Positions 1 through 64,000 of a stretch of DNA of 64,000 nt are shown here, in pieces. The notes beneath the pieces were generated by a model that ran no database searches, had not been told where the DNA came from, and saw only the letters and a program-made list of their open reading frames with translations. Location: NCBI GenBank assembly GCA_018920365.1, contig JAHLMM010000001.1, positions 199,628 to 263,627 of the forward strand, read 5' to 3'. Source of the stretch: Candidatus Aenigmatarchaeota archaeon (GTDB taxonomy: Archaea > Aenigmatarchaeota > Aenigmatarchaeia > CG10238-14). A program made the position numbers and the translations under genes. The number at the start of each line of letters is the position of its first letter. Within the stretch, counting starts at the first letter, position 1.

Positions 1-1733
1 TTCAAAAAAGTCAAAGCTACTTTGATTCAGAAAGAATTGTTGAAGCCAAATCACAATATAAAACAGTAGATAATAATATTGTTAAAGAACATGTGAAGAG
101 TGTTTTAGATTCAATTAAACAAAACCCTGACTTATCTGCCATAGATATTATCAACCAAATCAAACAATTGATTTCTTCGTCTGCAGAAGGAATATACATT
201 ACGTTGGAATTTGATATTGATTATATAATTCAAAATATGATAAAGTCAAAACCATTTGTTGCTGAACATTTACCAATATATAATGAAGATAATTTGCTAG
301 ACAAAATTCAAAACAAAGATGTTATAATATATATGGCATATGGTAATTCAACACATTTTGAAGTACCAGACGGAAATTACGTAAAAATATCAGCACTACC
401 TGTTTCACCATCTTTATACTATTTGTTTTATACAAACAGTGTTTATGCAGTTAAGGAGTTAAATAAAATTGGTGCATTGTCATCCATAGTAACTACCGGA
501 AATTCAATTTCACAAGAATCTATAAAATCTAGTGGATTTATTTTGGATTCACTTAATCAAGAAATAGGAATATGTTTAAAAAATGGAAAGAATAGAATGG
601 TAAAATTTTTCAAGACATTGATAAATTTGGATTTTAATACAATGAATAATTTCAAGAAAGAATATTATACAAGAACACTGTTTGGGGAACCATCGAAAGT
701 ATATGATCCAGATTTAAAGTTTATCAAAACACCAAAAGTAGAATACAAAAACAATGTTTTGTCAATGAAATTTTACCTACAACCTAACTATACAAAGATT
801 GGTGATAATTTTTATTTTTATGATGCAAATGATTTTGTAGAAACTGGTAATTTGTCAATACCTATATATACAGACACTTTGATTATGCCAGTAGATACAA
901 ACTTAATAGAAGTTTCTTATAAAACAGATGAAAATGCTAGCGATATTTTTGTTTACGATTATTATAAAATTTTAGATGGCAGAACAAAAATAGAATATAG
1001 CTTTTTGCCTTTAGTATATTACAATAATACTTTGAATGTTATTGATAAGATAGAAGTGGAGATAAAGTATACATCGCCTATTGAAATACTGAATTTAGAT
1101 TACAATGATTCCTTGAAAATTGAGATATATTCAAATGAAAGCCGAAAATACAATCTCACACTTTTCGTTCAAAATAAAAATTTTAATTATAATACTTCTA
1201 GAGAAATACAATTAAAAGAAGGTGTCAATAATATTTCATTTTCTTTAACCTTAAATAACGGTTTGTATTCAGCTTATGCTATATTAGAAGGGGAATATAC
1301 ATCAGGGCCAAAATATACATGGTTTATAGTTTCAAATAATATATTTGAAAAAATAATAATTCCTTTGCAAAAAATAATTTCAAGTGCTTTTGTATTCTAT
1401 CAAAAGATGATTGATCAGGAAATCAAAGTTGAATATATAGATGGTAAGAAGATAATAAATTATAAAACATCTGAAACATATATTCACTTGGAAATCGACA
1501 ATAACAGCTTGAACGGATATATGAATAAGGCAGGCAAGAGATTAGTAATATACCAAGATCCGAGTATGTTAAAATACTATTTCAGCAGTACAGACGGAAC
1601 CGCAACAGTAGTCTATAGCAATGATAAAGAAGAAATAGATTATACAGGAAATAATAATGTTGTTGATGAGATGAATAAGCTTATTCACGAGTATAATTGT
1701 ATTATAGATAAAATAGAAAAACAATATACTTAA
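1..1733 (+). CDS. Large Asn/Tyr/Ile-rich hypothetical protein. The reading frame is open to the window start, so the gene is probably 5'-partial.
   Basis: Long ORF ending at 1733. The frame has no stop back to position 3. No recognisable catalytic motif. The low-complexity N/Y-rich composition resembles DPANN surface or adhesin-like proteins. Confidence 0.4.
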   Translation, partial: QKSQSYFDSERIVEAKSQYKTVDNNIVKEHVKSVLDSIKQNPDLSAIDIINQIKQLISSSAEGIYITLEFDIDYIIQNMIKSKPFVAEHLPIYNEDNLLDKIQNKDVIIYMAYGNSTHFEVPDGNYVKISALPVSPSLYYLFYTNSVYAVKELNKIGALSSIVTTGNSISQESIKSSGFILDSLNQEIGICLKNGKNRMVKFFKTLINLDFNTMNNFKKEYYTRTLFGEPSKVYDPDLKFIKTPKVEYKNNVLSMKFYLQPNYTKIGDNFYFYDANDFVETGNLSIPIYTDTLIMPVDTNLIEVSYKTDENASDIFVYDYYKILDGRTKIEYSFLPLVYYNNTLNVIDKIEVEIKYTSPIEILNLDYNDSLKIEIYSNESRKYNLTLFVQNKNFNYNTSREIQLKEGVNNISFSLTLNNGLYSAYAILEGEYTSGPKYTWFIVSNNIFEKIIIPLQKIISSAFVFYQKMIDQEIKVEYIDGKKIINYKTSETYIHLEIDNNSLNGYMNKAGKRLVIYQDPSMLKYYFSSTDGTATVVYSNDKEEIDYTGNNNVVDEMNKLIHEYNCIIDKIEKQYT

Positions 1734-1756
1734 AATATCATTTTTCAAAAAAATAA

Positions 1757-1990
1757 TTGATAAATATGACAAAAGACAAGGAAAAATTACCTTTGATGCC
1801 TTTTGAGAGGATTTTAAAAAAAGCTGGAGCTAAAAGAGTTTCAAAAGGAGCAATGAAAGAATTTGCTTCAAGAATGGCTGATTATGTGCATAGACTTTCG
1901 GCAGAATCGGCCGCACTTGCTACGCATGCTGGCAGAAAAACAGTTATAGAATCAGATGTAAGAATGGCTAGAAAAAAGATAACAAAATAA
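1757..1990 (+). CDS. Archaeal histone (HMf/HTa-like histone fold), with a short N-terminal extension.
   Basis: Translation PFERILKKAGAKRVSKGAMKEFASRMADYVHRLSAESAALATHAGRKTVIESDVRMARKK matches the archaeal histone fold (RIxK…AGAxRVS…A…HAGRKTV…D). A possible internal start at M14 would give a ~64-aa canonical histone. Confidence 0.85.
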   Translation: MINMTKDKEKLPLMPFERILKKAGAKRVSKGAMKEFASRMADYVHRLSAESAALATHAGRKTVIESDVRMARKKITK

Positions 1991-2006
1991 CTATTTCTGT
2001 TTTTCT

Positions 2007-2999
2007 TTGCATAATGTAATTATGTTAAGTGTAGATGAGATTTTAAATGAGCTTGAGGAAAAAACAGGCAAATCTAAAAAAGAACTTTTGAAGATGATTA
2101 AATCCAAGCAAGATGAATTATCAGGTCTTGTATCTGAGGAAGGTGCAGCTCATCTTGTTGCCAGAGATTTAGGCATAGATTTGCTAAAATCAAATGAGAG
2201 ATTTTATTCTATTAAAGATGTAAAACCTGAAATGAAAAGGATAAATCTCAAAGGAAAGATAATTTCAATAACTCCTCTTAGAAGCTTCATTAAGAAGGAC
2301 GGTACAGAAGGTAAAGTTCGCAATATAATCATCTCTGATGGTACAGGTGAGGCAAAAATTCCTTTATGGGATAAACAAGCTGAAATAGCAGATCAAGTTT
2401 CTGTTGGCGAAGTTCTCGAAATAAAAAATGTTGGATCAAGAGAATCAAATTTTGGCAATATTGATTTAGTTCTTTATAGGACAAGTTCGTTAAAAAAAAT
2501 AAATGAAGATATACCAGTTCAAGTTAAAAGCACTAATGAAATAAAAATAAAAGACGCTGTAGAAGGATATTTTCAAATAAAAGCTATGGTCGTAGATGTA
2601 TTTAACACAAATCCTTTATTTTATGTATGCCCAAAATGCAGAGCAAGAGTTGACAAGGATATTTCAGTTTGTCCGCAAGATGGAAAAATAGAACCAGAAA
2701 TAAATATGATAATAACAGCTGTTATAGATGACGGCACAGGGACTTTGAGGTCTGTGTTTTTTAGAGATGTGGCAAAAGACTTTGCTGATGTAAGTGTTGA
2801 TGTTATAAAAAACATGTCTCAAGAAGAGGCTTTGAGATTGATTAAAGAAAATGTTCTTGGTAAGGAGTTTATATTTAAAGGTAAAATACAAAAGAATAAA
2901 ATCTTTGAAAACTTAGAATTAGTTGTTAATCAAATTAGCAATGTTGATGTTTTGGAAGAGAGTGAAAAAATTGTAGAGGAGTTGAGTAAAGATGGCTGA
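2007..2999 (+). CDS. rpa: Replication protein A-like ssDNA-binding protein (OB fold plus Cys4 zinc ribbon).
   Basis: The OB-fold region is [16 protein letters not shown]…[25 protein letters not shown]. It is followed by CPKCRARV…CPQDG, a zinc ribbon typical of archaeal RPA. The gene sits immediately upstream of radA. Confidence 0.75.
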
Positions 3000-3948
3000 G
3001 AAAGAGAAGAAAAAATATGAGCTTGAGGATATTGCTGGCATAGGTCCTAAGATGGCTGAAAAATTAAGAGAAGTTGGATTAAACGATCCAATGTCTATAG
3101 CAGTTTCTTCTCCCGGCGAGCTTGCATCTATTTTGGAAATTGGTGAAGCTTCTGCAATGAAAATAATAACAAATGCAAGAGATCTTTTAGAAATGGGTTT
3201 TATTTCGGCCGATAAAGTCTGGGAACAGCAACAGAAAGCCGCTAGAATAACAACAGGTAGTAAAGCTTTAGATGAATTGCTAGGTGGTGGTATACAAACA
3301 CAAGCAATAACTGAAATGTTTGGTCAGTTTGGTTCAGGAAAAAGTCAACTAGGATTTCAATTGTCTGTTAATGTTCAGTTACCAAAGGATAAAGGTGGAT
3401 TGGATGGAAATTGCTTGTTTATAGATACTGAAAATACATTCAGGCCTCAAAGAATTGTTCAAATAGCAGAAGCTGCAGGTTTAGATAGCAAAAAGGTATT
3501 GAAAAATATATTTGTTGCAAGAGCATATACAAGCGATCATCAGGTCTTTTTGATAGAAAAAGCAAATGAAATGATCGAACAGAATAAGATAAAACTAATA
3601 GTTGTTGATTCGCTTACATCTCACTTTAGAGCTGATTATGTGGGCAGAGGCGAATTAGCACCAAGACAGCAAAAACTTAACAGACATTTGCACACTTTGC
3701 AAAAATTGGCCGATACATATAATTTAGCTGTATATGTGACAAATCAAGTTTTGGCTAACCCCGCTGTTTTGTTCGGCGATCCTACAACACCTGTAGGTGG
3801 TCATATACTTGCACACCAAGCAACTTATAGAGTTTATTTGAGAAAATCTACACAAGACAAAAAAATAGCTAAGATGGTAGATGCACCCGATTTACCAACA
3901 GCAGAATGTGTCTTCAAAGTAACAGAAGAAGGTATAAAAGATGCTTGA
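2992..3948 (+). CDS. radA: DNA repair and recombination protein RadA.
   Basis: N-terminal HhH region ([19 protein letters not shown]). Walker A is [10 protein letters not shown]. The text TDHQVFL…[12 protein letters not shown]…VYVTNQV is a RecA/RadA core. The length (318 aa) and the N-terminal domain distinguish it from RadB. Confidence 0.9.
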
Positions 3949-3992
3949 TAACTTTGATTAATATTTTTAAATTATAATACCGTTATATTATT

Positions 3993-4142
3993 ATGCATTG
4001 CATAGTTTGCGGCGATAATTTAAATCAAAGTTATTACATAGGAAAAAAGTCAGACATGGGAATATTCTTATGCAGCAATCACAAATTTTTTTGTACAAAT
4101 GATTGTGAATTGATAAAGATAGATACAGAAACCATAAATTAA
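3993..4142 (+). CDS. Small putative zinc-ribbon protein (49 aa).
   Basis: Unannotated ORF MHCIVCGDNLNQSYYIGKKSDMGIFLCSNHKFFCTNDCELIKIDTETIN with CxxC…C…C spacing. It lies in an otherwise empty 200-bp gap. Confidence 0.3.
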   Translation: MHCIVCGDNLNQSYYIGKKSDMGIFLCSNHKFFCTNDCELIKIDTETIN

Positions 4143-4165
4143 TTTTTACTTTTTATATATTTTTC

Positions 4166-5428
4166 ATGCAAATAAAAGCAGATCTTCACCTTCATAGCAA
4201 ATATGCTAGAGCTACCAGTAAGGATATGGATATTCACAGCCTTTCTGATTATGCTAAAATTAAAGGATTGAATTTGCTCGGAACAGGTGATTTTACACAT
4301 CCTAAGCAATTAAATGATTTAAAGAAAAAACTTGAACCAATAGAAGACAAAGGATTGTACAGATATAATGATGTTTTTTTCATGTTAACAACAGAAATGG
4401 CCACTTTTTATTTTCAGGACAAAAAATCAAGAAGAGTTCATCATTTAGTTCATTCACCTAGTTTTGAAATAGTGGATCAGATAATAGATGTTTTATCAAA
4501 AAAAGGTGCAAACACAGGTATAGATGGAAGAATGATGATGAAAATATCATCTCCAGAGCTTGTAGAAATACTTCATCAAATAAGCAAGGATATACATATT
4601 ATTCCTGCACATATATGGACACCTTATTTTGGTTGTTTAGGAAGCGTGACAGGTTTTGATTCAATTAAGGATTGCTATTTAGATCAGACAAAAAATATTT
4701 TTGCTATTGAAACAGGGTTAAGCAGCGATCCTTTAATGAATTGGAGAGTTTCAGAATTGGATAATTTTGTTTTAATGTCAAACTCAGATTCACATTCACC
4801 TTGGCCTTGGAGATTGGGTAGAGAGGCAAATGTTTTTGAATTAGATGAAATGAATTATTTTGAATTATGGGATGCTATTAAAAATAAAGATAGAAGCAAG
4901 TTGCTATATACTATTGAAGTTGATCCTAATTACGGCAAGTATCACTATACAGGACATAGAAATTGCAATGTTGTAATGCATCCGAAAGAAGCGAGGAAAC
5001 AGAACAATATATGCCCTGTATGCAAAAAGCAAATGACAATAGGCGTATTGCAGAGAGTTGAAGAATTGGCTGACAGAGAAGAAGGTTTTATTCCGAAAAA
5101 TGCTGTGCCATTCAAATCTCTTCTACCTTTATATGAAATAATATCTTTTGTTAAGGGGAGCAAGCAACTTTATTCAAAAAAAATAGTTGAAGAACAGAAT
5201 AAAATAATAAATAATTTTGGCAGCGAGCTCGAAGTTTTGATTAATGCAAGTTTTGACGATTTGATCAAAGTTACTGATGAGAAAATTACCAAAGCCATAA
5301 TTGATATAAGAGAGCAAAGAATATTGTTCAAACCAGGATATGATGGCACTTATGGAGAACCAATATTTAATGGAGAAAGAAAATTAAATTTTAATAAATC
5401 ACCACAAAAAAGCTTATCAGATTTTTAG
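4166..5428 (+). CDS. PHP-family phosphoesterase with a C-terminal zinc ribbon (COG1379-like).
   Basis: N-terminal PHP motif KADLHLHSKYARATS…GLNLLGTGDFTHP. A downstream HxH/Asp-rich region follows. C-terminal CNVVMHPKE…CPVCKK is a zinc ribbon. Confidence 0.7.
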   Translation: MQIKADLHLHSKYARATSKDMDIHSLSDYAKIKGLNLLGTGDFTHPKQLNDLKKKLEPIEDKGLYRYNDVFFMLTTEMATFYFQDKKSRRVHHLVHSPSFEIVDQIIDVLSKKGANTGIDGRMMMKISSPELVEILHQISKDIHIIPAHIWTPYFGCLGSVTGFDSIKDCYLDQTKNIFAIETGLSSDPLMNWRVSELDNFVLMSNSDSHSPWPWRLGREANVFELDEMNYFELWDAIKNKDRSKLLYTIEVDPNYGKYHYTGHRNCNVVMHPKEARKQNNICPVCKKQMTIGVLQRVEELADREEGFIPKNAVPFKSLLPLYEIISFVKGSKQLYSKKIVEEQNKIINNFGSELEVLINASFDDLIKVTDEKITKAIIDIREQRILFKPGYDGTYGEPIFNGERKLNFNKSPQKSLSDF

Positions 5429-5501
5429 GGTTCGTGGTCCAGCTGGTTAAGACGCTGCCCTCACATGGCAGAAATCGCCGGTTCGAATCCGGCCGAACCC
5501 A
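5428..5501 (+). tRNA. tRNA-Val (anticodon CAC), no intron.
   Basis: Cloverleaf folded by hand. Acceptor GGGTTCG/CGAACCC. T-arm GCCGG-TTCGAAT-CCGGC. Anticodon stem CTGCC/GGCAG with loop CTCACAT. Discriminator A. It sits in a GC-rich island within an AT-rich context. Confidence 0.85.
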
Positions 5502-5536
5502 TTAATTTAATTTTACAAAAACCAAATCAATCAATA

Positions 5537-6043
5537 ATGGCAGACGAAATTTTAGGAATTGTTTCAGCAATAATTATAGGAATTCTAGTATTTACATTAG
5601 GTTACAGACTATTATCAGTTTCAATAAACCAAGCCCATTATGAGAGTACTATACAGAACTTCAACAAACTTTATTCAAACATTCAATCAGTATGTCAGCA
5701 AGAAATTGGAAGCAGAACAATTATAAGATTTCAAGTGCCTATTGTTGTTAGAGTAATATACTTTACAGACGATAATACCAATGCTTTGCCTGCTGTCACA
5801 AATTTGATAGAAAATAGCCAGCAAAGTCAAGGAAAATATTTGTGTATGCAATTTAAAAAAGAACAGGATATAAGATGTGAGAAATTAAGTTGCAATGGAG
5901 TTATGCCATACATAGGCGCTTTGGAAGAATACAATGACTTGCAACTAATGGTCAATAAAATTCTTGGCAAACCTTTAATAAAAGAATATTTTTTGAATAT
6001 TGAAAAAAATATAAACAAAGATATCACAGTTACTGTTTCTTGA
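5537..6043 (+). CDS. Hypothetical membrane-anchored protein.
   Basis: The ORF-track start (5465) overlaps the tRNA. The likely start is the ATG at 5537 (MADEILGIVSAIIIGILVFTLGY…), a single N-terminal TM helix followed by a Cys-containing extracellular domain. Confidence 0.4.
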   Translation: MADEILGIVSAIIIGILVFTLGYRLLSVSINQAHYESTIQNFNKLYSNIQSVCQQEIGSRTIIRFQVPIVVRVIYFTDDNTNALPAVTNLIENSQQSQGKYLCMQFKKEQDIRCEKLSCNGVMPYIGALEEYNDLQLMVNKILGKPLIKEYFLNIEKNINKDITVTVS

Positions 6044-7256
6044 AATTAGTTTTAGCATATTTTATCATTTCTTCTCCTTGATCAAACCAATAATCAATGC
6101 CCCAATACACATAACAACTTGTTTCTGCAAGCAAGAGAGATTTTTTTGCAATATCACTTTTTTGTTTTAGATCATGAAATTCTTTGCTGAGCTGATCAAC
6201 TTTAGCTTTCATTTCAAGTCTTTTGTCACCAACAAGCCAATTTTGGTGACCACCTATCCACGACGATCCTTCGTCGGAAATTTCAACAATACTGCTAACA
6301 TCTATCTTTCCATTTTTTGCATAGTATTTTTGTAGAAATTCTGTCACGCACATTGATTCAACATTTTCATCTGTTTTGCTTGTGAAAAAAGGAACAAAAG
6401 TACTTCTAAAAAACTCGTTCATCATTACATTTCCATTTTCTCCGTCCGATGCAGGAACAACTAATGCAGGTTTTTTTGATGTATATGAAAAAATCTTGCT
6501 AGCTAGGACAGCTTTATCATATACACCTCCTGCGTCACAACCTGCTTGCTGATCAATAAAATCATATTTTACTTTGAAAATAACTGGAATTTTTTCACCG
6601 TTTGATTGAATAATATGTGGCTGACTTGTTATTGTCACTCTTTGCTCAAAACCAAGTTGCTTCTCACCTTTTAACGCCTCTACTGGTAGAATTATCCACT
6701 CATAACCATTTTCTTTTAGAATTTGTATAAGTGTTTCTAATTTTTTCCCACCAGGAACACCCATCTCAGGAAGCCAGAATCCTTTAATTCTTTGTAAATT
6801 TTTTTGGCCAAACAATTTTTTGAAAACATTTTTCCATTCTTTTATTTGCATATCCCAATCATCTTCAGGTGTTGCTGGAAAATAGCAATGAGAATAAGCT
6901 GTTCCAGCAAACTCAATAGCATCAGGATATTTGTCCATAACATTTTTATATAACTTTATTATATCTCCAATTTTTTCTCCATCTACATATGTTTTTTCAA
7001 GAATGTTTTTCATATCATTTAATGACTCAAGTAGTATGCCAGAAAAATCTAACATTATTTTTGGCTTAAATCCTTTTTCTGAAAGTTCTAATACATATTT
7101 TGCTGGATTTTTGTATGCTCTAGCCATCAATTTTGCTTCCCAAGATTCTTTTGAATCATTTGATTCGAGCATTTTTTGAAGATTGCTGATTAACCTACCA
7201 TTATGCCATACCATTGGCTGATGCATATGAAGCCATGGTACATATACAGATTTCAT
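6030..7256 (-). CDS. Glycoside hydrolase family 57-like protein (alpha-glucan active).
   Basis: N-terminus VYVPWLHMHQPMVW…KIMLDFSGILLESL resembles the GH57 HQP motif region. Confidence 0.55.
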   Translation of the reverse strand: MKSVYVPWLHMHQPMVWHNGRLISNLQKMLESNDSKESWEAKLMARAYKNPAKYVLELSEKGFKPKIMLDFSGILLESLNDMKNILEKTYVDGEKIGDIIKLYKNVMDKYPDAIEFAGTAYSHCYFPATPEDDWDMQIKEWKNVFKKLFGQKNLQRIKGFWLPEMGVPGGKKLETLIQILKENGYEWIILPVEALKGEKQLGFEQRVTITSQPHIIQSNGEKIPVIFKVKYDFIDQQAGCDAGGVYDKAVLASKIFSYTSKKPALVVPASDGENGNVMMNEFFRSTFVPFFTSKTDENVESMCVTEFLQKYYAKNGKIDVSSIVEISDEGSSWIGGHQNWLVGDKRLEMKAKVDQLSKEFHDLKQKSDIAKKSLLLAETSCYVYWGIDYWFDQGEEMIKYAKTNFKKQ

Positions 7257-7316
7257 AACTATACATATAGGATATTAAAAAATAAATTTACATTTTCCTC
7301 AATTGTATTTGATTAA

Positions 7317-8447
7317 ATGAATTGGAATTTACTTGAGAAAAAACTAGATAGTACAAAAATGAAGGAAAACATCCAAAGTCAAGGTAGATCTTTGTCATTA
7401 ACAATAAATAATGAGATAGAGAATATATCCAGAATATCGTCAAAAGTTAGAAATTGCAGAAATTTCATATTTTCTGGTTGTGGTGACAAACACATAGTTG
7501 ACCTAGCAGCTCAATTTGTTTGGAACAAAATATCATCAAAACCATTATCAGTAATTCAATCAAGATTGTTTGTAAATTATCCTAGCTATGTAGATAAGCA
7601 CACTTGTATGGTTTTTGTAACGCAGTCAGGAACCACTTTTGATACTATTGAAGCGTGTAAATTAGCGATAAAAAGAAACGCAAAAGTTGTCTGTATAACA
7701 AATTTAAAAGAAAATAAAGAATCAAGTATAGTTGATATTTGTCAAAATTATAGCAACGGTTATGTCATTAAAACGCATACAGAAATATATCCAGAAGAGT
7801 CTTTACCTAGCACATCAACATTTCACACAAGCCTTACTGCATTAAATTTATTTTCTATTTTTGTTAATAACAATCAATCTAGGCTTGCAGAGATTCAGGT
7901 AAATTATATTCCAAAGTTGGTTGATATATTAAGCAGGAGTGAAAAATTGAAAGAATTTTCAAAAAATGTTGCTAAAAGACTCAAAAATGTAGACGATTTT
8001 TATGTTTTAGGCGATGGACCAAGATATGTTTCTGCAAGAAAGGCAGCAAGGATAATGTTTATGGAGGGTTCAAAAACAAATGCTTATGATATAGAATCAG
8101 AGGAATTTATTCATAGTCTGATTGAAACAATAGAAGGTAAACCAAAAAATTTGATTTTACTCAAGCCACTAGATTTTTTGGATAAACCTATGCAGCTTTA
8201 TAAGATAATTAAAAATACATGGCCGCAAAAGATGGTGATAGAAATAGATCCTTTTGATTTTTTGGATTCAGATGCCAAATCATTATTTTCATCAGACGAT
8301 GCAGACGCACTTTCACCTTTTATATATACAATCCCGCTAGAATGGATAAGCTATTATCTTGCTTTATTAAAAGGCAAAGATCCAGGCAAAGGCAAGCTTG
8401 TCAACAAAATAAGAAGTCATGATAATGTAAAAAACTTTTTAACCTAA
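7317..8447 (+). CDS. Tandem SIS-domain sugar-phosphate isomerase. It resembles the GlmS C-terminus, so it may be an archaeal PGI/PMI or a glucosamine-6-P deaminase-type enzyme.
   Basis: The first SIS domain contains VFVTQSGTTFDTIEACKLAIKRNAKVVCITN. A second SIS-like segment is YVLGDGPRYVSARKAARIMFMEGS. Confidence 0.65.
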   Translation: MNWNLLEKKLDSTKMKENIQSQGRSLSLTINNEIENISRISSKVRNCRNFIFSGCGDKHIVDLAAQFVWNKISSKPLSVIQSRLFVNYPSYVDKHTCMVFVTQSGTTFDTIEACKLAIKRNAKVVCITNLKENKESSIVDICQNYSNGYVIKTHTEIYPEESLPSTSTFHTSLTALNLFSIFVNNNQSRLAEIQVNYIPKLVDILSRSEKLKEFSKNVAKRLKNVDDFYVLGDGPRYVSARKAARIMFMEGSKTNAYDIESEEFIHSLIETIEGKPKNLILLKPLDFLDKPMQLYKIIKNTWPQKMVIEIDPFDFLDSDAKSLFSSDDADALSPFIYTIPLEWISYYLALLKGKDPGKGKLVNKIRSHDNVKNFLT

Positions 8448-8487
8448 TAAATTAATTTTTATTAAAGAATCTTTAAGGGGATAAAAA

Positions 8488-9957
8488 GTGACTTCAATAA
8501 TACTTGGATTTGAAATTCACCAACCTTTAAGAGTAAAACATCTTCCTGGACCAAGCGATAATTTGAATGATACTGAATTAATTGATCATTTTTTCAGCAG
8601 TAATGGATTGAATAAGTTTGTTTTTGACAGGGCATCTCAAAAATGCTATTATCCAACTACACATATATTGCTAGAACTAATAGATACATTTAAAGGGCAA
8701 AAAAGAGAATTTAAATGTGCCTTTAATATTTCAGGAGTTTGGCTTGAACAATGCCAAAAATGGCAACCAGATTTGCTAGAGTTGTTTAGACAAATAGCTA
8801 AAACCGGAAGGGCAGAATTTTTAGGTAGCACATATTTTCATTCAATTTCAAGTCTTTTTAAAAACAAGACAGAATTTGTAGAACAGGTTAAAATGCAAAA
8901 TCAAGCGATAAAAGATTTATTAGGCGTTAAACCATCAGTTTTTGTCAACACTGAAATGCTTTACAATAACATGATAGCTAAAATTGTTGAAGACATTGGT
9001 TACAAAGCCATATTTACAGAAGGTGTTGATAGAATTCTTGGTTGGAGATCACCAAATTATGTTTATGCAAGAGGCCCTGTTTCTGAAAATGACAAACCAT
9101 TAAATGAAAGGATTAAAGTCTTTACAAGAAACTATAGATTAAGTGATGATATTGGTTATAGATTTTCTTCAAAAGAATGGAACCAATGGCCATTGACAGC
9201 TGAAAAATATTCTATATGGCTTTCATCAACACCAGGCGATATCATACCAATATTTATGGATTATGAAACATTTGGGGAACATCAACCTGAAAGCAGCGGC
9301 ATATTCTTCTTCTTAAAAGCACTTCCATGGAAAGTATTTGATTGGAATAATTTGGATTTTGTTTTGCCTTCAGAAGCATCTCAGAAATTCAATGCTTTAG
9401 GTGAAATAGATGTTCATGAACTTTCAACAATTTCATGGGCAGATATGGAAAGAGATACATCAGCATGGTTGGGGAATTCAATGCAAAAGATGATTTTTGA
9501 TGAACTTGAAAGATTAGAATCTCTTGTAAAGCAAAACGGACAACAACATTTGAGAATGTGGCGTTTACTTCAACAAAGCGATTTGCTTTACTATATGTGT
9601 ACAAAATGGTGGAATGATGGCGATGTACACAAATATTTTTCACCTTTTTCAACTCCTCATGATGCATTCATAAACACTTTAGGGGGTTTAACAGAAATAA
9701 AAATGAGATTGATGAAAGATCTAACTTTGCTTAATTTGAATAAAGAGAGACAAGATCTTCAAAAGATATCAGTATCTTTGGAAACAGTGAAACAAGAAAA
9801 ACCAAAAAAACCAAAAAAAGAGAAAAGTGAATCTATCCAGTCAAGACAAGAACCAATAGAGTTTATACTTTCAGAACCAATGGAATATCCTAATACTTAT
9901 GTTAACATAGAAAATTTAATTGGTGTGTCAGATAGTTTGAAGAGAAGAATCAGATAA
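8488..9957 (+). CDS. Glycoside hydrolase family 57 (alpha-amylase / 4-alpha-glucanotransferase-like).
   Basis: N-terminus ILGFEIHQPLRV… matches the GH57 catalytic-domain start. The text FMDYETFGEHQ is GH57-like. The C-terminus has a K/E-rich tail. Confidence 0.7.
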   Translation: MTSIILGFEIHQPLRVKHLPGPSDNLNDTELIDHFFSSNGLNKFVFDRASQKCYYPTTHILLELIDTFKGQKREFKCAFNISGVWLEQCQKWQPDLLELFRQIAKTGRAEFLGSTYFHSISSLFKNKTEFVEQVKMQNQAIKDLLGVKPSVFVNTEMLYNNMIAKIVEDIGYKAIFTEGVDRILGWRSPNYVYARGPVSENDKPLNERIKVFTRNYRLSDDIGYRFSSKEWNQWPLTAEKYSIWLSSTPGDIIPIFMDYETFGEHQPESSGIFFFLKALPWKVFDWNNLDFVLPSEASQKFNALGEIDVHELSTISWADMERDTSAWLGNSMQKMIFDELERLESLVKQNGQQHLRMWRLLQQSDLLYYMCTKWWNDGDVHKYFSPFSTPHDAFINTLGGLTEIKMRLMKDLTLLNLNKERQDLQKISVSLETVKQEKPKKPKKEKSESIQSRQEPIEFILSEPMEYPNTYVNIENLIGVSDSLKRRIR

Positions 9958-10485
9958 ATTTATTTTTGCTATTAAAAATGTGTCCTTTTCATAATTCCAG
10001 ATTAATTCTTTATGCTCTTTCAACTGATATATTAACTTGTTTGATTTTATAAACTCCATCACATTCTTTTTATATTCAATAAATTCATCTTCACTCATGT
10101 TTTCAAGTATTTTGCAAAAACTTTTATCAAAACATGCCAAGAATATATCTTTCCCATTTTTATCAAACATAAAAATTATAGGCCAAAGCTTACAATCCAT
10201 GGGTCTATTGGCATAGATTTTGCATAAATGTGTTTCTTCATCCAAAAATGGACATACGAGGTAATTACCTAATTTTGACTTAATAAGGTTTATTTGAAAA
10301 ACATTTTTTGATTTTTGCTTAAACATTTTTCTATTTATTTTTGCATTCTCTATTTCCTTTTTTGTAAAAACAGGTGAGAAATATTCATCATCCTTTGAAA
10401 ATTTGCAACATCCTCTACATTCCTGACATATGTTCATGCAGAATTTTATAAAATATAAGATTTTAAAACATTTCTTTTTATGCAA
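9928..10485 (-). CDS. YkgJ-family putative Zn/Fe-chelating protein (CxxCxxCC).
   Basis: Motif CQECRGCCKF near the N-terminus. Additional Cys residues follow downstream (CPFLDEETHLCKIY). Confidence 0.55.
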   Translation of the reverse strand: MHKKKCFKILYFIKFCMNICQECRGCCKFSKDDEYFSPVFTKKEIENAKINRKMFKQKSKNVFQINLIKSKLGNYLVCPFLDEETHLCKIYANRPMDCKLWPIIFMFDKNGKDIFLACFDKSFCKILENMSEDEFIEYKKNVMEFIKSNKLIYQLKEHKELIWNYEKDTFLIAKINLSDSSLQTI

Positions 10486-10518
10486 ACAGTTTTTTAATCA
10501 ATTAACAATTATTATTTA

Positions 10519-11094
10519 ATGAAATTGCACATCTATCTTTTCAGACATGGAAAAACATATTTTAATTTAGCAAAAAGATTTACAGGTTGGAAGGATTCTA
10601 AATTATCTCCAGAAGGGATTAAGAATGCAAAAACGCTGGCAAAAAAAATGAAAAATCTTAAATTTCAAGTTGCTTTCTGCTCATCTTTGTCAAGATCAAA
10701 AGACACTTTGAAATATGTTTTAAAATATCACCCAGAATGTAAAAGAATAATAGTTGATGACAGAATTATAGAAAGGAGCTATGGCAGACTTCAAGGCAAA
10801 TATCACAAGTCAATAATAGAGAAATATGGTCAAAGACAGTTTGATATATGGCACAGATCTTATGCTGTTGCTCCTCCTGGCGGCGAATCGATAAAAATGG
10901 TTGAAAAAAGAGTTAGATCATTCATCAAAGATTTATTAAAAATGATGAAAGAGCAAAAAGTTAATGTTGCAATATCGGCTCATGGAAATTCTATGAGGCC
11001 GTTCAGAAGATATTTTGAGAAATTGACAATAAAAGAAATGATGAAATTAGAAAATCCGTATGACGAATACTTCCATTATACTATAGAGGTTTGA
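10519..11094 (+). CDS. Histidine phosphatase (phosphoglycerate mutase-like superfamily).
   Basis: The catalytic RHG motif (LFRHGKTYFN) is present. A second His occurs in SAHGNSMRPF. Confidence 0.65.
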   Translation: MKLHIYLFRHGKTYFNLAKRFTGWKDSKLSPEGIKNAKTLAKKMKNLKFQVAFCSSLSRSKDTLKYVLKYHPECKRIIVDDRIIERSYGRLQGKYHKSIIEKYGQRQFDIWHRSYAVAPPGGESIKMVEKRVRSFIKDLLKMMKEQKVNVAISAHGNSMRPFRRYFEKLTIKEMMKLENPYDEYFHYTIEV

Positions 11095-13252
11095 ATTTTT
11101 TTATTGTCAAAGAGTTTATAACCACAGAAACAGAGCTAAAAGCCATAGCAACTCCTGCTATCATAGGATTTAACAAAAACCCTGTGAATGGATATAGTGC
11201 ACCAGCTGCTATAGGTATTCCCAATGAATTGTAAAAGAATGCCCAAAACATGTTTTGCTTTATTTTTTTCATTGTTAATTTGCTTAAATTAATAGCATTT
11301 ATTGCATCAAAAAGGTTGTTTTTAACTAGTATTATATCTCCAGTTTCAATAGCAATATCACTTCCAGCGCCTATAGCCATGCTAACATCTGCTCTAGCCA
11401 AAGCTGGTGCATCATTAATTCCGTCCCCAATCATCAAAACTTTTTTTCCTTTTTTTTGTAGCTTCTTTATTTCATTCTCTTTTTCGTTTGGCATAACTTC
11501 AGCTATTACATTGTTTATTCCAAGTTGGCTTGCTATGTAATTTGCAGTTCTAAAATTATCTCCTGTGATCATATAAACCTCCTTTCCATCTTTTTTCAAA
11601 ATTTCCACTACTTGTTTTGCTTCATCTTTTATACTGTCAGAAATGCAAATAAGACCAATTAGTTTTTTGTTCAAAGCTACGAGAAAAACAGTCTTACCTT
11701 GATTTTCAAACTCTTGTATTTTGTTTTCATTTTCTTTAAAATCTATGTTATTGCTATTCATCAAACTCCTGTTACCTACAAATATTTTGATATTTTTGTA
11801 TTTGGAAACAATTCCGTTACCAGGTATATATTTAAATTGAGATGGATTTGGTACTCTGATTCCATTTTCTTCAGCTTTTTTTATTACAGCTTCAGCCAGC
11901 GGATGATCAGAATTTTTTTCGGCAATAGCTGCATAAAGAAGCGTATTATTTTTTCCAAAAGAGATAACGTCAACCACTTCTGGCTTGCCTTTTGTAAGTG
12001 TACCAGTTTTGTCAAAAACAACAGTGTCTATTTTATTCATTTTTTCAATTGATTCAGTGTTTTTTATTAAAATACCCATTTCAGCGCCTTTTCCACTTCC
12101 CAACATTATTGCTGTCGGAGTAGCTAGACCCAATGCACAAGGGCATGCTATTATCAATACAGATATGAAAATGCTTAATGCAAAGTAGAGGCTTTGTGAT
12201 AAAACAAAATACCAAATAAAGAAAGACATGACAGCTATTGAAAAAACAACTGGAACAAAAACAGAACTTATTTTATCAGCAATTTTTTGTATTGGCGCTT
12301 TTTTCGTTTGAGCATCTTCAATCAATTTTATTATCTGATTTATCATAGTTTCTTCTCCTATTTTTGTAGCCTTTAAACGAATGTATCCATTTTTGTTTAT
12401 AGTTCCTCCAAAAACTTCTTGACCTTTTACTTTTTCAACCGGAATACTTTCCCCAGTTAACATTGATTCATCTATTGTTGCATAACCATCAATTATAACA
12501 CCGTCAACAGGTATTTTCATCCCAGGTTTGACTACAATTATGTCGTCTTTTTTGATTAAACTGATATCTATTTCAATTTCTTTACCATCTTTCAATAAAA
12601 TTGCATTTTTTGGTCGTATTTCCATAAGTTTTTTTATCGCATGTGATGCTTTCCCCTTCGTTAGTGCTTCCATCCATTTACCAAGAATAACAAATGTTAT
12701 TATGACAGTTGATGTTTCAAAATAAAGATGATCTCCAAATTTTAATGGATAAAAAAAGGAAAGAACACTGTAGAAATATGCAGCAGAAGTACCAACAGCT
12801 ATCAAGGTGTCCATGCTTGCTTTTCGATTTTTCAATGAATAAAATGCGCCTCTGTAAAATATGTATCCAACAAAAAACTGCACAGGAGTTGACAAGCAAA
12901 GCAATATTATATTTTCATATGGTATTTCAATACCAAACCATTTGAAAGGCATTGATATCAAAAACACAGGTAGTGTAAAAATAATTGAAATTATGAATAG
13001 TTTTTTTAATTTTTTTATTTCATAGTCATTGAAAACATCATCATTTTTTATAACAGAATATCCAAGATTTTCTATAACTTTTGCTATTTTTTGAGGATTT
13101 GTCAGATTTTCATCGTATTCAACAAAAGCTGTTTCTGTAGCTAGGTTTACATTAGCCTTTAATACACCGTTTGAATTTTTAAGAGAAGATTCTATATTTT
13201 GTGAACAGCTTGCACAATGCATTCCTGATATTTTTAGCTTTGCATTTTTCAT
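11081..13252 (-). CDS. copA: Copper-translocating P1B-type ATPase.
   Basis: N-terminal HMA domain (GMHCASCSQNIE). The intramembrane CPC motif is ACPCALGLATP. The phosphorylation site is DKTGTLT. The hinge is GDGINDAPAL. Confidence 0.9.
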   Translation of the reverse strand: MKNAKLKISGMHCASCSQNIESSLKNSNGVLKANVNLATETAFVEYDENLTNPQKIAKVIENLGYSVIKNDDVFNDYEIKKLKKLFIISIIFTLPVFLISMPFKWFGIEIPYENIILLCLSTPVQFFVGYIFYRGAFYSLKNRKASMDTLIAVGTSAAYFYSVLSFFYPLKFGDHLYFETSTVIITFVILGKWMEALTKGKASHAIKKLMEIRPKNAILLKDGKEIEIDISLIKKDDIIVVKPGMKIPVDGVIIDGYATIDESMLTGESIPVEKVKGQEVFGGTINKNGYIRLKATKIGEETMINQIIKLIEDAQTKKAPIQKIADKISSVFVPVVFSIAVMSFFIWYFVLSQSLYFALSIFISVLIIACPCALGLATPTAIMLGSGKGAEMGILIKNTESIEKMNKIDTVVFDKTGTLTKGKPEVVDVISFGKNNTLLYAAIAEKNSDHPLAEAVIKKAEENGIRVPNPSQFKYIPGNGIVSKYKNIKIFVGNRSLMNSNNIDFKENENKIQEFENQGKTVFLVALNKKLIGLICISDSIKDEAKQVVEILKKDGKEVYMITGDNFRTANYIASQLGINNVIAEVMPNEKENEIKKLQKKGKKVLMIGDGINDAPALARADVSMAIGAGSDIAIETGDIILVKNNLFDAINAINLSKLTMKKIKQNMFWAFFYNSLGIPIAAGALYPFTGFLLNPMIAGVAMAFSSVSVVINSLTIKKFKPL

Positions 13253-13674
13253 TTAAATCTCCATATTCCTTTTTCAATATCTGATTTTTTAATTACAACA
13301 TCATTACCCACCAAACTGTTTGGTAAATAACCAGGCCAGCAACCTCCAGAAACCTTGTTTTTACTTCCTAAATCATTTATCAAATACTTGTTACCACAAT
13401 TATTGCAAACTATGTAATTTCCATCTTGACTGTAACCTTTTTTGTTTTTGTAGCATATATCACATGCATCAAATGCTGTTTTTATAGAACTGTCGCTCGT
13501 TTTCACGGCAAAAAATCTTATTTTTATACCATCCTTTTCGTATTCGTACCATCTTGCATTTTCTGTGATTTCTGATTCAGGTATTTTTATGACTTGAGCA
13601 TTTGATGATTCAATGAGATTTTTTGTAAGGAAAAACATTAACAACACAATCAAGGTTAAAACTAGAACTTTCAT
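13249..13674 (-). CDS. Secreted Cys-rich small protein, a candidate periplasmic metal-binding partner of CopA.
   Basis: Signal peptide or N-terminal TM (MKVLVLTLIVLLMFF). Cys clusters are CDICYKNKKGY…CNNCGNKY…GGCWPG. The gene overlaps the copA start by 4 nt. Confidence 0.45.
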   Translation of the reverse strand: MKVLVLTLIVLLMFFLTKNLIESSNAQVIKIPESEITENARWYEYEKDGIKIRFFAVKTSDSSIKTAFDACDICYKNKKGYSQDGNYIVCNNCGNKYLINDLGSKNKVSGGCWPGYLPNSLVGNDVVIKKSDIEKGIWRFK

Positions 13675-13678
13675 TAAA

Positions 13679-14560
13679 TCACCTTATATTACAACCACAT
13701 GATGAAATTCCACAGCTATTTTGAACATTTAAAGAGCTTATGTCATTTTTTTGGTTTTGATTGTCTTCAAATTCAGTTGCTTTGTATGTCCTGAAAACTT
13801 CGATTGATAATATTTCGGATTTTGATATTTTTGTTTGGTCATAAGATATGAAAAAGTAATTTGGAAATTCAAACTTTACATTTTCCACACCATCTAAAGA
13901 TTTTAATTCTTCTGTTATCAATGGTGCATGACCAGAACATGGTATATCTACACTTATTTTCAACACAGGATAGCTACTATATTCAGATGCAGATGCTGTT
14001 GATATATTTGTTAACAGAGGGAAAATAAAAAAGAAAAAAAGAACATTTACACCCAACGTTGATCCGTACATTACAGCAAGATACCCCCATTTTCTTTTTA
14101 TCCCATTAAACGACAGAAACCCGTTATTTTTCAAGTATACAAAAGACGATACTGTCGCAAAAATCAAAGATACTCCTATCAATATATAGAAAAAGTAGGG
14201 GTTCATTAAAATTGGCTTGAAAACATTTACGAAAAACGTTGATCCAATTATTGAAGCGATTACAAATGCGATGCAGCCTAAATGTGGTATTATACCATAA
14301 ATAATACCTTGTTTTATTGAATAACCTTTGCATATGCACGGTTTCTTACCACACACACAATAACCAAGCGATATTATTTTTTTGTTTATTTCTTCAATAT
14401 TGGTTTTATTTTGATCATACACCACTTCAGCAGACTCTGCTCCCAAGTTTACTTTAATTTTCTTCACACCTGGTAATTTAGATACAAAGTTTTCTATATT
14501 TCTAGCACAGCTATTGCAATGCATTCCTTTTATTTTTATCAACTTTTTTTTACCTTTCAT
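13679..14560 (-). CDS. Heavy-metal-associated membrane protein with an HMA–Cys-rich linker–TM–HMA-like–CxxxxCxC architecture.
   Basis: N-terminal HMA domain (KGMHCNSCARNIE). Linker CVCGKKPCICKG. Three to four TM helices follow. A second ferredoxin-like domain carries PCSGHAPLITEELKSLDGVENV. The C-terminus is CGISSCGC. Confidence 0.6.
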   Translation of the reverse strand: MKGKKKLIKIKGMHCNSCARNIENFVSKLPGVKKIKVNLGAESAEVVYDQNKTNIEEINKKIISLGYCVCGKKPCICKGYSIKQGIIYGIIPHLGCIAFVIASIIGSTFFVNVFKPILMNPYFFYILIGVSLIFATVSSFVYLKNNGFLSFNGIKRKWGYLAVMYGSTLGVNVLFFFFIFPLLTNISTASASEYSSYPVLKISVDIPCSGHAPLITEELKSLDGVENVKFEFPNYFFISYDQTKISKSEILSIEVFRTYKATEFEDNQNQKNDISSLNVQNSCGISSCGCNIR

Positions 14561-14574
14561 GCAAAATTATATAA

Positions 14575-14611
14575 TGAAACAACATATCAACAATTGTTTG
14601 AAACTAGTTTC
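14575..14611. promoter_or_regulatory. Cluster of palindromes (AACAATTGTT and GAAACTAGTTTC, flanked by the TGAAAC/GTTTCA pair) in the 69-bp gap inside the copA operon. This is a candidate metal-responsive operator.
   Basis: The 10-bp perfect palindrome is at 14589–14598. The 12-bp perfect palindrome is at 14600–14611. Both lie 30–50 bp upstream of the minus-strand start at 14560. Confidence 0.4.
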
Positions 14612-14629
14612 ATCTAAAATAAATTATAT

Positions 14630-15154
14630 CTAGTAGTTATTTGGTCTATTTTTAATTATTACAATGTTTGTCATTCCCCTTCTTTTTCTTTCAACTATAC
14701 CCATGCCTTCAAGTCTGTCTAGTATTCTTGTAACTTTAACTTTGGAAAATCCTGTTCTTTCAACTAGGTCTGATTGAAAAACAGCACCATCTGATTCAAC
14801 TAATTTTTGAACCAATTGTTTTTCATCATTATTAAGTTTTTTCATTATATCAGTCAAGTCAACTTTTTGCGAATGTTCATGAATTTTAACTCTCTTTACT
14901 TTTGTGACTATTTTTTCTTCTTGACCAAAGAAAATCATATATAAACCTATTATTATTATGAAAACCATTATTCCAATGCTTATGTTTGTCTGAAAATCAA
15001 TCGAACCCCACATTGGGCATTCTGGACCATGCGAACATGAAGTGTTTACTATATCTGTCAAGGCTTTGTTAAAAGAATAAATTATGAAGCCAATAAGTAT
15101 GGCAATTCCAAGTATTATAAATCCAACTATTCTGTTTTTCATAAAACAATTCAA
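14630..15154 (-). CDS. Membrane-anchored winged-helix protein, a candidate one-component metal sensor/regulator.
   Basis: Two TM helices bracket a short loop carrying CSHGPECPMWGS. The C-terminus is a wHTH (QSDLVERTGFSKVKVTRILDRLEGMGIVERKRRG). Confidence 0.55.
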   Translation of the reverse strand: MNCFMKNRIVGFIILGIAILIGFIIYSFNKALTDIVNTSCSHGPECPMWGSIDFQTNISIGIMVFIIIIGLYMIFFGQEEKIVTKVKRVKIHEHSQKVDLTDIMKKLNNDEKQLVQKLVESDGAVFQSDLVERTGFSKVKVTRILDRLEGMGIVERKRRGMTNIVIIKNRPNNY

Positions 15155-15173
15155 TCAACAAAGCTTAAAAAAC

Positions 15174-15482
15174 TTAATAAAAGTTATCTTTTCTTAAAAT
15201 TCTCCAATGATAAATAAATAGTGGCAAACCTACAATCAACATTGATATTGATGATGAAATAGACCTTTGCCTTTCTGATCTTATAGTTTCAATTTGTATT
15301 TTTCTAGTTTGTTCATTTTCACTAATATTTTCAGGAAAATATGTGTATATCATATCGGCATCTTTGAATATGTATGTTCTCAATAATATGTCAACAATTT
15401 TAACACAACTTATCACGACAAGTATTAAACCTATTGCAGAAAATGTATATAGATATATCAATTTTATTATTTCACCTTTCAT
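15174..15482 (-). CDS. Small two-TM membrane protein.
   Basis: There are two hydrophobic helices. The gene lies between the upstream and downstream ORFs with 4–20 bp spacing. Confidence 0.35.
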   Translation of the reverse strand: MKGEIIKLIYLYTFSAIGLILVVISCVKIVDILLRTYIFKDADMIYTYFPENISENEQTRKIQIETIRSERQRSISSSISMLIVGLPLFIYHWRILRKDNFY

Positions 15483-15486
15483 TTAA

Positions 15487-16278
15487 TCACACCCTTGAAA
15501 TTTTATATTCATAATTGCCATCTTTGTTTATATCAACATAATAAAAACTACTGTCAGATAATATTTCAGCATCTATTTTGAATGAATCCAAAGTTTGCTC
15601 TTGTTTTTGCTTCCCGCCATGTGCCCTTTCAAAAGCAGATGTACCATCCTTGCCACACAAGTTAAGTATTGATTTATCGCCACCCGGATGCTTACTTGAC
15701 CAATCAGTTAAATCGTAAGCCTGGTTTCTTATTACTGTTATGCATTTTCCATGCTGATTACATTCTCCTTTGTATTTTACTCTTACATTTGCTGCTGAAG
15801 CGAAACATGAATTAGAATATGTTTTTCCATCATCACCACATACAGGGTCATAAACCTGTATACATACAACATTCTGTTCTTGTCTTGACCTGTTTATAAT
15901 TTCATCATGCTCATTTAGTTTAATTATTATATTTTGTATTATCTCTTGTGATTCTTTTCCTTTCAATGAATTTAACCTTTCAACAAGTCGTGATCTTGCA
16001 TTCTGATAATTTATCCATGCTTTTTCTACAGCATTTGTTTTATTCATAGAGTTGATTTTTTCATATTCCAGTAATTTTTCTTGAACAAATCTTTCTTCAA
16101 GCTCTATTCTTCTCTCTTGATTGAATGTAAATGTTAGTTGAATATTTCTTTTTAACTCTTTAAGAAAATAAAACGGACTATCTGGAAGTATTCCAATGTC
16201 TTGCGCATTAGCAATAGGAAACAACAGAAAAGCTACAATAAAGATTTCTATCTTCATTTTATTCATATTCATGTTCAT
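15487..16278 (-). CDS. Secreted protein with a DUF5667-like N-terminal domain, a Kazal-type domain, and a cytochrome b5-like heme-binding domain.
   Basis: Signal peptide (KIEIFIVAFLLFPIANA). PDSPFYFLKELKR resembles the DUF5667 motif. The Kazal signature is CIQVYDPVCGDDGKTYSNSCFASAANVRVKYKGEC. The cyt-b5 signature is YDLTDWSSKHPGGDKSIL…GKDGTSAFERAHGG (HPGG). Confidence 0.6.
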   Translation of the reverse strand: MNMNMNKMKIEIFIVAFLLFPIANAQDIGILPDSPFYFLKELKRNIQLTFTFNQERRIELEERFVQEKLLEYEKINSMNKTNAVEKAWINYQNARSRLVERLNSLKGKESQEIIQNIIIKLNEHDEIINRSRQEQNVVCIQVYDPVCGDDGKTYSNSCFASAANVRVKYKGECNQHGKCITVIRNQAYDLTDWSSKHPGGDKSILNLCGKDGTSAFERAHGGKQKQEQTLDSFKIDAEILSDSSFYYVDINKDGNYEYKISRV

Positions 16279-16339
16279 ATTAATAAGTTTTAATGATTTT
16301 TATATAATATTTAAATATTCAAGATTATGAATATATTTT

Positions 16340-16603
16340 ATGAAAAAATCTTTATTTGAAATATTGTCAAACCCAACAAGAGTTAAAATAATCAAAGTTT
16401 TGTCAAAAGGAGAGTTGTGCGCATGTGAAATACCATCAAAGGTTGGGAAATCACAGCCTAATATATCACAACAACTCAAACTTCTTACAAAGGCAAAAAT
16501 TTTAAAACCGAGAAGAAAAGGAAAGATGATATTATACAGTCTACTAGACAAAAGAGTCATTGATATTATAGACGTTGCAGAAAGCATCGAGGTGAGTAAA
16601 TGA
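16340..16603 (+). CDS. arsR: ArsR/SmtB-family HTH transcriptional regulator.
   Basis: The text ILSNPTRVKIIKVLSKGELCACEI is the HTH region with the metal/metalloid-binding Cys pair. Confidence 0.8.
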   Translation: MKKSLFEILSNPTRVKIIKVLSKGELCACEIPSKVGKSQPNISQQLKLLTKAKILKPRRKGKMILYSLLDKRVIDIIDVAESIEVSK

Positions 16604-16842
16604 AAATAGAAGTTTTAGGATCTGGCTGTTCAAAATGCAAAAAAATGTATGAGTTAACAAAAATAGCGGCGGAACAACTTAATATAAAAGATAAAGTAGA
16701 ATATATCACAGGGGAAAGTGGAATAAGTAGGATTTTAGAACTTGGTGCAAGCTCTAGTCCTGTAATATCAGTTGATAATAGAGTAGTCATATCTGGTTTT
16801 ACATCTGATATTGAAAAGATAAAAAAAGCTATTAGGCGATGA
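16600..16842 (+). CDS. Thioredoxin-like redox-active disulfide protein 2 family (CxxC).
   Basis: The text MKIEVLGSGCSKCKK…PVISVDNRVVISG is characteristic of the small Trx-fold proteins that accompany DUF318/ArsP permeases. Confidence 0.75.
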   Translation: MKIEVLGSGCSKCKKMYELTKIAAEQLNIKDKVEYITGESGISRILELGASSSPVISVDNRVVISGFTSDIEKIKKAIRR

Positions 16843-16843
16843 A

Positions 16844-17818
16844 ATGGATATTTTTCAACCAATACAAAAATTTGCAGATTTTATTACATTTAATTTAATG
16901 TCGTTGCCTAAAGAAAGTTTTTTTGGGCAAGCAATGAACTATTTTATTTATGATGTAATTAAAATAGGATTACTTTTGGTTTTAATCAATTATATAATGG
17001 CTATAACTAGATACTATTTTCCTACAGAAAAAGTGAAGAAAACATTAACTAAAAGAAGATGGTTTGGTTTTGATTATTTGACTGCAGCTTTGCTTGGAGT
17101 TGTGACTCCGTTTTGCTCATGTTCTTCTATACCACTCTTTATTGGCTTTCTAAGTGCAGGAATACCTCTGGGTATAACATTTACTTTTCTTATAAGTTCA
17201 CCATTAGTAAACGAGGCGTCATTATATTTGTTTCCAGCTTTATTTGGGCTCAAAATAACATTAGTATATAATTTAATAGGGATAACAATTTCAATTTTAG
17301 GTGGAATTTTTATACAATCATTAAAACTCGATAGATATGTTAATAGAGATTTGATGAAATTTAAATCAAGACAACAAATAGAGGACGAAACAAAAAAAAT
17401 GAAATTGAATGATCTTTTGAAGTACTGGTGGGATGATGGTTGGATTATAACGAAACAGGTATTTCCTTATGTGTTAATTGGCGTTGGTTTAGGTGCACTG
17501 ATACATGGATTTGTCCCAGTTAGTTTTGTTGAAAAATATATGGCATATGAGACAGTTTGGTCTATACCAGCAGCTGTATTTTTTGGCGCACCTTTGTATG
17601 CTAATTCTGTTGCAGTAATTCCTATAATGGAAGCTTTGGTTGAAAAGGGTGTTCCTATTGGCACTGCTTTAGCATTTATGACATCAATAGTTACAATATC
17701 TTTACCAGAGATACTCATGCTCAAAAGAGTTATGAAATGGCAGTTGTTATTATTGTTTTTTGGAATAACTGTTTTTGGAATAACTGTTATGGGTTATGTG
17801 ATAAATATTTTGTTTTAA
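16844..17818 (+). CDS. arsP: DUF318-family permease, a candidate organoarsenical efflux permease ArsP.
   Basis: The conserved TPFCSCSSIP motif lies in a TM helix. There are 8+ TM segments. The gene follows arsR and the Trx-like gene. Confidence 0.7.
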   Translation: MDIFQPIQKFADFITFNLMSLPKESFFGQAMNYFIYDVIKIGLLLVLINYIMAITRYYFPTEKVKKTLTKRRWFGFDYLTAALLGVVTPFCSCSSIPLFIGFLSAGIPLGITFTFLISSPLVNEASLYLFPALFGLKITLVYNLIGITISILGGIFIQSLKLDRYVNRDLMKFKSRQQIEDETKKMKLNDLLKYWWDDGWIITKQVFPYVLIGVGLGALIHGFVPVSFVEKYMAYETVWSIPAAVFFGAPLYANSVAVIPIMEALVEKGVPIGTALAFMTSIVTISLPEILMLKRVMKWQLLLLFFGITVFGITVMGYVINILF

Positions 17819-17839
17819 CATAAACTTTAAATAATAATA

Positions 17840-17877
17840 TGAATAATAATTCATTATATGTATTGAATAATAATTCA
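17840..17877. promoter_or_regulatory. Two identical 14-bp palindromic sites (TGAATAATAATTCA) 24 bp apart, a candidate operator.
   Basis: Exact copies at 17840–17853 and 17864–17877. Each is an inverted repeat TGAAT-N4-ATTCA. They lie 16–40 bp upstream of the 17894 ATG. A GGAGGTG Shine-Dalgarno sequence follows. Confidence 0.5.
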
Positions 17878-17893
17878 AAACGGAGGTGTTAAT

Positions 17894-18088
17894 ATGCCAG
17901 GAAGAGACGGAACAGGGCCTTTGGGTCAAGGACCTTTGACAGGAAGAGGTTTGGGTAGATGCAGAAAACATAGAGATATTGCAAATATATCGAGAGAAGA
18001 ACAAAGAAAAATCCTTCAATCTCAGCTTGAACAATTAGAAAGAGAAAAAGAAAATATAATTAGAAAAATAAATGAATTAAAGGATTAA
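17894..18088 (+). CDS. DUF5320-family small protein.
   Basis: Gly-rich N-terminus MPGRDGTGPLGQGPLTGRGLGRCRK. A coiled-coil C-terminus follows. This is the typical architecture of DUF5320, which pairs with DUF134 in bacteria. Confidence 0.55.
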   Translation: MPGRDGTGPLGQGPLTGRGLGRCRKHRDIANISREEQRKILQSQLEQLEREKENIIRKINELKD

Positions 18089-18394
18089 ATGCCGAGACCA
18101 AGAAAATGTAGAAGAATATTTGTTGAACCAGAAGTTACATACTTTAAGCCAGCAGGTATAGGAATGAGAGAATTAGATGAAAATGTATTAACAGTGGATG
18201 AGTTTGAAGCTTTGAGATTATGCGACTTGGATGGACTTGAACAAAATAAAGCAGCCGAAAGTATGAGCATATCTCAACCAACTTTTAATAGACTTGTAAA
18301 TTCAGCAAGAAAAAAAATAGCTGACGCTATTGTTAACGGTAAAGCAATAAAAATTCAAGGAGGAAATTACAAGTTCAAAAGAAAATTTTTATGA
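18089..18394 (+). CDS. DUF134/UPF0251-family predicted DNA-binding protein (sigma-70 region-4-like HTH).
   Basis: N-terminus MPRPRKCRRI…FKP. The HTH is LTVDEFEALRLCDLDGLEQNKAAESMSISQPTFNRL. Confidence 0.65.
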   Translation: MPRPRKCRRIFVEPEVTYFKPAGIGMRELDENVLTVDEFEALRLCDLDGLEQNKAAESMSISQPTFNRLVNSARKKIADAIVNGKAIKIQGGNYKFKRKFL

Positions 18395-18395
18395 A

Positions 18396-20651
18396 TTATT
18401 TTTTCAAAATTTTGTGTATTATTCCTTTTTCAGCTTCAGCAACTATATATCTTGTTTTGTCAACAACATCAGGATTCACTGACACACTTGTAATTCCCCA
18501 TTTAACGAGCTTTCTTGTCAATTCAGGATAAACACTTGGTGCTTGACCACAAATAGAACATGTGACTTTATATTTTTTACATGTTTTTACAATTCTTTCT
18601 AAAGACCATAAAACAGCAGGATCAAGTTCATTAAACCATCTTTGTCCAAGTATAGCTGAATCCCTATCAACACCTAAAACTAATTGTGTCAAATCATTGC
18701 TGCCTATAGAAACACCGTCTATACCTTTCTTGCAAAACTCTTCTATCAGAATAGCAGCTGATGGTACTTCGACCATTATCCATAATTTGAATTTTTTATC
18801 TTTGCTTAGACCAACTTTGTCAACAATCTTCTTTATTTCATCCAACTCCCACAATGTTCTTACAAATGGTATCATCAAATAGACGTTATCATATCCTTTG
18901 TCCCTTGCTTTTTTTATGGCTTTCAATTCCAACTCAAATGTTTCTGGCTCTATTATGTATCTTGAAGCACCTCTCCATCCAATCATCGGGTTGTTTTCAT
19001 GCGGCTCATATCTTTTTCCCCCTGCCAAATCAGCATATTCGTTTGTCTTGAAATCCAAAGCTCTGTAAACAATTGGTCTAGGATAGAATGCTTTGGCAAC
19101 TTTTTCAATTCCTTTAGCAAAAGTATTGATGAATAAATCGTCACCACCTCTTTTTATAAGAAGCTTTGGATGTTTGCCGACTTCAGATGCCATGAATTCA
19201 GCCCTCATCAAGCCAATACCATCACATTTCAGATCCTTGTATTTTTCAGCCATTTCAGGCTCTCCTAGATTCATGTAAACTTTTGTTTTAGTTTTTACGT
19301 ACTCGTATGTTTCTTGTTTCTTTTCAATATCGACTTTACCAAGATAAATCAAACCATTATAGCCATCTATTGTTACAGTATCACCATCTTTTAGTTTTTT
19401 TGTAGCATCTTTAGTTCCGACAACACAGACAACACCTAATTCTCTTGAGACAATAGCAGCATGTGATGTGCTTCCGCCTTCGTCAGTAATAATTCCAGCA
19501 GCCCTTTTCATGCCAGGGACATAGTCAGGATTTGTCATTTTTGTTACTAGTATATCACCTTGTTTTATTTTGTTCAATTCTTTTGGGGATTTTATTATTT
19601 TGACAACACCATAAGCTATCCCAGGCGATGCAGCTAGTCCTTGTAGCAATGGCTTTTCTTTGACAATTTTGGTTTCACCTTGTTTTTCATAAATTACAGT
19701 TATTGGCCTTGTTTGAACAAGATATGCTTTGTTCTTTTCAACTACCCATTCAAAATCTTGAGGTTTTTTATAATGTTTTTCTAATTTTAATGCCAGTTTA
19801 TATAGCTGTCTAAGCTCATCATTACTTAAAACTCTTTTATTTTGCATTTTTGCAGGGACTCTGAGAACTTTGATACCACCTTTTCTGTTAAGAACTCTCA
19901 TTTCCAATTTTTTCGCAATGTGTTTTTGTAAAACTTCACCTGTTTTTTTATCCAAAATGTATGTATCAGGTGTTACGGCACCAGAAACTACACTTTCACC
20001 TTGACCCCATGAACCTTCAATCATTATTTTGTTTCTATCTCCTGTAGAAGGATGAACAGTGAAACCTACTCCTGCTTTATCAGAATTTAGCTGCTTTTGA
20101 ACTGGTACAGCTATTAGAACTTTTTTATGATCAAACCCCTTGCTTACCCTATAAAATGTTGCTCTAGCAGTAAACAAAGATGCCCAACATTTTTTTACAG
20201 CTTTTATGACATTGTCTTTACCTTTAATGTTCAAAACTGTTAATTGTTGGCCAGCAAAAGAAGCATCTGGTAAATCTTCTGCAGTAGCAGAGCTTCTTGC
20301 AACAACAAATTCTTCTTTCACATTATATTGTTTTGACAACTTCTGGTAAGCGATCTCTATTTCATCTTCTATTTCTTTAGGCATTTTTGTCTTTTCAATT
20401 AACTCTCTTATTTTTTGTGTATTTTTTTGAAGCTCTTCACTATCATTAACATTAGTGTTTTTAAGTATCTCAAATATAGCTTCATCAATGTTTGTTTTTT
20501 CTAGAAAGTATTTGTAAGCATGTGAAGTTACAACAAATGCGTTTGGTACAGGAAGCTTCATATTATACATTTCTGCTAGATTAGCACCTTTACCGCCTGC
20601 TATTGGTATATCTCTTCTTGACATTTCATTCAAAAATTTTATAAATTTCAC
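18396..20651 (-). CDS. ppsA: Phosphoenolpyruvate synthase (pyruvate, water dikinase).
   Basis: N-terminal ATP-grasp region (GGKGANLAEM). The phosphohistidine domain contains GGSTSHAAIVSRELG. The C-terminus is a PEP-utilizing TIM barrel. The protein is 751 aa. Confidence 0.9.
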   Translation of the reverse strand: MKFIKFLNEMSRRDIPIAGGKGANLAEMYNMKLPVPNAFVVTSHAYKYFLEKTNIDEAIFEILKNTNVNDSEELQKNTQKIRELIEKTKMPKEIEDEIEIAYQKLSKQYNVKEEFVVARSSATAEDLPDASFAGQQLTVLNIKGKDNVIKAVKKCWASLFTARATFYRVSKGFDHKKVLIAVPVQKQLNSDKAGVGFTVHPSTGDRNKIMIEGSWGQGESVVSGAVTPDTYILDKKTGEVLQKHIAKKLEMRVLNRKGGIKVLRVPAKMQNKRVLSNDELRQLYKLALKLEKHYKKPQDFEWVVEKNKAYLVQTRPITVIYEKQGETKIVKEKPLLQGLAASPGIAYGVVKIIKSPKELNKIKQGDILVTKMTNPDYVPGMKRAAGIITDEGGSTSHAAIVSRELGVVCVVGTKDATKKLKDGDTVTIDGYNGLIYLGKVDIEKKQETYEYVKTKTKVYMNLGEPEMAEKYKDLKCDGIGLMRAEFMASEVGKHPKLLIKRGGDDLFINTFAKGIEKVAKAFYPRPIVYRALDFKTNEYADLAGGKRYEPHENNPMIGWRGASRYIIEPETFELELKAIKKARDKGYDNVYLMIPFVRTLWELDEIKKIVDKVGLSKDKKFKLWIMVEVPSAAILIEEFCKKGIDGVSIGSNDLTQLVLGVDRDSAILGQRWFNELDPAVLWSLERIVKTCKKYKVTCSICGQAPSVYPELTRKLVKWGITSVSVNPDVVDKTRYIVAEAEKGIIHKILKK

Positions 20652-20660
20652 AAAACCACC

Positions 20661-20870
20661 TCATAAAAGCTTGTAAGCATATTTTCCGTTTTTCTCTAAA
20701 ACTTCTATTTTACCTTCCCTTCCTAGCCAGCCAAGACCACTCATCACATCATCTCTTGTAAGTTTGCCCATTTTCATAATCTCTTGCATTGTTAATGGAT
20801 TATTTCTGTTTTTGTCAAGTAACTGCCAGACCTTTCCAGCGTTTACTCCAAATATTTCTTCTGGTTTCAT
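20661..20870 (-). CDS. Small winged-helix domain protein.
   Basis: A 69-aa protein whose wHTH-like pattern is LTMQEIMKMGKLTRDDVMSGLGWLGREGKI. Confidence 0.45.
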   Translation of the reverse strand: MKPEEIFGVNAGKVWQLLDKNRNNPLTMQEIMKMGKLTRDDVMSGLGWLGREGKIEVLEKNGKYAYKLL

Positions 20871-20957
20871 ATTATGAAATATTTATTTTCTTTTATTATA
20901 AAATTTCTCTATATACAATAGACATCGAATTTAATAAAGAAAAACGATATTCATATT

Positions 20958-21911
20958 ATGGACGTTTTATCTTTCGGCTCTATACTATCAGATATTTTGG
21001 TAAAGTCAAATACTGTTAAAAAAACAACAATAAAAGGCAAGGAGTATTTTTACGTGAAATATGGCTCAAAGATAGATGCTGATAAATTTGAAATTGCTTT
21101 TGGCGGTTCAGCACATAATGTAGCTTATGGCATAACATCTCTAGGAAGACGTTCAGGCATAATTGGGTGTGTAGGAAACGACGAGTTTGGTAAATCTATT
21201 GTAAAATCTCTTGAAATTGCAGGAGTAGACACAAATGGCATTCAGTATTCAAACAAACCTACAGGTAAATCTGTCGTTATTATAGGCGAAGATAACGAAA
21301 GGACTATACTTATTCACAGAGGAGCTAATGATTATATAGACCAGAAAAAAATATCAAAAGAATACATAAACTTATTCAAGTATTTTGTTTTTACTTCTGT
21401 TGTCAGTGATGACTCTATTAAAGCTTTGGATAAATCATTAAAGTATGCTTTACAGTCAAGTTTGACTGTTGTCGCAAATCCAAGCGCAAGCATGATTGTG
21501 AAAAGAAAGAAGGAGTTTATGGAATTTTTGAAGAGATCAAGGATAGCTATAATGAACGAGGAAGAGGCAAACATATTGACAAGAAAAAAAATACCAAAAT
21601 CTTTGGAAGAAATAAAAGAACTAGGTCCTGATACAGTTGTTGTAACAAGAGGAAGAAATGGGTGTGTAGCAATGCATGGAAAAAAATTATATGAACAAAA
21701 AGGTTTTAGAGTGAAAGTTTTAGATACAACAGGTGCAGGCGATGCATTTACAGCAGGTTTTCTAAATTCAATAATAAGAAAAGATTCAATAGAGTATGCT
21801 TTGAAATATGCTACTGTTTGTTCAGCTTTGAATGTAAAATCATTTGGAGCAGTAACTAATTTTCCGTCAGAAAACGATATAATGAAAATCATAGGTGATA
21901 AAAATGTTTGA
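20958..21911 (+). CDS. PfkB-family carbohydrate/nucleoside kinase (ribokinase fold).
   Basis: The GG motif (GGSAHNVAYG) and the anion-hole/ATP motif DTTGAGDAFTAGFL are both present. Confidence 0.8.
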   Translation: MDVLSFGSILSDILVKSNTVKKTTIKGKEYFYVKYGSKIDADKFEIAFGGSAHNVAYGITSLGRRSGIIGCVGNDEFGKSIVKSLEIAGVDTNGIQYSNKPTGKSVVIIGEDNERTILIHRGANDYIDQKKISKEYINLFKYFVFTSVVSDDSIKALDKSLKYALQSSLTVVANPSASMIVKRKKEFMEFLKRSRIAIMNEEEANILTRKKIPKSLEEIKELGPDTVVVTRGRNGCVAMHGKKLYEQKGFRVKVLDTTGAGDAFTAGFLNSIIRKDSIEYALKYATVCSALNVKSFGAVTNFPSENDIMKIIGDKNV

Positions 21912-22668
21912 CAAAAAGAAAGAAAGGATGAAAAAGATAATGAATGATAAAGCACTGTTGATTGCATTTGATCATGCAGTTGAACATGGACCAATAGCAT
22001 ATGAAAACATTGATTTACATCCAACTAGAATTTTAAAAATAGCTTTAGATGGCGGTGCAAACGGTATTATTTTGCACTCAGGTGCAGCAAAAATTGTTAA
22101 AGATTATATACCAAAAAATTTCGCTCTTGTGATAAAACTAACAGCTAGAACATCTCTTGTTAATGATAAAAATATGATTCAATCAATAGTTACAACAGTT
22201 GATGAAGCTGCAAAACTAGGTGCAGACGCAGTTGCATTTACAATTTATTTGGGAAGCGAAATGGAATACTATATGTTTGAACAGTTTTCTCAAGTCAAAA
22301 AAAGATGCATCGAGCTTGAATTACCTATAATTGGGTTTATGTATCCACGTTCACCGAAATACAAAAACAAATATGATGCTAAAGCAATAGAATACGCGGC
22401 AAGAGTTGGTGCTGAGATCGGTTGCGATATTGTAAAAACTTATTATACTGGAAATAAACAAACCTTTTCCAAAGTAATTAAAAATTGTTTTGTGCCTTTA
22501 TTGGTTGCTGGTGGTCCAGAGGCAAAGACAAAAGAAGAGTTTTTAACAAACATACAAGATGCTTTATCAGTAGGCGCTAGAGGGTTTGCACTTGGAAGGA
22601 ATATATGGTCTAGAGATGGTTCTGTAGAGTTGCTTAAACAAGTAAAAAGTGTTATGTCAAGGTTTTAG
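21895..22668 (+). CDS. fbaB: Archaeal class I fructose-bisphosphate aldolase (DhnA/FbaB family).
   Basis: The text ALLIAFDHAVEHGP…GANGIILHSG…LVIKLT…VAGGP fits the DhnA-type TIM-barrel aldolase pattern. The gene is adjacent to a PfkB kinase and ppsA. Confidence 0.7.
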   Translation: MIKMFDKKKERMKKIMNDKALLIAFDHAVEHGPIAYENIDLHPTRILKIALDGGANGIILHSGAAKIVKDYIPKNFALVIKLTARTSLVNDKNMIQSIVTTVDEAAKLGADAVAFTIYLGSEMEYYMFEQFSQVKKRCIELELPIIGFMYPRSPKYKNKYDAKAIEYAARVGAEIGCDIVKTYYTGNKQTFSKVIKNCFVPLLVAGGPEAKTKEEFLTNIQDALSVGARGFALGRNIWSRDGSVELLKQVKSVMSRF

Positions 22669-25297
22669 TATGAGTTCAAGAAATTGGTATATGATTTCAT
22701 CAGAAGAAACTATAAAAGAGTTAAAATCATCCAAAAAAGGTTTGACACAAGATGAAGTTTCAAAAAGACAATTAGTCTATAAAAAAAATATCATTTATGA
22801 AGAATACAAGATAAACGCACTGAAAATATTATTTAATCAAATTAAAAATTTTCTGGTTATATTGCTTTTCATAGCCGCAGGAATTTCTATAGCAATAGGT
22901 GAAATGATCGATTTTTATTTGATAACGGCATTCATAGTTATTATAGTTGTTATTGGTTTTTTACAAGAATACAAAGCGGAAAGCATAGTAAAACAGCTTA
23001 AAAAAATGACTTTGCCAAAAGTAAAAGTTTTGAGAAATGACATGCAAACAGAAATAAGTTCTGAAGACCTTGTACCAGGAGATATTATAATTCTACTTTC
23101 AGGAGATAAAGTTCCAGCTGACTGTAGAATAATAGAGTCTCATCATTTAGAAGTTGATGAATCTTTAATAACAGGCGAATCGGTTCCAGTTAAAAAAATT
23201 AGTGATTCTATAAAAAATGAAGCTCAACTTGCTGATAGAGTTAACATGCTTTTTTCTGGTTCAACAGTTACTCATGGTAGATGCATTGCAATAGTCACAG
23301 AAACAGGAAATAAAACGGAGATAGGCAGAATAGCTAGGATAGTAAGCCAAGAAGAAGAAAAAGCACCTTTAAGTAAAGAGATAGACATTTTGGGAAAGAA
23401 TCTAACGCTTCTATTGGTAGGTATATGTGTTCTAATATTTTTTGTCATAGTTTCGCAAGGAATGGATTTAAAATATGCCTTTCTTGCAGTCCTCGCACTT
23501 GCAATATCAACAGTACCTGAGAGTTTACCAATAATAATAACAGTTTCACTTGCAGTAGGTGCAAATACTATGGCTAAAAGAAAGGCGCTTGTAAGGAAAT
23601 TTGTTTCTATTGAAAGCCTAGCAAGTGTCGATGTCATTTGCTCAGATAAAACAGGTACATTAACAAGGAACGAGTTAACTGTAAGAGAAATATATACAAA
23701 TAAAACTTATCAAGTTACAGGAAGCGGATATGTCCCCGAAGGTAATTTTTTCTTGAATGGACAACAAATTGATCCATTAAAAGATGAAAGACTAACCATG
23801 TTAATAAAAGCTGGTGTTATATGTAATAATGCTGTTTTCAAAGATGACACAAAAAATTATTGGGTGATGGGCTCTCCTTTAGAAGGCGCCTTGTTAGTTT
23901 TAGCCAAAAAAGCAGGAGTTGAGATAGAAAAAAAAGATGAAAATATTGTTTTAGAGATACCATTTGATTCTCAAAGAAAAATGATGAGTGTAGTTTACAA
24001 AGATAAAGATACATTTGTTTTTTCTAAAGGCGCACCTGAGATTTTACTAGAAAAGTGTTTATATGATTATAATGGTAAGATGCTGTCAGAAAAAAAGAAA
24101 AAAGAATTATTGAAAGTATCAGGAGACATGGCTAAAAGAGGATTAAGAACACTAGCGATTGCATATAAAAAGACAGAAAAAACAAAAAACGCTGAATCCG
24201 GACTAATTTTTATAGGATTAGTTGGTATGATCGACCCACCTAGACAAGAAGCAAAGGAAGCATTAAAGAAATGTAAAGAAGCTGGAATTGATATTAAGAT
24301 AATAACAGGAGATCATGAATTGACTGCTTTATATGTTGCAAGAGAAGCTGGAATGAAAGTAAGCAAAGTCTTAAGTGGTAAAGACATAGATTCAATGACC
24401 TTTGAACAGCTTGTCAAAGTTGTTGATACCATTGACATATTTTCTCGAGTTACACCAGAACACAAAATAAAAATAGTAAAAGCTTTGAGAGAAAATGGCC
24501 ACAGAGTACTTTTTACAGGTGATGGTGTCAATGATGCACCAGCTATAAAAATGTCAGAAGTCGGAATTTCAATGGGAAGAGGAACAGAGGTTGCTAAGGA
24601 GGCAAGCGATATTATACTTGTTGAGGAAGATTTCAACACAATAATAAATGCAATAGAGGAAGGAAGAAGAGTTTATCAAAATATAAAGAATTCTGTTGTA
24701 TATTTAGTTTCTACATCAATTGCAGAGGTTTTTGTTATTCTTGCAAGCATATTGTCAGGTTTACCATTTCCATATACTGCTAAACAAATTTTATGGTTGA
24801 ACATAATAACAGAAGGTATACCAGCAACTGGGTTTGCATTTGAAAAGGGCGAAAAAACACTTTTAAAAGAAAAACCCAAAGACCCAAAAAAAGGATTCTT
24901 GAGTAATGATGTGATTTTAAGAATAGCAGGACTCGGTTTTGTTATATTCATAGGAGTATTTGCTCTTTATTACATTTTTGCAGCAAATGATATTCAAAAA
25001 GCTGTTGCTATAGCTTTTAATACAATGGTATGGTTTGAATTATTTAATGCAATAAATTGTAGATCAGAAAAAACATCAATTTTAAAGATGAAAATAAAGG
25101 ACAATATACCTTTTGTTGTTTTATTGAGTTTATCAATAATGATTCAGGCAATTTCTGTCAATAATGAAATTTTCAGGCAAATAATGGGGTTGCATCCTTT
25201 ATCATTCGGTGAATTTTTACTAACAATATCTATTCCATCATCAATAATACTTTTGGGTGAAATTAAAAGGGCAAAATATAATTACTTGCCTTTTTAA
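22649..25297 (+). CDS. Cation-transporting P-type ATPase (type II, Ca2+/Na+-type).
   Basis: TGES. DKTGTLT. TGDGVNDAPA. Ten predicted TM helices. PEGL-like SVPESLPII. The protein is 882 aa. Confidence 0.85.
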   Translation: MLCQGFSMSSRNWYMISSEETIKELKSSKKGLTQDEVSKRQLVYKKNIIYEEYKINALKILFNQIKNFLVILLFIAAGISIAIGEMIDFYLITAFIVIIVVIGFLQEYKAESIVKQLKKMTLPKVKVLRNDMQTEISSEDLVPGDIIILLSGDKVPADCRIIESHHLEVDESLITGESVPVKKISDSIKNEAQLADRVNMLFSGSTVTHGRCIAIVTETGNKTEIGRIARIVSQEEEKAPLSKEIDILGKNLTLLLVGICVLIFFVIVSQGMDLKYAFLAVLALAISTVPESLPIIITVSLAVGANTMAKRKALVRKFVSIESLASVDVICSDKTGTLTRNELTVREIYTNKTYQVTGSGYVPEGNFFLNGQQIDPLKDERLTMLIKAGVICNNAVFKDDTKNYWVMGSPLEGALLVLAKKAGVEIEKKDENIVLEIPFDSQRKMMSVVYKDKDTFVFSKGAPEILLEKCLYDYNGKMLSEKKKKELLKVSGDMAKRGLRTLAIAYKKTEKTKNAESGLIFIGLVGMIDPPRQEAKEALKKCKEAGIDIKIITGDHELTALYVAREAGMKVSKVLSGKDIDSMTFEQLVKVVDTIDIFSRVTPEHKIKIVKALRENGHRVLFTGDGVNDAPAIKMSEVGISMGRGTEVAKEASDIILVEEDFNTIINAIEEGRRVYQNIKNSVVYLVSTSIAEVFVILASILSGLPFPYTAKQILWLNIITEGIPATGFAFEKGEKTLLKEKPKDPKKGFLSNDVILRIAGLGFVIFIGVFALYYIFAANDIQKAVAIAFNTMVWFELFNAINCRSEKTSILKMKIKDNIPFVVLLSLSIMIQAISVNNEIFRQIMGLHPLSFGEFLLTISIPSSIILLGEIKRAKYNYLPF

Positions 25298-25331
25298 ATT
25301 TAGATTTGAATAACTATTATTTTATTGAATT

Positions 25332-27845
25332 TTGATGGTTGAAATGACAAGAATAACTAGGTTGAGCCTGCAAGGGTTTAAATCATTTAGAAAAAGAGTA
25401 TCAATACCGTTTTTTCCAGGTTTAATAGTCATAGCAGGACCAAACGGTTCTGGAAAGACAAATATACTTGATGCAATTTGTTTTGCCCTTGGAAGAAGTT
25501 CTATAAAATCTTTAAGGGCAGAAAGATTACATGATTTAATATATCATGGAAACAAAAAATTTCCGCCAGCAGACTATGCTTCTGTTACAATGTGGTTTGA
25601 TAACAGCCAAAAAATATTTCCATTTGAAGAAAATGAAATTTCAATAACAAGAAAAGTAAACAAAGCTGGAATGAGTCTTTTTAAAATAAACGGAAAAACA
25701 ACAACACGAGAGAAAATATTAGAGGTTCTTTCAGCAGCAAGGATTCATCCAGATGGTTTTAATATAATAATGCAGGGCGACGTTAATCAAGTTATTGAAA
25801 TGACGCCTGAAGAAAGAAGGTTTATAATAGATGATATATCTGGCATAAGTCAATATAACGATAAAAAAGAAAAGGCAAAAGCAAACTTGGATAAAGTAGA
25901 GCAAAAATTAAGAGAAGTAGAAATAGTCATATCAGAAAGAATGCAGAGACTTGTAGAGCTTGAGCATGATAGGAACATTGCTTTAAGATATAAAGATCTG
26001 CAGAAAAATTTAGAGGTTTTGAAAGCTTCATTAGCCCACCAAAAATATGTTTATCTTTTAAATGATTACAAAAAAACAGATACTGAAGTTTCTGATGTTG
26101 ATGTTGAGATAAGACAAATTGAAGATGAAATTAAAAGAATTGAGAAAGATTTGGAATTAGCTGAGAAAAGAAAGGAAGAAATAGCAAATAAAATGTTTGT
26201 CAGATCAAAAGATAGTAGCATAAGAAGTGAAATTGAAGAGTTGAGAACAAGAATTGCAAGAAATGAAACACGTATAGATTCAAACATAAGAGAAATGGAT
26301 AGAATAAATTCAATGATACAAAAACTGGATGCAATAAAACTTGAAAGGAGAGGTTTTAGTAGAGGTGTACAAGCAATTCTAGATTTAAACAGAAAAGGTG
26401 TTTATGGTGTAATAAGTAATTTAATACAAGTTCCATCAGAATATGAAATAGCTGTTGAAGTTGCAGGCGGTCAAAGGTTACAAAACATTGTTGTTGAAGA
26501 CACGCTTGTTGCAACAGAATGCATAAATTATTTGAAAAGAGAGAAAATAGGCAGAGCTACATTTTTACCTTTAAACAAAATAAAATCCAAAAAACTTTCA
26601 CCAGAACAAAGACAGTTACTGAAAAAACCAGGCGTTATAGGCTTGATAACAGATGTTATAGATTTCGATAGAAAGTTTATTTCTGCCATAGAACATGTTT
26701 TTGGTGATACAATTATAGTTGAAAATTTAGGTGTTGCGAGAGATATAGGGATAGGTTCTATAAGAATGGTTACTTTGGATGGAGATTTGATTGAAACAAG
26801 CGGTGCAATGATAGGCGGGTTTTATGAGAAAAAAGAATTGTTAGGCCCAGAAAAAGAAATAAGCGAGTATATGCAGGCTAAAAAAGATCTAGCTGAAGAA
26901 ATAAACTTTTTGAGAGTTGAAATAGATCAAATAAACAAAAAAATTGACGAACTTAAGAGTATTGAAGAAAAAGAAAACAAAGAAATAAGTGGTTTAGATG
27001 AAGAAAGAATAAAAATAGATCAAGATATAGAAGAGTTGAAAGATAAAAGAAAAGAATTGTATGAACAAAGAATTGTTTTGCAAAATAAAATTAATAGAAC
27101 AAAAATTAAAGCAGCAAAGCTTGAAGCAGAGCTTGATAATCTTAAGCTTGAAGCAGAAAGGTATGGTGACGTTGATTTTATTGACGAGAAGCCAGAAATA
27201 CTTGAAATGAGGATACAAGATCAAACTAGAGAATTAAATTCTTTAGGCTTGGTTAATTTAAAGGCAATAGAGGAATATGATGCTTACAAAATAGAGTTTG
27301 ACGAGCTGAAAGCAAAATATGACAAAATAAATGAAGAAAAACAATCAATACTTGAAATGATAGAAAAAATTGAAGAAAAGAGGAAACAGGTTTTTTACGA
27401 AACTTTGGCTGGTGTTAGTGAAAATTTTCAAAAAGTTTTCAAGGAAATAACAGGTGGTGATGCTTCTTTAGATTTGGAAGACCCATTGAACATAGAAAGC
27501 GGATTGATTATAAGAGCAAATCCTACAGGCAAAGCTATTTTGAATATCGATGCAATGTCTGGCGGTGAAAAATCTGTAACAGCATTGGCATTTCTTTTTG
27601 CTGTTCAAATGTACAAACCAGCGCCTTTCTATATACTTGACGAAATAGACGCATTTTTGGATAAAATTAACACAAAAAAAATAATTGATATGATAAAAAA
27701 ACTTTCTAGTAAAGATCAATTTATCGTCATTTCTCACAATGATTATACAGTCAAACAAGCAGACAAAGTTTATGGCGTTGCTATGGAAGATGGTGAATCA
27801 AAAATTTTAGGTTTGGAGATGCCAAATGCAAGCGAAGATGAATGA
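25332..27845 (+). CDS. smc: SMC-family chromosome segregation ATPase, short form (837 aa) with hinge.
   Basis: Walker A is GPNGSGKTNILDAI. There are long coiled coils. The hinge motif is GVYGVISNLIQVP…GRATFLPLNKI. The C-terminal signature LSGGEKSVTALAFLFAV with Walker B (FYILDEIDAFLD) is present. Confidence 0.8.
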   Translation: MMVEMTRITRLSLQGFKSFRKRVSIPFFPGLIVIAGPNGSGKTNILDAICFALGRSSIKSLRAERLHDLIYHGNKKFPPADYASVTMWFDNSQKIFPFEENEISITRKVNKAGMSLFKINGKTTTREKILEVLSAARIHPDGFNIIMQGDVNQVIEMTPEERRFIIDDISGISQYNDKKEKAKANLDKVEQKLREVEIVISERMQRLVELEHDRNIALRYKDLQKNLEVLKASLAHQKYVYLLNDYKKTDTEVSDVDVEIRQIEDEIKRIEKDLELAEKRKEEIANKMFVRSKDSSIRSEIEELRTRIARNETRIDSNIREMDRINSMIQKLDAIKLERRGFSRGVQAILDLNRKGVYGVISNLIQVPSEYEIAVEVAGGQRLQNIVVEDTLVATECINYLKREKIGRATFLPLNKIKSKKLSPEQRQLLKKPGVIGLITDVIDFDRKFISAIEHVFGDTIIVENLGVARDIGIGSIRMVTLDGDLIETSGAMIGGFYEKKELLGPEKEISEYMQAKKDLAEEINFLRVEIDQINKKIDELKSIEEKENKEISGLDEERIKIDQDIEELKDKRKELYEQRIVLQNKINRTKIKAAKLEAELDNLKLEAERYGDVDFIDEKPEILEMRIQDQTRELNSLGLVNLKAIEEYDAYKIEFDELKAKYDKINEEKQSILEMIEKIEEKRKQVFYETLAGVSENFQKVFKEITGGDASLDLEDPLNIESGLIIRANPTGKAILNIDAMSGGEKSVTALAFLFAVQMYKPAPFYILDEIDAFLDKINTKKIIDMIKKLSSKDQFIVISHNDYTVKQADKVYGVAMEDGESKILGLEMPNASEDE

Positions 27846-28539
27846 ACAAGATATTTTAAAATCAGTTATAGAAACAGAATCATGGGAAGATGTAATTTAT
27901 AATATAGTTAGTCTTGAAGGTTTGGATCCATGGGATATTGATATAGTAAAGCTTGCTGACTCTTTTTTAAAATATATAGAAGACATAAAAACTCTAGATT
28001 TCAGAATACCTGCAAAAATAGTTTTTGTTGCGGCTATATTGCTCAAGCTTAAAACAGATACATTATTTCCTAAAGAAAAAGAAGAAAAAGTTGAAATACC
28101 CCAGATAGACGAGGATGAGTTTAAAGAAATTAAAGCAAGGCTAGATCAAATAAAGTTGTCACCGCCAATAGAAAGAATGCCAACAAGAACTGTTACATTA
28201 GAAGAACTTGTAGATGCCTTAAGGAAAGCTATGAGGGTTAAAGAAAGAAAAGAGTATAGAAAACATGCTTTGGGGAAAAAAGTTGCTAACAATATAAATC
28301 TGAATGAGGAGGATATAGAAGTAAGAATAAATAGTTTGCTCAGAGAGATAGATGATTTGATTAAAATAATGAAAAAAGATAAAATTGAATTTTCTAAAAT
28401 TGTTGAAAAATGGACGAGAGATGAAATAATCAAACATTTTTTACCATTACTTTATCTTGCAAATAGAGGAGAGATTATTGCTGAACAAGAAGATTTTTTC
28501 AAAGAAATATTTATTAGCAAAAAATTAAATTTTCAATAA
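27826..28539 (+). CDS. scpA: Segregation and condensation protein A (kleisin).
   Basis: The N-terminal pattern EGLDPWDIDIVKLADSFLKYIE is typical of ScpA. The gene overlaps the smc stop. Confidence 0.75.
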   Translation: MQAKMNEQDILKSVIETESWEDVIYNIVSLEGLDPWDIDIVKLADSFLKYIEDIKTLDFRIPAKIVFVAAILLKLKTDTLFPKEKEEKVEIPQIDEDEFKEIKARLDQIKLSPPIERMPTRTVTLEELVDALRKAMRVKERKEYRKHALGKKVANNINLNEEDIEVRINSLLREIDDLIKIMKKDKIEFSKIVEKWTRDEIIKHFLPLLYLANRGEIIAEQEDFFKEIFISKKLNFQ

Positions 28540-29064
28540 AATGTTTTCCGCCATTCTTTCAATATAGCTTTTTGCGGATTCAGAACCTCTAGAGGTTATG
28601 TGAATTAAATAATGGCCTTTGCAAATCCATAAATGATAGAAATAAACTCCAGGTGGATTAAATTCAGCACCGTAATCGTCATCACTATTAACTCTAAATC
28701 TACTTTTATCACCAAATGTATTTTCGCTTATTAAACCTTTTGATCCAAAAAGATGTGATGAATCATATTGATAAGCCTGATTCAAGTCATTAACATTAGA
28801 GAATTTTTTAAATTCAACCCAAATCCATGTATCTGACAATTCATTAACAGTGTAATTACAAAAACCATACTCTTCTAATGGAGAATATTGATCTGTTTTA
28901 TATTTCTCCAGAACGCAATTTCCAGATTTTGATAGTTTGAGATTTTGCAAGTCTTGCTCATTAAAAAATATTTTTTCAGAGTTTGGCTTGAAAAGCATAT
29001 TTTGAGCTAAAAATAAACCAATAATTAAAATTGCTATTATTGAAACTGCTATAATTATTTTCAT
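28525..29064 (-). CDS. Secreted or membrane-anchored hypothetical protein.
   Basis: N-terminal TM/signal (IIIAVSIIAILIIGLFLA). No known motif was recognised. Confidence 0.4.
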   Translation of the reverse strand: MKIIIAVSIIAILIIGLFLAQNMLFKPNSEKIFFNEQDLQNLKLSKSGNCVLEKYKTDQYSPLEEYGFCNYTVNELSDTWIWVEFKKFSNVNDLNQAYQYDSSHLFGSKGLISENTFGDKSRFRVNSDDDYGAEFNPPGVYFYHLWICKGHYLIHITSRGSESAKSYIERMAENILLKI

Positions 29065-29245
29065 ATTAATTATATGTTTAATTTAAATATTAAATTTGTT
29101 TCTGTGTACAAGTTTATAAATTACAGTACTTTTGATTAAGTTTTGAATGCTTTGAAAAACAAAGCTTTAAATATGTTACTCTGCTATTATAGAGAGTTAA
29201 TTAGAGTAGTTATAACATAACTAATTCTATTTTAAAGGTGATTTA

Positions 29246-30421
29246 ATGAAATTTGAAGAAATGAATATAGACGAATTAGTATTAAAGTCTATCAAAGAGA
29301 ATGGTATAGATTCACCAACAGATATTCAGTTGAAATCAATACCTTTTATAAAGAATGGTTTTGATGTTATTGGTCAATCAGAAACAGGGTCAGGAAAAAC
29401 AATAGCTTTTGGTTTGCCTATTGTTGAGATGGCTGAAAACAAAGGTTTTTTGCAAGCTTTAATTTTGGCACCAACAAGAGAATTGTCTATTCAAATATCA
29501 AATGAGCTGAAAAAATTATCAAAATACAAAAAGCTAAATATTTCTACAATTTACGGCGGCGTTCCAATCGACAACCAAATTTTAGAATTGAAAAATGCTG
29601 ATATAGTAGTTGGAACTCCTGGTAGAGTACTTGATCATATAAAAAGAGGATCTATGAAATTTGAAAATATAAAGTTTTTTGTTTTGGACGAAGCAGATAA
29701 AATGATTGAAATGGGTTTTATAGAAGACATAAAAAGAATTGAAAGATTTTTGCCAAAAAAAAGACAAACACTCATGTTTAGTGCAACAATGCCAGAATAT
29801 CTTGAAAATATTAGAGACAATTTTACAAATAATCCGATGAAAGTAAAAACCAAAGTCAAAGTTGACGATTCAAGACTTAAACAATATTATGTTGATATTG
29901 AAAGAGAAAATAAATTTTCATTGCTTGTTTTTTTAATAAACAGTGAAATGCCATCAAAATCCATAATCTTTTGCGAATCAAGACGAGATGTTGATGCTAT
30001 TACTGAAAATCTTTTGGTAAACAGAATCAAAGCACAGAAATTGCATGGAGGTTTAAACCAAAAAATGAGAGAAAAAGTGATTTCAAATTTTTATAGCAAT
30101 AAGATACAAATACTCGTAGCTACAGATGTTGCAGCTAGAGGTTTAGATGTCAAGGAAATTTCACATATATTCAACTATAATATACCAAAAAATTCAGAAG
30201 ATTATGTAAACAGAATTGGAAGAACAGCAAGAGCTGGAAAAGCAGGCAAAGTCATAAATTTGTTAAGCAAAGATGATCATAAAAATATGACAAACATTAT
30301 ATCAAGATACTCTTATTCAATAGAAAAAATAGAAAAACCAAACTTTCCTAAATTAAAATTTTTATTCAAATCATTCAGAAATAGCTATACCAAAAATCCT
30401 CATAGGTTTATCAGGCGTTAA
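29246..30421 (+). CDS. DEAD-box ATP-dependent RNA helicase.
   Basis: Q-motif region. Motif I is GQSETGSGKT. Motif Ia is PTREL. Motif II is VLDEADKM (DEAD). Motif III is SAT. Motif VI is HGGLNQKMR…RGLD. Confidence 0.9.
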   Translation: MKFEEMNIDELVLKSIKENGIDSPTDIQLKSIPFIKNGFDVIGQSETGSGKTIAFGLPIVEMAENKGFLQALILAPTRELSIQISNELKKLSKYKKLNISTIYGGVPIDNQILELKNADIVVGTPGRVLDHIKRGSMKFENIKFFVLDEADKMIEMGFIEDIKRIERFLPKKRQTLMFSATMPEYLENIRDNFTNNPMKVKTKVKVDDSRLKQYYVDIERENKFSLLVFLINSEMPSKSIIFCESRRDVDAITENLLVNRIKAQKLHGGLNQKMREKVISNFYSNKIQILVATDVAARGLDVKEISHIFNYNIPKNSEDYVNRIGRTARAGKAGKVINLLSKDDHKNMTNIISRYSYSIEKIEKPNFPKLKFLFKSFRNSYTKNPHRFIRR

Positions 30422-31258
30422 TATTATTACTTTTTCCTTATTGAATGCTATTTTTTTGTCGAATGAAATTTTATTTTCAAACATTTTTGAGTTTATATAT
30501 TGTAATCCAACTAAACACATAACGTTTGTTGGTGCATCACCTTTGTAGAAAATATTTTTTTCAATTTTTACATTAATTTCATTTATACATTCTATGTTCT
30601 TTCCTATTATATCACCTCTTTGAATTTCATCAACTTCAATTCCTTTAAGCGCAAGCCCAACTCTGTCAAAACATTTTGCATTCTCAAAATCCTTATCATT
30701 TATTTGTATAGATTTTATCATGACTTCTTTATTTTGCGGAAATATTTTCATAACATCATATTTTTTTATTTCACCAGAAATAACAGTTCCAAGTATAACA
30801 GTTCCAACACTTTTTACTTGAAATGCATGATCTACTAAAACTTTTGGCTCATCCGATACTATTTCAACATTAAATGATTCTAAATGCTTGATTATTTCGT
30901 GAAAAGATTTTTCCATAATTGGAAAGTTTTTCAGATTTGTGTTTGATATTATATTTTTTAATTCGTTTTCTTCAAAGCCATCTAAAACAATAATTCCATT
31001 CAATTTCAATATGTCTATAGCTAATATACATTCACCCAAAATTTTCTTTTCAATATCTTTTGATACAAATAAAATTACAAAATTTGACATGTTAATTGCT
31101 TGAAACATTGTTTGTATTTTTTCAGGATATTTTTCAGGTTCTATAAAAGTGTAATTTTTACCTTGAAAAGTTAAATTGTATAATGTTATGTCTGAAGTTG
31201 TCCCCCTTTTGCCAAGTTCTTTTCCTAAACCTTTGCTACCAATTATTGCTATATTCAT
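30371..31258 (-). CDS. EF-Tu/EF-1alpha-like protein with a degenerate GTP-binding domain.
   Basis: N-terminus IAIIGSKGLGKELGKRGTTSD resembles a G1 motif but is degenerate. A clear EF-Tu domain-2 beta-barrel follows (VGTVILGTVISGEIKKYDVMKI…RGDIIG). Confidence 0.5.
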   Translation of the reverse strand: MNIAIIGSKGLGKELGKRGTTSDITLYNLTFQGKNYTFIEPEKYPEKIQTMFQAINMSNFVILFVSKDIEKKILGECILAIDILKLNGIIVLDGFEENELKNIISNTNLKNFPIMEKSFHEIIKHLESFNVEIVSDEPKVLVDHAFQVKSVGTVILGTVISGEIKKYDVMKIFPQNKEVMIKSIQINDKDFENAKCFDRVGLALKGIEVDEIQRGDIIGKNIECINEINVKIEKNIFYKGDAPTNVMCLVGLQYINSKMFENKISFDKKIAFNKEKVIILTPDKPMRIFGIAISE

Positions 31259-31335
31259 TAAAAAACCTCTACAATTAAAGAGAAACTAAGTTTTAAATAT
31301 ATAAAAATATAAACGAGATTGTTAATGGTGATTTT

Positions 31336-31572
31336 TTGACTCAAGTAAAAATATATACTACAAGCACATGCCCTTATTGCGAAATGGCAAAGAAATATTT
31401 TAAATCAAAAAATATAGATTTTGAAGAAATCAATGTTCAAGATAACCCTGAGGCTGCTGTTGAGTTAATAGAAAAATCAGGTCAAATGGGAGTTCCTGTT
31501 ATAGAAATAGACAACAAGATAATAATAGGTTTTAATAGAAACGCCATAGAAAGAGCTTTGGAGTCGAATTAG
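31336..31572 (+). CDS. Glutaredoxin-like protein (CPYC).
   Basis: The text IYTTSTCPYCEMAKKYF…GVPVIEIDNKIIIGFN is a glutaredoxin/NrdH fold with the CPYC active site. A TTG start is inferred. Confidence 0.7.
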   Translation: MTQVKIYTTSTCPYCEMAKKYFKSKNIDFEEINVQDNPEAAVELIEKSGQMGVPVIEIDNKIIIGFNRNAIERALESN

Positions 31573-31573
31573 T

Positions 31574-32509
31574 TTATTCTAAAAATTCAACTTCATCTAT
31601 AATTCCGTCTGAATCTTCATCAACACCTTTGACAACCTTTGCTATAGACTTGCTGTCATTTATGTTCCCTGACTGTATTTCTGTTGAATGCTTTATTAGC
31701 GCGATGGTTGCAGACAAAGTTCCTCTGAAACCCATTCCAGAAAGGAATAATACTTCCCTTTCTTCATTAAAAGGGTTTTTTATTCTACAAATAACTCCTA
31801 TTTCCTTTTCTCTGTAAGTTTTTTTTGACAAAGTTGATATTATTGTCCAATCCTTTATTTCTTCAGAATAATCAAAGTAAATTGGTAACTTTTCATTTAT
31901 TTTTTGAGTAATTATGTTTGTTTTTGGCCCGCCGACCAATATCAAATTTTTCTTCAAATCCGATTCATTAACTTGAGTATCAAGCTTGTAAATTGGTAGA
32001 TTTATTTTGTTTATAAACTGTCCAAAATATGTGCCCAATAATATAACCGAATAACCATCAGAAGCAGATGCTTTATATTTTCCATGAGGATCTGGGCTAC
32101 CTACTATTATTAGCGAATTTAATTTTGCATCTTGAATGAATGGTGATAGAAATTTTGTTTCCAAAGGTTTTGTTTTTATAGAATAATAATGATCCTCATC
32201 AAAAATTTTGAATGATATTGACGGGGATGTTAAAGAATATATTTTTGCCGTTGCACCAACCCTCTCTTCAACTCTTTCCAATTTTATAAAACCATACTTC
32301 TCTAATCTTCTTATATGATAGTATATTTTTTGTTCATGTTGTTTTAATTTTCTAGCTATATCAATTGCACATTGTGGTGAATTTGTCAACTCTTTAAGTA
32401 TTTTAAATGATAAATCAGATGACAAAGCAGACAGAGCCTTTTTGTCTTTAATCATCAAAGTATTGAATATTTTTTGTCCTTTGCCTGTTTCTTCAACTAA
32501 AAACTCCAT
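31574..32509 (-). CDS. Winged-HTH transcriptional regulator with an uncharacterised C-terminal domain.
   Basis: N-terminal wHTH (LSFKILKELTNSPQCAIDIARKLKQHEQKIYYHIRRLEKYGFI). About 200 aa follow. They contain repeated LI(I/L)VG(S/G)P motifs. Confidence 0.5.
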   Translation of the reverse strand: MEFLVEETGKGQKIFNTLMIKDKKALSALSSDLSFKILKELTNSPQCAIDIARKLKQHEQKIYYHIRRLEKYGFIKLERVEERVGATAKIYSLTSPSISFKIFDEDHYYSIKTKPLETKFLSPFIQDAKLNSLIIVGSPDPHGKYKASASDGYSVILLGTYFGQFINKINLPIYKLDTQVNESDLKKNLILVGGPKTNIITQKINEKLPIYFDYSEEIKDWTIISTLSKKTYREKEIGVICRIKNPFNEEREVLFLSGMGFRGTLSATIALIKHSTEIQSGNINDSKSIAKVVKGVDEDSDGIIDEVEFLE

Positions 32510-32650
32510 ATATTAAAATATAATATAAAACATTATAAACTTTATTTTAATGGTTAAGCTAAATTTTTTGACTAATTTTTAGAAAAATTTTCTTTTTTGT
32601 TATGAATTTTTTAGGAATTTTTTATATAGATTTTTTAACAATTTTTATTA

Positions 32651-32708
32651 GCAGAGTTAAGAGGGGGCAAAACCTTCGGGGTGGGCAATAAAATTTCGCG
32701 CCCCCTTA
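32651..32708. other. GC-rich inverted repeat / stable hairpin in an AT-rich intergenic region upstream of glmS.
   Basis: Sequence TTAAGAGGGGGC…(CC-TTCG-GG)…GCGCCCCCTTAA. It has a ~10-bp GC-rich outer stem and an inner C(UUCG)G tetraloop hairpin. Confidence 0.3.
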
Positions 32709-32754
32709 AAAAATATTCAATTCTAAATTTTGCATTTCGGCGAATTGTGATTTA

Positions 32755-34491
32755 ATGTGCGGAATATTTGGTTATTTTGGAAATGATGCAATGAAAAAAA
32801 CAATAGATGCTTTAAGTTTTCTTGAATATAGAGGATATGATTCTACAGGAGTTGCATTCTTACAATAAGACAATCTAGTCATATTAAAATATCTAGGATC
32901 ACCATCCAAAGTATCATGGAATGTAAGACCTAGTTCTGCTTGCATAGGTCATACTAGATGGGCTACTCATGGAAAAGTGACTATACAAAATGCTCATCCA
33001 CATACTGATTGCTATAATAGAATAGCAGTAGTTCACAACGGTACACTTGAAAATTACATAGAAATAAAGAAAGAACTTGAATCAAAAGGCCATAAATTTA
33101 ATTCAGAAACAGATACAGAAGTTATATCACATCTCATAGAAGAAAATGTTCAATGTGGAATACCTTTAAGAGATGCAATAATAAAATCTTTGAGAGATAT
33201 AAAAGGATCTTACGCAATAGCTGTTTTAAGCAAATATGATCCGAGAATTGTAGTAGCAAGAAATTCAAACCCAATTTTTGTGGGATTAGACGGGATTAAC
33301 AGATGCATATGTTCTGATATACCTACGTTGAGTTTGTATTCTGAAAGTATGATACCTTTGGATCCTTATGAAATTGCTTTTGTTGGTGATAGCGTTGAGA
33401 TTTATGATTTTAGTGGTGAAAGAATTGAAAGGAAACCCATTCAAATTAAATCAATTAAAAATAGAATATCTTTGGAAGGATATAAGACATACACAGAAAA
33501 GGAAATTTTTGAGCAACCTCAAGCATTATCTGATTGTTCTACTGTAACTGAAAATGAATTAAAGCCAATAGTTGATTCTATATTAAACTCAAACAGATTA
33601 TACATAGTTGGTGCTGGTACTTCTTATCATGCCGCTCTAATAGGAAGTTATATTTTTCGAGATGCTGGTATATTAAGTGAATCAATACAATCCCAAGAAT
33701 TTCCATTTAAATCAGTTGTTGATAGTAAAACAACATGTATTTTTCTTTCTCAGTCAGGAACAACTGCAGATACAAATAATGCAATAAATTATGCTAGCCG
33801 TGCGAGAAAAATAGGCATAGTGAATGTTTTTGGAAGTGAAATGGAAAAATATGTCGATTATGTTGCATATACAAGAGCTGGACCTGAAATAGGTGTTGCT
33901 TCAACAAAAAATTTTTTAAACCAAGTATATTTGCTTAATCTTTTGTTTTTGAAAATATGTGAACGAAGAAACATTGAAGTTAGCTACGTTAAACGAGATT
34001 TTTATAATATGCCTAGATATGTTGAAGAAATATTAAGAAACGGTGTACCAGAAAAAATAATACTACAACTATTGCAAAACAATCCAATATTTTTAGGTTT
34101 AGGGCCAAGCTACCCAGTTGCATTGGAAGCTGCATTAAAATTTAAAGAGCTTACATATATGGATGCTATTGCTTATTTCTCAGGTGAATTAAAACACGGT
34201 CCGTTGGCAACTGTTTTTGAGGGAAGAAATATCGTATCTATAAATCCAGAACAAAACAAAACAACTAAAATAAATTTGGAAGAAGCAAAATCAAGAGGAG
34301 CTAAAATAATAAACATAGGATCTGAAAATGAATTGTATGATTTTTGCATCAATGTACCAAATGTTTCAATTTCTTTAACTCCAATAGTTTCAATAATTCC
34401 AGCCCAATTGTTCGCATTAAAAGTTGCTGAGAAACTAGGCAGAGAAATTGATAAACCTAGAAATTTAGCAAAAAGTGTTACAGTTGAATAG
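32755..34491 (+). CDS. glmS: Glutamine—fructose-6-phosphate aminotransferase, interrupted by one in-frame TAA at 32866–32868.
   Basis: The start is ATG-TGC…, giving MCGIFGYFGNDAMKK…GYDSTGVAFLQ. After the stop the text continues NLVILKYLG…HTRWATHG in the same frame as the tracked ORF 32977–34491. Two C-terminal SIS domains are present (LSQSGTTADT). The protein ends …VTVE. Confidence 0.8.
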
Positions 34492-34492
34492 T

Positions 34493-36208
34493 CTACATTA
34501 TTTCAGGCGCTTCTATTCCAAGAATCCTGAAACAATTTTCTAAAACTATTTTTGTTGATTTTGTCAAACTCAACCTAAAGTTTTTCTTGTCTTCATTTTC
34601 CGCTTTCAAGACAGGACATGAATGATAAAATTCACTGAAACAAACAGCCAAATCATAAACATAATTACATATTAAATTTACTTTCAACTCTTTTTCTGCT
34701 TGAATAACAACATCAGGAAATTCTATCAGTTTTTTCAAAAGCAATTTTTCCTTCTCATCGAAATCATTTATCTTAAATTTCTTTATCATTTTATTTTTTT
34801 CTAAAATACTTTTGCATCTTATATATGCATACTGTATATATGGTCCTGTATTTCCATCAAAACTTAGCATCTTTTCCCAGTCAAATGTAATCAAATTTTT
34901 TGTGTCTATTTTAAGTATGGCATATCTTAATGCACCTATTGCTATTTTTCTTGCAATATCCCTTTTCTTTTTTTCAGGAAGTTTGTTCCTTTTTTCAGTC
35001 TCTTTTAATGCAAGTTTTTCAAGCTCTTCTATGACTTGATCAAGCATTATGGCTCTACCTTCTCTTGACGACATTTTACCTTCAGGTAAAACAACATGTT
35101 CAAATGATAGATGATGACAATTTTCAACCCATTTGTATCCTAAAAGTTCAAGCGTTTTAAAAATCTGTGAAAAGTATAATTTTTGTTGTGATGAAACAAC
35201 CCAAATAGATTTATCAAGATTATATTTTTTAAATTTGTGCAAAGTTAATCCAAGATCGCTTGTTTGATATAAGCCAGTGCCGTCAGATCTAAGTAATACA
35301 AAATTAGGTAATCCATGCTTTTCTAAATCAGCAACTATTGTCTGATTTTCTGATTTAAATGCAACACCTCTTTTTAATGCTTCACTAACAAGTCTTTTAC
35401 CTAAATCCCTATAATCGCTTTCATAAAAGTAAATATCAAAATCAACACCGATTTTCTTGTAAGTTTCTTTAAATCCATCAATACACCAATTTACTATTTT
35501 TCTCCATAATTCTGATACATGTTTATCTTTTTCCAATTCAAACTTTCTTAGCATCTCTCTTGCCTTTTCTTCGAGCTCTGGTTTTTCTTTTGCTTCTTTA
35601 TGAAATTTTACATAGAAATCCCATAGCCACAAATCTGCTTTACCTTTTGGTTTTTGATTATTACCCCAAAGTGTATATGCAGTAACAAGTTTTGAAACCT
35701 GAAAACCCATATCATTCATATAGTTTGCTCTTATTACATTATACCCATTAAATTCAAGTAAATTTGAAAGAGCATCGCCCAACAGAGTAGTTCTTGCATG
35801 TCCTATATGCATTGGATGAACAGGATTAGGTTGTGAAAACTCTACCATTGCTTTTTTACCTTTTCCTATTTCAGACTTGCCATAATTCTTGTTTTTATTT
35901 ATAATCTCTTTTATTGTCAATTCAGATATTTTAGAGTAATTGAAAAAGAAATTTATGTAAGCACCAACTACCTCAACCTTTCCAAAAAGTGAATTTTTGA
36001 TATCAATTTTTTTGGCTATTTCATTAGCTATTTCATTAGGATTTTTTCTCAATTTTTTTGCCAGTTGAAAAGCAATTTTGCAGCTTAAATCTCCAAATTC
36101 TTTTTTTGCTGGTACTTCTATGCTGCTTTCTATATCCTCATATTTGACATAGTCTATTTTTTTCAACAGTTTAACTATTTCTTGCTTTGACTTTTTGTTT
36201 AGATTCAT
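34493..36208 (-). CDS. argS: Arginine—tRNA ligase.
   Basis: The class-I HIGH motif is PMHIGHARTTLLGDAL. An anticodon-binding DALR-type C-terminal domain is present. The protein is 571 aa. Confidence 0.9.
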   Translation of the reverse strand: MNLNKKSKQEIVKLLKKIDYVKYEDIESSIEVPAKKEFGDLSCKIAFQLAKKLRKNPNEIANEIAKKIDIKNSLFGKVEVVGAYINFFFNYSKISELTIKEIINKNKNYGKSEIGKGKKAMVEFSQPNPVHPMHIGHARTTLLGDALSNLLEFNGYNVIRANYMNDMGFQVSKLVTAYTLWGNNQKPKGKADLWLWDFYVKFHKEAKEKPELEEKAREMLRKFELEKDKHVSELWRKIVNWCIDGFKETYKKIGVDFDIYFYESDYRDLGKRLVSEALKRGVAFKSENQTIVADLEKHGLPNFVLLRSDGTGLYQTSDLGLTLHKFKKYNLDKSIWVVSSQQKLYFSQIFKTLELLGYKWVENCHHLSFEHVVLPEGKMSSREGRAIMLDQVIEELEKLALKETEKRNKLPEKKKRDIARKIAIGALRYAILKIDTKNLITFDWEKMLSFDGNTGPYIQYAYIRCKSILEKNKMIKKFKINDFDEKEKLLLKKLIEFPDVVIQAEKELKVNLICNYVYDLAVCFSEFYHSCPVLKAENEDKKNFRLSLTKSTKIVLENCFRILGIEAPEIM

Positions 36209-37040
36209 AATACCACGCTAATAAAAATAAAATAAGTTCAAACAATATAAACAATATAGTTATTAAAAGGATGACGATATTTTCATTGTAAATTTTCAAA
36301 ATCAAGATATTTACTAAACCAAAAATATAGAACGGCATTCTTATAGCAAATGAGAACAATTCTAACTTTATTTTTTTATGTTCAAGCCTTATAAAAAGTA
36401 AGAAAATGGAAGCAAAAATAGCCAATGTAATAAACTGTTGTTGTTTATCAAAGCCTGCGATTTTATTTATTGAGTTTATTGCTAGAAATAAAAACAGAAA
36501 GATTGAATAGCTTGCCAGCAGCGTCATCGTTGATTTTATCAAAAAATTAATTTTTTTGGTTTTTAAAATTTCATATACAGTATAGAATACAAACGAAACT
36601 AAAAGCCAACCTAAATAATTATTTGCAGGTACCCCGAAAAAACCTTCATTGAATTTATAACCATTCCAATACCAATAGTAAAGCCTTATAGCAACTATAT
36701 CCAACGAAAGATCAATCATTAGAACGAGTAATGATGAAACAAAGAATGTTGAATAATATTTTATTGGAATGTTTTGTGATATTTTTTTACTTGAATATAT
36801 TATAATTGACCAAGATAAAACAACAAACAAAGGCACGTGAAGTATATTGAAAGTAAAATTTTTGTTATAATAATAGCTGCCTGGTTGATCTTGGGAAAGA
36901 ATTATGTTCATATTTTCAAATAGTATGGCATAAATTACTGAAATAATGAAAAAATTCAATTCTTTTTTATCTTTTTTTAATATGTAAATCAAAGTAACTA
37001 AAAAAAGCAAGACTATTCCAAATTCGACAAATATAAACAT
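36171..37040 (-). CDS. Polytopic integral membrane protein (unknown function).
   Basis: Eight or more hydrophobic helices. No recognisable catalytic motif. Confidence 0.4.
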   Translation of the reverse strand: MFIFVEFGIVLLFLVTLIYILKKDKKELNFFIISVIYAILFENMNIILSQDQPGSYYYNKNFTFNILHVPLFVVLSWSIIIYSSKKISQNIPIKYYSTFFVSSLLVLMIDLSLDIVAIRLYYWYWNGYKFNEGFFGVPANNYLGWLLVSFVFYTVYEILKTKKINFLIKSTMTLLASYSIFLFLFLAINSINKIAGFDKQQQFITLAIFASIFLLFIRLEHKKIKLELFSFAIRMPFYIFGLVNILILKIYNENIVILLITILFILFELILFLLAWYYESKQKVKARNS

Positions 37041-37128
37041 TAGTAAAGGTTTTAAATTTTGATATTTTAATTATTTTTTAATGTCTAAAAAAAGAACAAC
37101 CCCATAAATCTATTTCTTTTGCTAGACA

Positions 37129-38094
37129 TTGCTTTTAATAGGTGTTTTTATGGTAAAGGTAAAAGATATAAAGTGGAAGAAAGGCGTTAGAGTAAGCGAA
37201 TTGGTAAAGCATTTATCTACAACTGGCTTTCAAGCAGTTGAACTAGGTAAAGCAGTAGAATGTATTGCAAAAATGAAAAGAGAAAATGCAAAAATATATT
37301 TTACATTCACGTCAAATATGGTTACAACTGGCTTGAGAGGGTTCTTTGCACAATTAATAAAGCTGAGAATGGTAGATGTTGCCATAACAACTGTTGGCAG
37401 CATTGAAGAAGATATAATGAAGGCTATAGGCGAGGATTTTTATATAGGAAATTATTCTGCCGATGATGTTGGGTTGCATGAGAAAGGAATAAACAGGGTT
37501 GGAAATCTTTTAATACGAAATGAAAGTTATGAAAAATTTGAATCATATATGCTTGATGTTTTGAGAAAACTGTATGAAAAGCAAAACAGATATAGTGTGA
37601 CCGAAATGCTTAAAGAGATTGGATTAATGATAAAGGATGAGAATTCTATATTATATCAAGCGGCAAAAAACAATGTTCCTATATTTTGTCCAGCAATAAC
37701 TGATGGTGCATTTGGTTTTCATCTTTTTATGTTTCAGCAAGATCATAAAGACTTTATAATTGACGTTGTGAAAGACTTTGCTGATCTGATTTTCAGCTCA
37801 ACCCATGACGACAAAAAAGGTATAATAGCTTTGGGTGGAGGAGTTTCAAAGCATCATGCTATCTTAGGGACGTTGCTGAATGGCGGTGCTGATTATGCTG
37901 TCTATATGACAACTGCTCATGAATATTCTGGTAGTTTAAGTGGTGCAACTACAAGAGAAGCTAAGAGTTGGGGAAAAATTAAAGACGCAGCCGATGCAGT
38001 AACTGTCATAGGCGATGTTAGCATAACTTTTCCATTGGCAATGATGAGTGTTTTAGATATACTTTCAGATGAGGGGATAATAAATGAAGAGTAG
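37129..38094 (+). CDS. dys: Deoxyhypusine synthase.
   Basis: The text FTFTSNMVTTGLRGFFAQLIK…VTTVGSIEED…ALGGGVSKHHAI matches the DHS family. The length is archaeal DHS-like. Confidence 0.85.
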   Translation: MLLIGVFMVKVKDIKWKKGVRVSELVKHLSTTGFQAVELGKAVECIAKMKRENAKIYFTFTSNMVTTGLRGFFAQLIKLRMVDVAITTVGSIEEDIMKAIGEDFYIGNYSADDVGLHEKGINRVGNLLIRNESYEKFESYMLDVLRKLYEKQNRYSVTEMLKEIGLMIKDENSILYQAAKNNVPIFCPAITDGAFGFHLFMFQQDHKDFIIDVVKDFADLIFSSTHDDKKGIIALGGGVSKHHAILGTLLNGGADYAVYMTTAHEYSGSLSGATTREAKSWGKIKDAADAVTVIGDVSITFPLAMMSVLDILSDEGIINEE

Positions 38095-39112
38095 ATTTAT
38101 TGTCAGCAAAAGCAAGCTTTTGTCTCAATATAAAATACTGAAAGATTTGGGTTTAGATGTTTCTTATAGCTTGAAAACTTTTCCAGAAATAGCTCATATA
38201 CTTGAAGAAGAGACAGATAGCTTTTTTACAATTCATATGATGGAATCTTTTAGTTTTGTAAAGGATTATAGGAGAATTTGGTTTGTAGCTCAAGCTTGGT
38301 CAAAAGAACAGATAAAAGAAATGATAGAAAACAAAGTGACAAATTTCATAGTTGACAATGAGGCTGATTTGAATGTTTTAATTGATTATTTAAAACACAC
38401 AGATAAAAAAATAAACTTGTTATTGAGACTTAAAATGAGAGAGCATACAATACATACGGGAAAATATTTCGTTTTTGGAATGTATTCAAAACAAATAAAT
38501 GAGTGGATACCAAAATTGAGAAAAATAAAAAACATAGAAAAGTTAGGAATTCATTTTCACAGAAAAACACAAAATACAAGCGAATGGAATATAAAAGACG
38601 AATTAACACAAATGGTTGACAAAAATGTTTGGGATGTTATTGATATTGTCAACATAGGTGGCGGCTTGCCTGTGGATTACAAAAATACTACAGCAAGAAA
38701 TATTGATTTTATTTTTCAGAAAATTATTGAATTTCGAGATTGGCTGAAAGAAAGAAATATAAAAATTATAATAGAGCCGGGAAGATTTTTAGCAGCACCT
38801 CCAACAAAACTTGAAACAGAAATACTTGCAATTCATGAAAATAATATAATAGTTGATGCATCTGTTTACAACGGTTCTATGGACAGTATTATAATACCAA
38901 TAAAACTTTTAGTAGAGGGTGAAGTTGAGGAAGGAGAGAATTATGTAATAAAAGGCTGCACGCCATGCTCGATGGACATATTTAGATATGATGTCAAATT
39001 AAAAGAAAAACCAAAAGTTGGCGACAAAATTGTTTTTCTAAATGCAGGTGCTTATTGCTTTACAACTGATTTTTGTAATTTGCCAAAATTACCTGTTGTT
39101 TTTGTTGATTAA
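38084..39112 (+). CDS. Fold-type III PLP-dependent decarboxylase (Orn/Arg/DAP decarboxylase-like). This is probably a polyamine-pathway enzyme.
   Basis: GGG loop (DIVNIGGGLP). EPGR motif (IIEPGRFLAAPP). GCTPCSMD resembles the CESxD motif. The gene overlaps the DHS gene. Confidence 0.55.
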   Translation: MKSRFIVSKSKLLSQYKILKDLGLDVSYSLKTFPEIAHILEEETDSFFTIHMMESFSFVKDYRRIWFVAQAWSKEQIKEMIENKVTNFIVDNEADLNVLIDYLKHTDKKINLLLRLKMREHTIHTGKYFVFGMYSKQINEWIPKLRKIKNIEKLGIHFHRKTQNTSEWNIKDELTQMVDKNVWDVIDIVNIGGGLPVDYKNTTARNIDFIFQKIIEFRDWLKERNIKIIIEPGRFLAAPPTKLETEILAIHENNIIVDASVYNGSMDSIIIPIKLLVEGEVEEGENYVIKGCTPCSMDIFRYDVKLKEKPKVGDKIVFLNAGAYCFTTDFCNLPKLPVVFVD

Positions 39113-39169
39113 TTATTTTTTCTTTGTAGATTTTTTCGAACCACAACCACAACAACCCATAATATTCAC

Positions 39170-39583
39170 CTATTCTTCAAGTCTTTTGAACTCTTCCCAA
39201 TGTTCAATCTCATCTTCCAGTATTTCCTCTATTGCTTCATATATTTTTATGTCATCTATGTGATTCAATTTTTTCAAAATTTTTTTGTACATTTCTATTG
39301 CATCTTCTTCAGCCTTAGCATTAACTTGTATCATTTTTTTCAAATCTTTTACAAGAGTTCTTTCATCAACGTCCATTGTTGGCGTCCCGCCAAGCCAGAA
39401 TATCCTTTCTCTCAATATTTCTGCGTGTTTCATCTCTTCCTCAGCTATATGCTTTAATGTAGTTATAACAACATCTGCATCTAAACCTTTAGCAATTGTT
39501 GCGTGTGTTAAATATTGTATTACTGCTTGATATTCTGTTGTCAAAGCGTGATTTAAGTCTTTTAAAATCTCTTCTTTATTCAT
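39170..39583 (-). CDS. Ferritin-like diiron-domain protein (bacterioferritin/rubrerythrin-like).
   Basis: Paired ExxH motifs (EEEMKHAE, EDEIEHWE) are present. The text ELNHALTTEYQAVIQYL is ferritin-like helix A. Confidence 0.6.
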   Translation of the reverse strand: MNKEEILKDLNHALTTEYQAVIQYLTHATIAKGLDADVVITTLKHIAEEEMKHAEILRERIFWLGGTPTMDVDERTLVKDLKKMIQVNAKAEEDAIEMYKKILKKLNHIDDIKIYEAIEEILEDEIEHWEEFKRLEE

Positions 39584-39624
39584 ACTATCACCTGAGCATA
39601 AAATATGTTTTTGATATTAAAAGG

Positions 39625-40038
39625 TTATGCTGATATGAATTCATTGTACGTATATATAGATTTTTCAAGTACTGGATCAAGTTCTTCCATGTCAACTACT
39701 TTTTTTGGCTCCAACCATTTCAAGTCTTTCACGTTTTTTGGTTTTGTTGCTTGACCTGATTTATATTCACATATGTATGTTATCGCGACATTTTGCTCTT
39801 GTTTTTCTTCATTAATGTCGACTGAAACTTCTATTGGACTTAAAACCTCTATCTCAATTCCGCAGCATTCCTTTACAGTTCTTTTTAGCGAATCTATTGT
39901 GTCTTCACCGAACTTCATTTCACCGCCTGGTAAAAACCACTTGTCTGCTGAAAATGCATCTTCTGATTTTTTCTGCAACACTAGAATTTTATTCCCATTT
40001 TCTACAATTGCATATGTAGATATTTTGAATTTCTCCAT
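39625..40038 (-). CDS. NUDIX hydrolase.
   Basis: The Nudix box region is LPGGEMKFGEDTIDSLKRTVKECCGIE. Confidence 0.7.
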   Translation of the reverse strand: MEKFKISTYAIVENGNKILVLQKKSEDAFSADKWFLPGGEMKFGEDTIDSLKRTVKECCGIEIEVLSPIEVSVDINEEKQEQNVAITYICEYKSGQATKPKNVKDLKWLEPKKVVDMEELDPVLEKSIYTYNEFISA

Positions 40039-40080
40039 AAAATTAATAATACATAGAAAAAGATTTATTTTAGTATTTGT

Positions 40081-41010
40081 TTATGCGTAAATCTGAATTA
40101 TATCACCATCTTTTAATTCATGATCAAGGCCGACTTGAGCGCCAGGAAATTTGACTGACTTGCCCCAAACTCTTGCAAATCTAAAATGCTTTAAAAAATC
40201 TTTATGAACTTCTTTGACAACGTCTTTTACAGTAGCGTTTTCTTTAAAAATTATAGGTTCTTTTTCAGGTTCTTTACCTTGTGTTTTTGTGTAAACTCTT
40301 ATTATATTTAAATTTGACCAAACTTCTTTTTTGAATTTTTCTATGTTAAAAGGTCTTTTTGTTATTACTTTGATTGACTTTGTTTTTATTTTATTGTCAT
40401 CAAGGATTTTCTTTAATTCTTTTCTTTGCTTATTCAAATCCTCATTACCATCAATAACTTTGACTATAAGGTCACAATTTCTAACAATATTCATCCATTC
40501 TGGTTCAAATGTTGATGGTATTTCAATAACTTGAATCCAGACGTCTTCATATTTCATCATACCAACAACAGGCTTTAATGTTGTGTAAGGATGATAGTCA
40601 ACTTCAACATCGACATTTGTTAGCTTATTTAGCAATGTGCTTTTTCCAGAATTTGTAAAACCGAATAGGCAAATTTGAGCAGCACCTTCCTTTTTTATTG
40701 ATATAGAAGATCTGGAGGGTTTAGAGTCTTTTTGTTCTTTTAGCTTAGACAGCCTTTTTTTCAGTTCCATTAAAAGTTTTTCAGAACCATGATGTCTCGG
40801 CAGCAAACTAATCATTTCTTGCAAATATTTTATTTTTTCCTCTCTTGTTTTTGCATTTTTGTATTTTTCCTCAGCAAGGTAATACTCATTGGGTGCATTC
40901 ACTGGCATACAATAATATTTGTAAATAAAATTGATATATTTGGAATGATTTAAAACGACAATTATTTTTTCTTTTCCTCTTTTACCATTTCCATTAAAAC
41001 TGTGTTGCAT
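40081..41010 (-). CDS. DRG-family GTPase (Obg/DRG class) with a C-terminal TGS domain, in compact form.
   Basis: N-terminal helical region (KTREEKIKYLQEMISLL). G1 is GFTNSGKSTLLNKL. The TGS-like tail is IRVYTKTQGKEPEKEPIIF…VWGKSVKFPGAQVGLDHELKDGDIIQI. The likely start is M35. Confidence 0.7.
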   Translation of the reverse strand: MQHSFNGNGKRGKEKIIVVLNHSKYINFIYKYYCMPVNAPNEYYLAEEKYKNAKTREEKIKYLQEMISLLPRHHGSEKLLMELKKRLSKLKEQKDSKPSRSSISIKKEGAAQICLFGFTNSGKSTLLNKLTNVDVEVDYHPYTTLKPVVGMMKYEDVWIQVIEIPSTFEPEWMNIVRNCDLIVKVIDGNEDLNKQRKELKKILDDNKIKTKSIKVITKRPFNIEKFKKEVWSNLNIIRVYTKTQGKEPEKEPIIFKENATVKDVVKEVHKDFLKHFRFARVWGKSVKFPGAQVGLDHELKDGDIIQIYA

Positions 41011-41165
41011 TTTTCACAAATTTTTACAACCATTCCAGATCCGGGTAGACTTCTCTTTCCACTTAATCCAGTACCCAAGCCATAAAAATTTGGTTCTACT
41101 CTGAATTTTTTCACAAATTTTCTACATGTAGTGCAATAATATTCAACTTTTTCCATTTTTATCAT
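40962..41165 (-). CDS. Small zinc-ribbon protein.
   Basis: CTTC…CEKC pairs in a 67-aa ORF. Confidence 0.35.
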   Translation of the reverse strand: MIKMEKVEYYCTTCRKFVKKFRVEPNFYGLGTGLSGKRSLPGSGMVVKICEKCNTVLMEMVKEEKKK

Positions 41166-41397
41166 CCATGAAAAGCTTTACAGCATATATATGAGAGCAA
41201 TCTTTTAATTTTAATGAAAAGAATTCACAGTCGCATGTGAAAACTTTTTTTGTCTTGTCGAATATGACAGAATGGTCTTTTTCGTCACTTTTTACAATAA
41301 AATAGCATCTCTTATCATTTTCAACATCTTTAACAACTTTACCATCTTTAAAAATCCAAAAACCTTTTCTTTTTGTTCTCCACGAAAGCTCAGACAT
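41143..41397 (-). CDS. Small SWIM-type zinc-finger protein.
   Basis: The text CDCEFFSLKLKDCSHI matches the CxC…CxH SWIM signature. Confidence 0.4.
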   Translation of the reverse strand: MSELSWRTKRKGFWIFKDGKVVKDVENDKRCYFIVKSDEKDHSVIFDKTKKVFTCDCEFFSLKLKDCSHIYAVKLFMDDKNGKS

Positions 41398-41442
41398 AAA
41401 TTTAAATTATTTCTCAAATGTTTAATTGTTATTGGTGCTTAT

Positions 41443-42318
41443 ATGAAAGAATTGTTTGATGAGTTAAAGAAACTAAAAGCAAAGAGGATTTTTATTCAAT
41501 ATCCAGAAGGGTTGAAGACAAAAATACAGGAGATAAGCAGCGATCTTGAAAAAAACGGCTATCAGACAGTTTTATGTTGCGAACCAACATTTGGAGCATG
41601 TGATGTAAGAGATTTTGAAGCAAAAAGGTTAAAATGCGATGTTGTTTTACATATAGCTCATACAGATTTTGGTGTCAAATCAGAGCTACCTGTGATCTAT
41701 TTGGATTATATTTTTGACGTAGATCCGATTCCAATAATTGAAAAAGAGTATGAAAAATTATCATCCTATAAAAACATTTGTGTATTCACTAGCTTGCAAT
41801 ATGTTGAATCAATGAAGAAGGTTGTTGATTATCTGAAGAAAAGATCAAAGCAAGTTTTTATTGGCAAAACACAAAAATATGACGGTCAAGTTTTGGGTTG
41901 TCGAATAGATGCAGCATTGAAATTTGCTGGCAAGGTTGATTGTTTCCTTTATGTCGGCACAGGCAGGTTTCATCCAATGGGTGTTTGTTTGGCTACAGAA
42001 AAACCTGTTTATTCGCTGGATTTGGAAAAGCAGAAAATAATTGATTTTCAAAAAGAGAAGATGATTTATTTGAAAAAGAAGGCATGGAGAGATCAAGAAC
42101 TGAAAGATGCAAATGTAGTTGGAATAGCTGTTTCATGGAAACAAGGACAAAACAGAATTGACGAAGCATTTTCATTGAAAGAAAAACTTGAAAAGCAAGG
42201 GAAAAAGGTTTACATACTTGCCTTTGATACTGCTTCTAAATCAAAGACATTAGGAATGAAGTTTGATATTTTGATAAATATGCTTTGCCCTAGAATGGAT
42301 GACGAAGATTTATTATAA
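41443..42318 (+). CDS. dph2: Diphthamide biosynthesis enzyme Dph2 (2-(3-amino-3-carboxypropyl)histidine synthase).
   Basis: Three-domain Cys-containing pattern: LCCEPTFGACD, GCRIDAALKF, MLCPRMDD. The likely start is the ATG at 41443. The ORF-track start at 41272 overlaps the minus-strand ORFs. Confidence 0.75.
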   Translation: MKELFDELKKLKAKRIFIQYPEGLKTKIQEISSDLEKNGYQTVLCCEPTFGACDVRDFEAKRLKCDVVLHIAHTDFGVKSELPVIYLDYIFDVDPIPIIEKEYEKLSSYKNICVFTSLQYVESMKKVVDYLKKRSKQVFIGKTQKYDGQVLGCRIDAALKFAGKVDCFLYVGTGRFHPMGVCLATEKPVYSLDLEKQKIIDFQKEKMIYLKKKAWRDQELKDANVVGIAVSWKQGQNRIDEAFSLKEKLEKQGKKVYILAFDTASKSKTLGMKFDILINMLCPRMDDEDLL

Positions 42319-42333
42319 AATCAAAATAATTTT

Positions 42334-43086
42334 ATGAGATTTTTGCTTTTAATACTGCTTTTTATTCCGCTGGTTTATTCTTGGGGTTTTGAAACTCATG
42401 AATGGATTTGCAAACAATTGCTTATTGGGAATCAAGATTTGAGAAAAATTGTTAATGAAAATGATTTTATCAGAGGTTGCAATGCACCTGACACAGAAAT
42501 AAAAGACCAACTTTATCATAACTGCTATTTTGCAAGAGAATGCAAACATATTAACACAGAAATAAAAGACCCTGTTAGCTTGGCATACTTTGCTGATATA
42601 AAAAGTTGCTTTGAAAAAGACTTATATAGCTGTCCTGCATTATTGAAATTTAACGCATCGATCGCTAAAAATGATTCTTATTGGATAGGAGCAAGCGTAC
42701 ATTATTTGTCCGATGCATTTGCACCTGTTCATCAGATAACAGGTGAAGATTATTATAAATGTCACAAACCGTTTGAAGATAAGATTGATAAAAAGCTGAA
42801 AGAAAAAAATTGGATCGTTCGTCAGAATTGTGAGTTTAGCTTTCCATGCTCTAAAGCAGGAAGTATGATAAGAAAGTGTCAAACAAAATATAACTCAACA
42901 ATAGAATTTTCTTATGATAATTTGGTTGAACTAGTCGTTGTTATAGATAAAGAAGTTTCACATAAACTTAAAATTAATGAAGGTAGGTATGAAAGCTTGA
43001 AACAAACAGGAATGATAGCTTTGATTAAAAATAAAATAATAGAAATTTTTAATCATTTTGTAAACAAGTTGCCTTTTTCAAAATAA
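42334..43086 (+). CDS. Secreted zinc-dependent phospholipase C / S1-P1 nuclease superfamily protein.
   Basis: The signal peptide precedes a mature N-terminus WGFETHEW. The N-terminal Trp is a Zn ligand in this superfamily. His/Asp-rich motifs follow (HYLSDAFAPVH). Confidence 0.45.
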   Translation: MRFLLLILLFIPLVYSWGFETHEWICKQLLIGNQDLRKIVNENDFIRGCNAPDTEIKDQLYHNCYFARECKHINTEIKDPVSLAYFADIKSCFEKDLYSCPALLKFNASIAKNDSYWIGASVHYLSDAFAPVHQITGEDYYKCHKPFEDKIDKKLKEKNWIVRQNCEFSFPCSKAGSMIRKCQTKYNSTIEFSYDNLVELVVVIDKEVSHKLKINEGRYESLKQTGMIALIKNKIIEIFNHFVNKLPFSK

Positions 43087-44471
43087 CTTTTCATAAATTC
43101 GGCAAACTCTTTGTTTTTCAAAAACTTTTTCAATTCATTTTGGTCAATTATCTTGAAGCTTTTTGAAAGTTGAGTTGCTATGAAGTTTGGTATTCCCTTT
43201 GCTTTTAAAATTTTTTCATCATCACTCAAAGTGTCAACAAGCTTAACTTTTGCTGATGTCCAACTTCTATTGACTTCAACAACCCAATAATCATCCTCTA
43301 TAAAAGGCCCATTTACTGCATCATTTTTATGTTTTTCAGCAAATCTTTCAGCATTTCTCTCATCAAAAACCCACGGCCCTACTATTTTGTCAATTGTAGG
43401 CAATCTGCTTACTTGCATTTCTAAAATAATTATCGCAGTTTTCTTTTCATCTGTCCAGCAATCGCTTCTTAATACTGCAAACTCATATTCTTTCATTATA
43501 CTTTCTAGTCTTTTTGTCGCTTTCCTTAACTGAGGCCACAATATGTCAGGAACAGTTTTTGGTGGTTCAAACACAACTGCTATGAATTCAGTGCCCCTGG
43601 ATTTAACAAAATTTTCAAATTCATTTGATTTTATGGTTTTAGTTTTTTTGAAAAAGAAATCTTCGTTTGGCTTTAGCAGAAACTCTTGTGATATTTTTTT
43701 GAATTTGTAGAAATTTTCAGGACTTATAGCAGATGCAACGTTTCTATGTTTATCAACAGGATCTATTACTATTAAAATTTCATTTTTGAATTTATTTTTT
43801 AACTGATTGTATTCGCTTTTTTTCCATTGATTTTCTATATCAATTATCTCCTTAACCTTCCAGTCTTTTGTAGCTTTTAACAGATTTAAGAAGCTGCCGT
43901 ATTTTATTATAAGCAGTTCGCATAAATAACCAGAAAAACCATTTGTCTTTGCATCAGCACCATACAAACCATTAGCTTTCAAAAACTGTTTCAATAACCT
44001 GACTTCATTGCTTAGCTGTTTTGGCAGTTTCTCTTCTAGATATTTGACATGAAATTGTGTTCTGTCAACAGCAGAAATTATCTTTTCTCCTTTTTCAATT
44101 TTGTAGCAAGGAACAAGATCAATACTTATTCCGTCTATTTTTCCTCTTATATAAGGGTGCTGGGCATATTCTATTGTCCATTTTCCTTTAAGAGTTTCAA
44201 TCACTTTCTTACCAACAGATAATCCAGTTTCCTCAAGCTGTTTGTTTGATAGTGTTTTAGGGAAAAGGATGAACACATCTATTTCGTTTTTGTTAGGAAG
44301 CCATGTGTCTCTTGTCAACGAGCCAGCAAGTATAACTTCTGCGTTGTACGAAGATGATACAGATTTTGATACTTCTAGCACACGGCTAGATATTAATTTA
44401 ATTTTCCTTTCTTCTTTGTTCGTAGGTGTAATTTTTTTAAGTACATTTTTTAAAAGTTGACTGTTTGTCAT
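43053..44471 (-). CDS. cca: Archaeal class I CCA-adding tRNA nucleotidyltransferase.
   Basis: The text ILAGSLTRDTWLPNKNEIDVFILF contains the Pol-beta NTase GS…D.D motif. The protein is 472 aa, archaeal-type. Confidence 0.85.
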   Translation of the reverse strand: MTNSQLLKNVLKKITPTNKEERKIKLISSRVLEVSKSVSSSYNAEVILAGSLTRDTWLPNKNEIDVFILFPKTLSNKQLEETGLSVGKKVIETLKGKWTIEYAQHPYIRGKIDGISIDLVPCYKIEKGEKIISAVDRTQFHVKYLEEKLPKQLSNEVRLLKQFLKANGLYGADAKTNGFSGYLCELLIIKYGSFLNLLKATKDWKVKEIIDIENQWKKSEYNQLKNKFKNEILIVIDPVDKHRNVASAISPENFYKFKKISQEFLLKPNEDFFFKKTKTIKSNEFENFVKSRGTEFIAVVFEPPKTVPDILWPQLRKATKRLESIMKEYEFAVLRSDCWTDEKKTAIIILEMQVSRLPTIDKIVGPWVFDERNAERFAEKHKNDAVNGPFIEDDYWVVEVNRSWTSAKVKLVDTLSDDEKILKAKGIPNFIATQLSKSFKIIDQNELKKFLKNKEFAEFMKSYFEKGNLFTK

Positions 44472-44535
44472 GAAATTATTATGTAAAGGAAAGAAAAAAA
44501 TTTAACTATAAAAGGTTAACTACAACTTTTTTGTT

Positions 44536-45684
44536 ATGGACTATATAGTTTCAATACCTACAACTAGAGAAAGAAGCTATGAGATTTTAAGATGTTTAAA
44601 ATCTATAGTCGAAGGAAAAACACGTGATTTTCCTATAGTTGTTTTTGGGCAAGCAGATGATCCAACTATAGAAAAAACATGGATAAATGTTTTAGGCAAT
44701 CATAGAATTATATATTTAGGTCCAGAAAATGTAAGAAGATTAATTGATTATACAGGAAGTAAACTTGTATTAGAAAGAAATGATTTAAATGCTTTGTTTA
44801 ATTATAGAACATTTGGCGGAGCCAGAAACTTGTTGACTGCTTTTGCCTTTGTAATATCTAAGAATCCCGGTGTTATAAACATAGACGATGATGAAGAAGT
44901 TTTACCAGGTTTTTTTGAAGAACATATAAAACTTTTGGGTACAAAGACGTCCAAAGGAAAAAAAATAACTCTTGTTACAGGCCCTTATACAAACCATAGC
45001 TCATATGTAGGATTTGATACGTTACTATATATTTTGTCGAGAAAAAGAGGTGAAGGAATTGTTAGAGATGCTTTAAGGGCAATAACATATGCTACAGAAG
45101 AAGCAAGAGGTTATGTATACGGAATTAATGGATGTAGAGGAGGAAATTTATCCAGATGTGATTCAGCTTTGAGAATACCGTATATTTCTTCACCTGAAGA
45201 TATCAACTTGAGAGGTGAAGATGAAATTCACGCAGATTTAAATCAAATAATGAACCCAGGATGTATAAATTTGTATACACCTAATGCAAAAGTTAAACAT
45301 ACAAAAAGACCTGGATATTTATTGGAAAACATAAAAGGCGAACTGATAGGAATAATAGTTCATGAAGTTATAAGACATTTGGAGCTTGATCATCAAATTA
45401 GAGAAAATTATATTAACCTTGTTGATTTGTATTCTAGAAAAGTTCTCGAACAAAAAAGGCGACAACTAAAGCAAAAAAGATTTAATTACTCACCTGATAT
45501 TGAAAGAGAGTTATCTATAATAGTTTCATCTGTTTATGCGTTATTGAGTGATGTTGCTTTTTTCAAAAGACAAGCAACACTGTATATTAATAATTTGATT
45601 TATGGATTTAATCATTGGGAAAAGATATTAGATTGTTTGAGTAATTCTTCAGAAGAAGCGAAAAGATATATATTAACACATTAA
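44536..45684 (+). CDS. Hypothetical protein, possibly a GT-A-like glycosyltransferase.
   Basis: N-terminus YIVSIPTTRER resembles a GT2 start. The text NIDDDEEV is a possible DxD motif. The evidence is weak. Confidence 0.3.
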   Translation: MDYIVSIPTTRERSYEILRCLKSIVEGKTRDFPIVVFGQADDPTIEKTWINVLGNHRIIYLGPENVRRLIDYTGSKLVLERNDLNALFNYRTFGGARNLLTAFAFVISKNPGVINIDDDEEVLPGFFEEHIKLLGTKTSKGKKITLVTGPYTNHSSYVGFDTLLYILSRKRGEGIVRDALRAITYATEEARGYVYGINGCRGGNLSRCDSALRIPYISSPEDINLRGEDEIHADLNQIMNPGCINLYTPNAKVKHTKRPGYLLENIKGELIGIIVHEVIRHLELDHQIRENYINLVDLYSRKVLEQKRRQLKQKRFNYSPDIERELSIIVSSVYALLSDVAFFKRQATLYINNLIYGFNHWEKILDCLSNSSEEAKRYILTH

Positions 45685-47255
45685 ATTTTCTTGCTCATAT
45701 AAGGTCCTTCATGCATATAACCATATTTCATAAACCATTGCTTTACACCAATACCAGCTATTGCTATCATCTTTTTCTTATCAAATTCCTCTCTTGATAT
45801 TCTTTCAGCTTCTTTAAGCAACAAAGAACCAAAACCTTTATGCTGCCAACCACTTTGATCTTGAACATTTATAGGAACAAGCTTGCCGTAAGTATGAACT
45901 TCCCTTATCAAGGCGGTTTTATCATCTATTTCCTTTCTATGAGGCTTGTACGGCATCCGTAATCTCAGCAAAGCAATCAAAACATCATTTTTTGTGTCTT
46001 CAAACGACAAGAATATCTCTTTCCCATTAGACGCATCATAATCTCTTCTTACAAGCTCTACTTCTTTCTCATCAATATCAATTCCATATATTTTTTTGGC
46101 ATGTCCCGGCTCTCTGCATCTTGTGCACCTGCATCTTTTACCTTGCCTTTTCAATTCCTGTATTGCAATTTCTCTTAAATTGCTCTTTTTTGGTCCGGCA
46201 ACAATCTCATTTGCAGGTATGTCTCTAAAAACTCTTCTAAATCTTACCCAAGGAGGAGCCATTTTCTTCATTTCCACTATAAGCTTTAATGTTTCTTCAA
46301 GTGTAGGCGGCTTATAATCGCCTCTTTTCCATTCTTGATAGAGCTCTGTCCCAGGTATTACAACACACGGATATATCTTGAATTCATCCACTTGCAAGTC
46401 AGGGTTTGTGAAAATCTGCCTAAACATCCCAACATCTCTTTCAAAATTTGATCCAGGCAAAAAAGGCATGACATGAGCTATTATTTTGAAGCTAGCGTCT
46501 TTTGCTATCTGTATAGACTTTATGGTTTCTTCAACATGATGATCTCTTTTGACTCTATCAAGGACATCATTATATATTGATTGTATGCCTATCTCAGCTC
46601 TTGTGCAACCAAAATCAAGCAAACTGTCAACATGCTTTTCCATGCAATAATCTGGCCTTGTTTCTATTGTCAAACCAACACATCTGTGTTTTGCCGTTTC
46701 ATTTAATTTTTTGGCTTGCTCTAGTGTCTTTGATCTTCGACCATTCAAACCATCATAAATTCCTTTAATGAAGCGATATTGATAGTCTCTATCTAATGCT
46801 AGCAGCGTTCCGCCTATGACTATTATCTCTATCTTATCAGTAGGGTGACCCATTATTTTGTATTGATTTAACCTGTCTCTTACTTGCTTGTAAGGATCAT
46901 ATCTATTTCTTATAGCCCTCTGAATAGCAGGTTCATTGGCAGAATAGCTTTTCGGCACTAGCTTGCTTAAAGGAGGGCAATAAGTGCATCTGCCGCCACA
47001 ATAACCAGGTTTGCAAGAAACTGTTATAGTGGCTACGCCAGAAATTGTTCTGGTCGGCTTTATTCCCATTATTTTGCTAAATTGTTCCAGCTGCTTTTTT
47101 GTAGCATATTTCAATATATCTGGGTTAGTAGGCGACTCTTTTAGTCCATACTTTATGCATAACTCCTTTTTCAGCTTGTCTACATCATCTTTACTGTTTA
47201 TAGACCGGTTTTTCAATTCTTTCAGAAATAGCTTTGCAAAATCCTTTTCAAGCAT
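45681..47255 (-). CDS. elp3: Elp3 homolog (radical-SAM plus GNAT; tRNA wobble-uridine carboxymethylation).
   Basis: Radical-SAM Cys cluster (CGGRCTYCP). The C-terminal GNAT region is HKGFGSLLLKEAE. The protein is 524 aa. Confidence 0.85.
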   Translation of the reverse strand: MLEKDFAKLFLKELKNRSINSKDDVDKLKKELCIKYGLKESPTNPDILKYATKKQLEQFSKIMGIKPTRTISGVATITVSCKPGYCGGRCTYCPPLSKLVPKSYSANEPAIQRAIRNRYDPYKQVRDRLNQYKIMGHPTDKIEIIVIGGTLLALDRDYQYRFIKGIYDGLNGRRSKTLEQAKKLNETAKHRCVGLTIETRPDYCMEKHVDSLLDFGCTRAEIGIQSIYNDVLDRVKRDHHVEETIKSIQIAKDASFKIIAHVMPFLPGSNFERDVGMFRQIFTNPDLQVDEFKIYPCVVIPGTELYQEWKRGDYKPPTLEETLKLIVEMKKMAPPWVRFRRVFRDIPANEIVAGPKKSNLREIAIQELKRQGKRCRCTRCREPGHAKKIYGIDIDEKEVELVRRDYDASNGKEIFLSFEDTKNDVLIALLRLRMPYKPHRKEIDDKTALIREVHTYGKLVPINVQDQSGWQHKGFGSLLLKEAERISREEFDKKKMIAIAGIGVKQWFMKYGYMHEGPYMSKKI

Positions 47256-47365
47256 AACAGATTTATGTGTAATTTATATTTTTTAATAGTTATATTAAAT
47301 TATTTCTATTGTATAGTAGTAACATTTATATATAAGTGTCACTATAAAGTAATATAGTGATTTGA

Positions 47366-47536
47366 ATGAATAAGCAAGATTTACTAAGGCTAAGATTTTA
47401 CAGAGAAGAGTTGTTTAATGCTAAGAGTCAATTGTTCAAGGCTAAAAATGTCAGGCAAGTGAAATACTTGCAGGACAGGATAAACTTTTTGCAGGAAAGA
47501 ATAGCTGAAATTGAAAACAGCTTCAAAAAGGGATGA
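47366..47536 (+). CDS. Small coiled-coil ORF (56 aa). A 32-aa ORF (47533–47630) follows with an ATGA overlap.
   Basis: MNKQDLLRLRFYREELFNAKSQLFKAKNVRQVKYLQDRINFLQERIAEIENSFKKG. It is below the ORF-track cutoff. It lies in an otherwise unassigned 330-bp gap. Confidence 0.25.
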   Translation: MNKQDLLRLRFYREELFNAKSQLFKAKNVRQVKYLQDRINFLQERIAEIENSFKKG

Positions 47537-47585
47537 GCATGAAGCTGAAAATGGTTGACTATAGAATAAACGCTGATTTAAACAA

Positions 47586-48563
47586 TCAAGATTTATCACG
47601 ACTTTTGAAAGATTTGTATGATGAGTTGTAGACATATTTTTCTATTGTCTTGCACGTCCTACATATTTTTTCAGAGCTAGGCTCTTCACATCTCTCGCAA
47701 ACATTTATTTCTTTGCCAGCAAAATCGTGTTTTATTGAAGAAGCTATTTTCTCGCCACTTTTTACTATAGAATATTTTATGCCAGGAGATCTATCTTCAA
47801 GTTTGTTGAGAAAATCTCTTGTCTCCATCCGTAGTGCATTAAAATTTGCATAAGGACATTCATCAAAATAAGCAGGTATACCATTGATCATTGCATAGAG
47901 AGCAGATTCTTTCTCAGGTATCATAAGCAATGGTTTTATCCTTGGTATGAATTTTTTGTGATCAACAACTTTCGGAACACCGCCAAACCTTGCAAGCCTT
48001 AGCAGATCACCTTTCATAACATTCATCAATATGCTTTGGGCTTCGTCATCTAGATTATGTCCAACAGCTATTTTGTTTGCATTCAATTCTCTTGCTTTTT
48101 GATTTAACAAATATCTTCTGAATATACCGCATGGTCCGCACATGCTACCTTCTTTTAGCTCTTTAGCTATTTTATCAATAGTTGTGTGCAAACTTTGCTG
48201 GAAAGAAACTATATGATGCTCGACACCTAAATGCTTGCAAAAATCTATGCACCCTTTCAAAGTTTTATCTCTATATCCTTTAATCCCTTCATCTATTGTT
48301 ATGGCCACTATTTCTATTTTAGGATTTTTTTCGAATATTTTCTTCAAAATGTAAAGAGTGTTTGATGAATCTTTACCGCCTGACAACCCAACAGCGATTT
48401 TATCACCATCTTCAATCATTTTAAATCTTCTTATAGTCGTTTTTACCCTGTTTTCAATATTTTTGCTAAAACATCTTTTGCAATAATACCGACCTTCGTT
48501 TATTCTAAAATAAATTGCTTGATTGCTACAAGAAGAGCATTTCTTCATTTCTTCACCTTGCAT
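47586..48563 (-). CDS. ncsA: tRNA thiolation protein (TtcA/NcsA PP-loop ATPase family with Zn fingers).
   Basis: N-terminal CxxC…CxxC. PP-loop SGGKDS. A central Cys cluster (GPCGIFRR). C-terminal CxxC pairs. Confidence 0.8.
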   Translation of the reverse strand: MQGEEMKKCSSCSNQAIYFRINEGRYYCKRCFSKNIENRVKTTIRRFKMIEDGDKIAVGLSGGKDSSNTLYILKKIFEKNPKIEIVAITIDEGIKGYRDKTLKGCIDFCKHLGVEHHIVSFQQSLHTTIDKIAKELKEGSMCGPCGIFRRYLLNQKARELNANKIAVGHNLDDEAQSILMNVMKGDLLRLARFGGVPKVVDHKKFIPRIKPLLMIPEKESALYAMINGIPAYFDECPYANFNALRMETRDFLNKLEDRSPGIKYSIVKSGEKIASSIKHDFAGKEINVCERCEEPSSEKICRTCKTIEKYVYNSSYKSFKSRDKS

Positions 48564-49180
48564 ATAGCAATAATATTTTTCTTTGGTTCCTTTGTGATTT
48601 TAATGCTTTCAATTTCAAGATCAGCAGCTTGAATATCTTTTTCCAGCTCGCGTTTTGTATACAAGTGATAATATCTTTTCAACCTATTCCCTCCTTTTCT
48701 CCATTCAACATAAACATCGCCAAAGCTAAAAATGTTTTTTAATAAATTTTTTACATGAATTAGCTGCCATCTATACCAAACAGACAAAAATATTTTTTTT
48801 CTAGCTATTCTTTTCATCTCTTTCAACGCTTTTATTCTGTCATCATTAACCAAATGATGAAGTGTAGCAGCACAAAATATAAAATCAAATGTTTTATCTT
48901 TTAAAGGAAGTGCTTTTGCATCTGCTATTATTAGATCAATGTCAACATTATTTTTTCCTATCATTTTCCTTGCTTGTTTTATCATATTTTTAGAAAAATC
49001 CACGCCAACACATCTATAACCTTTTTTTGCTATCGGTATTAAATTTCTACAATTACCACAGCCAATATCGATAGTGCTACCTTTGAAAATTCCAAAAGGT
49101 ATATATAAAGCTGGTTTTGCTCTAAAATTTGACCATGATTCTGCAATTTCATCATATGTTTGCCTTAAGCTTTTCATCAT
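48545..49180 (-). CDS. Class I SAM-dependent methyltransferase.
   Basis: Motif I is IDIGCGNCRN. Post-I is VGVDFS. Motif II is FIFCAATLHH. Confidence 0.75.
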   Translation of the reverse strand: MMKSLRQTYDEIAESWSNFRAKPALYIPFGIFKGSTIDIGCGNCRNLIPIAKKGYRCVGVDFSKNMIKQARKMIGKNNVDIDLIIADAKALPLKDKTFDFIFCAATLHHLVNDDRIKALKEMKRIARKKIFLSVWYRWQLIHVKNLLKNIFSFGDVYVEWRKGGNRLKRYYHLYTKRELEKDIQAADLEIESIKITKEPKKNIIAICKVKK

Positions 49181-49205
49181 TAGAAATATAGTATAAATGC
49201 TTAAA

Positions 49206-49296
49206 TAGCCCCGAGCGGATTCGAACCGCTGTCAACGGGTCCAAAGCCCGCTATCCTTGGCCATTGTCCTGGTTAAACCATCTAGACGACGGGGCT
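49206..49296 (-). tRNA. tRNA-Gln (anticodon TTG) with a ~17-nt insertion in the D-loop, a putative non-canonical intron.
   Basis: Minus-strand sequence AGCCCCG-TC-GTCT-[AGATGG TTTAACCAGGACAATGG CCAA]-GGAT-A-GCGGG-CTTTGGA-CCCGT-TGAC-AGCGG-TTCGAAT-CCGCT-CGGGGCT-A. It has the A1-U72 pair and discriminator A typical of archaeal tRNA-Gln. The total is 91 nt. Confidence 0.7.
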
Positions 49297-49340
49297 ATAA
49301 AATGGCTAATAATATAGAAATCATAAGAATATTAAATATT

Positions 49341-49658
49341 TTAAGTTCTCTTTACCGTATCCTTTTTCTTTACAATCTGCTTTTCAATTTCATTAAGAAC
49401 TTTTTCAACAGCATCGAGCACCTTCCAGTCGCTGTGATCAGCATAAAATAATCCATGAGTCGTTTCAAGATAGCATTTTATTTGATAATATTTATGATCG
49501 CCTCTTTCTCTGATTTTATCTGCACTTAACTTGAATATTTTGACTGATTTTTCTCCAAACATTTTCTTATATTTTTCAAGTAATTTTTCAGACTTTTCTC
49601 TTATCATATCTTTTATCTCCAAAGTAAGATTGTCAAATCCGGATAATTGCACGTTCAT
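49341..49658 (-). CDS. hpf: Ribosome hibernation-promoting factor / RaiA (YfiA) family protein.
   Basis: The text MNVQLSGFDNLTLEIKDMIREKSEKLLEKYKKMF…IKCYLETTHGLFYADHSDWKVLDAVEKVLNEIEKQIVKKKD aligns in length (~100 aa) and pattern with bacterial HPF. The shared features are NxxITG, a lysine-rich helix 1, and the conserved AID…L…Q..K.K helix. Confidence 0.7.
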   Translation of the reverse strand: MNVQLSGFDNLTLEIKDMIREKSEKLLEKYKKMFGEKSVKIFKLSADKIRERGDHKYYQIKCYLETTHGLFYADHSDWKVLDAVEKVLNEIEKQIVKKKDTVKRT

Positions 49659-49740
49659 AAATGATTATTAAATATCCTAGTTTAAAAATCTTGTCAATTA
49701 AAAATTTTAACTAGTAATTTAATCTTTAATGAGATGAATT

Positions 49741-50184
49741 ATGCTTTACAGCAATATAGATTGGAACGGCGTTTTTGTCAAAGTAACAGGAACAATATTT
49801 GTCCTACTCCCAGTTTTTATTTCAATATTTGTATATTTATGGACACCAAAGTATAGTATATATTCTTTATTCGGATTTTTAACAGAAATTTCTTTGATTG
49901 CAGGAATTATTGCAAATGAAGAAGATACACAAATGCACTCTTTAATGACAATTTTTGGATTACTAGTATCATTAATTGAAGCTAGTATTTTCAGCGTAAA
50001 TTTTGGTTTTGAGAATGGAATTGTAAGTTTTCTAATATATTGGTGGGTATGGCTTTCACTGTACTCTGCTGGAATTGAAATATCGTTGAAAACAATTGAA
50101 TTCTCCAAACTTTTCAGTTCGCTTATAATAGCAGTAGGTAGCATTGCCACATTATCATGGTATTGGTTTTCTTTCTTTTTCTAA
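49741..50184 (+). CDS. Small polytopic membrane protein.
   Basis: There are four hydrophobic helices. No known motif was recognised. Confidence 0.35.
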   Translation: MLYSNIDWNGVFVKVTGTIFVLLPVFISIFVYLWTPKYSIYSLFGFLTEISLIAGIIANEEDTQMHSLMTIFGLLVSLIEASIFSVNFGFENGIVSFLIYWWVWLSLYSAGIEISLKTIEFSKLFSSLIIAVGSIATLSWYWFSFFF

Positions 50185-50265
50185 AAAAATGACATATGGT
50201 TATGTTTAAAAGGATTAACATCAAATAAATTTACAAGTGAGAGCGATGGGTGAAAGTCGGACAAG

Positions 50266-50595
50266 GTGAATGTAAAACAGTTAACTATTTCTAGCTTTAA
50301 TGATCTTGAAAAAATAAAAGGAAATGAAAGGGTAATACACTTGAGAAAATTTGTAAGTAAAAATATTCTAAAAATTATATGTTCAAAATGCAAGTATTTG
50401 GATTATGTTTCTATACCTGAAAAAATTTATTTTAAGAGTATAAACTCTGTGAAAAATTCTGATGTAAAAATAGTTGTTGTTAAAAGAAATTCAGGCCGCC
50501 CAAATTTAGTAGAAAAATTAATCCAAGAAAAGAATATGGCTTTTAGTATGAAATTTAAATCTATTGATATAAAAAATAAAGAGGTGTTTGTGTGA
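50266..50595 (+). CDS. Hypothetical protein (109 aa) immediately upstream of thrS.
   Basis: The ORF ends 4 nt into thrS. There is one CxxC pair (CSKCKY). No family was recognised. Confidence 0.3.
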   Translation: MNVKQLTISSFNDLEKIKGNERVIHLRKFVSKNILKIICSKCKYLDYVSIPEKIYFKSINSVKNSDVKIVVVKRNSGRPNLVEKLIQEKNMAFSMKFKSIDIKNKEVFV

Positions 50596-52454
50596 GAATA
50601 ATACAACATCATGTTGATTTTATAGAATATAGACCTATTGAGAAAGAGATTGATTTTGCCGAGGAAATAGAAAAGAAAAGCGTAAGACTTGAAGATATTG
50701 TCGTCCTATTTACAAGTGTTGAAGAAGGAGATAATGAATCTGTCGCAAAACATGCTATTTCTCAGATAAAACAATCCATTTCAAACCTAAAAGCAAACAA
50801 GATATTAATATATCCATATGCCCATCTAAGTTCAAACTTGGCAAAACCATCAGAAGCTTTACAATTGCTTAAAAAAATGGAAGAATTTGCAAAAGAGCAA
50901 GGCATTCAAGTTTATAGAGCACCATTTGGATGGAACAAACAGTTTGAGTTGAAGACAAAAGCTCATCCAATGGCTGAGCAATTTAAAGTTTTCACACCAG
51001 AGCAAGCAAAAGAAGAAGATGTTTCTCAATCTTTAAAGCAAGAAGAAAAGGTAAAGTCAGAATGGTTTATATTAACACCAGACGGAAAGCTAACAGACGC
51101 TTTAAAGTTTGATTTTAAAGGCCATGAAAATTTGAAAAAATTCTTTAATTATGAGTACGCGAAGGTCAGAGCCGTATCTGAAATTCCGCCACATGTAAAA
51201 TTAATGAAAGCTTTAGAATTGGTTGACTATGAGCCAGGATCAGATCCCGGAAATTTTAGGTTTTTACCTAAAGGCCGTCTAGTAAAATCATTAATGGAGC
51301 AATGGATAACTCAAAAAGTTATAAAATATGGAGCAATGGAAGTTGAAACACCTATAATGTATGATTATGATCATCCGGCTTTGAAAGAATATTTAAACAG
51401 ATTTCCAGCAAGGCAATATACATTAGAATCAGCAAAGAAAAAATTCTTTTTAAGATTTGCCGCATGCTTTGGTCAGTTTTTGACTATGTCAGCTTCAAAC
51501 ATATCATACAAAGATTTGCCTATGAAAGTGTTTGAGCTTACGAGATATTCTTTCAGGCTAGAAAAAGCAGGTGAATTGGTCGGATTAAGAAGATTAAGAG
51601 CGTTCACAATGCCTGATATGCATACTTTATGCAGAGATTTAAAGACAGCAAGAGAAGAATTTTATAATCAATTCAAGTTAGGTGTTGAAACATTAAAGGA
51701 TTTAGACATAAGTAGTGAAGATTTTGAAGTTGCAATTAGATTTACAAAAGACTTTTGGAATGAAAACAAAGATTTTGTTTTGTCATTAGTAAAAATAGTT
51801 AACAAACCAGTGCTAATAGAGATGTGGAATTTTAGATATGCATATTTTGATCCTAAATTCGAGTTTAATTTTGTTGATTCAATGGATAAAGCATCTGCAT
51901 TAACAACAGTGCAAATAGATCATGAGAATGGAAAGAGATTCAACATAGAATATACAGATGAAGATGGAAAAAGGAAAAATCCTTATATTTTGCACTGCTC
52001 GCCATCAGGTAGCTTGGAAAGATGTTTTTATGCAATGTTAGAAAAGAATTATATGAAATCAAAGAAAGGTGAAAATCCAGTATTGCCTTTGTGGCTTTCA
52101 CCAACTCAAGTTAGACTTTGTCCGATAAACCAAGACTATATTGAATACAGCAAGGAAATAATGGTAGAACTGGAAAAGAATAATATAAGAGTTGATATAG
52201 ATGACAGAAGTGAAAGAATACAGAAAAAAGTGAGAGATGCAGAAATGGAATGGGTTCCATACATCCTTGTTATAGGTAGAAATGAAAAGGAGAGCAAGCA
52301 ATTTAATGTTAGAAAAAGAGAAGATAAAAGCGTTGAAGTAAAAATGACAATAGATCAATTAGTTAAAGAAATAAAAGAGAAGACAAAGGATAAACCATTC
52401 AAAGAGTTACCTTTGCCTAAACTGATATCAAAAAGACCTATTTTTATAGGTTAA
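50592..52454 (+). CDS. thrS: Archaeal-type threonine—tRNA ligase with the N-terminal D-aminoacyl-tRNA-deacylase-like editing domain.
   Basis: The N-terminus MRIIQHHVDFIEYRPIEKE…ILIYPYAHLSSNLAKPSEALQ…YRAPFGWNKQFELKTKAHP matches the archaeal ThrRS editing domain. Class II motifs are present (FRLEKAGELVGLRRLRAF). The C-terminal anticodon-binding domain is present. Confidence 0.9.
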   Translation: MRIIQHHVDFIEYRPIEKEIDFAEEIEKKSVRLEDIVVLFTSVEEGDNESVAKHAISQIKQSISNLKANKILIYPYAHLSSNLAKPSEALQLLKKMEEFAKEQGIQVYRAPFGWNKQFELKTKAHPMAEQFKVFTPEQAKEEDVSQSLKQEEKVKSEWFILTPDGKLTDALKFDFKGHENLKKFFNYEYAKVRAVSEIPPHVKLMKALELVDYEPGSDPGNFRFLPKGRLVKSLMEQWITQKVIKYGAMEVETPIMYDYDHPALKEYLNRFPARQYTLESAKKKFFLRFAACFGQFLTMSASNISYKDLPMKVFELTRYSFRLEKAGELVGLRRLRAFTMPDMHTLCRDLKTAREEFYNQFKLGVETLKDLDISSEDFEVAIRFTKDFWNENKDFVLSLVKIVNKPVLIEMWNFRYAYFDPKFEFNFVDSMDKASALTTVQIDHENGKRFNIEYTDEDGKRKNPYILHCSPSGSLERCFYAMLEKNYMKSKKGENPVLPLWLSPTQVRLCPINQDYIEYSKEIMVELEKNNIRVDIDDRSERIQKKVRDAEMEWVPYILVIGRNEKESKQFNVRKREDKSVEVKMTIDQLVKEIKEKTKDKPFKELPLPKLISKRPIFIG

Positions 52455-52456
52455 GT

Positions 52457-53275
52457 TTATTTTTTAGTTGGGTGTGAATTTTCCCAAATCAAATTAAATA
52501 CAGGATTTAGTATATCTCTTGAAGCATGCTCTGATTTTGTCCAAAACATCATATGTTGTGTATCACTTGTTTCAGGATGTGACAAGCTCATCATTGTTTG
52601 TTGATTGTCGACTATAAAGAATTTGCCGCCTATTGGTATTTTTTCATCAGCTATTTTTCTTATTTCTGCAACTTCTTGCAATGCCTTTACTGCATCACCA
52701 CATGAATTATCAATTTTTGATGCAATTTTTATTTCAATGCCTTTTTGCTTTAAATTTTTCAGCATATTGTAATGATTTTCATATAATTCATTCAATCCTG
52801 ATGGCGTTGTTACTATATTCACAGATGAAGTTGCTGATTTTAACATTGAGTCAAGCTGTTGCAACACTGAATATTTACCTTTCAAAGAACCGCTTATATC
52901 TTCAGGTGAAACTGTTGTCAACCCTTGTTTGTGTATAGCTTCTAATTCTTGCAAAAGACTAGAAGATTTTAACCTATCTATTCTATCTATTCTCAATTCA
53001 TAATCTTGCTTCATTTTTAGTTTAACTCTCTCTAAAGCTTCTGATGGTGGTACAGCAACATATTTCAATGGTTTTGAGCTTTGCAATATAACATATCCTT
53101 TTTCAGCCAGTGTCTGCAAAACATCGTATGTTCTTGATCTAGGCACATTTGTTATTGTTGATAGCTCACCTGCAGTTGCAACACCTTTTGCAAGAAGAGC
53201 AACCCAAAGTTTTCTTTCATATAAATTCAAACCAATTCCTTTTAATGTATCCATAAGTTGTGGCGATCCTAACAT
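52457..53275 (-). CDS. trmB: TrmB-family sugar-responsive transcriptional regulator.
   Basis: The N-terminal wHTH is GLNLYERKLWVALLAKGVATAGELSTITNVPRSRTYDVLQTLAEKGYV. A C-terminal effector domain follows. Confidence 0.7.
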   Translation of the reverse strand: MLGSPQLMDTLKGIGLNLYERKLWVALLAKGVATAGELSTITNVPRSRTYDVLQTLAEKGYVILQSSKPLKYVAVPPSEALERVKLKMKQDYELRIDRIDRLKSSSLLQELEAIHKQGLTTVSPEDISGSLKGKYSVLQQLDSMLKSATSSVNIVTTPSGLNELYENHYNMLKNLKQKGIEIKIASKIDNSCGDAVKALQEVAEIRKIADEKIPIGGKFFIVDNQQTMMSLSHPETSDTQHMMFWTKSEHASRDILNPVFNLIWENSHPTKK

Positions 53276-53362
53276 ATCATTACCTCTTATTACTTTATAA
53301 TAGACATATATTTAAAAATTAATATTTTTAAGATAAATTTAAGATAAATTTTATTTCTATTT

Positions 53363-55066
53363 TTATTTAGATTTTTTTTGCATATTGTAAAGGTATTTTA
53401 TTCTTTCAATTGTATCGACATCATCAATACCTTTATCCTCTCTTAAAGATATAAATCTAGGAAATCTTAACGCAAAACCAGAATCATAATTCGGTGATTT
53501 TTGGATTTCTTGATAATCCACAGAAATTACAACTTTTGGTTTTATTTTTATTTGGCTTGCATCTTCAGATATTATAAGAGGCTTTAATATTTCTGTCAAT
53601 TCCTTGAATGTTATATCTGTTTCAGCTGTTTTCTTCTCCTTGACACCTGTGCCAAGCATTCCACATTCCAGAAATTTACCGGTTTTCTCATCTTTACAAC
53701 CCAATATAAATGACCCCATCCATCCAGCTCTTTTACCAGTACCCCATGTAGCACCTATTATAGCAAGATCAAGTGTTTCCATAGTCGGTTTTAACTTATA
53801 CCATCCTCCAACTTTTCTTCCAAAAACATATTTTGACTCTATTACTTTTAGGAACAAACCTTCTTGCTTTGCATTCAAAGATTCTTTATAGAATTTTTTC
53901 AATTCATTTACTTTATCTGTTATAATTTGCTTGGCTAAAACAAACCTGTTTGGTATCTGTTTTATCGCTTTTTCAAGGTATTTTCTTCTTTCTAAAAGAT
54001 TTTTGTCAAGTAACTGCTCATCTTCATACAAAACTATATCAAAAAAGTTTATTTGTATAGGTATTTCTTCAACCATCTTCTCAATGTCATACTTTCTTTG
54101 TATTCTTTGCGATAATATTTGAAATGGTAAAGGCTGGTAATTTTTATCAACTCCAACTACTTCTCCTTCTAAAACACATCTCTTTACTTTAATATTGTCT
54201 TTGCAAAGTTTAACTAAATCTGGAAACTGTTTTGTAACATTTTCAAGTCTTCTTGTGTATATCCATATTTTATCACCATCTTTATGTATCTGTGCTCTCA
54301 TTCCATCATACTTGAATTCTGCAGCGATCTTGCCAAAATTTTTGATTATTTCTTCAATACTTTCAGCTTTTTCACCTAACATTACTTGAATTGGCTGTCC
54401 TATTTTTATTTTTATTTTTTTCAAACCTTCAATTCCCTTGCTCTTTGCAATTAATGCAACTTCACCAAAGTCTGGATATATATTCAAAGCATAATCTACA
54501 GCGTCTTTTGATTCTTTATCATCTTCTAAAAACGCTTTTGCAATGGCATCTCTTATTATACCTTCTGCAACACCGACTCTCAAATCACCTAAAATAGTTC
54601 TAACAATGTATTTTGCTTCCTTTGGTTTTGCAAAAGAAAGCAATTCTGATATCAAATTTAGTTTTTTATCTTGTGTCCCAACTCCTTCTATATAAGCCAA
54701 TTCCTGTAAATTTTTAAAAACTGCTGATATATCTAATTCCTTTTTTACAAGGACAGATTGCTTTTTTTCTTCTGTTAATTTTTCTACTACTACACCCAAG
54801 TCACCAAGCTTCTTAAACTCATCTTCAACTCTTTTAATTTCATGTCCTGTAGATTTTGCAATAGCTTTGATCATCATTTGTATAGCTATACCAAGTTCAT
54901 ACCCGTAAAATTTTGGGAAGACAATACCTTGAATTAAAAGAACAACTTTTTGCAATTCATCGTCTGATGTTTTTTTCATCAAATTTGCTATTATTTCAGT
55001 TTTTTTGATTTTAGATGAATTTTTTTCAAGATCTTGATATACTTCAACCAGTTCTTGATATTTCAT
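53363..55066 (-). CDS. lig: ATP-dependent DNA ligase.
   Basis: The adenylation site is EFKYDGMRAQIH (KxDGxR). An N-terminal DNA-binding domain and an OB domain are present. The protein is 567 aa. Confidence 0.9.
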   Translation of the reverse strand: MKYQELVEVYQDLEKNSSKIKKTEIIANLMKKTSDDELQKVVLLIQGIVFPKFYGYELGIAIQMMIKAIAKSTGHEIKRVEDEFKKLGDLGVVVEKLTEEKKQSVLVKKELDISAVFKNLQELAYIEGVGTQDKKLNLISELLSFAKPKEAKYIVRTILGDLRVGVAEGIIRDAIAKAFLEDDKESKDAVDYALNIYPDFGEVALIAKSKGIEGLKKIKIKIGQPIQVMLGEKAESIEEIIKNFGKIAAEFKYDGMRAQIHKDGDKIWIYTRRLENVTKQFPDLVKLCKDNIKVKRCVLEGEVVGVDKNYQPLPFQILSQRIQRKYDIEKMVEEIPIQINFFDIVLYEDEQLLDKNLLERRKYLEKAIKQIPNRFVLAKQIITDKVNELKKFYKESLNAKQEGLFLKVIESKYVFGRKVGGWYKLKPTMETLDLAIIGATWGTGKRAGWMGSFILGCKDEKTGKFLECGMLGTGVKEKKTAETDITFKELTEILKPLIISEDASQIKIKPKVVISVDYQEIQKSPNYDSGFALRFPRFISLREDKGIDDVDTIERIKYLYNMQKKSK

Positions 55067-55121
55067 AAAATAATACAGTGATTGTTAAAATTTATTATTC
55101 TCATTTTACCATTCATTAATT

Positions 55122-55841
55122 ATGGATATATTTGATGCAATGGAGACCAGAGTTAATGTCAAAGTTTTTGATAAAAGAGATGTTCCTGATGAATTGATAG
55201 CTCAAGTATTAATGGCTGGTACATTTGCCGCGTCAGCTGGTGACATTCAACCTTGGGAGTTTATTATAGTTAAAGAAAAAACAACAAAAACAGAATTATC
55301 TCTTGCATGTTTAAGGCAAAAACATGTTGAAGACGCACCGCTGATTATAGTTGTTTGTGCAAATTTAGAAAGAGTTGCTTTAAAGTTTAGCGAAAGAGGT
55401 AAGCAATTTTATGCTGTTCAGGATACAGGAGCGTGCATTCAAAACATGCTTTTAGCAGCTCATGCTCTTGGTTTAGGTGCATCTTGGGTGCATGCTTTTG
55501 AAGAAGAAGCTGTAAAAAGAATATTGAAATTACCTGATAAGATAAAACCGATGGGTGTTTTGGCTATAGGATTTCCTTTGCCTTACGAAAAATATTACAA
55601 AACTGAAGTAATACCGTTTGAAAATATATCATGGTCAGAAGAATATGGGAAAGAGCTGCCATGGTTTTTGAATGAAACTGGAAAAGATAGATTTACCTGG
55701 AAAAAATCAATTTATGAAAGGGCAAAAGATGTTGATGTGAACATAAAATTGCCTGAAAAAAAGGAAAAACAGCAGCTTAAGATAAACTTTTATGAAACTG
55801 TCTTTAATTGGATAAAGAAATTGAGACAAAGAAAAACTTAA
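55122..55841 (+). CDS. Nitroreductase-family flavoprotein.
   Basis: The text GTFAASAGDIQPWEFIIV…GACIQNMLLAAHALGLGASW shows the nitroreductase fold pattern. Confidence 0.7.
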   Translation: MDIFDAMETRVNVKVFDKRDVPDELIAQVLMAGTFAASAGDIQPWEFIIVKEKTTKTELSLACLRQKHVEDAPLIIVVCANLERVALKFSERGKQFYAVQDTGACIQNMLLAAHALGLGASWVHAFEEEAVKRILKLPDKIKPMGVLAIGFPLPYEKYYKTEVIPFENISWSEEYGKELPWFLNETGKDRFTWKKSIYERAKDVDVNIKLPEKKEKQQLKINFYETVFNWIKKLRQRKT

Positions 55842-55864
55842 TATAGGGAAAACAATTTATTATT

Positions 55865-57274
55865 ATGGTGTTTGATTTGAGAAAAATGCTTATTTTTGCA
55901 TTTGTTTTAATACTTTTATCATCAGTAAATGCTGTTGTTATTGAATTCACTCAAGTTCCTGATACTATATATACACTTGAAAAAACAGAAATTAAATTTA
56001 AAATAACAAACGATGGTAGTAAAAAAGACACATACTATATTGGCGTTTGGCCAACAAATTGGGTAATGCTTGAAAAGTATTTTGTAATTTTAAATCCTGG
56101 AGAATCAGAAATTGTATCTTTTGTTGTTGAGCCACCAATAGATTCAAACATAGGTAATGTTATATTTACTGTTACAGCAAGATCAACTGATACAAAGGAT
56201 TATGGGTCAAACGATGTTGTTTTGAATATAAGAAGGAGAACAGGTACATACATATCACAGCTAAAGTTAAATCAAGAAATTTTAAAACCAGGAGACACGC
56301 TTGTAATTCAGCCTCTTGTTGTTAATTTAGACAAAACTCAAAGCAAAAGAGTGATAATATCAGCTAAAATATTCAAAGAGGATAAATTGATAAAATCTAT
56401 AGAAGAAGAGGCTTTGATACAACCAGCATCAACAAAAACAGTGTCATTTCCATTTGAAGTGAAGAACATTCACACTTATGGCACATACAATGTCCAGGTT
56501 TTCATGACAGATGTATATGGCTCACCTATACATTCCAAATCTGCAAGTTTTGTAATAAAGAAATTTGACAATTTTCAGGAGAATAAATATGTTGATTATG
56601 GTTTTCTTGAAAGTACGTTCACAATAAATATTACAAATAAAGGTAATGTTCCAGGAGCATCATATATAGTTACAGAATCAATGCCAAAAATTTCTAAATA
56701 TTTCTTTTATCCAGAAAAAGAACCAGATTTGTCTGAAACAACTGATAACAGAGTGGTGTATAGCTGGAAAATTAGTGGTTTAGATCCAGATGAAACAGCT
56801 ACGATAAAATACAAGTTAAGATTTACTAATGTTGCAATAGCTATATTTTTGTCTCTTTTATTGATATCATTAATTATAACAATATTTCACAAGCCTACAT
56901 TGATGAAAAAATATTCTTCTTTGATAAAACCTGATAAAGAGACTTTGATTACGCTTCATGTAAAGAATAATTCAATAAGAGACATTGAAAACATTATAGT
57001 TAAAGATACTATACCATCAGTGTTTGCCATAATAAAAGAGTTTGATACCTTAAAACCAGAAGTAAAGACAACTCAAACAGGAACAGTGCTTTTGTGGAAG
57101 ATTGATAAACTGAAACCAAAAGAAGACAGAGTGTTGACTTATAAGATAAAACCTGTTGTCAATATAGAGGGTAAGCCAAAACTACCAAAAGCACACTTTA
57201 GCTATAAGCTTGGAAAGACAATAATACACAAAGTCGCAGAAAAAATAGTTCTTTTTTCGAAAAGAGTTAAATGA
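55865..57274 (+). CDS. Cell-surface protein (signal peptide, beta-rich repeats, C-terminal TM anchor).
   Basis: Signal peptide (LIFAFVLILLSSVNA). DUF11/CARDB-like repeats are present. A TM helix (IAIAIFLSLLLISLIITIF) lies near the C-terminus. Confidence 0.45.
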   Translation: MVFDLRKMLIFAFVLILLSSVNAVVIEFTQVPDTIYTLEKTEIKFKITNDGSKKDTYYIGVWPTNWVMLEKYFVILNPGESEIVSFVVEPPIDSNIGNVIFTVTARSTDTKDYGSNDVVLNIRRRTGTYISQLKLNQEILKPGDTLVIQPLVVNLDKTQSKRVIISAKIFKEDKLIKSIEEEALIQPASTKTVSFPFEVKNIHTYGTYNVQVFMTDVYGSPIHSKSASFVIKKFDNFQENKYVDYGFLESTFTINITNKGNVPGASYIVTESMPKISKYFFYPEKEPDLSETTDNRVVYSWKISGLDPDETATIKYKLRFTNVAIAIFLSLLLISLIITIFHKPTLMKKYSSLIKPDKETLITLHVKNNSIRDIENIIVKDTIPSVFAIIKEFDTLKPEVKTTQTGTVLLWKIDKLKPKEDRVLTYKIKPVVNIEGKPKLPKAHFSYKLGKTIIHKVAEKIVLFSKRVK

Positions 57275-57304
57275 ATAAATGCTTAAATTAATTTTATCCT
57301 TAAA

Positions 57305-57427
57305 ATATTATTGACCCCCTGTAGCTCAACGGTAGAGCATTCGGCTGTAGGCATTTGCATATGCATTTGCCACCGGCATTTGCTCGCAGAAACCGAAGGG
57401 TTGCTGGTTCAAATCCGGCCGGGGGGA
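57305..57427 (+). tRNA. tRNA-Tyr (anticodon GTA) with a 51-nt intron at the canonical 37/38 position.
   Basis: The C1–G72 pair is the archaeal/eukaryal Tyr identity element. D-arm GCTC-AACGGTA-GAGC. Anticodon stem TTCGG/CCGAA with loop CTGTAG-[intron 57341–57391]-A. T-arm GCTGG-TTCAAAT-CCGGC. Discriminator A. Confidence 0.8.
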
Positions 57428-57504
57428 TTTATAATCGAAAAGTATATAAATTCAAATGAATAATTGTTGTGATTAATAGAGATAGATTTAAATATTTTAA
57501 TAAC

Positions 57505-57630
57505 ATAATCACATGGTTGGCGACCAAAACGAAAAGGAAACACCCGTTCCCATTTCGAACACGGAAGTTAAGCTTTTCGGTGATTTGAGTTGTACTGCAT
57601 TCGTGCGGGAAGCTCAAGACGTTGCCAACC
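57505..57630 (+). rRNA. rrf: 5S ribosomal RNA (unlinked, standalone).
   Basis: The text GGTTGGCGACC…CACCCGTTCCCATTTCGAACACGGAAGTTAAGC…GTACTGCATTCGTGCGGGAAGC…GTTGCCAACC has the conserved archaeal 5S loop-C / helix III-IV sequence. The 5' and 3' ends are complementary (helix I). Confidence 0.85.
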
Positions 57631-57723
57631 AATTACGCTTAAACGGTGACCTATTATTGATTAAAAGAGCCCACCCCCAAAATATAAATTTTATAAAGTT
57701 CTTAAATAAAAAATCAGTTATTT

Positions 57724-57827
57724 GCTCTGGTGGTGTAGCTCGGCCTAATCATATAGAGACCAATCATACGGGACTGTCATCATATGGCAGAACTCCCGTG
57801 ACCCGGGTTCAAATCCCGGCCAGAGCG
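57724..57827 (+). tRNA. tRNA-Asp (anticodon GTC) with a 13-nt canonical-position intron and an additional ~16-nt insertion in the D-arm region.
   Basis: Acceptor GCTCTGG/CCAGAGC with discriminator G. T-arm CCGGG-TTCAAAT-CCCGG. Anticodon stem CGGGA/TCCCG with loop CTGTCA-[TCATATGGCAGAA]-C. The D region is ~19 nt too long. It contains a duplicated CC(T)AATCATA segment. The total is 104 nt. Confidence 0.7.
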
Positions 57828-57845
57828 TATACAAAAGGTGATTAA

Positions 57846-58094
57846 TTGAAAGACGAAATGAAAATAGATGTTTTATCTCATGAATTGGTACCAAAGCATT
57901 ACATTGTTTCTGAAGAGGAAAAACAAAAAATAAAAGAGAAATACAAAATAGACAAAGACAACAAATTTCCACAAATAAAAGCAAAGGATCCTGTTGTAAA
58001 AGCAATAGGCGCAAAACCCGGTGATATAATAAAAATAGTGAGAAAAAGCAATGTAGCAAAAGAAATTGTCTATTATAGAATTGTTGTGGAGTGA
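57846..58094 (+). CDS. rpoH: DNA-directed RNA polymerase subunit H (Rpb5 homolog).
   Basis: The text HELVPKHYIVSEEEK…KDPVVKAIGAKPGDIIKIVRKSNVAKEIVYYRIVV is the RpoH/Rpb5 C-terminal domain signature. It is the first gene of the rpoH-B-A operon. Confidence 0.85.
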   Translation: MKDEMKIDVLSHELVPKHYIVSEEEKQKIKEKYKIDKDNKFPQIKAKDPVVKAIGAKPGDIIKIVRKSNVAKEIVYYRIVVE

Positions 58095-58098
58095 TATT

Positions 58099-59610
58099 AT
58101 GAATGAATATATGACTTTGTTAAAATCGTTTGCACGCGACGAAGGTCTGATTAGATTTCAGATAGAATCCTACAATGACTTTATAGAAAACAGAATACCA
58201 AACATCATAAAACAAATAAAAGAAATTAAACCAGAAGTTCCTGACTTGGGAGAGTTTAGAATTAAATTAGGTAAGTTCAAAGTGGGAAAACCATTAGGTA
58301 CAGATATATGGGGTCCTTGGACGAAAGAGGCAGACGGTTCAGAAAGACCAATATTGCCTCAAGAATCGAGAATAAGAAATCTAACATATTCTGCTCCAAT
58401 GTATCTTGAAATGACACCAAACTTGAATGGTATAGATAGCGAAACAATTACAGTTAATTTTGGTGATTTGCCTGTCATGCTCAAATCAAAAATATGTCCA
58501 TTGTCGAAAATGGATAGGCAAGAGTTAATCAGAGTTGGAGAAGATCCAGATGATCCAGGAGGTTATTTTATTGTAAATGGTACAGAAAGAGTACTAGTTT
58601 TGATTGAAGAAATATCACCAAATAAAATTCTAGTCGAGTCACCAAGCACACCAAATGTAACAAACATAGCTAGAATACATTCAGAAAGAGATGGTTATAT
58701 TCAAAGACATATAATTGAAAGGAGAAACGATGGCATTATTAGAATAAATTTTGCAAATGTCAACAAAATGCCTATAGTAATTTTACTAAGGGCACTCGGA
58801 TTAGAGACAGATAAAGATATAATAACATTTTTGTCAGATGATCCAGAAGTGCAACAAGAGTTTTATCCAAATTTATTCGAGACGCAATCAGCAACATCAA
58901 AAGAAGCAATAGAAGAAATAGCAGATTTTCTAAAAATAACACAAAAAGAATATAGACAAGACAAAGTCAACAAGTTATTGGATAAATATTTGCTTCCTCA
59001 TTTAGGTCAAGATAAAAAATATAGAATAAACAAAGCATTGTATTTGGCAAAGGCAACAGAAAAAATAATTAAAAATCATCTAAAGAAAGTACCAAAGGAT
59101 GACATTGACCATTATTCGAACAAAAGATTGAAATTGTCAGGAGATTTATTGGAAATATTATTTAGATCTGTGCTGCTTGGTAAATGGGGATTGATAACTA
59201 GAATAACTTACAATTATCAAAAATTAACAAAAAGAGGAAGATTTCCACCCCTGCAATCAATAGTTGAATCAAATGTCTTGACAAATCAAATAATTTCAGC
59301 CATAGCAATAGGCTCATGGGTTGGCGGAAGGACAGGCGTTTCTCAGAGACTTGAAAGAGGAAGCTTTGTTAAAACAGTTTCTCATACAAGAAATGTATTA
59401 TCGCCGTTAACATCAACTCAAGAACACTTTGAAGCAAGAGTTTTGCATCCAACTCAATGGGGAAAAATAGATCCATCACAAACACCAGAAGGTGCAACAA
59501 TTGGGTTAAGAAAATATCTAGCTATAATGGGTCAAATAACAAAGGGTGCAACTGAAAAAGAAGTGAAAATCTTGGAAGATATTTTGTTAAAAGAGGTTGA
59601 TAAAAAATGA
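58099..59610 (+). CDS. rpoB2: DNA-directed RNA polymerase subunit B'' (N-terminal half of split subunit B).
   Basis: Begins MNEYMTLLKSFARDEGLIRFQIESYNDFIE…. It contains protrusion/lobe domain sequences. The stop overlaps the next start (ATGA). The ORF-track start at 58066 overlaps the rpoH stop. The ATG at 58099 is the more likely start. Confidence 0.85.
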   Translation: MNEYMTLLKSFARDEGLIRFQIESYNDFIENRIPNIIKQIKEIKPEVPDLGEFRIKLGKFKVGKPLGTDIWGPWTKEADGSERPILPQESRIRNLTYSAPMYLEMTPNLNGIDSETITVNFGDLPVMLKSKICPLSKMDRQELIRVGEDPDDPGGYFIVNGTERVLVLIEEISPNKILVESPSTPNVTNIARIHSERDGYIQRHIIERRNDGIIRINFANVNKMPIVILLRALGLETDKDIITFLSDDPEVQQEFYPNLFETQSATSKEAIEEIADFLKITQKEYRQDKVNKLLDKYLLPHLGQDKKYRINKALYLAKATEKIIKNHLKKVPKDDIDHYSNKRLKLSGDLLEILFRSVLLGKWGLITRITYNYQKLTKRGRFPPLQSIVESNVLTNQIISAIAIGSWVGGRTGVSQRLERGSFVKTVSHTRNVLSPLTSTQEHFEARVLHPTQWGKIDPSQTPEGATIGLRKYLAIMGQITKGATEKEVKILEDILLKEVDKK

Positions 59611-62600
59611 CTGATGTGTTTTTTGATGGAAAATATTTTGGAAGTGTTAAGGACCCGGTAAAATTAGTTAATTCAATAAGGGAAAAGAGAAGAAAAGGTC
59701 AATTGTCAGATCAGATTAATGCATCATATCTTGAACACTTTGATATAGTAATGATATCTACAGATTCTGGTAGAGCAAGAAGACCATTAATAGTAGTCGA
59801 AAACGGAAAACCAAAATTGACAAAAGAACATTTAAACATGCTTGAGAGTGGAAAGATAAAATGGAGTGATTTGATTTCTCAAGGTATAATAGAATATTTG
59901 GATGCAACTGAAGAAGAAAATGCATTGATTGCTTTAAAACCAGAAGATTTAACACAAAAACACACACATTTGGAATTAGATCCCACAATAATAATGGGTG
60001 TTGCTACATCTCTTGTTCCATTTGCAGAATTTAACAGAGGAGACAGAGTAAATTTTGGCGCAAAAATGATAGGCCAAGCGATAGGTATGTATTCAATAAA
60101 CTTTCCTGTTAGAGTTGACACAAAATCAAATATAATGATATATCCTCAAGTGCCTATTGTAAAGACACACATGAATGATATAATAAATGATCAAGATCAT
60201 CCTGGCGGTCACAATGTAGTTATTGCAATGATGCCGTTTTTGGGTTATAACATGGAGGATGCTGTTGTCATAAACAAATCATCCATTGAAAGAGGGTTGT
60301 TTTGGTCATACATGTTCAGATCATATGAAGCCGAGGAAAAAAGATATTTGGGTGGTCAAGAGGATATAATAGGAATACCTGAACCTGGAATAAGAGGTTA
60401 TGCTGGTGAAGATGCGTATAAACATTTACCAGAAGATGGTATAGTAAATCCTGAAACAAAACTCAAAAAAGAGGATGTTATAATAGGCAAATCATCACCG
60501 CTGAGATTCTTGGGTAGTTTAGATCAATTCACAACAGGCTTGGAAAATATAAGAGAAACTTCTGTTAGACTAAAACATGGAACAGAAGGTATAGTTGATA
60601 GAGTTTTTATTACAGAAAGTTTTGAAGGAAATAAACTTGTAAAAGTTGTTGTGAGAGATTTGAAAATACCTGAATTAGGAGATAAATTTGCCAGCAGACA
60701 TGGACAAAAAGGCGTTTTAGGTTTAATAATAAATCAGGAAGAATTACCATTCACAGAAGATGGTATTACACCTGACATAATTTTTAATCCTCATGGCATA
60801 CCATCTAGAATGACAATAGGGCAGATTTTAGAAATATTATCAAGCAAGGTAGGTGCTTTGACTGGTAAAAGGATAACAAGTTCTGCATTCCATCCTTTTG
60901 ATGAAAAGACAATAAGAGAAACTTTGAAAAAATATGGGTTTGATGATGATGGAAAAGAGTTTATGTATGACAGCAGAAATGGCCAAAAATTGATAAATAA
61001 AATCCTAATAGGAGAGATATATTATCAGAAACTAGATCATCTTGTTTCAAACAAAATGTATTCAAGATCAAAAGGTCCTGTGACACTTTTGACAAAACAA
61101 CCAACAGAAGGAAAATCAAAAATGGGTGGTTTGAGACTAGGTGAAATGGAAAAAGACTGTTTAATTGCACACGGTGCTTCGTTGCTTTTGAAGGAAAGAT
61201 TTGATTCAGATAAGATAATGATATCAATATGCAAAGATTGTGGTATAGAAGCTATAAATGATAGGGTTAAAAATAAAAAATTCTGCCCAATGTGTGGTGG
61301 TTCAAAGACTGTTGATATTGACATGTCATATGCTTTCAAACTTTTACTAGACGAGCTAAAAAGCATGGCAATATATCCAAAAATAATTGTTGATGAGGAT
61401 TTGGGAATTATTGATAAAATGGTGTTTGGTATATTAACACCTGAAATGATAAAGAAAATATCAGCATCAAAAATAAGTAAAACAGAATTGTATGATCAAG
61501 AAGGCTATCCTGTTGAAGGAGGCTTGATGGATCCAAGACTTGGCGTTATAGATCCTGGATTGAGATGCAGAACATGCGGTGGAACAGTTGGTGATTGCAA
61601 AGGTCATTTCGGATACCTTGAATTGACAAAACCAGTGATACATGTAAATTACGCAAAGCTAATTTACAATATTTTAAGGTTCACATGCAGAAAATGCAAC
61701 AAGGTTTTGATAAGTCCTGATGATGTTGCAAAGTTCAAAGAAGGCAAAAAGTCAATGAAGAGACTAAAGACATTCATAAAATCAACATGCCCATATTGCA
61801 AAGAAAAACAGGGTAAGATAAAATACATCAAACCTACTACATATCAGGAAGATTCTGAAATATTGACAGCAGTGCAAGTAAGAGAAAGATTGGAAAAAAT
61901 ACCTGATAGCGAGCTAGAATATTTTGGTCTTAGAAAAATGAGGCCTGAAAATTTGGTTTTAACACTACTTCCAGTTCCACCAGTAACTGTGAGACCTTCT
62001 ATAACTTTGGAAACAGGTGAAAGATCAGAAGATGATTTGACACACAAGCTTGTAGATATTGTTAGAATAAACAAAAGATTGAGGGAAAATATAGAGTTGG
62101 GTGCACCTGATTTTATAATACAAGATTTATGGGAGCTTTTACAATATCACGTTGCAACTTATATGAATAATGAAATAACGGGCGTACCACCAGCTAGACA
62201 TAGATCAGGAAGAGTTTTGAAGACATTGGCACAAAGATTAAAGACAAAAGAAGGAAGATTTAGAAGCAATTTGATTGGTAAGAGAGTTAACTTTTCTGCA
62301 AGAACAGTTGTTAGCCCAGATCCATTTTTAGATATAAATGAGGTAGGCGTACCATTATCAGTTGCAACAGAATTGACCTTACCAGTTGTTGTAAATGAAA
62401 AGAATATTGAAAAGATAAGGCAGATGATAGAGAGATATCCAGAATGGCCAACAATAAATTATGTAAATAGACCAGATGGAAGAAGAAAGAAAGTCACAGA
62501 ATTGAACAAAGCTGATATAGCAAAAGAAATAGAACCTGGTTATATTGTTGAAAAACAGATAGAGAATGGCGATTGGGCAGTTTTCAATAGACAGCCATCA

Positions 62601-63887
62601 TTACACAGGATGAGCATGATGGGCCATAAGGTAAGAGTAATGCCTTATAATACATTTAGACTGAATTTATCGGTTGCACCGCCTTATAATGCAGATTTTG
62701 ATGGAGATGAGATGAACCTTCACATACCTCAAACAAAAGAGGCTCAAGTTGAAACAAAAATGCTTACAGAAGTTTCGACACAATTTAGAAGCCCAAGATT
62801 TAGTAGTGTTATAATAGGTGCAATAAATGATCATATAACAGGCTTGTACATACTGACAACAAAAATGAAGTTTTCAAGAAAAGATACAGTCTCTATTGTA
62901 AAGGCATGTGATCCAGAAATTCAAGTTCCTGACAAAAAAGAATTTACAGGAAAGGAAATATTCAGCTTATTCTTGCCAAAAGATTTTGATTTTGAATATT
63001 CAAAAGGAGATTTGAAAGTTGTGATAGAAAACGGTCAACTAGTAGAAGGAATAATCGATGAAAACGGTTTGGGTGCATTTAAAGGAAAACTGCTTGATGA
63101 AATTGAGAGAAGATATGGTGGTGAATTTACAAGGAAGTTGCTCTTTAACATGACAAAACTTTCTCTTGAAGTGTTGATGAGATATGGCTTTACTACTTCA
63201 ATATCTGATTATGACATTGATGAGAAGATAGTAAAACAAATAAATGATTTGCTTGAAAATGCAAAGAAAGAGATAAATGACATGATAAAAGATTTCAAAA
63301 AAGGCAAGATAAAAGAAATAGTAGGAAGAACAAAGAGAGAGACATTTGAAACATTGGTTAAAATAAAATTGGCTGATTTGCTAAATCAGATAACAACACT
63401 TGTCGCAAAGAACATAAAAGAGAATTCAATTTACATAATGGCTAAAAGTGGTGCTAGAGGCAGTCTAGTTAACATGGTTCAGTGCATTGCATGCCTTGGT
63501 CAAGAAACAATTAGAGGTGAAAGAATAAGGATAGGTTATTATAAAAGAACTTTGCCTCATTTTGAAAAAGGTGATATGAGTTTAGAATCAAGAGGTTTTG
63601 TTAGACACGGCTATAAAAATGGTTTGACACCGTTTGAATTTTTCTTTGATGCAATGAACAGTAGAGAAGGTCTTATGGATAAATCTTTAAAGACAAGACA
63701 TAGTGGTTATCTTGAAAGAAGATTGATAGGTGCATTAAAAGATTTGAAAGTAGAGTACGATGGTACTGTAAGAGATGCTTCAAAGAAAATTGTTCAGTTT
63801 ATTGCTGCTGAAGATGGTTTAGACCCATCGAGAATACAAAAAGGTGGTATAGATGTCGGAAAAATCGCTGAAAGATTATTTGGATGA
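59607..63887 (+). CDS. rpoB1-rpoA1: In-frame fusion of RNA polymerase subunit B' (residues 1–604) and subunit A' (from M605). It encodes a single 1426-aa polypeptide.
   Basis: The B' portion ends …MSYAFKLLLDELKSMAIYPKIIVDEDLGIIDK. The frame runs directly into MVFGILTPEMIKK…GGLMDPRLGVIDPGLRCRTCGG…GHFGYLELTKPVIHV, the canonical A' N-terminus with its Zn-binding motif. No stop codon lies between them. The A' catalytic NADFDGDEM motif is present. The ORF ends …AERLFG-TGA. Confidence 0.85.
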   Translation: MTDVFFDGKYFGSVKDPVKLVNSIREKRRKGQLSDQINASYLEHFDIVMISTDSGRARRPLIVVENGKPKLTKEHLNMLESGKIKWSDLISQGIIEYLDATEEENALIALKPEDLTQKHTHLELDPTIIMGVATSLVPFAEFNRGDRVNFGAKMIGQAIGMYSINFPVRVDTKSNIMIYPQVPIVKTHMNDIINDQDHPGGHNVVIAMMPFLGYNMEDAVVINKSSIERGLFWSYMFRSYEAEEKRYLGGQEDIIGIPEPGIRGYAGEDAYKHLPEDGIVNPETKLKKEDVIIGKSSPLRFLGSLDQFTTGLENIRETSVRLKHGTEGIVDRVFITESFEGNKLVKVVVRDLKIPELGDKFASRHGQKGVLGLIINQEELPFTEDGITPDIIFNPHGIPSRMTIGQILEILSSKVGALTGKRITSSAFHPFDEKTIRETLKKYGFDDDGKEFMYDSRNGQKLINKILIGEIYYQKLDHLVSNKMYSRSKGPVTLLTKQPTEGKSKMGGLRLGEMEKDCLIAHGASLLLKERFDSDKIMISICKDCGIEAINDRVKNKKFCPMCGGSKTVDIDMSYAFKLLLDELKSMAIYPKIIVDEDLGIIDKMVFGILTPEMIKKISASKISKTELYDQEGYPVEGGLMDPRLGVIDPGLRCRTCGGTVGDCKGHFGYLELTKPVIHVNYAKLIYNILRFTCRKCNKVLISPDDVAKFKEGKKSMKRLKTFIKSTCPYCKEKQGKIKYIKPTTYQEDSEILTAVQVRERLEKIPDSELEYFGLRKMRPENLVLTLLPVPPVTVRPSITLETGERSEDDLTHKLVDIVRINKRLRENIELGAPDFIIQDLWELLQYHVATYMNNEITGVPPARHRSGRVLKTLAQRLKTKEGRFRSNLIGKRVNFSARTVVSPDPFLDINEVGVPLSVATELTLPVVVNEKNIEKIRQMIERYPEWPTINYVNRPDGRRKKVTELNKADIAKEIEPGYIVEKQIENGDWAVFNRQPSLHRMSMMGHKVRVMPYNTFRLNLSVAPPYNADFDGDEMNLHIPQTKEAQVETKMLTEVSTQFRSPRFSSVIIGAINDHITGLYILTTKMKFSRKDTVSIVKACDPEIQVPDKKEFTGKEIFSLFLPKDFDFEYSKGDLKVVIENGQLVEGIIDENGLGAFKGKLLDEIERRYGGEFTRKLLFNMTKLSLEVLMRYGFTTSISDYDIDEKIVKQINDLLENAKKEINDMIKDFKKGKIKEIVGRTKRETFETLVKIKLADLLNQITTLVAKNIKENSIYIMAKSGARGSLVNMVQCIACLGQETIRGERIRIGYYKRTLPHFEKGDMSLESRGFVRHGYKNGLTPFEFFFDAMNSREGLMDKSLKTRHSGYLERRLIGALKDLKVEYDGTVRDASKKIVQFIAAEDGLDPSRIQKGGIDVGKIAERLFG

Positions 63888-64000
63888 ATTACCTAAAAGT
63901 ATAGTTGAGCAAATCGATCAAGTTTCATCTAAAATGAAATTGAATGAAAAACAAAAAGAACAGCTTACAAAAGAAGTTATTAAAGAATATTTCAAAAGTG
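63853..64000 (+). CDS. rpoA2: RNA polymerase subunit A'' (5' fragment; continues past the window end).
   Basis: An ATG at 63853 lies in the +1 frame relative to A' and overlaps its last 35 nt. The translation is MSEKSLKDYLDELPKSIVEQIDQ…. The operon position after rpoA' supports the call. Confidence 0.55.
   Translation, partial: MSEKSLKDYLDELPKSIVEQIDQVSSKMKLNEKQKEQLTKEVIKEYFKS

Follow-up and report, generated by a model that had tools for sequence, protein, structure and literature searches.

Archaeal tRNA genes that contain more than one intron, or introns outside the canonical position, are already well documented in the Thermoproteales, the Nanoarchaeota, ARMAN and Methanopyrus kandleri. 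The case closest to ours is the pre-tRNA-Glu(UUC) of M. kandleri (PMC5829648), in which a canonical intron at position 37/38 is combined with a relaxed HBh' intron in the D-loop at position 20b/21 (Kaneta et al. 2018, PMC5829648), and whose mature form has been seen by RNA-seq (PMC5829648). The D-loop intron of the Aeropyrum pernix pre-tRNA-Thr2(UGU) is cut in vitro by an (alpha-beta)2 EndA alone, at a slower rate than in the anticodon loop (PMC3241643), and the pre-tRNA-Cys(GCA) of ARMAN-2 (Micrarchaeota) carries a 13-nt hBH/BHL intron that is cut by an epsilon2 EndA (PMC3239211). In the Thermoproteales, single tRNA genes can contain as many as three bulge-helix-bulge (BHB) introns, and 20/21 and 22/23 are among the non-canonical sites that these occupy (Sugahara et al. 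2008, reviewed in PMC4090602); many of these introns are related in sequence and have apparently been transposed among tRNAs (PMC4090602). The archaeal type of tRNA gene that joins a canonical intron to a D-loop BHB intron is already known, and its principle is not new; our literature search turned up no description of such genes in the Aenigmatarchaeota.

The locus described here lies in a contig of a Candidatus Aenigmatarchaeota archaeon, within a stretch of 64,000 nucleotides that was analysed as a whole and is called the window below. It is very probably a functional tRNA-Asp(GUC) gene of the Aenigmatarchaeota (DPANN), interrupted by two short BHB introns (Table 1). As in the tRNA-Glu of M. 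kandleri, one of the two introns is canonical while the other is of the HBh' type and lies in the 3' part of the D-loop, at a site that is the same as or adjacent to that of M. kandleri, since 21/22 yields the same product as 20b/21. The two cases differ in the tRNA concerned (Asp versus Glu) and in the host (DPANN Aenigmatarchaeota versus Euryarchaeota); furthermore, and unlike in M. kandleri, the canonical-site intron of the tRNA-Asp is also relaxed, with a length of 13 nt and almost no inner helix. The A. pernix tRNA-Thr2 likewise has a BHB intron in the D-loop, but this is a full BHB and the sole intron of its gene, and it is handled by a crenarchaeal EndA with a Crenarchaea-specific loop (PMC3241643). 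With the ARMAN-2 tRNA-Cys our locus shares a DPANN host and, in its anticodon intron, a relaxed intron of 13 nt with one splice site in a loop, whereas the ARMAN-2 intron is found at position 59/60 in the T-loop and no D-loop intron is described there (PMC3239211). The Thermoproteales belong to a different superphylum, and in contrast to their introns, those in the D-loops of tRNA-Asp and of a tRNA-Gln in the window show no clear sequence relationship to each other. Position 21/22 is absent from the list of sites given in the review of such introns, a non-exhaustive list that ends in "etc." (PMC4090602).

Table 1. Coordinates in the window of the tRNA-Asp(GUC) gene with its predicted introns and D-loop splicing motif, and of the other tRNA genes found
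Feature	Position	Strand	Remarks
tRNA-Asp(GUC) gene, complete	57724..57827	+	104 nt including G73 at 57827; CCA not encoded
Exon 1	57724..57747	+	tRNA positions 1-21: acceptor 5' strand, U8 G9, D-stem 5' strand GUGU, D-loop AGCUCGGCCUA
D-loop BHB central helix, 5' strand GGCC	57742..57745	+	pairs with 57758-57761
D-loop BHB bulge 1, UA/A	57746..57748	+	predicted 5' cut after 57747
D-loop intron, 16 nt, AUCAUAUAGAGACCAA	57748..57763	+	tRNA position 21/22
D-loop BHB inner helix h' and loop	57749..57757	+	U57749-A57757 and C57750-G57756 around AUAUA
D-loop BHB central helix, 3' strand GACC	57758..57761	+	third pair C·A in the window
D-loop BHB bulge 2, AA/U	57762..57764	+	predicted 3' cut after 57763; AAU invariant in all orthologs
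Exon 2	57764..57779	+	positions 22-37: D-stem 3' strand UCAU, A26, CGGGA, loop CUGUCA
Anticodon GUC	57776-57778	+	inside exon 2
Anticodon-loop intron, 13 nt, UCAUAUGGCAGAA	57780..57792	+	canonical 37/38 position
Exon 3	57793..57827	+	positions 38-73: C38, anticodon-stem 3' strand, variable loop UGAC, T arm, acceptor 3' strand, G73
tRNA-Val(CAC) gene	5428-5501		no intron
tRNA-Gln(UUG) gene	49206-49296	-	18-nt D-loop intron at 15/16
tRNA-Tyr(GUA) gene	57315-57427		41-nt canonical intron

With the predicted introns in parentheses, the whole gene reads GCUCUGG UG GUGU AGCUCGGCCUA(AUCAUAUAGAGACCAA)UCAU A CGGGA CUGUCA(UCAUAUGGCAGAA)C UCCCG UGAC CCGGG UUCAAAU CCCGG CCAGAGC G, and contains an acceptor stem GCUCUGG/CCAGAGC, an anticodon stem CGGGA/UCCCG and a T arm CCGGG-UUCAAAU-CCCGG; the mature tRNA-Asp would measure 75 nt once both introns are removed. 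Deletion of both inserts gave a 75-nt cloverleaf that ARAGORN called tRNA-Asp(gtc), and the same call was obtained for every doubly spliced variant when, besides the 13 nt, different stretches of 15-18 nt were taken out of the D region, so that the identity of the tRNA is secure; the boundaries of the D insert are not fixable from the window sequence alone. Typical features of tRNA-Asp are a G73 discriminator, C38 and a G10·U25 pair, and all are present here, as G at 57827, C at 57793 and G10 (57733) opposite U25 (57767) in the spliced form. The identity proposed in the initial annotation is thus upheld, the spliced exons being a tRNA-Asp(gtc) to ARAGORN with the anticodon at positions 34-36. 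The exons are also nearly identical to an uninterrupted tRNA-Asp (L096), which is called as such normally both by Rfam (60.8 bits) and by ARAGORN. Upstream, a 5S rRNA gene (57516-57630, Rfam 83.7 bits) ends 93 nt before the tRNA gene, and downstream rpoH (57858-58094; Pfam RNA_pol_Rpb5_C) starts after 30 nt and is followed by rpoB''. The G+C content is about 30%. In the genome collection, the nearest relatives of the window carry the label Candidatus Aenigmatarchaeota; the RpoB'' identities of these MAGs are 97%, 88% and 85%, and the source names of related MAGs suggest that the host lives in hot springs.

The geometry used in our BHB scan was an outer helix, a 4-bp helix, a 3-nt bulge and an inner helix, and then, on the way back, the inner helix, the 4-bp helix, a 3-nt bulge and the outer helix. 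For the anticodon-loop intron the scan found a central helix with four of four pairs between CUGU (57774-57777; C32-U35) and GCAG (57787-57790), and an outer helix of 7 bp, made up of the 5-bp anticodon stem and two more pairs. The bulges are CA/U (57778-57780) and AA/C (57791-57793), and cutting after the second base of each would remove 13 nt and restore a 7-nt loop, CUGUCAC. A mini-intron of 13 nt at position 37/38 had been proposed at the outset from a loop reading CUGUCA + UCAUAUGGCAGAA + C, and the 4-bp BHB bears it out. The inner helix does not go beyond a single C-G pair that closes a tetraloop, both in the window gene and in all orthologs. A strict hBHBh' motif has flanking helices of at least 2 bp each; here the outer helix is long enough and the inner one too short, and the motif is of a relaxed, hBH/BHL-like type at the canonical position. 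It is kept in 10 of the 10 orthologs that have this intron, and in one of these (L084) GCAG is changed to ACAG, so that a U-G pair becomes U-A through a one-sided change.

The second interruption is found in the D region, where 36 nt (local positions 10-45) separate position 9 from the anticodon stem. The initial annotation had set this length against a usual 17 nt. The surplus itself stands and, at 16 nt, is very probably a second intron, but the reference length here is 20 nt, since in archaeal tRNA-Asp a normal D arm of this kind consists of 17 numbered positions together with 17a, 20a and 20b. The insert shows two 3-nt bulges and a 4-bp helix, with one C·A mismatch in the window, as well as an inner helix of 2-3 bp. 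A continuous outer helix is absent, the D stem and the central helix being separated by 5-6 unpaired bases on the 5' strand that face bulge 2; the insert therefore departs from the strict hBHBh' form, and its motif is of the relaxed HBh' type. A strict BHB scan that required four of four central pairs found no D-region intron of 15-18 nt, because the window has a C·A mismatch at the third central pair, and the motif was recognised once orthologs showed that this position is paired elsewhere.

To place the cut sites in the D-loop, the rule by which the anticodon loop regains its 7 nt, a cut behind the second base of each bulge, was applied here as well. The rule leads to the junction ...GGCCUA/UCAUA..., between A21 and U22; since an A precedes both cuts, the product would be no different with a cut at 20b/21, one base further upstream. 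Excision of both introns would produce a D arm GUGU-AGCUCGGCCUA-UCAU along with the anticodon loop given above, which is the form found in intron-less orthologs. The D-loop BHB was not seen in the MFE fold of the window's own precursor, while the MFE folds of three ortholog precursors (L003, L081, L082) do contain the helix-bulge-helix; RNAalifold recovered only the anticodon BHB from the full precursor alignment, and did not recover the D-loop BHB from the hand alignment either. Three other pairings were considered and rejected. An 18-nt intron at local positions 21-38, with a helix GCUC/GAGA, has three of four pairs in that helix, no flanking pairs and no conservation, and its product AGCUCGGAA is unlike the intron-less orthologs. 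Pairing of the D-stem 5' strand GUGU with AUAU, as in the tRNA-Gln, is not conserved and gives a product that loses G18 and G19. Finally, the two introns could pair with each other (UCAUAU with AUAUGG) in the window alone, and the corresponding excision would remove the anticodon.

The cut rule finds independent support in tRNA-Asp genes of other archaea that occupy the same genomic position without a D insert, as the predicted product is identical to their D arms. Two of these genes (L027, L036) read GUGUAGCCCGGCCUAUCAUACGGGA and two others (L010, L014) read ...GGCCUAUCAUA; in all four, GGCCUA directly precedes UCAUA, and the product GGCCUA/UCAUACGGGA predicted for the window equals their D arm. 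Three fully intron-less genes (L096-L098) read ...AGCGGCCUA GGAU, to which the predicted product corresponds as GGCCUA/GGAU. A comparison of the D arm with tRNA-Asp of related archaea had been proposed as a check in the initial annotation, and its outcome is favourable, in that the intron-less syntenic genes carry GGCCUAUCAUA, the D arm predicted from the BHB.

Orthologs were collected from the regions upstream of rpoB''/rpoH in related genomes, from a pattern scan of metagenomes and from contigs with RpoH homologues. The interrupted gene was found at the same place in 11 other distinct versions from related genomes and metagenomes (L001-L003, L081-L086, L088, L092), most of them between 5S rRNA and rpoH/rpoB''; the metagenome scan, which looked for tRNA-Asp exons with an over-long D region, returned six matches, all of this type. 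Two further Aenigmatarchaeota/Micrarchaeota loci (L005, L006) have no tRNA-Asp upstream of rpoH and are therefore uninformative. The D insert is present in all 11 orthologs, where GGYC ... GRCY AAU keeps a constant register, and the consensus of the hand layout is GUGU AG YY(Y) / GGYC / YAA / UCN - loop - NGA / GRCY / AAU / CAU A CGGGA. The central helix is fully paired in L003, L081, L082, L083, L085 and L092. Its first pair is G-C, or G-U in L003 and L092, and its third pair, mismatched in the window, is C-G in L003, L081, L085 and L092, U-A in L083 and U-G in L082.

Pairs were counted on the hand alignment and on a trimmed ungapped alignment (A2), from which L088 and L092 were left out and for which three sequences were each shortened by one unpaired loop base. 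The hand alignment was used in place of a MAFFT alignment of the full precursors (A1), in which gaps were misplaced in L003, L081 and L085. On the trimmed alignment the third central pair is C-G three times, U-A once, U-G once and C·A four times, and the third inner pair is formed in six of nine distinct versions (U-A in three, A-U in two and C-G in one). With the motif in its proposed register, standard pairs make up 88.9% of the cells of this alignment, and sliding the partners by 1-3 columns lowers the share to 30-51%. The covariation score of 0.159 was reached by 16 of 500 shuffles, and for every ortholog no more than 0.5% of trials with shuffled introns produced a motif as good in the correct register. 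Covariation lends the D-loop motif modest but consistent support, drawn from few and related sequences with only two pairs changed on both sides.

The exon columns are 94% identical across the 12 sequences and 99% identical within the clade of the window, and the exon differences are compensatory, affecting acceptor pairs 3-70 and 5-68 and changing the T-stem CC/GG to AG/CU. Identity falls to 76-79% in the D intron, to 70% in the anticodon intron and to 37% in the unpaired loop of the D intron. The two most divergent orthologs (L081, L085), in which the acceptor and T stems differ and rpoB'' directly follows the tRNA, have the D intron and lack the anticodon intron, so that the two introns are independent; the reverse state, an anticodon intron without a D-loop intron, was not seen in the ortholog set. 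This pattern of conserved exons, drifting intron loops and independent introns argues against two other views of the locus. That it is a decaying pseudogene or the scar of a local duplication, the real tRNA-Asp being elsewhere, might be suspected from the failure of standard finders to call it, yet we judge this extremely improbable in view of exons that remain 94-99% identical in 12 distinct sequences with compensatory acceptor and T-stem changes while the intron loops drift, and of a position between 5S rRNA and rpoH/rpoB that is common to the uninterrupted tRNA-Asp of other archaea. It is very unlikely, too, that the 16 extra bases are kept in a mature tRNA with an enlarged D arm: unusual D arms are known in DPANN tRNAs, for instance in the tRNA-Pro of ARMAN-2 (PMC3239211), but a retained insert would part A21 from the D-stem 3' strand, to the detriment of both the D stem and the tertiary core, what selection preserves is a helix-bulge motif with splice-competent geometry and not a particular sequence, and the closest precedent, the tRNA-Glu of M. 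kandleri, is spliced in vivo.

Under the splicing model favoured here, a single 104-nt precursor body would be transcribed and its two BHB motifs would be recognised independently by EndA, with cuts at 57747/57748, 57763/57764, 57779/57780 and 57792/57793, after which an RtcB-type ligase would join the three exons; CCA would be added after transcription, since none is encoded. We infer splicing and the exact junctions from the sequence and from what is established about archaeal tRNA splicing, and no function is indicated for either intron beyond being spliced. To process relaxed motifs, an endonuclease requires additional specificity loops, and an "L3" loop is frequent in the enzymes of DPANN archaea (PMC5829648, PMC3241643). 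As both motifs are relaxed, the EndA of this lineage should have broad substrate specificity, and the conserved HBh' (D-loop) and hBH (37/38) motifs amount to a testable prediction of such a broad-specificity splicing endonuclease in the Aenigmatarchaeota. Neither EndA nor RtcB was found when 39 ORFs of the window were scanned against Pfam and three unannotated ORFs were searched against the PDB. The main practical interest of the locus lies in this predictor of the enzyme and in the annotation of DPANN tRNAs.

On the side of annotation, the gene is reported neither by default ARAGORN nor by the Rfam tRNA model at its gathering threshold, and a permissive Rfam search of the region matched the T arm alone. 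Unspliced or singly spliced forms of the tRNA-Asp are missed or mis-typed by ARAGORN, and relatives of the gene with a single intron are mis-typed or barely detected. In its intron mode (-i), ARAGORN does output a tRNA at this place, a tRNA-Met(CAU) that has a long variable arm and a single intron of 22 nt, placed at 32/33. We give this model next to no chance of being correct, since its D stem has one Watson-Crick pair only, there is no BHB at its junctions, and the perfect CGGGA/UCCCG anticodon arm would be turned into intron and variable arm; moreover, its CAU belongs to a variable stretch of the D intron and is missing from L082, L084 and L085, and the comparison with orthologs refutes the reading. 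An antisense C/D-box sRNA was also considered from a weak Rfam match to sR24 (E = 3.3) and rejected, as the match needs a UGAUGA that is found only in the anticodon intron of the window. An apparently essential tRNA-Asp gene thus escapes both ARAGORN and the Rfam tRNA model. Kaneta et al. 2018 proposed that the incomplete predicted tRNA sets of some DPANN and Asgard lineages may hide disrupted tRNA genes (PMC5829648), and the gene described here is of the kind that they proposed.

The D region of the window contains a near-duplicate, CCTAATCATA (57744-57753) and CCAATCATA (57760-57768), which is present as first described and had been taken to fit the insertion of an intron with a target-site-like duplication. 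That interpretation does not hold: unlike in a true target-site duplication, the copies lie one base out of step with the predicted splice sites, and only GRYC(Y)AAUC is shared by both copies in all lineages. The recurrence of GRYC, about half of this shared repeat, is forced by the palindromic nature of GGCC, through which both strands of the central helix read alike. The AA of the repeat lies in the two bulges, while its UC opens the inner helix in one copy and in the other corresponds to U22-C23, in the D stem. An extension by AUA, to which the repeat owes its conspicuous length in the window, occurs in only some close relatives and is replaced elsewhere by CAUU, UUGA, ACCA, UUUU or UGAA. 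Exact end repeats, as expected of a mobile element, are absent, and the insert, at 16-17 nt, has no coding capacity. The near-duplicate would thus mainly reflect the pseudo-twofold symmetry of the BHB motif and not a target-site duplication.

The alternative, an inserted element of about 15-16 nt whose removal would leave one CC(U)AAUCAUA copy and a D arm GGCCUAAUCAUA or GGCCAAUCAUA, can draw on a near-duplicate that is real and on ARAGORN, which accepts both of these products as tRNA-Asp. A U as first bulge base, where present, also permits a 5-bp helix GGCCU/AGGCC with a bulge AAU and the product GGCCUAAUCAUA, and this helix is used in the MFE fold of L081; in L003, L082 and L092, however, a C at the first bulge position precludes its fifth pair. 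Neither a manual check nor the BHB scan revealed a BHB with a 4-bp helix for the 15-nt deletion or for a deletion of positions 23-38, the intron-less orthologs read GGCCUAUCAUA and not GGCCUAAUCAUA or GGCCAAUCAUA, and, in addition to the one-base offset, the repeat is not conserved past AAUC. We therefore regard such an insertion as quite improbable and retain the BHB intron at 21/22.

It is conceivable, if rather unlikely, that the D-loop intron arose in place when the D-loop/D-stem segment GGCCUAUCAU(A) was duplicated as a short tandem repeat. As GGCC is palindromic, the duplicated copies could have paired with each other and formed a pseudo-symmetric BHB that EndA was able to cut, and, if this were true, the near-duplicate would be a relic of the birth of a BHB intron. 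The D-loop intron may also be older than the anticodon intron, since the state with the D-loop intron only is known from L081 and L085 and the reverse state was not seen. With genes that have both introns, the D-loop intron only or, at syntenic positions, none, the ortholog set offers a small and clean system in which to follow the order and mode of BHB intron gain.

A search of the window for T arms with matching acceptor stems found four tRNA genes (Table 1), two of which, those for Asp and Gln, have a D-loop intron. Within this small sample, the recurrence of D-region introns that had been suggested for the genome in the initial annotation is confirmed. The tRNA-Gln intron has a full hBHBh' motif, with a central helix GUCU/GGAC, bulges AG/A and AA/U, an inner helix UGGU/ACCA and an outer helix of 3 bp, and the spliced form is 73 nt long with a D-loop AGUGGCCAA.

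The tRNA-Gln gene carries a D-loop intron whose boundaries lie in a complete hBHBh' (bulge-helix-bulge) motif, with a central helix GUCU/GGAC, an inner helix UGGU/ACCA and bulges AGA and AAU, predicted to be cut after AG and AA, respectively. Default ARAGORN did not call this gene (49206-49296, minus strand), and the Rfam match to tRNA-Gln was truncated to 49206-49262 (29.5 bits), without the D arm. When the intron is removed in silico, the predicted spliced tRNA-Gln is 73 nt long and of normal form.

Features in the window and in related loci
Feature	Position	Strand	Description
tRNA-Gln(UUG)	49206-49296	-	18-nt D-loop intron 49264-49281 at position 15/16
tRNA-Tyr(GUA)	57315-57427	+	canonical 37/38 intron, 41 nt, 57351-57391
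Conserved spacer element	~57644-57679	+	GGUGA...UAUUGAUU(G/A)AAA...CACC, between 5S rRNA and tRNA-Asp
B'-A' fused RNA polymerase ORF	59607-63887	+	1426 aa, single ORF
tRNA-Asp, D-loop intron only	L081 87-178; L085 207-298		divergent lineage, without anticodon intron
Intron-less tRNA-Asp(GUC) locus	L096 628-758 and 1036-1108		gene order tRNA - 5S - tRNA-Asp - rpoH, as in window

Among relatives of the window, the tRNA-Asp gene occurs in different intron states. In the divergent pair L081 and L085, rpoB'' directly follows tRNA-Asp, with no rpoH between them. Rfam matches to the tRNA-Asp of this pair are partial (32-35 bits), and ARAGORN typed the L081 gene as tRNA-Gly(gcc). The L096 gene, from a relative with 59% RpoH identity, serves as the reference for the no-intron state. 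In two other related loci, a stem pair is lost through a single-base difference from a gene that is otherwise the same: in L082, a T (position 516) at tRNA position 1 gives U1·C72, where L090 has a G, and in L094 a C to A change relative to L093 disrupts the first T-stem pair. Both differences might reflect variation within the population or errors of assembly.

For the spacer element upstream of tRNA-Asp, possible identities are a processing signal and a small RNA of k-turn or C/D-like type. Its possible closing stem co-varies, being GGUG/CACC in the window clade vs GGGUGG/CCACCC in L081/L085, and the element of L092, another interrupted version, contains a perfect C-box-like GUGAUGA. Rfam gave no match to the element (~57644-57679), and RNAalifold, run on a poor alignment of it, returned no structure. 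The intron of the neighbouring tRNA-Tyr contains three copies of GCATTTGC; comparable introns are found in the tRNA-Tyr genes of L001-L003, related loci in which the repeat copies vary.

Downstream, only 30 nt (57828-57857) separate the 3' end of tRNA-Asp from the start of rpoH. This interval holds no T-rich terminator-like run and includes a GGTGAT ribosome-binding-like motif. Possibly tRNA-Asp shares a transcript with the RNA polymerase operon; alternatively, rpoH may have a promoter that overlaps the tRNA gene.

Further along, subunit B'' is encoded by a separate 503-aa gene, followed by an ORF in which Pfam places subunit B' (Rpb2 domains 4-7) and subunit A' (Rpb1 domains 1-5) in one reading frame. 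Because L002 and L003 carry equal-sized ORFs (1426 and 1427 aa, compared by size and place) after rpoB'', the B'-A' ORF looks like a real gene fusion of the clade and not an assembly error.

Follow-up and report, generated by a model that had tools for sequence, protein, structure and literature searches.

The 1426-residue open reading frame (ORF) in the RNA polymerase (RNAP) operon of the window, by which we mean the whole 64,000-nucleotide stretch of DNA analyzed here, is very probably a genuine gene fusion, maintained in evolution, with the origin, fold and product proposed below. In this Aenigmatarchaeota genome it unites subunits B' (Rpo2C) and A' (Rpo1N), for which other archaea have one gene each. 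In the open-access literature (subscription-only papers were outside the search) no prior description of an archaeal B–A' fusion was found, and it is for this literature only that the original prediction of an arrangement undescribed for archaeal RNAP holds.

The fused reading frame and its operon

The ORF listing gave a single 1426-aa frame whose coordinates include the stop codon and in which, as had been claimed, B' runs into A' without a stop. At the junction, ...AFKLLLDELKSMAIYPKIIVDEDLGIIDKMVFGILTPEM..., an in-frame stop is absent and the remaining two frames are stop-rich; the peptide across the seam reads ...IIVDEDLGIIDK.... The features of the region are as follows.

57846..58094, + strand: rpoH (RNAP subunit H/Rpo5), first gene of the cluster; NCBIfam NF007129, 107.5 bits (cutoff 83)
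58099..59610, + strand: rpoB'' (N-terminal half of subunit B); NCBIfam NF007175, 540 bits (cutoff 355), model positions 3-488 of 496
59607..63887, + strand: fused rpoB'–rpoA' ORF, 1426 aa; the exact protein is NCBI MBU5689806.1 / MEM5791925.1
59607..61394, + strand: B' (Rpo2C) module, residues 1-596, reaching all but the last ~2 residues of the family model
61230..61298, + strand: B' C-terminal zinc ribbon CKDC...CPMC, residues 542-563, part of the clamp; motif conserved in 41 homologues
61395..61406, + strand: seam E597-D598-L599-G600 (EDLG), the only residues assignable to neither subunit
61407..63884, + strand: A' (Rpo1N) module, residues 601-1426, complete except for a few residues at the N-terminus
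61419..61421, + strand: ATG of Met605, an ordinary internal codon
61566..61607, + strand: A' N-terminal zinc site CRTC...C..H in the clamp core, residues 654-667; invariant in alignment A2
62688..62708, + strand: A' catalytic Mg-binding motif NADFDGD, residues 1028-1034; near-invariant in alignment A2
63853..64000, + strand: start of rpoA'', a separate gene recognized from its translation, which continues beyond the window edge

The gene order, taken from the window together with identical contigs, is the canonical rpoH-B''-[B'A']-A''-L30e-nusA-S12-S7-EF2. The rpoH–rpoB''–rpoB' order that had been noted is thus present, but calling it canonical for archaea goes too far, since the B''/B' split characterizes many Euryarchaeota and DPANN lineages but not archaea as a whole. 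On the identical contigs the rpoH product is 78-82 aa depending on the gene caller, and the rpoA'' product is 375 aa with PF04998. The mechanical ORF for rpoB'' begins at TTG 58066, whereas gene callers prefer ATG 58099; its end overlaps the fused ORF in the sequence ATGA, and the rpoA'' start overlaps the fused ORF end by 35 nt. Upstream of rpoH, Rfam calls a tRNA at a place where ARAGORN detected none. Bacterial promoter and terminator models were of no use on the operon of this AT-rich archaeon.

The junction was aligned to the archaeal RpoB and RpoA1 families, as had been suggested, and the results showed that both modules are near full-length and above equivalog cutoffs. Residues 4-597 match the NCBIfam equivalog TIGR03670 (rpoB_arch) over model positions 1-597 of 599 with 852 bits (cutoff 811), and solved archaeal B chains align up to 2-7 residues short of their C-terminus, with 2 residues left over in the closest of them, 36ro_B. 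Residues 602-1423 match the equivalog NF006336 (RpoA') over model positions 9-876 of 883 with 1120 bits (cutoff 819), and the A' module scored 1105 bits against TIGR02390 (cutoff 1042.55). In B', the hybrid-binding motif GLRLGEMEKD (61128-61157, residues 508-517) is conserved in 41 homologues, and C542, C545 and C560 of the zinc ribbon are invariant in the 41-sequence alignment.

Anatomy and predicted structure of the seam

The seam is what the B' and A' model matches, and likewise the solved B and A' chains, leave uncovered between them; it is ~3-4 residues long. Solved A' chains start aligning at I601 with their residue 4-7. Among the homologues, the most variable columns of the junction are the seventh to ninth after YPK, i.e., D598, L599 and G600. 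The spacing from YAFK to DPRLG is 64-67 aa in all fused homologues while the seam residues themselves vary freely, and the seam length class in 107 fused homologues is 33-36 residues. A' bears no mark of a separately encoded protein: no stop codon precedes it and no start is conserved at the seam. The original prediction had read GIIDK as a 6-aa linker leading to Met605 as the A' initiator. GIIDK, however, has 5 residues and is mostly homologous to the N-terminus of solved A' chains, and in most relatives the residue at the Met605 position is Ile (59 of the 67 sequences of the majority length class, against 6 with Met, 1 with Leu and 1 with Val); the alignment to solved A' chains and relatives thus rules out both the linker and the initiator.

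AlphaFold2 modeling of residues 501-933 gave a block pLDDT of 79-90 across the junction and placed a 4-residue turn between strands 589-596 and 601-609 (block pLDDT 79-86); by this confident prediction, a β-turn at the seam links the final strand of B' to the opening strand of A'. Among PDB structures, the fold of this model comes closest to 3QQC_A (TM 0.69/0.78, rmsd 2.9 Å), to which the junction also aligns without gaps (E 1e-58). This chain is an engineered P. furiosus fusion that joins B 1053-1115, A' 3-318 and A'' 334-371 by short linkers and that folded and bound Spt4/5 (PMC3094117). The alignment and the fold match support the earlier argument that the join is structurally plausible, both termini contributing to the clamp.

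Distribution, alternatives and proposed origin

All of the best 120 matches carry Rpb2 and Rpb1 Pfam domains, and 116 of them cover 99-100% of the query at 52-87% identity. These 116 comprise 87 proteins of ~1417-1461 aa and 29 of ~1909-1932 aa, the latter being an unsplit B fused to A', the arrangement of one subclade. Two further matches (1608 and 1629 aa) cover 99-100% and look N-terminally truncated, and the last two of the 120 (82 and 86% coverage) are fragments. The fusion matches come from NCBI, JGI, ENA and Logan, on contigs of up to 783 kb; in a 50%-identity representative library every Aenigmatarchaeota fusion falls into the single representative P0069. Within an Aenigmatarchaeota clade of 100% bootstrap, 19 of 27 GTDB species representatives (~70%) are fused and the other 8 have separate genes, with a stop codon, 0-3 nt and an ATG or GTG at the homologous position. 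The B(')–A' fusion is therefore real and conserved, though not universal in the clade. Given that the eight relatives have separate genes at the same place, the fused and separate states have switched several times, and a strong functional need for the fusion is not in evidence; its effect may be close to neutral. The trees behind these transitions are neighbor-joining trees built from the same two proteins, and the number and direction of transitions are accordingly approximate. The loci of the GTDB scan (n=80) are biased towards same-frame junctions, and the impression that B/A' junctions of outgroups are always same-frame was discarded as a tblastn selection artifact of the locus finder.

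The fusion is not an assembly error. The original prediction had allowed for an error that removed a stop codon, for which a single base change suffices, and the close relatives L080 (~5x coverage) and L066 (~12x coverage) do have separate genes, in different frames. Yet we give practically no credence to a false fusion made by a lost stop or a compensated frameshift in one low-coverage MAG. The DNA of the window is 100% identical over 8394 nt to that of an NCBI MAG (GCA_038999715.1, on a 274 kb contig) and of an independent Logan assembly of SRR27215045, and the identical protein occurs on three contigs, these two and another of 394 kb. The same fusion is found in the large majority of related genomes: over 115 diverged cluster representatives and the 19 GTDB species representatives, from many projects, share it, and the seam varies in sequence while its length stays constant. 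That the fused gene is a decaying or non-functional paralogue, with working rpoB' and rpoA' genes elsewhere, is very improbable: the DNA examined is 64 kb of the genome, which leaves room for such genes, but the fused gene belongs to the canonical RNAP and ribosomal-protein operon, which is single-copy, both of its halves exceed equivalog cutoffs, its catalytic and zinc motifs are all conserved, and its homologues are strongly conserved over 1400 aa (52-87% identity).

It is also conceivable, though unlikely, that the ORF is fused while the mature enzyme has separate B' and A' chains, either through internal initiation (at TTG-L599 or ATG-M605, with GAGGAT upstream) or through proteolytic cleavage at an exposed turn. 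Some fused genes, that of the window included, keep near the seam a GAGG-like motif, encoded by K/D-E-D/E codons, together with a Met or TTG; 34 of 107 fused homologues have a Met somewhere in the seam region, and the repeated reversion to separate genes suggests that start signals are readily regained. Against this, no position of the seam has a conserved start codon and the other 73 homologues have no Met there at all. The GAGGAT of the window either abuts the TTG or lies 21 nt from the ATG, both of which are poor spacings, and ribosomes arriving from upstream would still make the full-length product even if internal initiation occurred. As for cleavage, the model predicts a tight, ordered β-turn at the seam rather than a flexible loop.

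We return to the favored reading, a maintained fusion that would be translated as one chain. The ancestral rpoB(') stop and rpoA' start would have lain 0-3 nt apart, often in the same frame, and once the stop was lost, the final B' residue would have run on, via the 3-4-residue seam, into A' at about its residue 4-6. In the clamp, the C-terminal strand of B adjoins the N-terminal strand of A', as solved structures in part show and the model in part predicts; because the two strands are adjacent, the normal clamp fold would be open to the fused chain and the seam would need only a tight β-turn. The polymerase would consist of B'' (~503-514 aa), B'–A' (1426 aa), A'' (375 aa) and the small subunits, and the fusion would enforce a 1:1 stoichiometry and couple folding and assembly of both catalytic subunits. 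The stoichiometry argument finds support in M. maripaludis, whose RNAP assembles hierarchically and with sensitivity to the stoichiometry of its subunits, Rpo2''/2' joining before Rpo1'/1'' (PMC13556214). The fusion does not appear to be essential, given the several shifts between fused and separate genes among related species.

With regard to its history, we lean slightly towards the view that the B(')–A' fusion is a near-ancestral, previously undescribed trait of the Aenigmatarchaeota and the first natural fusion of the two catalytic RNAP subunits in Archaea, with about six or more gains or losses through mutations at one stop/start junction, and that in one subclade it takes the form of a B–A' protein of ~1.9 thousand residues. 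If true, the near-ancestral fusion would serve as a rare-genomic-change marker and also as a natural experiment that tests if a covalent link between the clamp halves affects assembly or regulation. In either case the fusion offers a clear, though homoplastic, rare genomic change for placing and subdividing the Aenigmatarchaeota. Together with the M. maripaludis work (PMC13556214), it invites the hypothesis that the fusion becomes fixed in reduced DPANN genomes because it ensures equimolar, co-translational assembly. Because public records label the fused proteins only as subunit A', these genomes can seem to lack rpoB', and they may be mishandled by marker sets in which RpoB and RpoA count as two genes.

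Comparison with known fusions and splits

The closest parallel in architecture is the bacterial β–β' (rpoB–rpoC) fusion of Helicobacteraceae and Wolbachia, in which the C-terminus of the second-largest subunit likewise continues in frame into the largest subunit's N-terminus and whose unfused relatives, as here, have overlapping or tightly abutting separate genes. The resemblance to it that had been pointed out is borne out by the same topology and the homologous clamp junction. The H. pylori fusion was reportedly found dispensable by Raudonikiene et al. in 1999, which would parallel the repeated reversions in Aenigmatarchaeota. In contrast to the bacterial case, the present fusion belongs to another domain of life and is an independent event, its partners are an archaeal B' (or unsplit B) and A', its product in this genome includes neither A'' nor B'', and its seam has just ~3-4 residues. 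For the bacterial fusion, PMC7483510 cites Zakharova et al. (1999) and Lane and Darst (2010). Membership of the bacterial β/β' families was rejected on their scores of 332 bits for NF007172 (PRK09603; cutoff 5372) and 308 bits for NF011417 (PRK14844; cutoff 4632); these families span ~2850 aa, and the matches are limited to the shared double-psi barrel regions. Judged by such family scores, the likeness is one of architecture and not of family.

The engineered 3QQC clamp (Martinez-Rucobo et al., 2011, PMC3094117) has the same join of B C-terminus to A' N-terminus through a very short linker and demonstrated by experiment that a clamp with this join can be native and bind Spt4/5. It differs in being artificial, in comprising clamp fragments only with an added A'' C-terminal piece, and thus in not fusing complete subunits. 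The Aenigmatarchaeota protein is its natural counterpart and could ease recombinant production of archaeal RNAP.

Among archaea, the B''/B' split, the A'/A'' split and the secondary A'–A'' fusion of Pacearchaeota (Da Cunha et al., 2017, PMC5484517) are also lineage-specific redistributions of the two catalytic subunits among genes, and they serve as rare genomic changes in archaeal phylogeny (PMC5484517). These events split or rejoin one ancestral subunit, whereas here two different subunits, B and A, are joined; a B-to-A fusion in archaea is not reported by Da Cunha et al. (2017, PMC5484517). A'–A'' fusions were also seen among the loci fetched in this work, in MAGs labeled Micrarchaeota, Pacearchaeota and Woesearchaeota.

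The same order, with the second-largest subunit first, is also found in the Rpb2::Rpb1-like single-chain polymerases of yeast cytoplasmic killer plasmids (Orf6 of pGKL2) and in a β::β'-like protein of Corynebacterium (Ruprich-Robert and Thuriaux, 2010, PMC2919709). Those proteins are drastically reduced, divergent and non-canonical, whereas both modules of the present protein are full-length, canonical cellular subunits. Fusions of the large subunits, as in bacterial β–β' and plasmid Rpb2::Rpb1, now extend to cellular Archaea, and their recurrence at a homologous junction suggests that the B–A' join is the structurally easiest one.

The fused gene and its neighborhood

The B'–A' fusion is real, conserved, lineage-typical and labile, and it is encoded by a conserved, intact single ORF in a canonical operon with the following features:

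57516-57630: 5S rRNA (Rfam), upstream, directly before rpoH
57846..58094: rpoH, upstream of the fused ORF, passes family cutoff
58066/58099..59610: rpoB'', upstream of the fused ORF, passes family cutoff
59607..63887 (+): fused rpoB'–rpoA', one ORF, 1426 aa
from 63853: rpoA'', downstream, a separate gene that shares 35 nt with the long ORF

The rpoB'' stop and the long-ORF ATG overlap as ATGA, and on identical contigs rpoA'' is followed by L30e, NusA, S12, S7 and EF-2. ORF listing and three-frame reading bore out the original prediction that no stop codon separates B' from A'; the junction (61380-61425) reads ...SMAIYPKIIVDEDLGIIDKMVFGILTPEM... uninterrupted in one frame, and the other two frames are full of stops. 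On the upstream side, the RNA genes and RNAP operon adjoin a 469-aa ORF (55865-57274, +) that probably encodes a surface or membrane protein; its N-terminal segment is hydrophobic, and its one Pfam match, to CLIPPER, is faint. Rfam also matched a tRNA at 57315-57427, directly upstream of rpoH, whose 113 nt could hold an intron and for which ARAGORN in its bacterial setting made no call. Another tRNA match, at 49206-49262 (-), covers 57 nt and model positions 1-71 with an Rfam score of 29.5 against a gathering score of 29, and may be truncated, split or otherwise atypical.

Residues 4-597 matched TIGR03670 (rpoB_arch) over model positions 1-597/599 with 852 bits (cutoff 811), and residues 602-1423 matched NF006336 over 9-876/883 with 1120 bits (cutoff 819) and TIGR02390 with 1105 bits (cutoff 1042.55). 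The B' zinc ribbon, GLRLGEMEKD, the A' zinc site and NADFDGD were all found in the fused protein and are kept across an alignment of 41 homologues. Given these full-length, above-cutoff matches and intact motifs, both modules are complete canonical archaeal subunits.

The original prediction had allowed that an assembly error might have removed a stop codon. However, NCBI lists the exact 1426-aa protein as MBU5689806.1 and MEM5791925.1, and it is found on contigs of 274 kb (GCA_038999715.1 JAVZBP010000001.1), 394 kb and 15.5 kb (a Logan assembly of SRR27215045), to two of which the window DNA is 100% identical over 8394 nt. A search of 5.8 billion proteins listed 120 matches, every one carrying both Rpb2 and Rpb1 Pfam domains, and 116 of those listed, from NCBI, JGI, ENA and Logan on contigs up to 783 kb, showed 99-100% query coverage at 52-87% identity. 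Among these 116, 87 are about 1417-1461 aa long (B'–A') and 29 are about 1909-1932 aa and have B'' domains too, so they represent an unsplit B fused to A', an architecture confirmed with family models for P0113. Two further listed matches (1608 and 1629 aa, 99-100% coverage) are N-terminally truncated in appearance, and the last two are fragments (82% and 86% coverage). Every fused homologue has a spacing of 64-67 residues from YAFK to (M/L)DPRLG. Identical DNA and protein on separate contigs, together with the same fusion in diverged homologues, led us to reject an assembly artefact. Named homologues are almost all 'Candidatus Aenigmatarchaeota' (or Aenigmarchaeota), annotated merely as 'subunit A'' or 'subunit B'. 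In a 90%-identity collection, the window protein is clustered under a 50-aa representative alongside 50-aa Bacteroides proteins, an error that explains why homology search did not return it as its own best match.

The seam within the clamp

The original prediction placed a linker, GIIDK, before an A' initiator Met, and neither assignment survived comparison with solved chains and with relatives. In phmmer searches against PDB sequences, the match to solved archaeal B chains ends about 2 residues short of their C-terminus (fusion residue ~597), and the match to solved A' chains starts at their own residue 4-7, which is fusion residue 601; GIIDK is therefore no linker, and IIDKMVFGIL corresponds to Pyrococcus VIGSIEFGIL. 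Column 13 after YPK, corresponding to Met605, was counted in 67 homologues of the majority length class and is Ile in 59, Met in 6, Leu in 1 and Val in 1, and any Met near the seam occurs in only 34 of 107 homologues; Met605 is therefore incidental. The three most variable junction columns, 7-9 after YPK, are D598, L599 and G600, and the alignments place the true seam at E597-D598-L599-G600.

The predicted structural plausibility of a short clamp join gained support. The best PDB sequence match of the junction (E 1e-58, gapless across the seam) was 3QQC_A, a recombinant P. furiosus clamp joining B 1053-1115, A' 3-318 and A'' 334-371 through short Gly/Ala/Ser linkers, which was soluble, bound Spt4/5 and was crystallised (Martinez-Rucobo et al., PMC3094117); it shows experimentally that joining these B and A' termini preserves the clamp. 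An AlphaFold2 model of residues 501-933 from a 41-sequence alignment (mean pLDDT 69.5, pTM 0.71; block pLDDT 79-90 over residues 581-620) predicts a strand (589-596), a four-residue turn (597-600) and a strand (601-609). Foldseek of this model against PDB ranked 3QQC_A first (TM 0.69/0.78, rmsd 2.9 Å, 366 columns), then archaeal A' chains and Pol II Rpb1.

Distribution and switching of the fusion

A junction-alignment scan of GTDB species representatives gave 80 loci, each of which was classed after following the B frame as far as its stop and tracing the A' frame upstream. In a neighbor-joining tree of the RNAP proteins themselves (last 560 aa of B' plus 760 aa of A', 100 bootstraps), the window fell in a 24-sequence clade with 100% support, which partial loci extended to 27 species representatives.

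Loci in the clade
Fused (19): L001-L007, L010, L012, L014, L016-L018, L021, L023, L025, L029, L030, L034
Split, with separate B(') and A' genes (8): L008, L009, L011, L013, L015, L020, L066, L080

A stop between B' and A' in relatives, which the original prediction had held to count against the fusion, thus occurs in 8 of 27, yet the proposed comparison also found the same fusion in 19, and the split fraction may be underestimated since the locus finder favors same-frame junctions. None of 53 outgroup loci (other DPANN lineages, methanogens, Hadarchaeia, haloarchaea) was fused. The split species occupy five tree positions. Two are sister lineages, L080 to the window's group (100%) and L015 to the full-B fused group (100%). 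L008, L009 and L066 branch from among fused lineages, L011 and L013 make up a further group, and L020 lacks firm placement. The concatenated tree groups L009 and L066 with fused L005/L006 (98%), inside a wider fused group (91%); in an A'-only tree including L008 that grouping has 80%, and L008, L009 and L066 form a clade with 66%. Parsimony requires about six events under either ancestral state, and a history of gains alone needs at least eight; we therefore conclude from these RNAP trees that the state switched repeatedly. Split junctions consist of a stop, 0-3 nt and ATG/GTG exactly at the seam position:

L009: GTA TGA AAG ATG
L015: GAG TAG GTG
L080: GAT TAA A ATG
L066: GAT TGA T ATG

The states are thus interconvertible by one substitution or a 1-2 nt indel, and this proximity accounts for the repeated switching. 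Despite its title, 'bacterium isolate clean1851', the L066 contig (DAIDAX010000005.1) has an archaeal RNAP operon of the Aenigmatarchaeota clade, and its MAG is either mislabelled or contaminated.

DPANN lineages vary greatly in how their large-subunit genes are arranged. A'–A'' fusions (A' frame about 1080-1140 aa, B split or unsplit) were met in Micrarchaeota-, Pacearchaeota- and Woesearchaeota-labelled MAGs (L027, L028, L037-L039, L042, L047, L053-L055, L059, L060, L062, L069-L074, L076). Three library proteins were also observed. P0144 (2214 aa, Logan only, 18.7-kb contig) fuses all three large-subunit pieces, B (4-1068), A' and A'' (1872-2209), in that order, at just 28-35% identity to archaeal subunits, and may be viral or belong to a very divergent lineage. 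P0233 (1665 aa, 10 contigs up to 79 kb, JGI name RPB2) joins a complete B (~32% identity to archaeal B) to only the N-terminal half of A' (model 5-442/883), a B–A fusion and split architecture different from that of the window. P0130 (1025 aa), a Methanobacteriales-like B' with 65% identity to L032, has an extra ~425-aa C-terminal extension rich in Cys-x2-Cys where A' would otherwise come.

Likely consequences and relation to known fusions

The fused ORF would be translated as one polypeptide of ~165 kDa whose seam would form a β-turn within the clamp, so that the enzyme would be assembled from B'', B'–A', A'' and small subunits, which would likely make 1:1 stoichiometry obligatory and let the two catalytic subunits pair co-translationally. 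RNAP assembly in M. maripaludis is hierarchical and stoichiometry-sensitive, Rpo2''/2' joining before Rpo1'/1'' (PMC13556214), and the fusion would merge the Rpo2 and Rpo1 joining steps. Given several reversions, any advantage is probably small or lineage-dependent, and the pattern can fairly be read instead as near-neutral drift, the junction lying a single mutation from either state.

For archaea, the openly searchable literature treats only splits of B into B''/B' and of A into A'/A'', along with the secondary joining of A' and A'' in Pacearchaeota (PMC5484517). A B–A' fusion is nowhere mentioned in a 2026 preprint on Aenigmarchaeota RNAP insertions, and full-text searches of the open literature found no description of an archaeal one. 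Fusion of large RNAP subunits is a known kind of event; new are the domain of life and the partners. The fusion reveals no new mechanism, is of interest to specialists in RNAP evolution and is useful for DPANN phylogeny and annotation. Rpb2::Rpb1-like fusions of yeast killer plasmids differ in being drastically reduced enzymes (PMC2919709). Helicobacteraceae and Wolbachia, whose fusion the original prediction had already likened to this one, provide the closest analogue: their rpoB–rpoC fusion (Zakharova 1999; Lane and Darst 2010; both as cited in PMC7483510) has the same subunit order, a homologous junction and, like B'–A', fused genes beside tightly abutting separate genes in relatives. The likeness is one of analogy, not family membership, the window protein scoring 332 bits against a cutoff of 5372 for the bacterial fused β/β' family.
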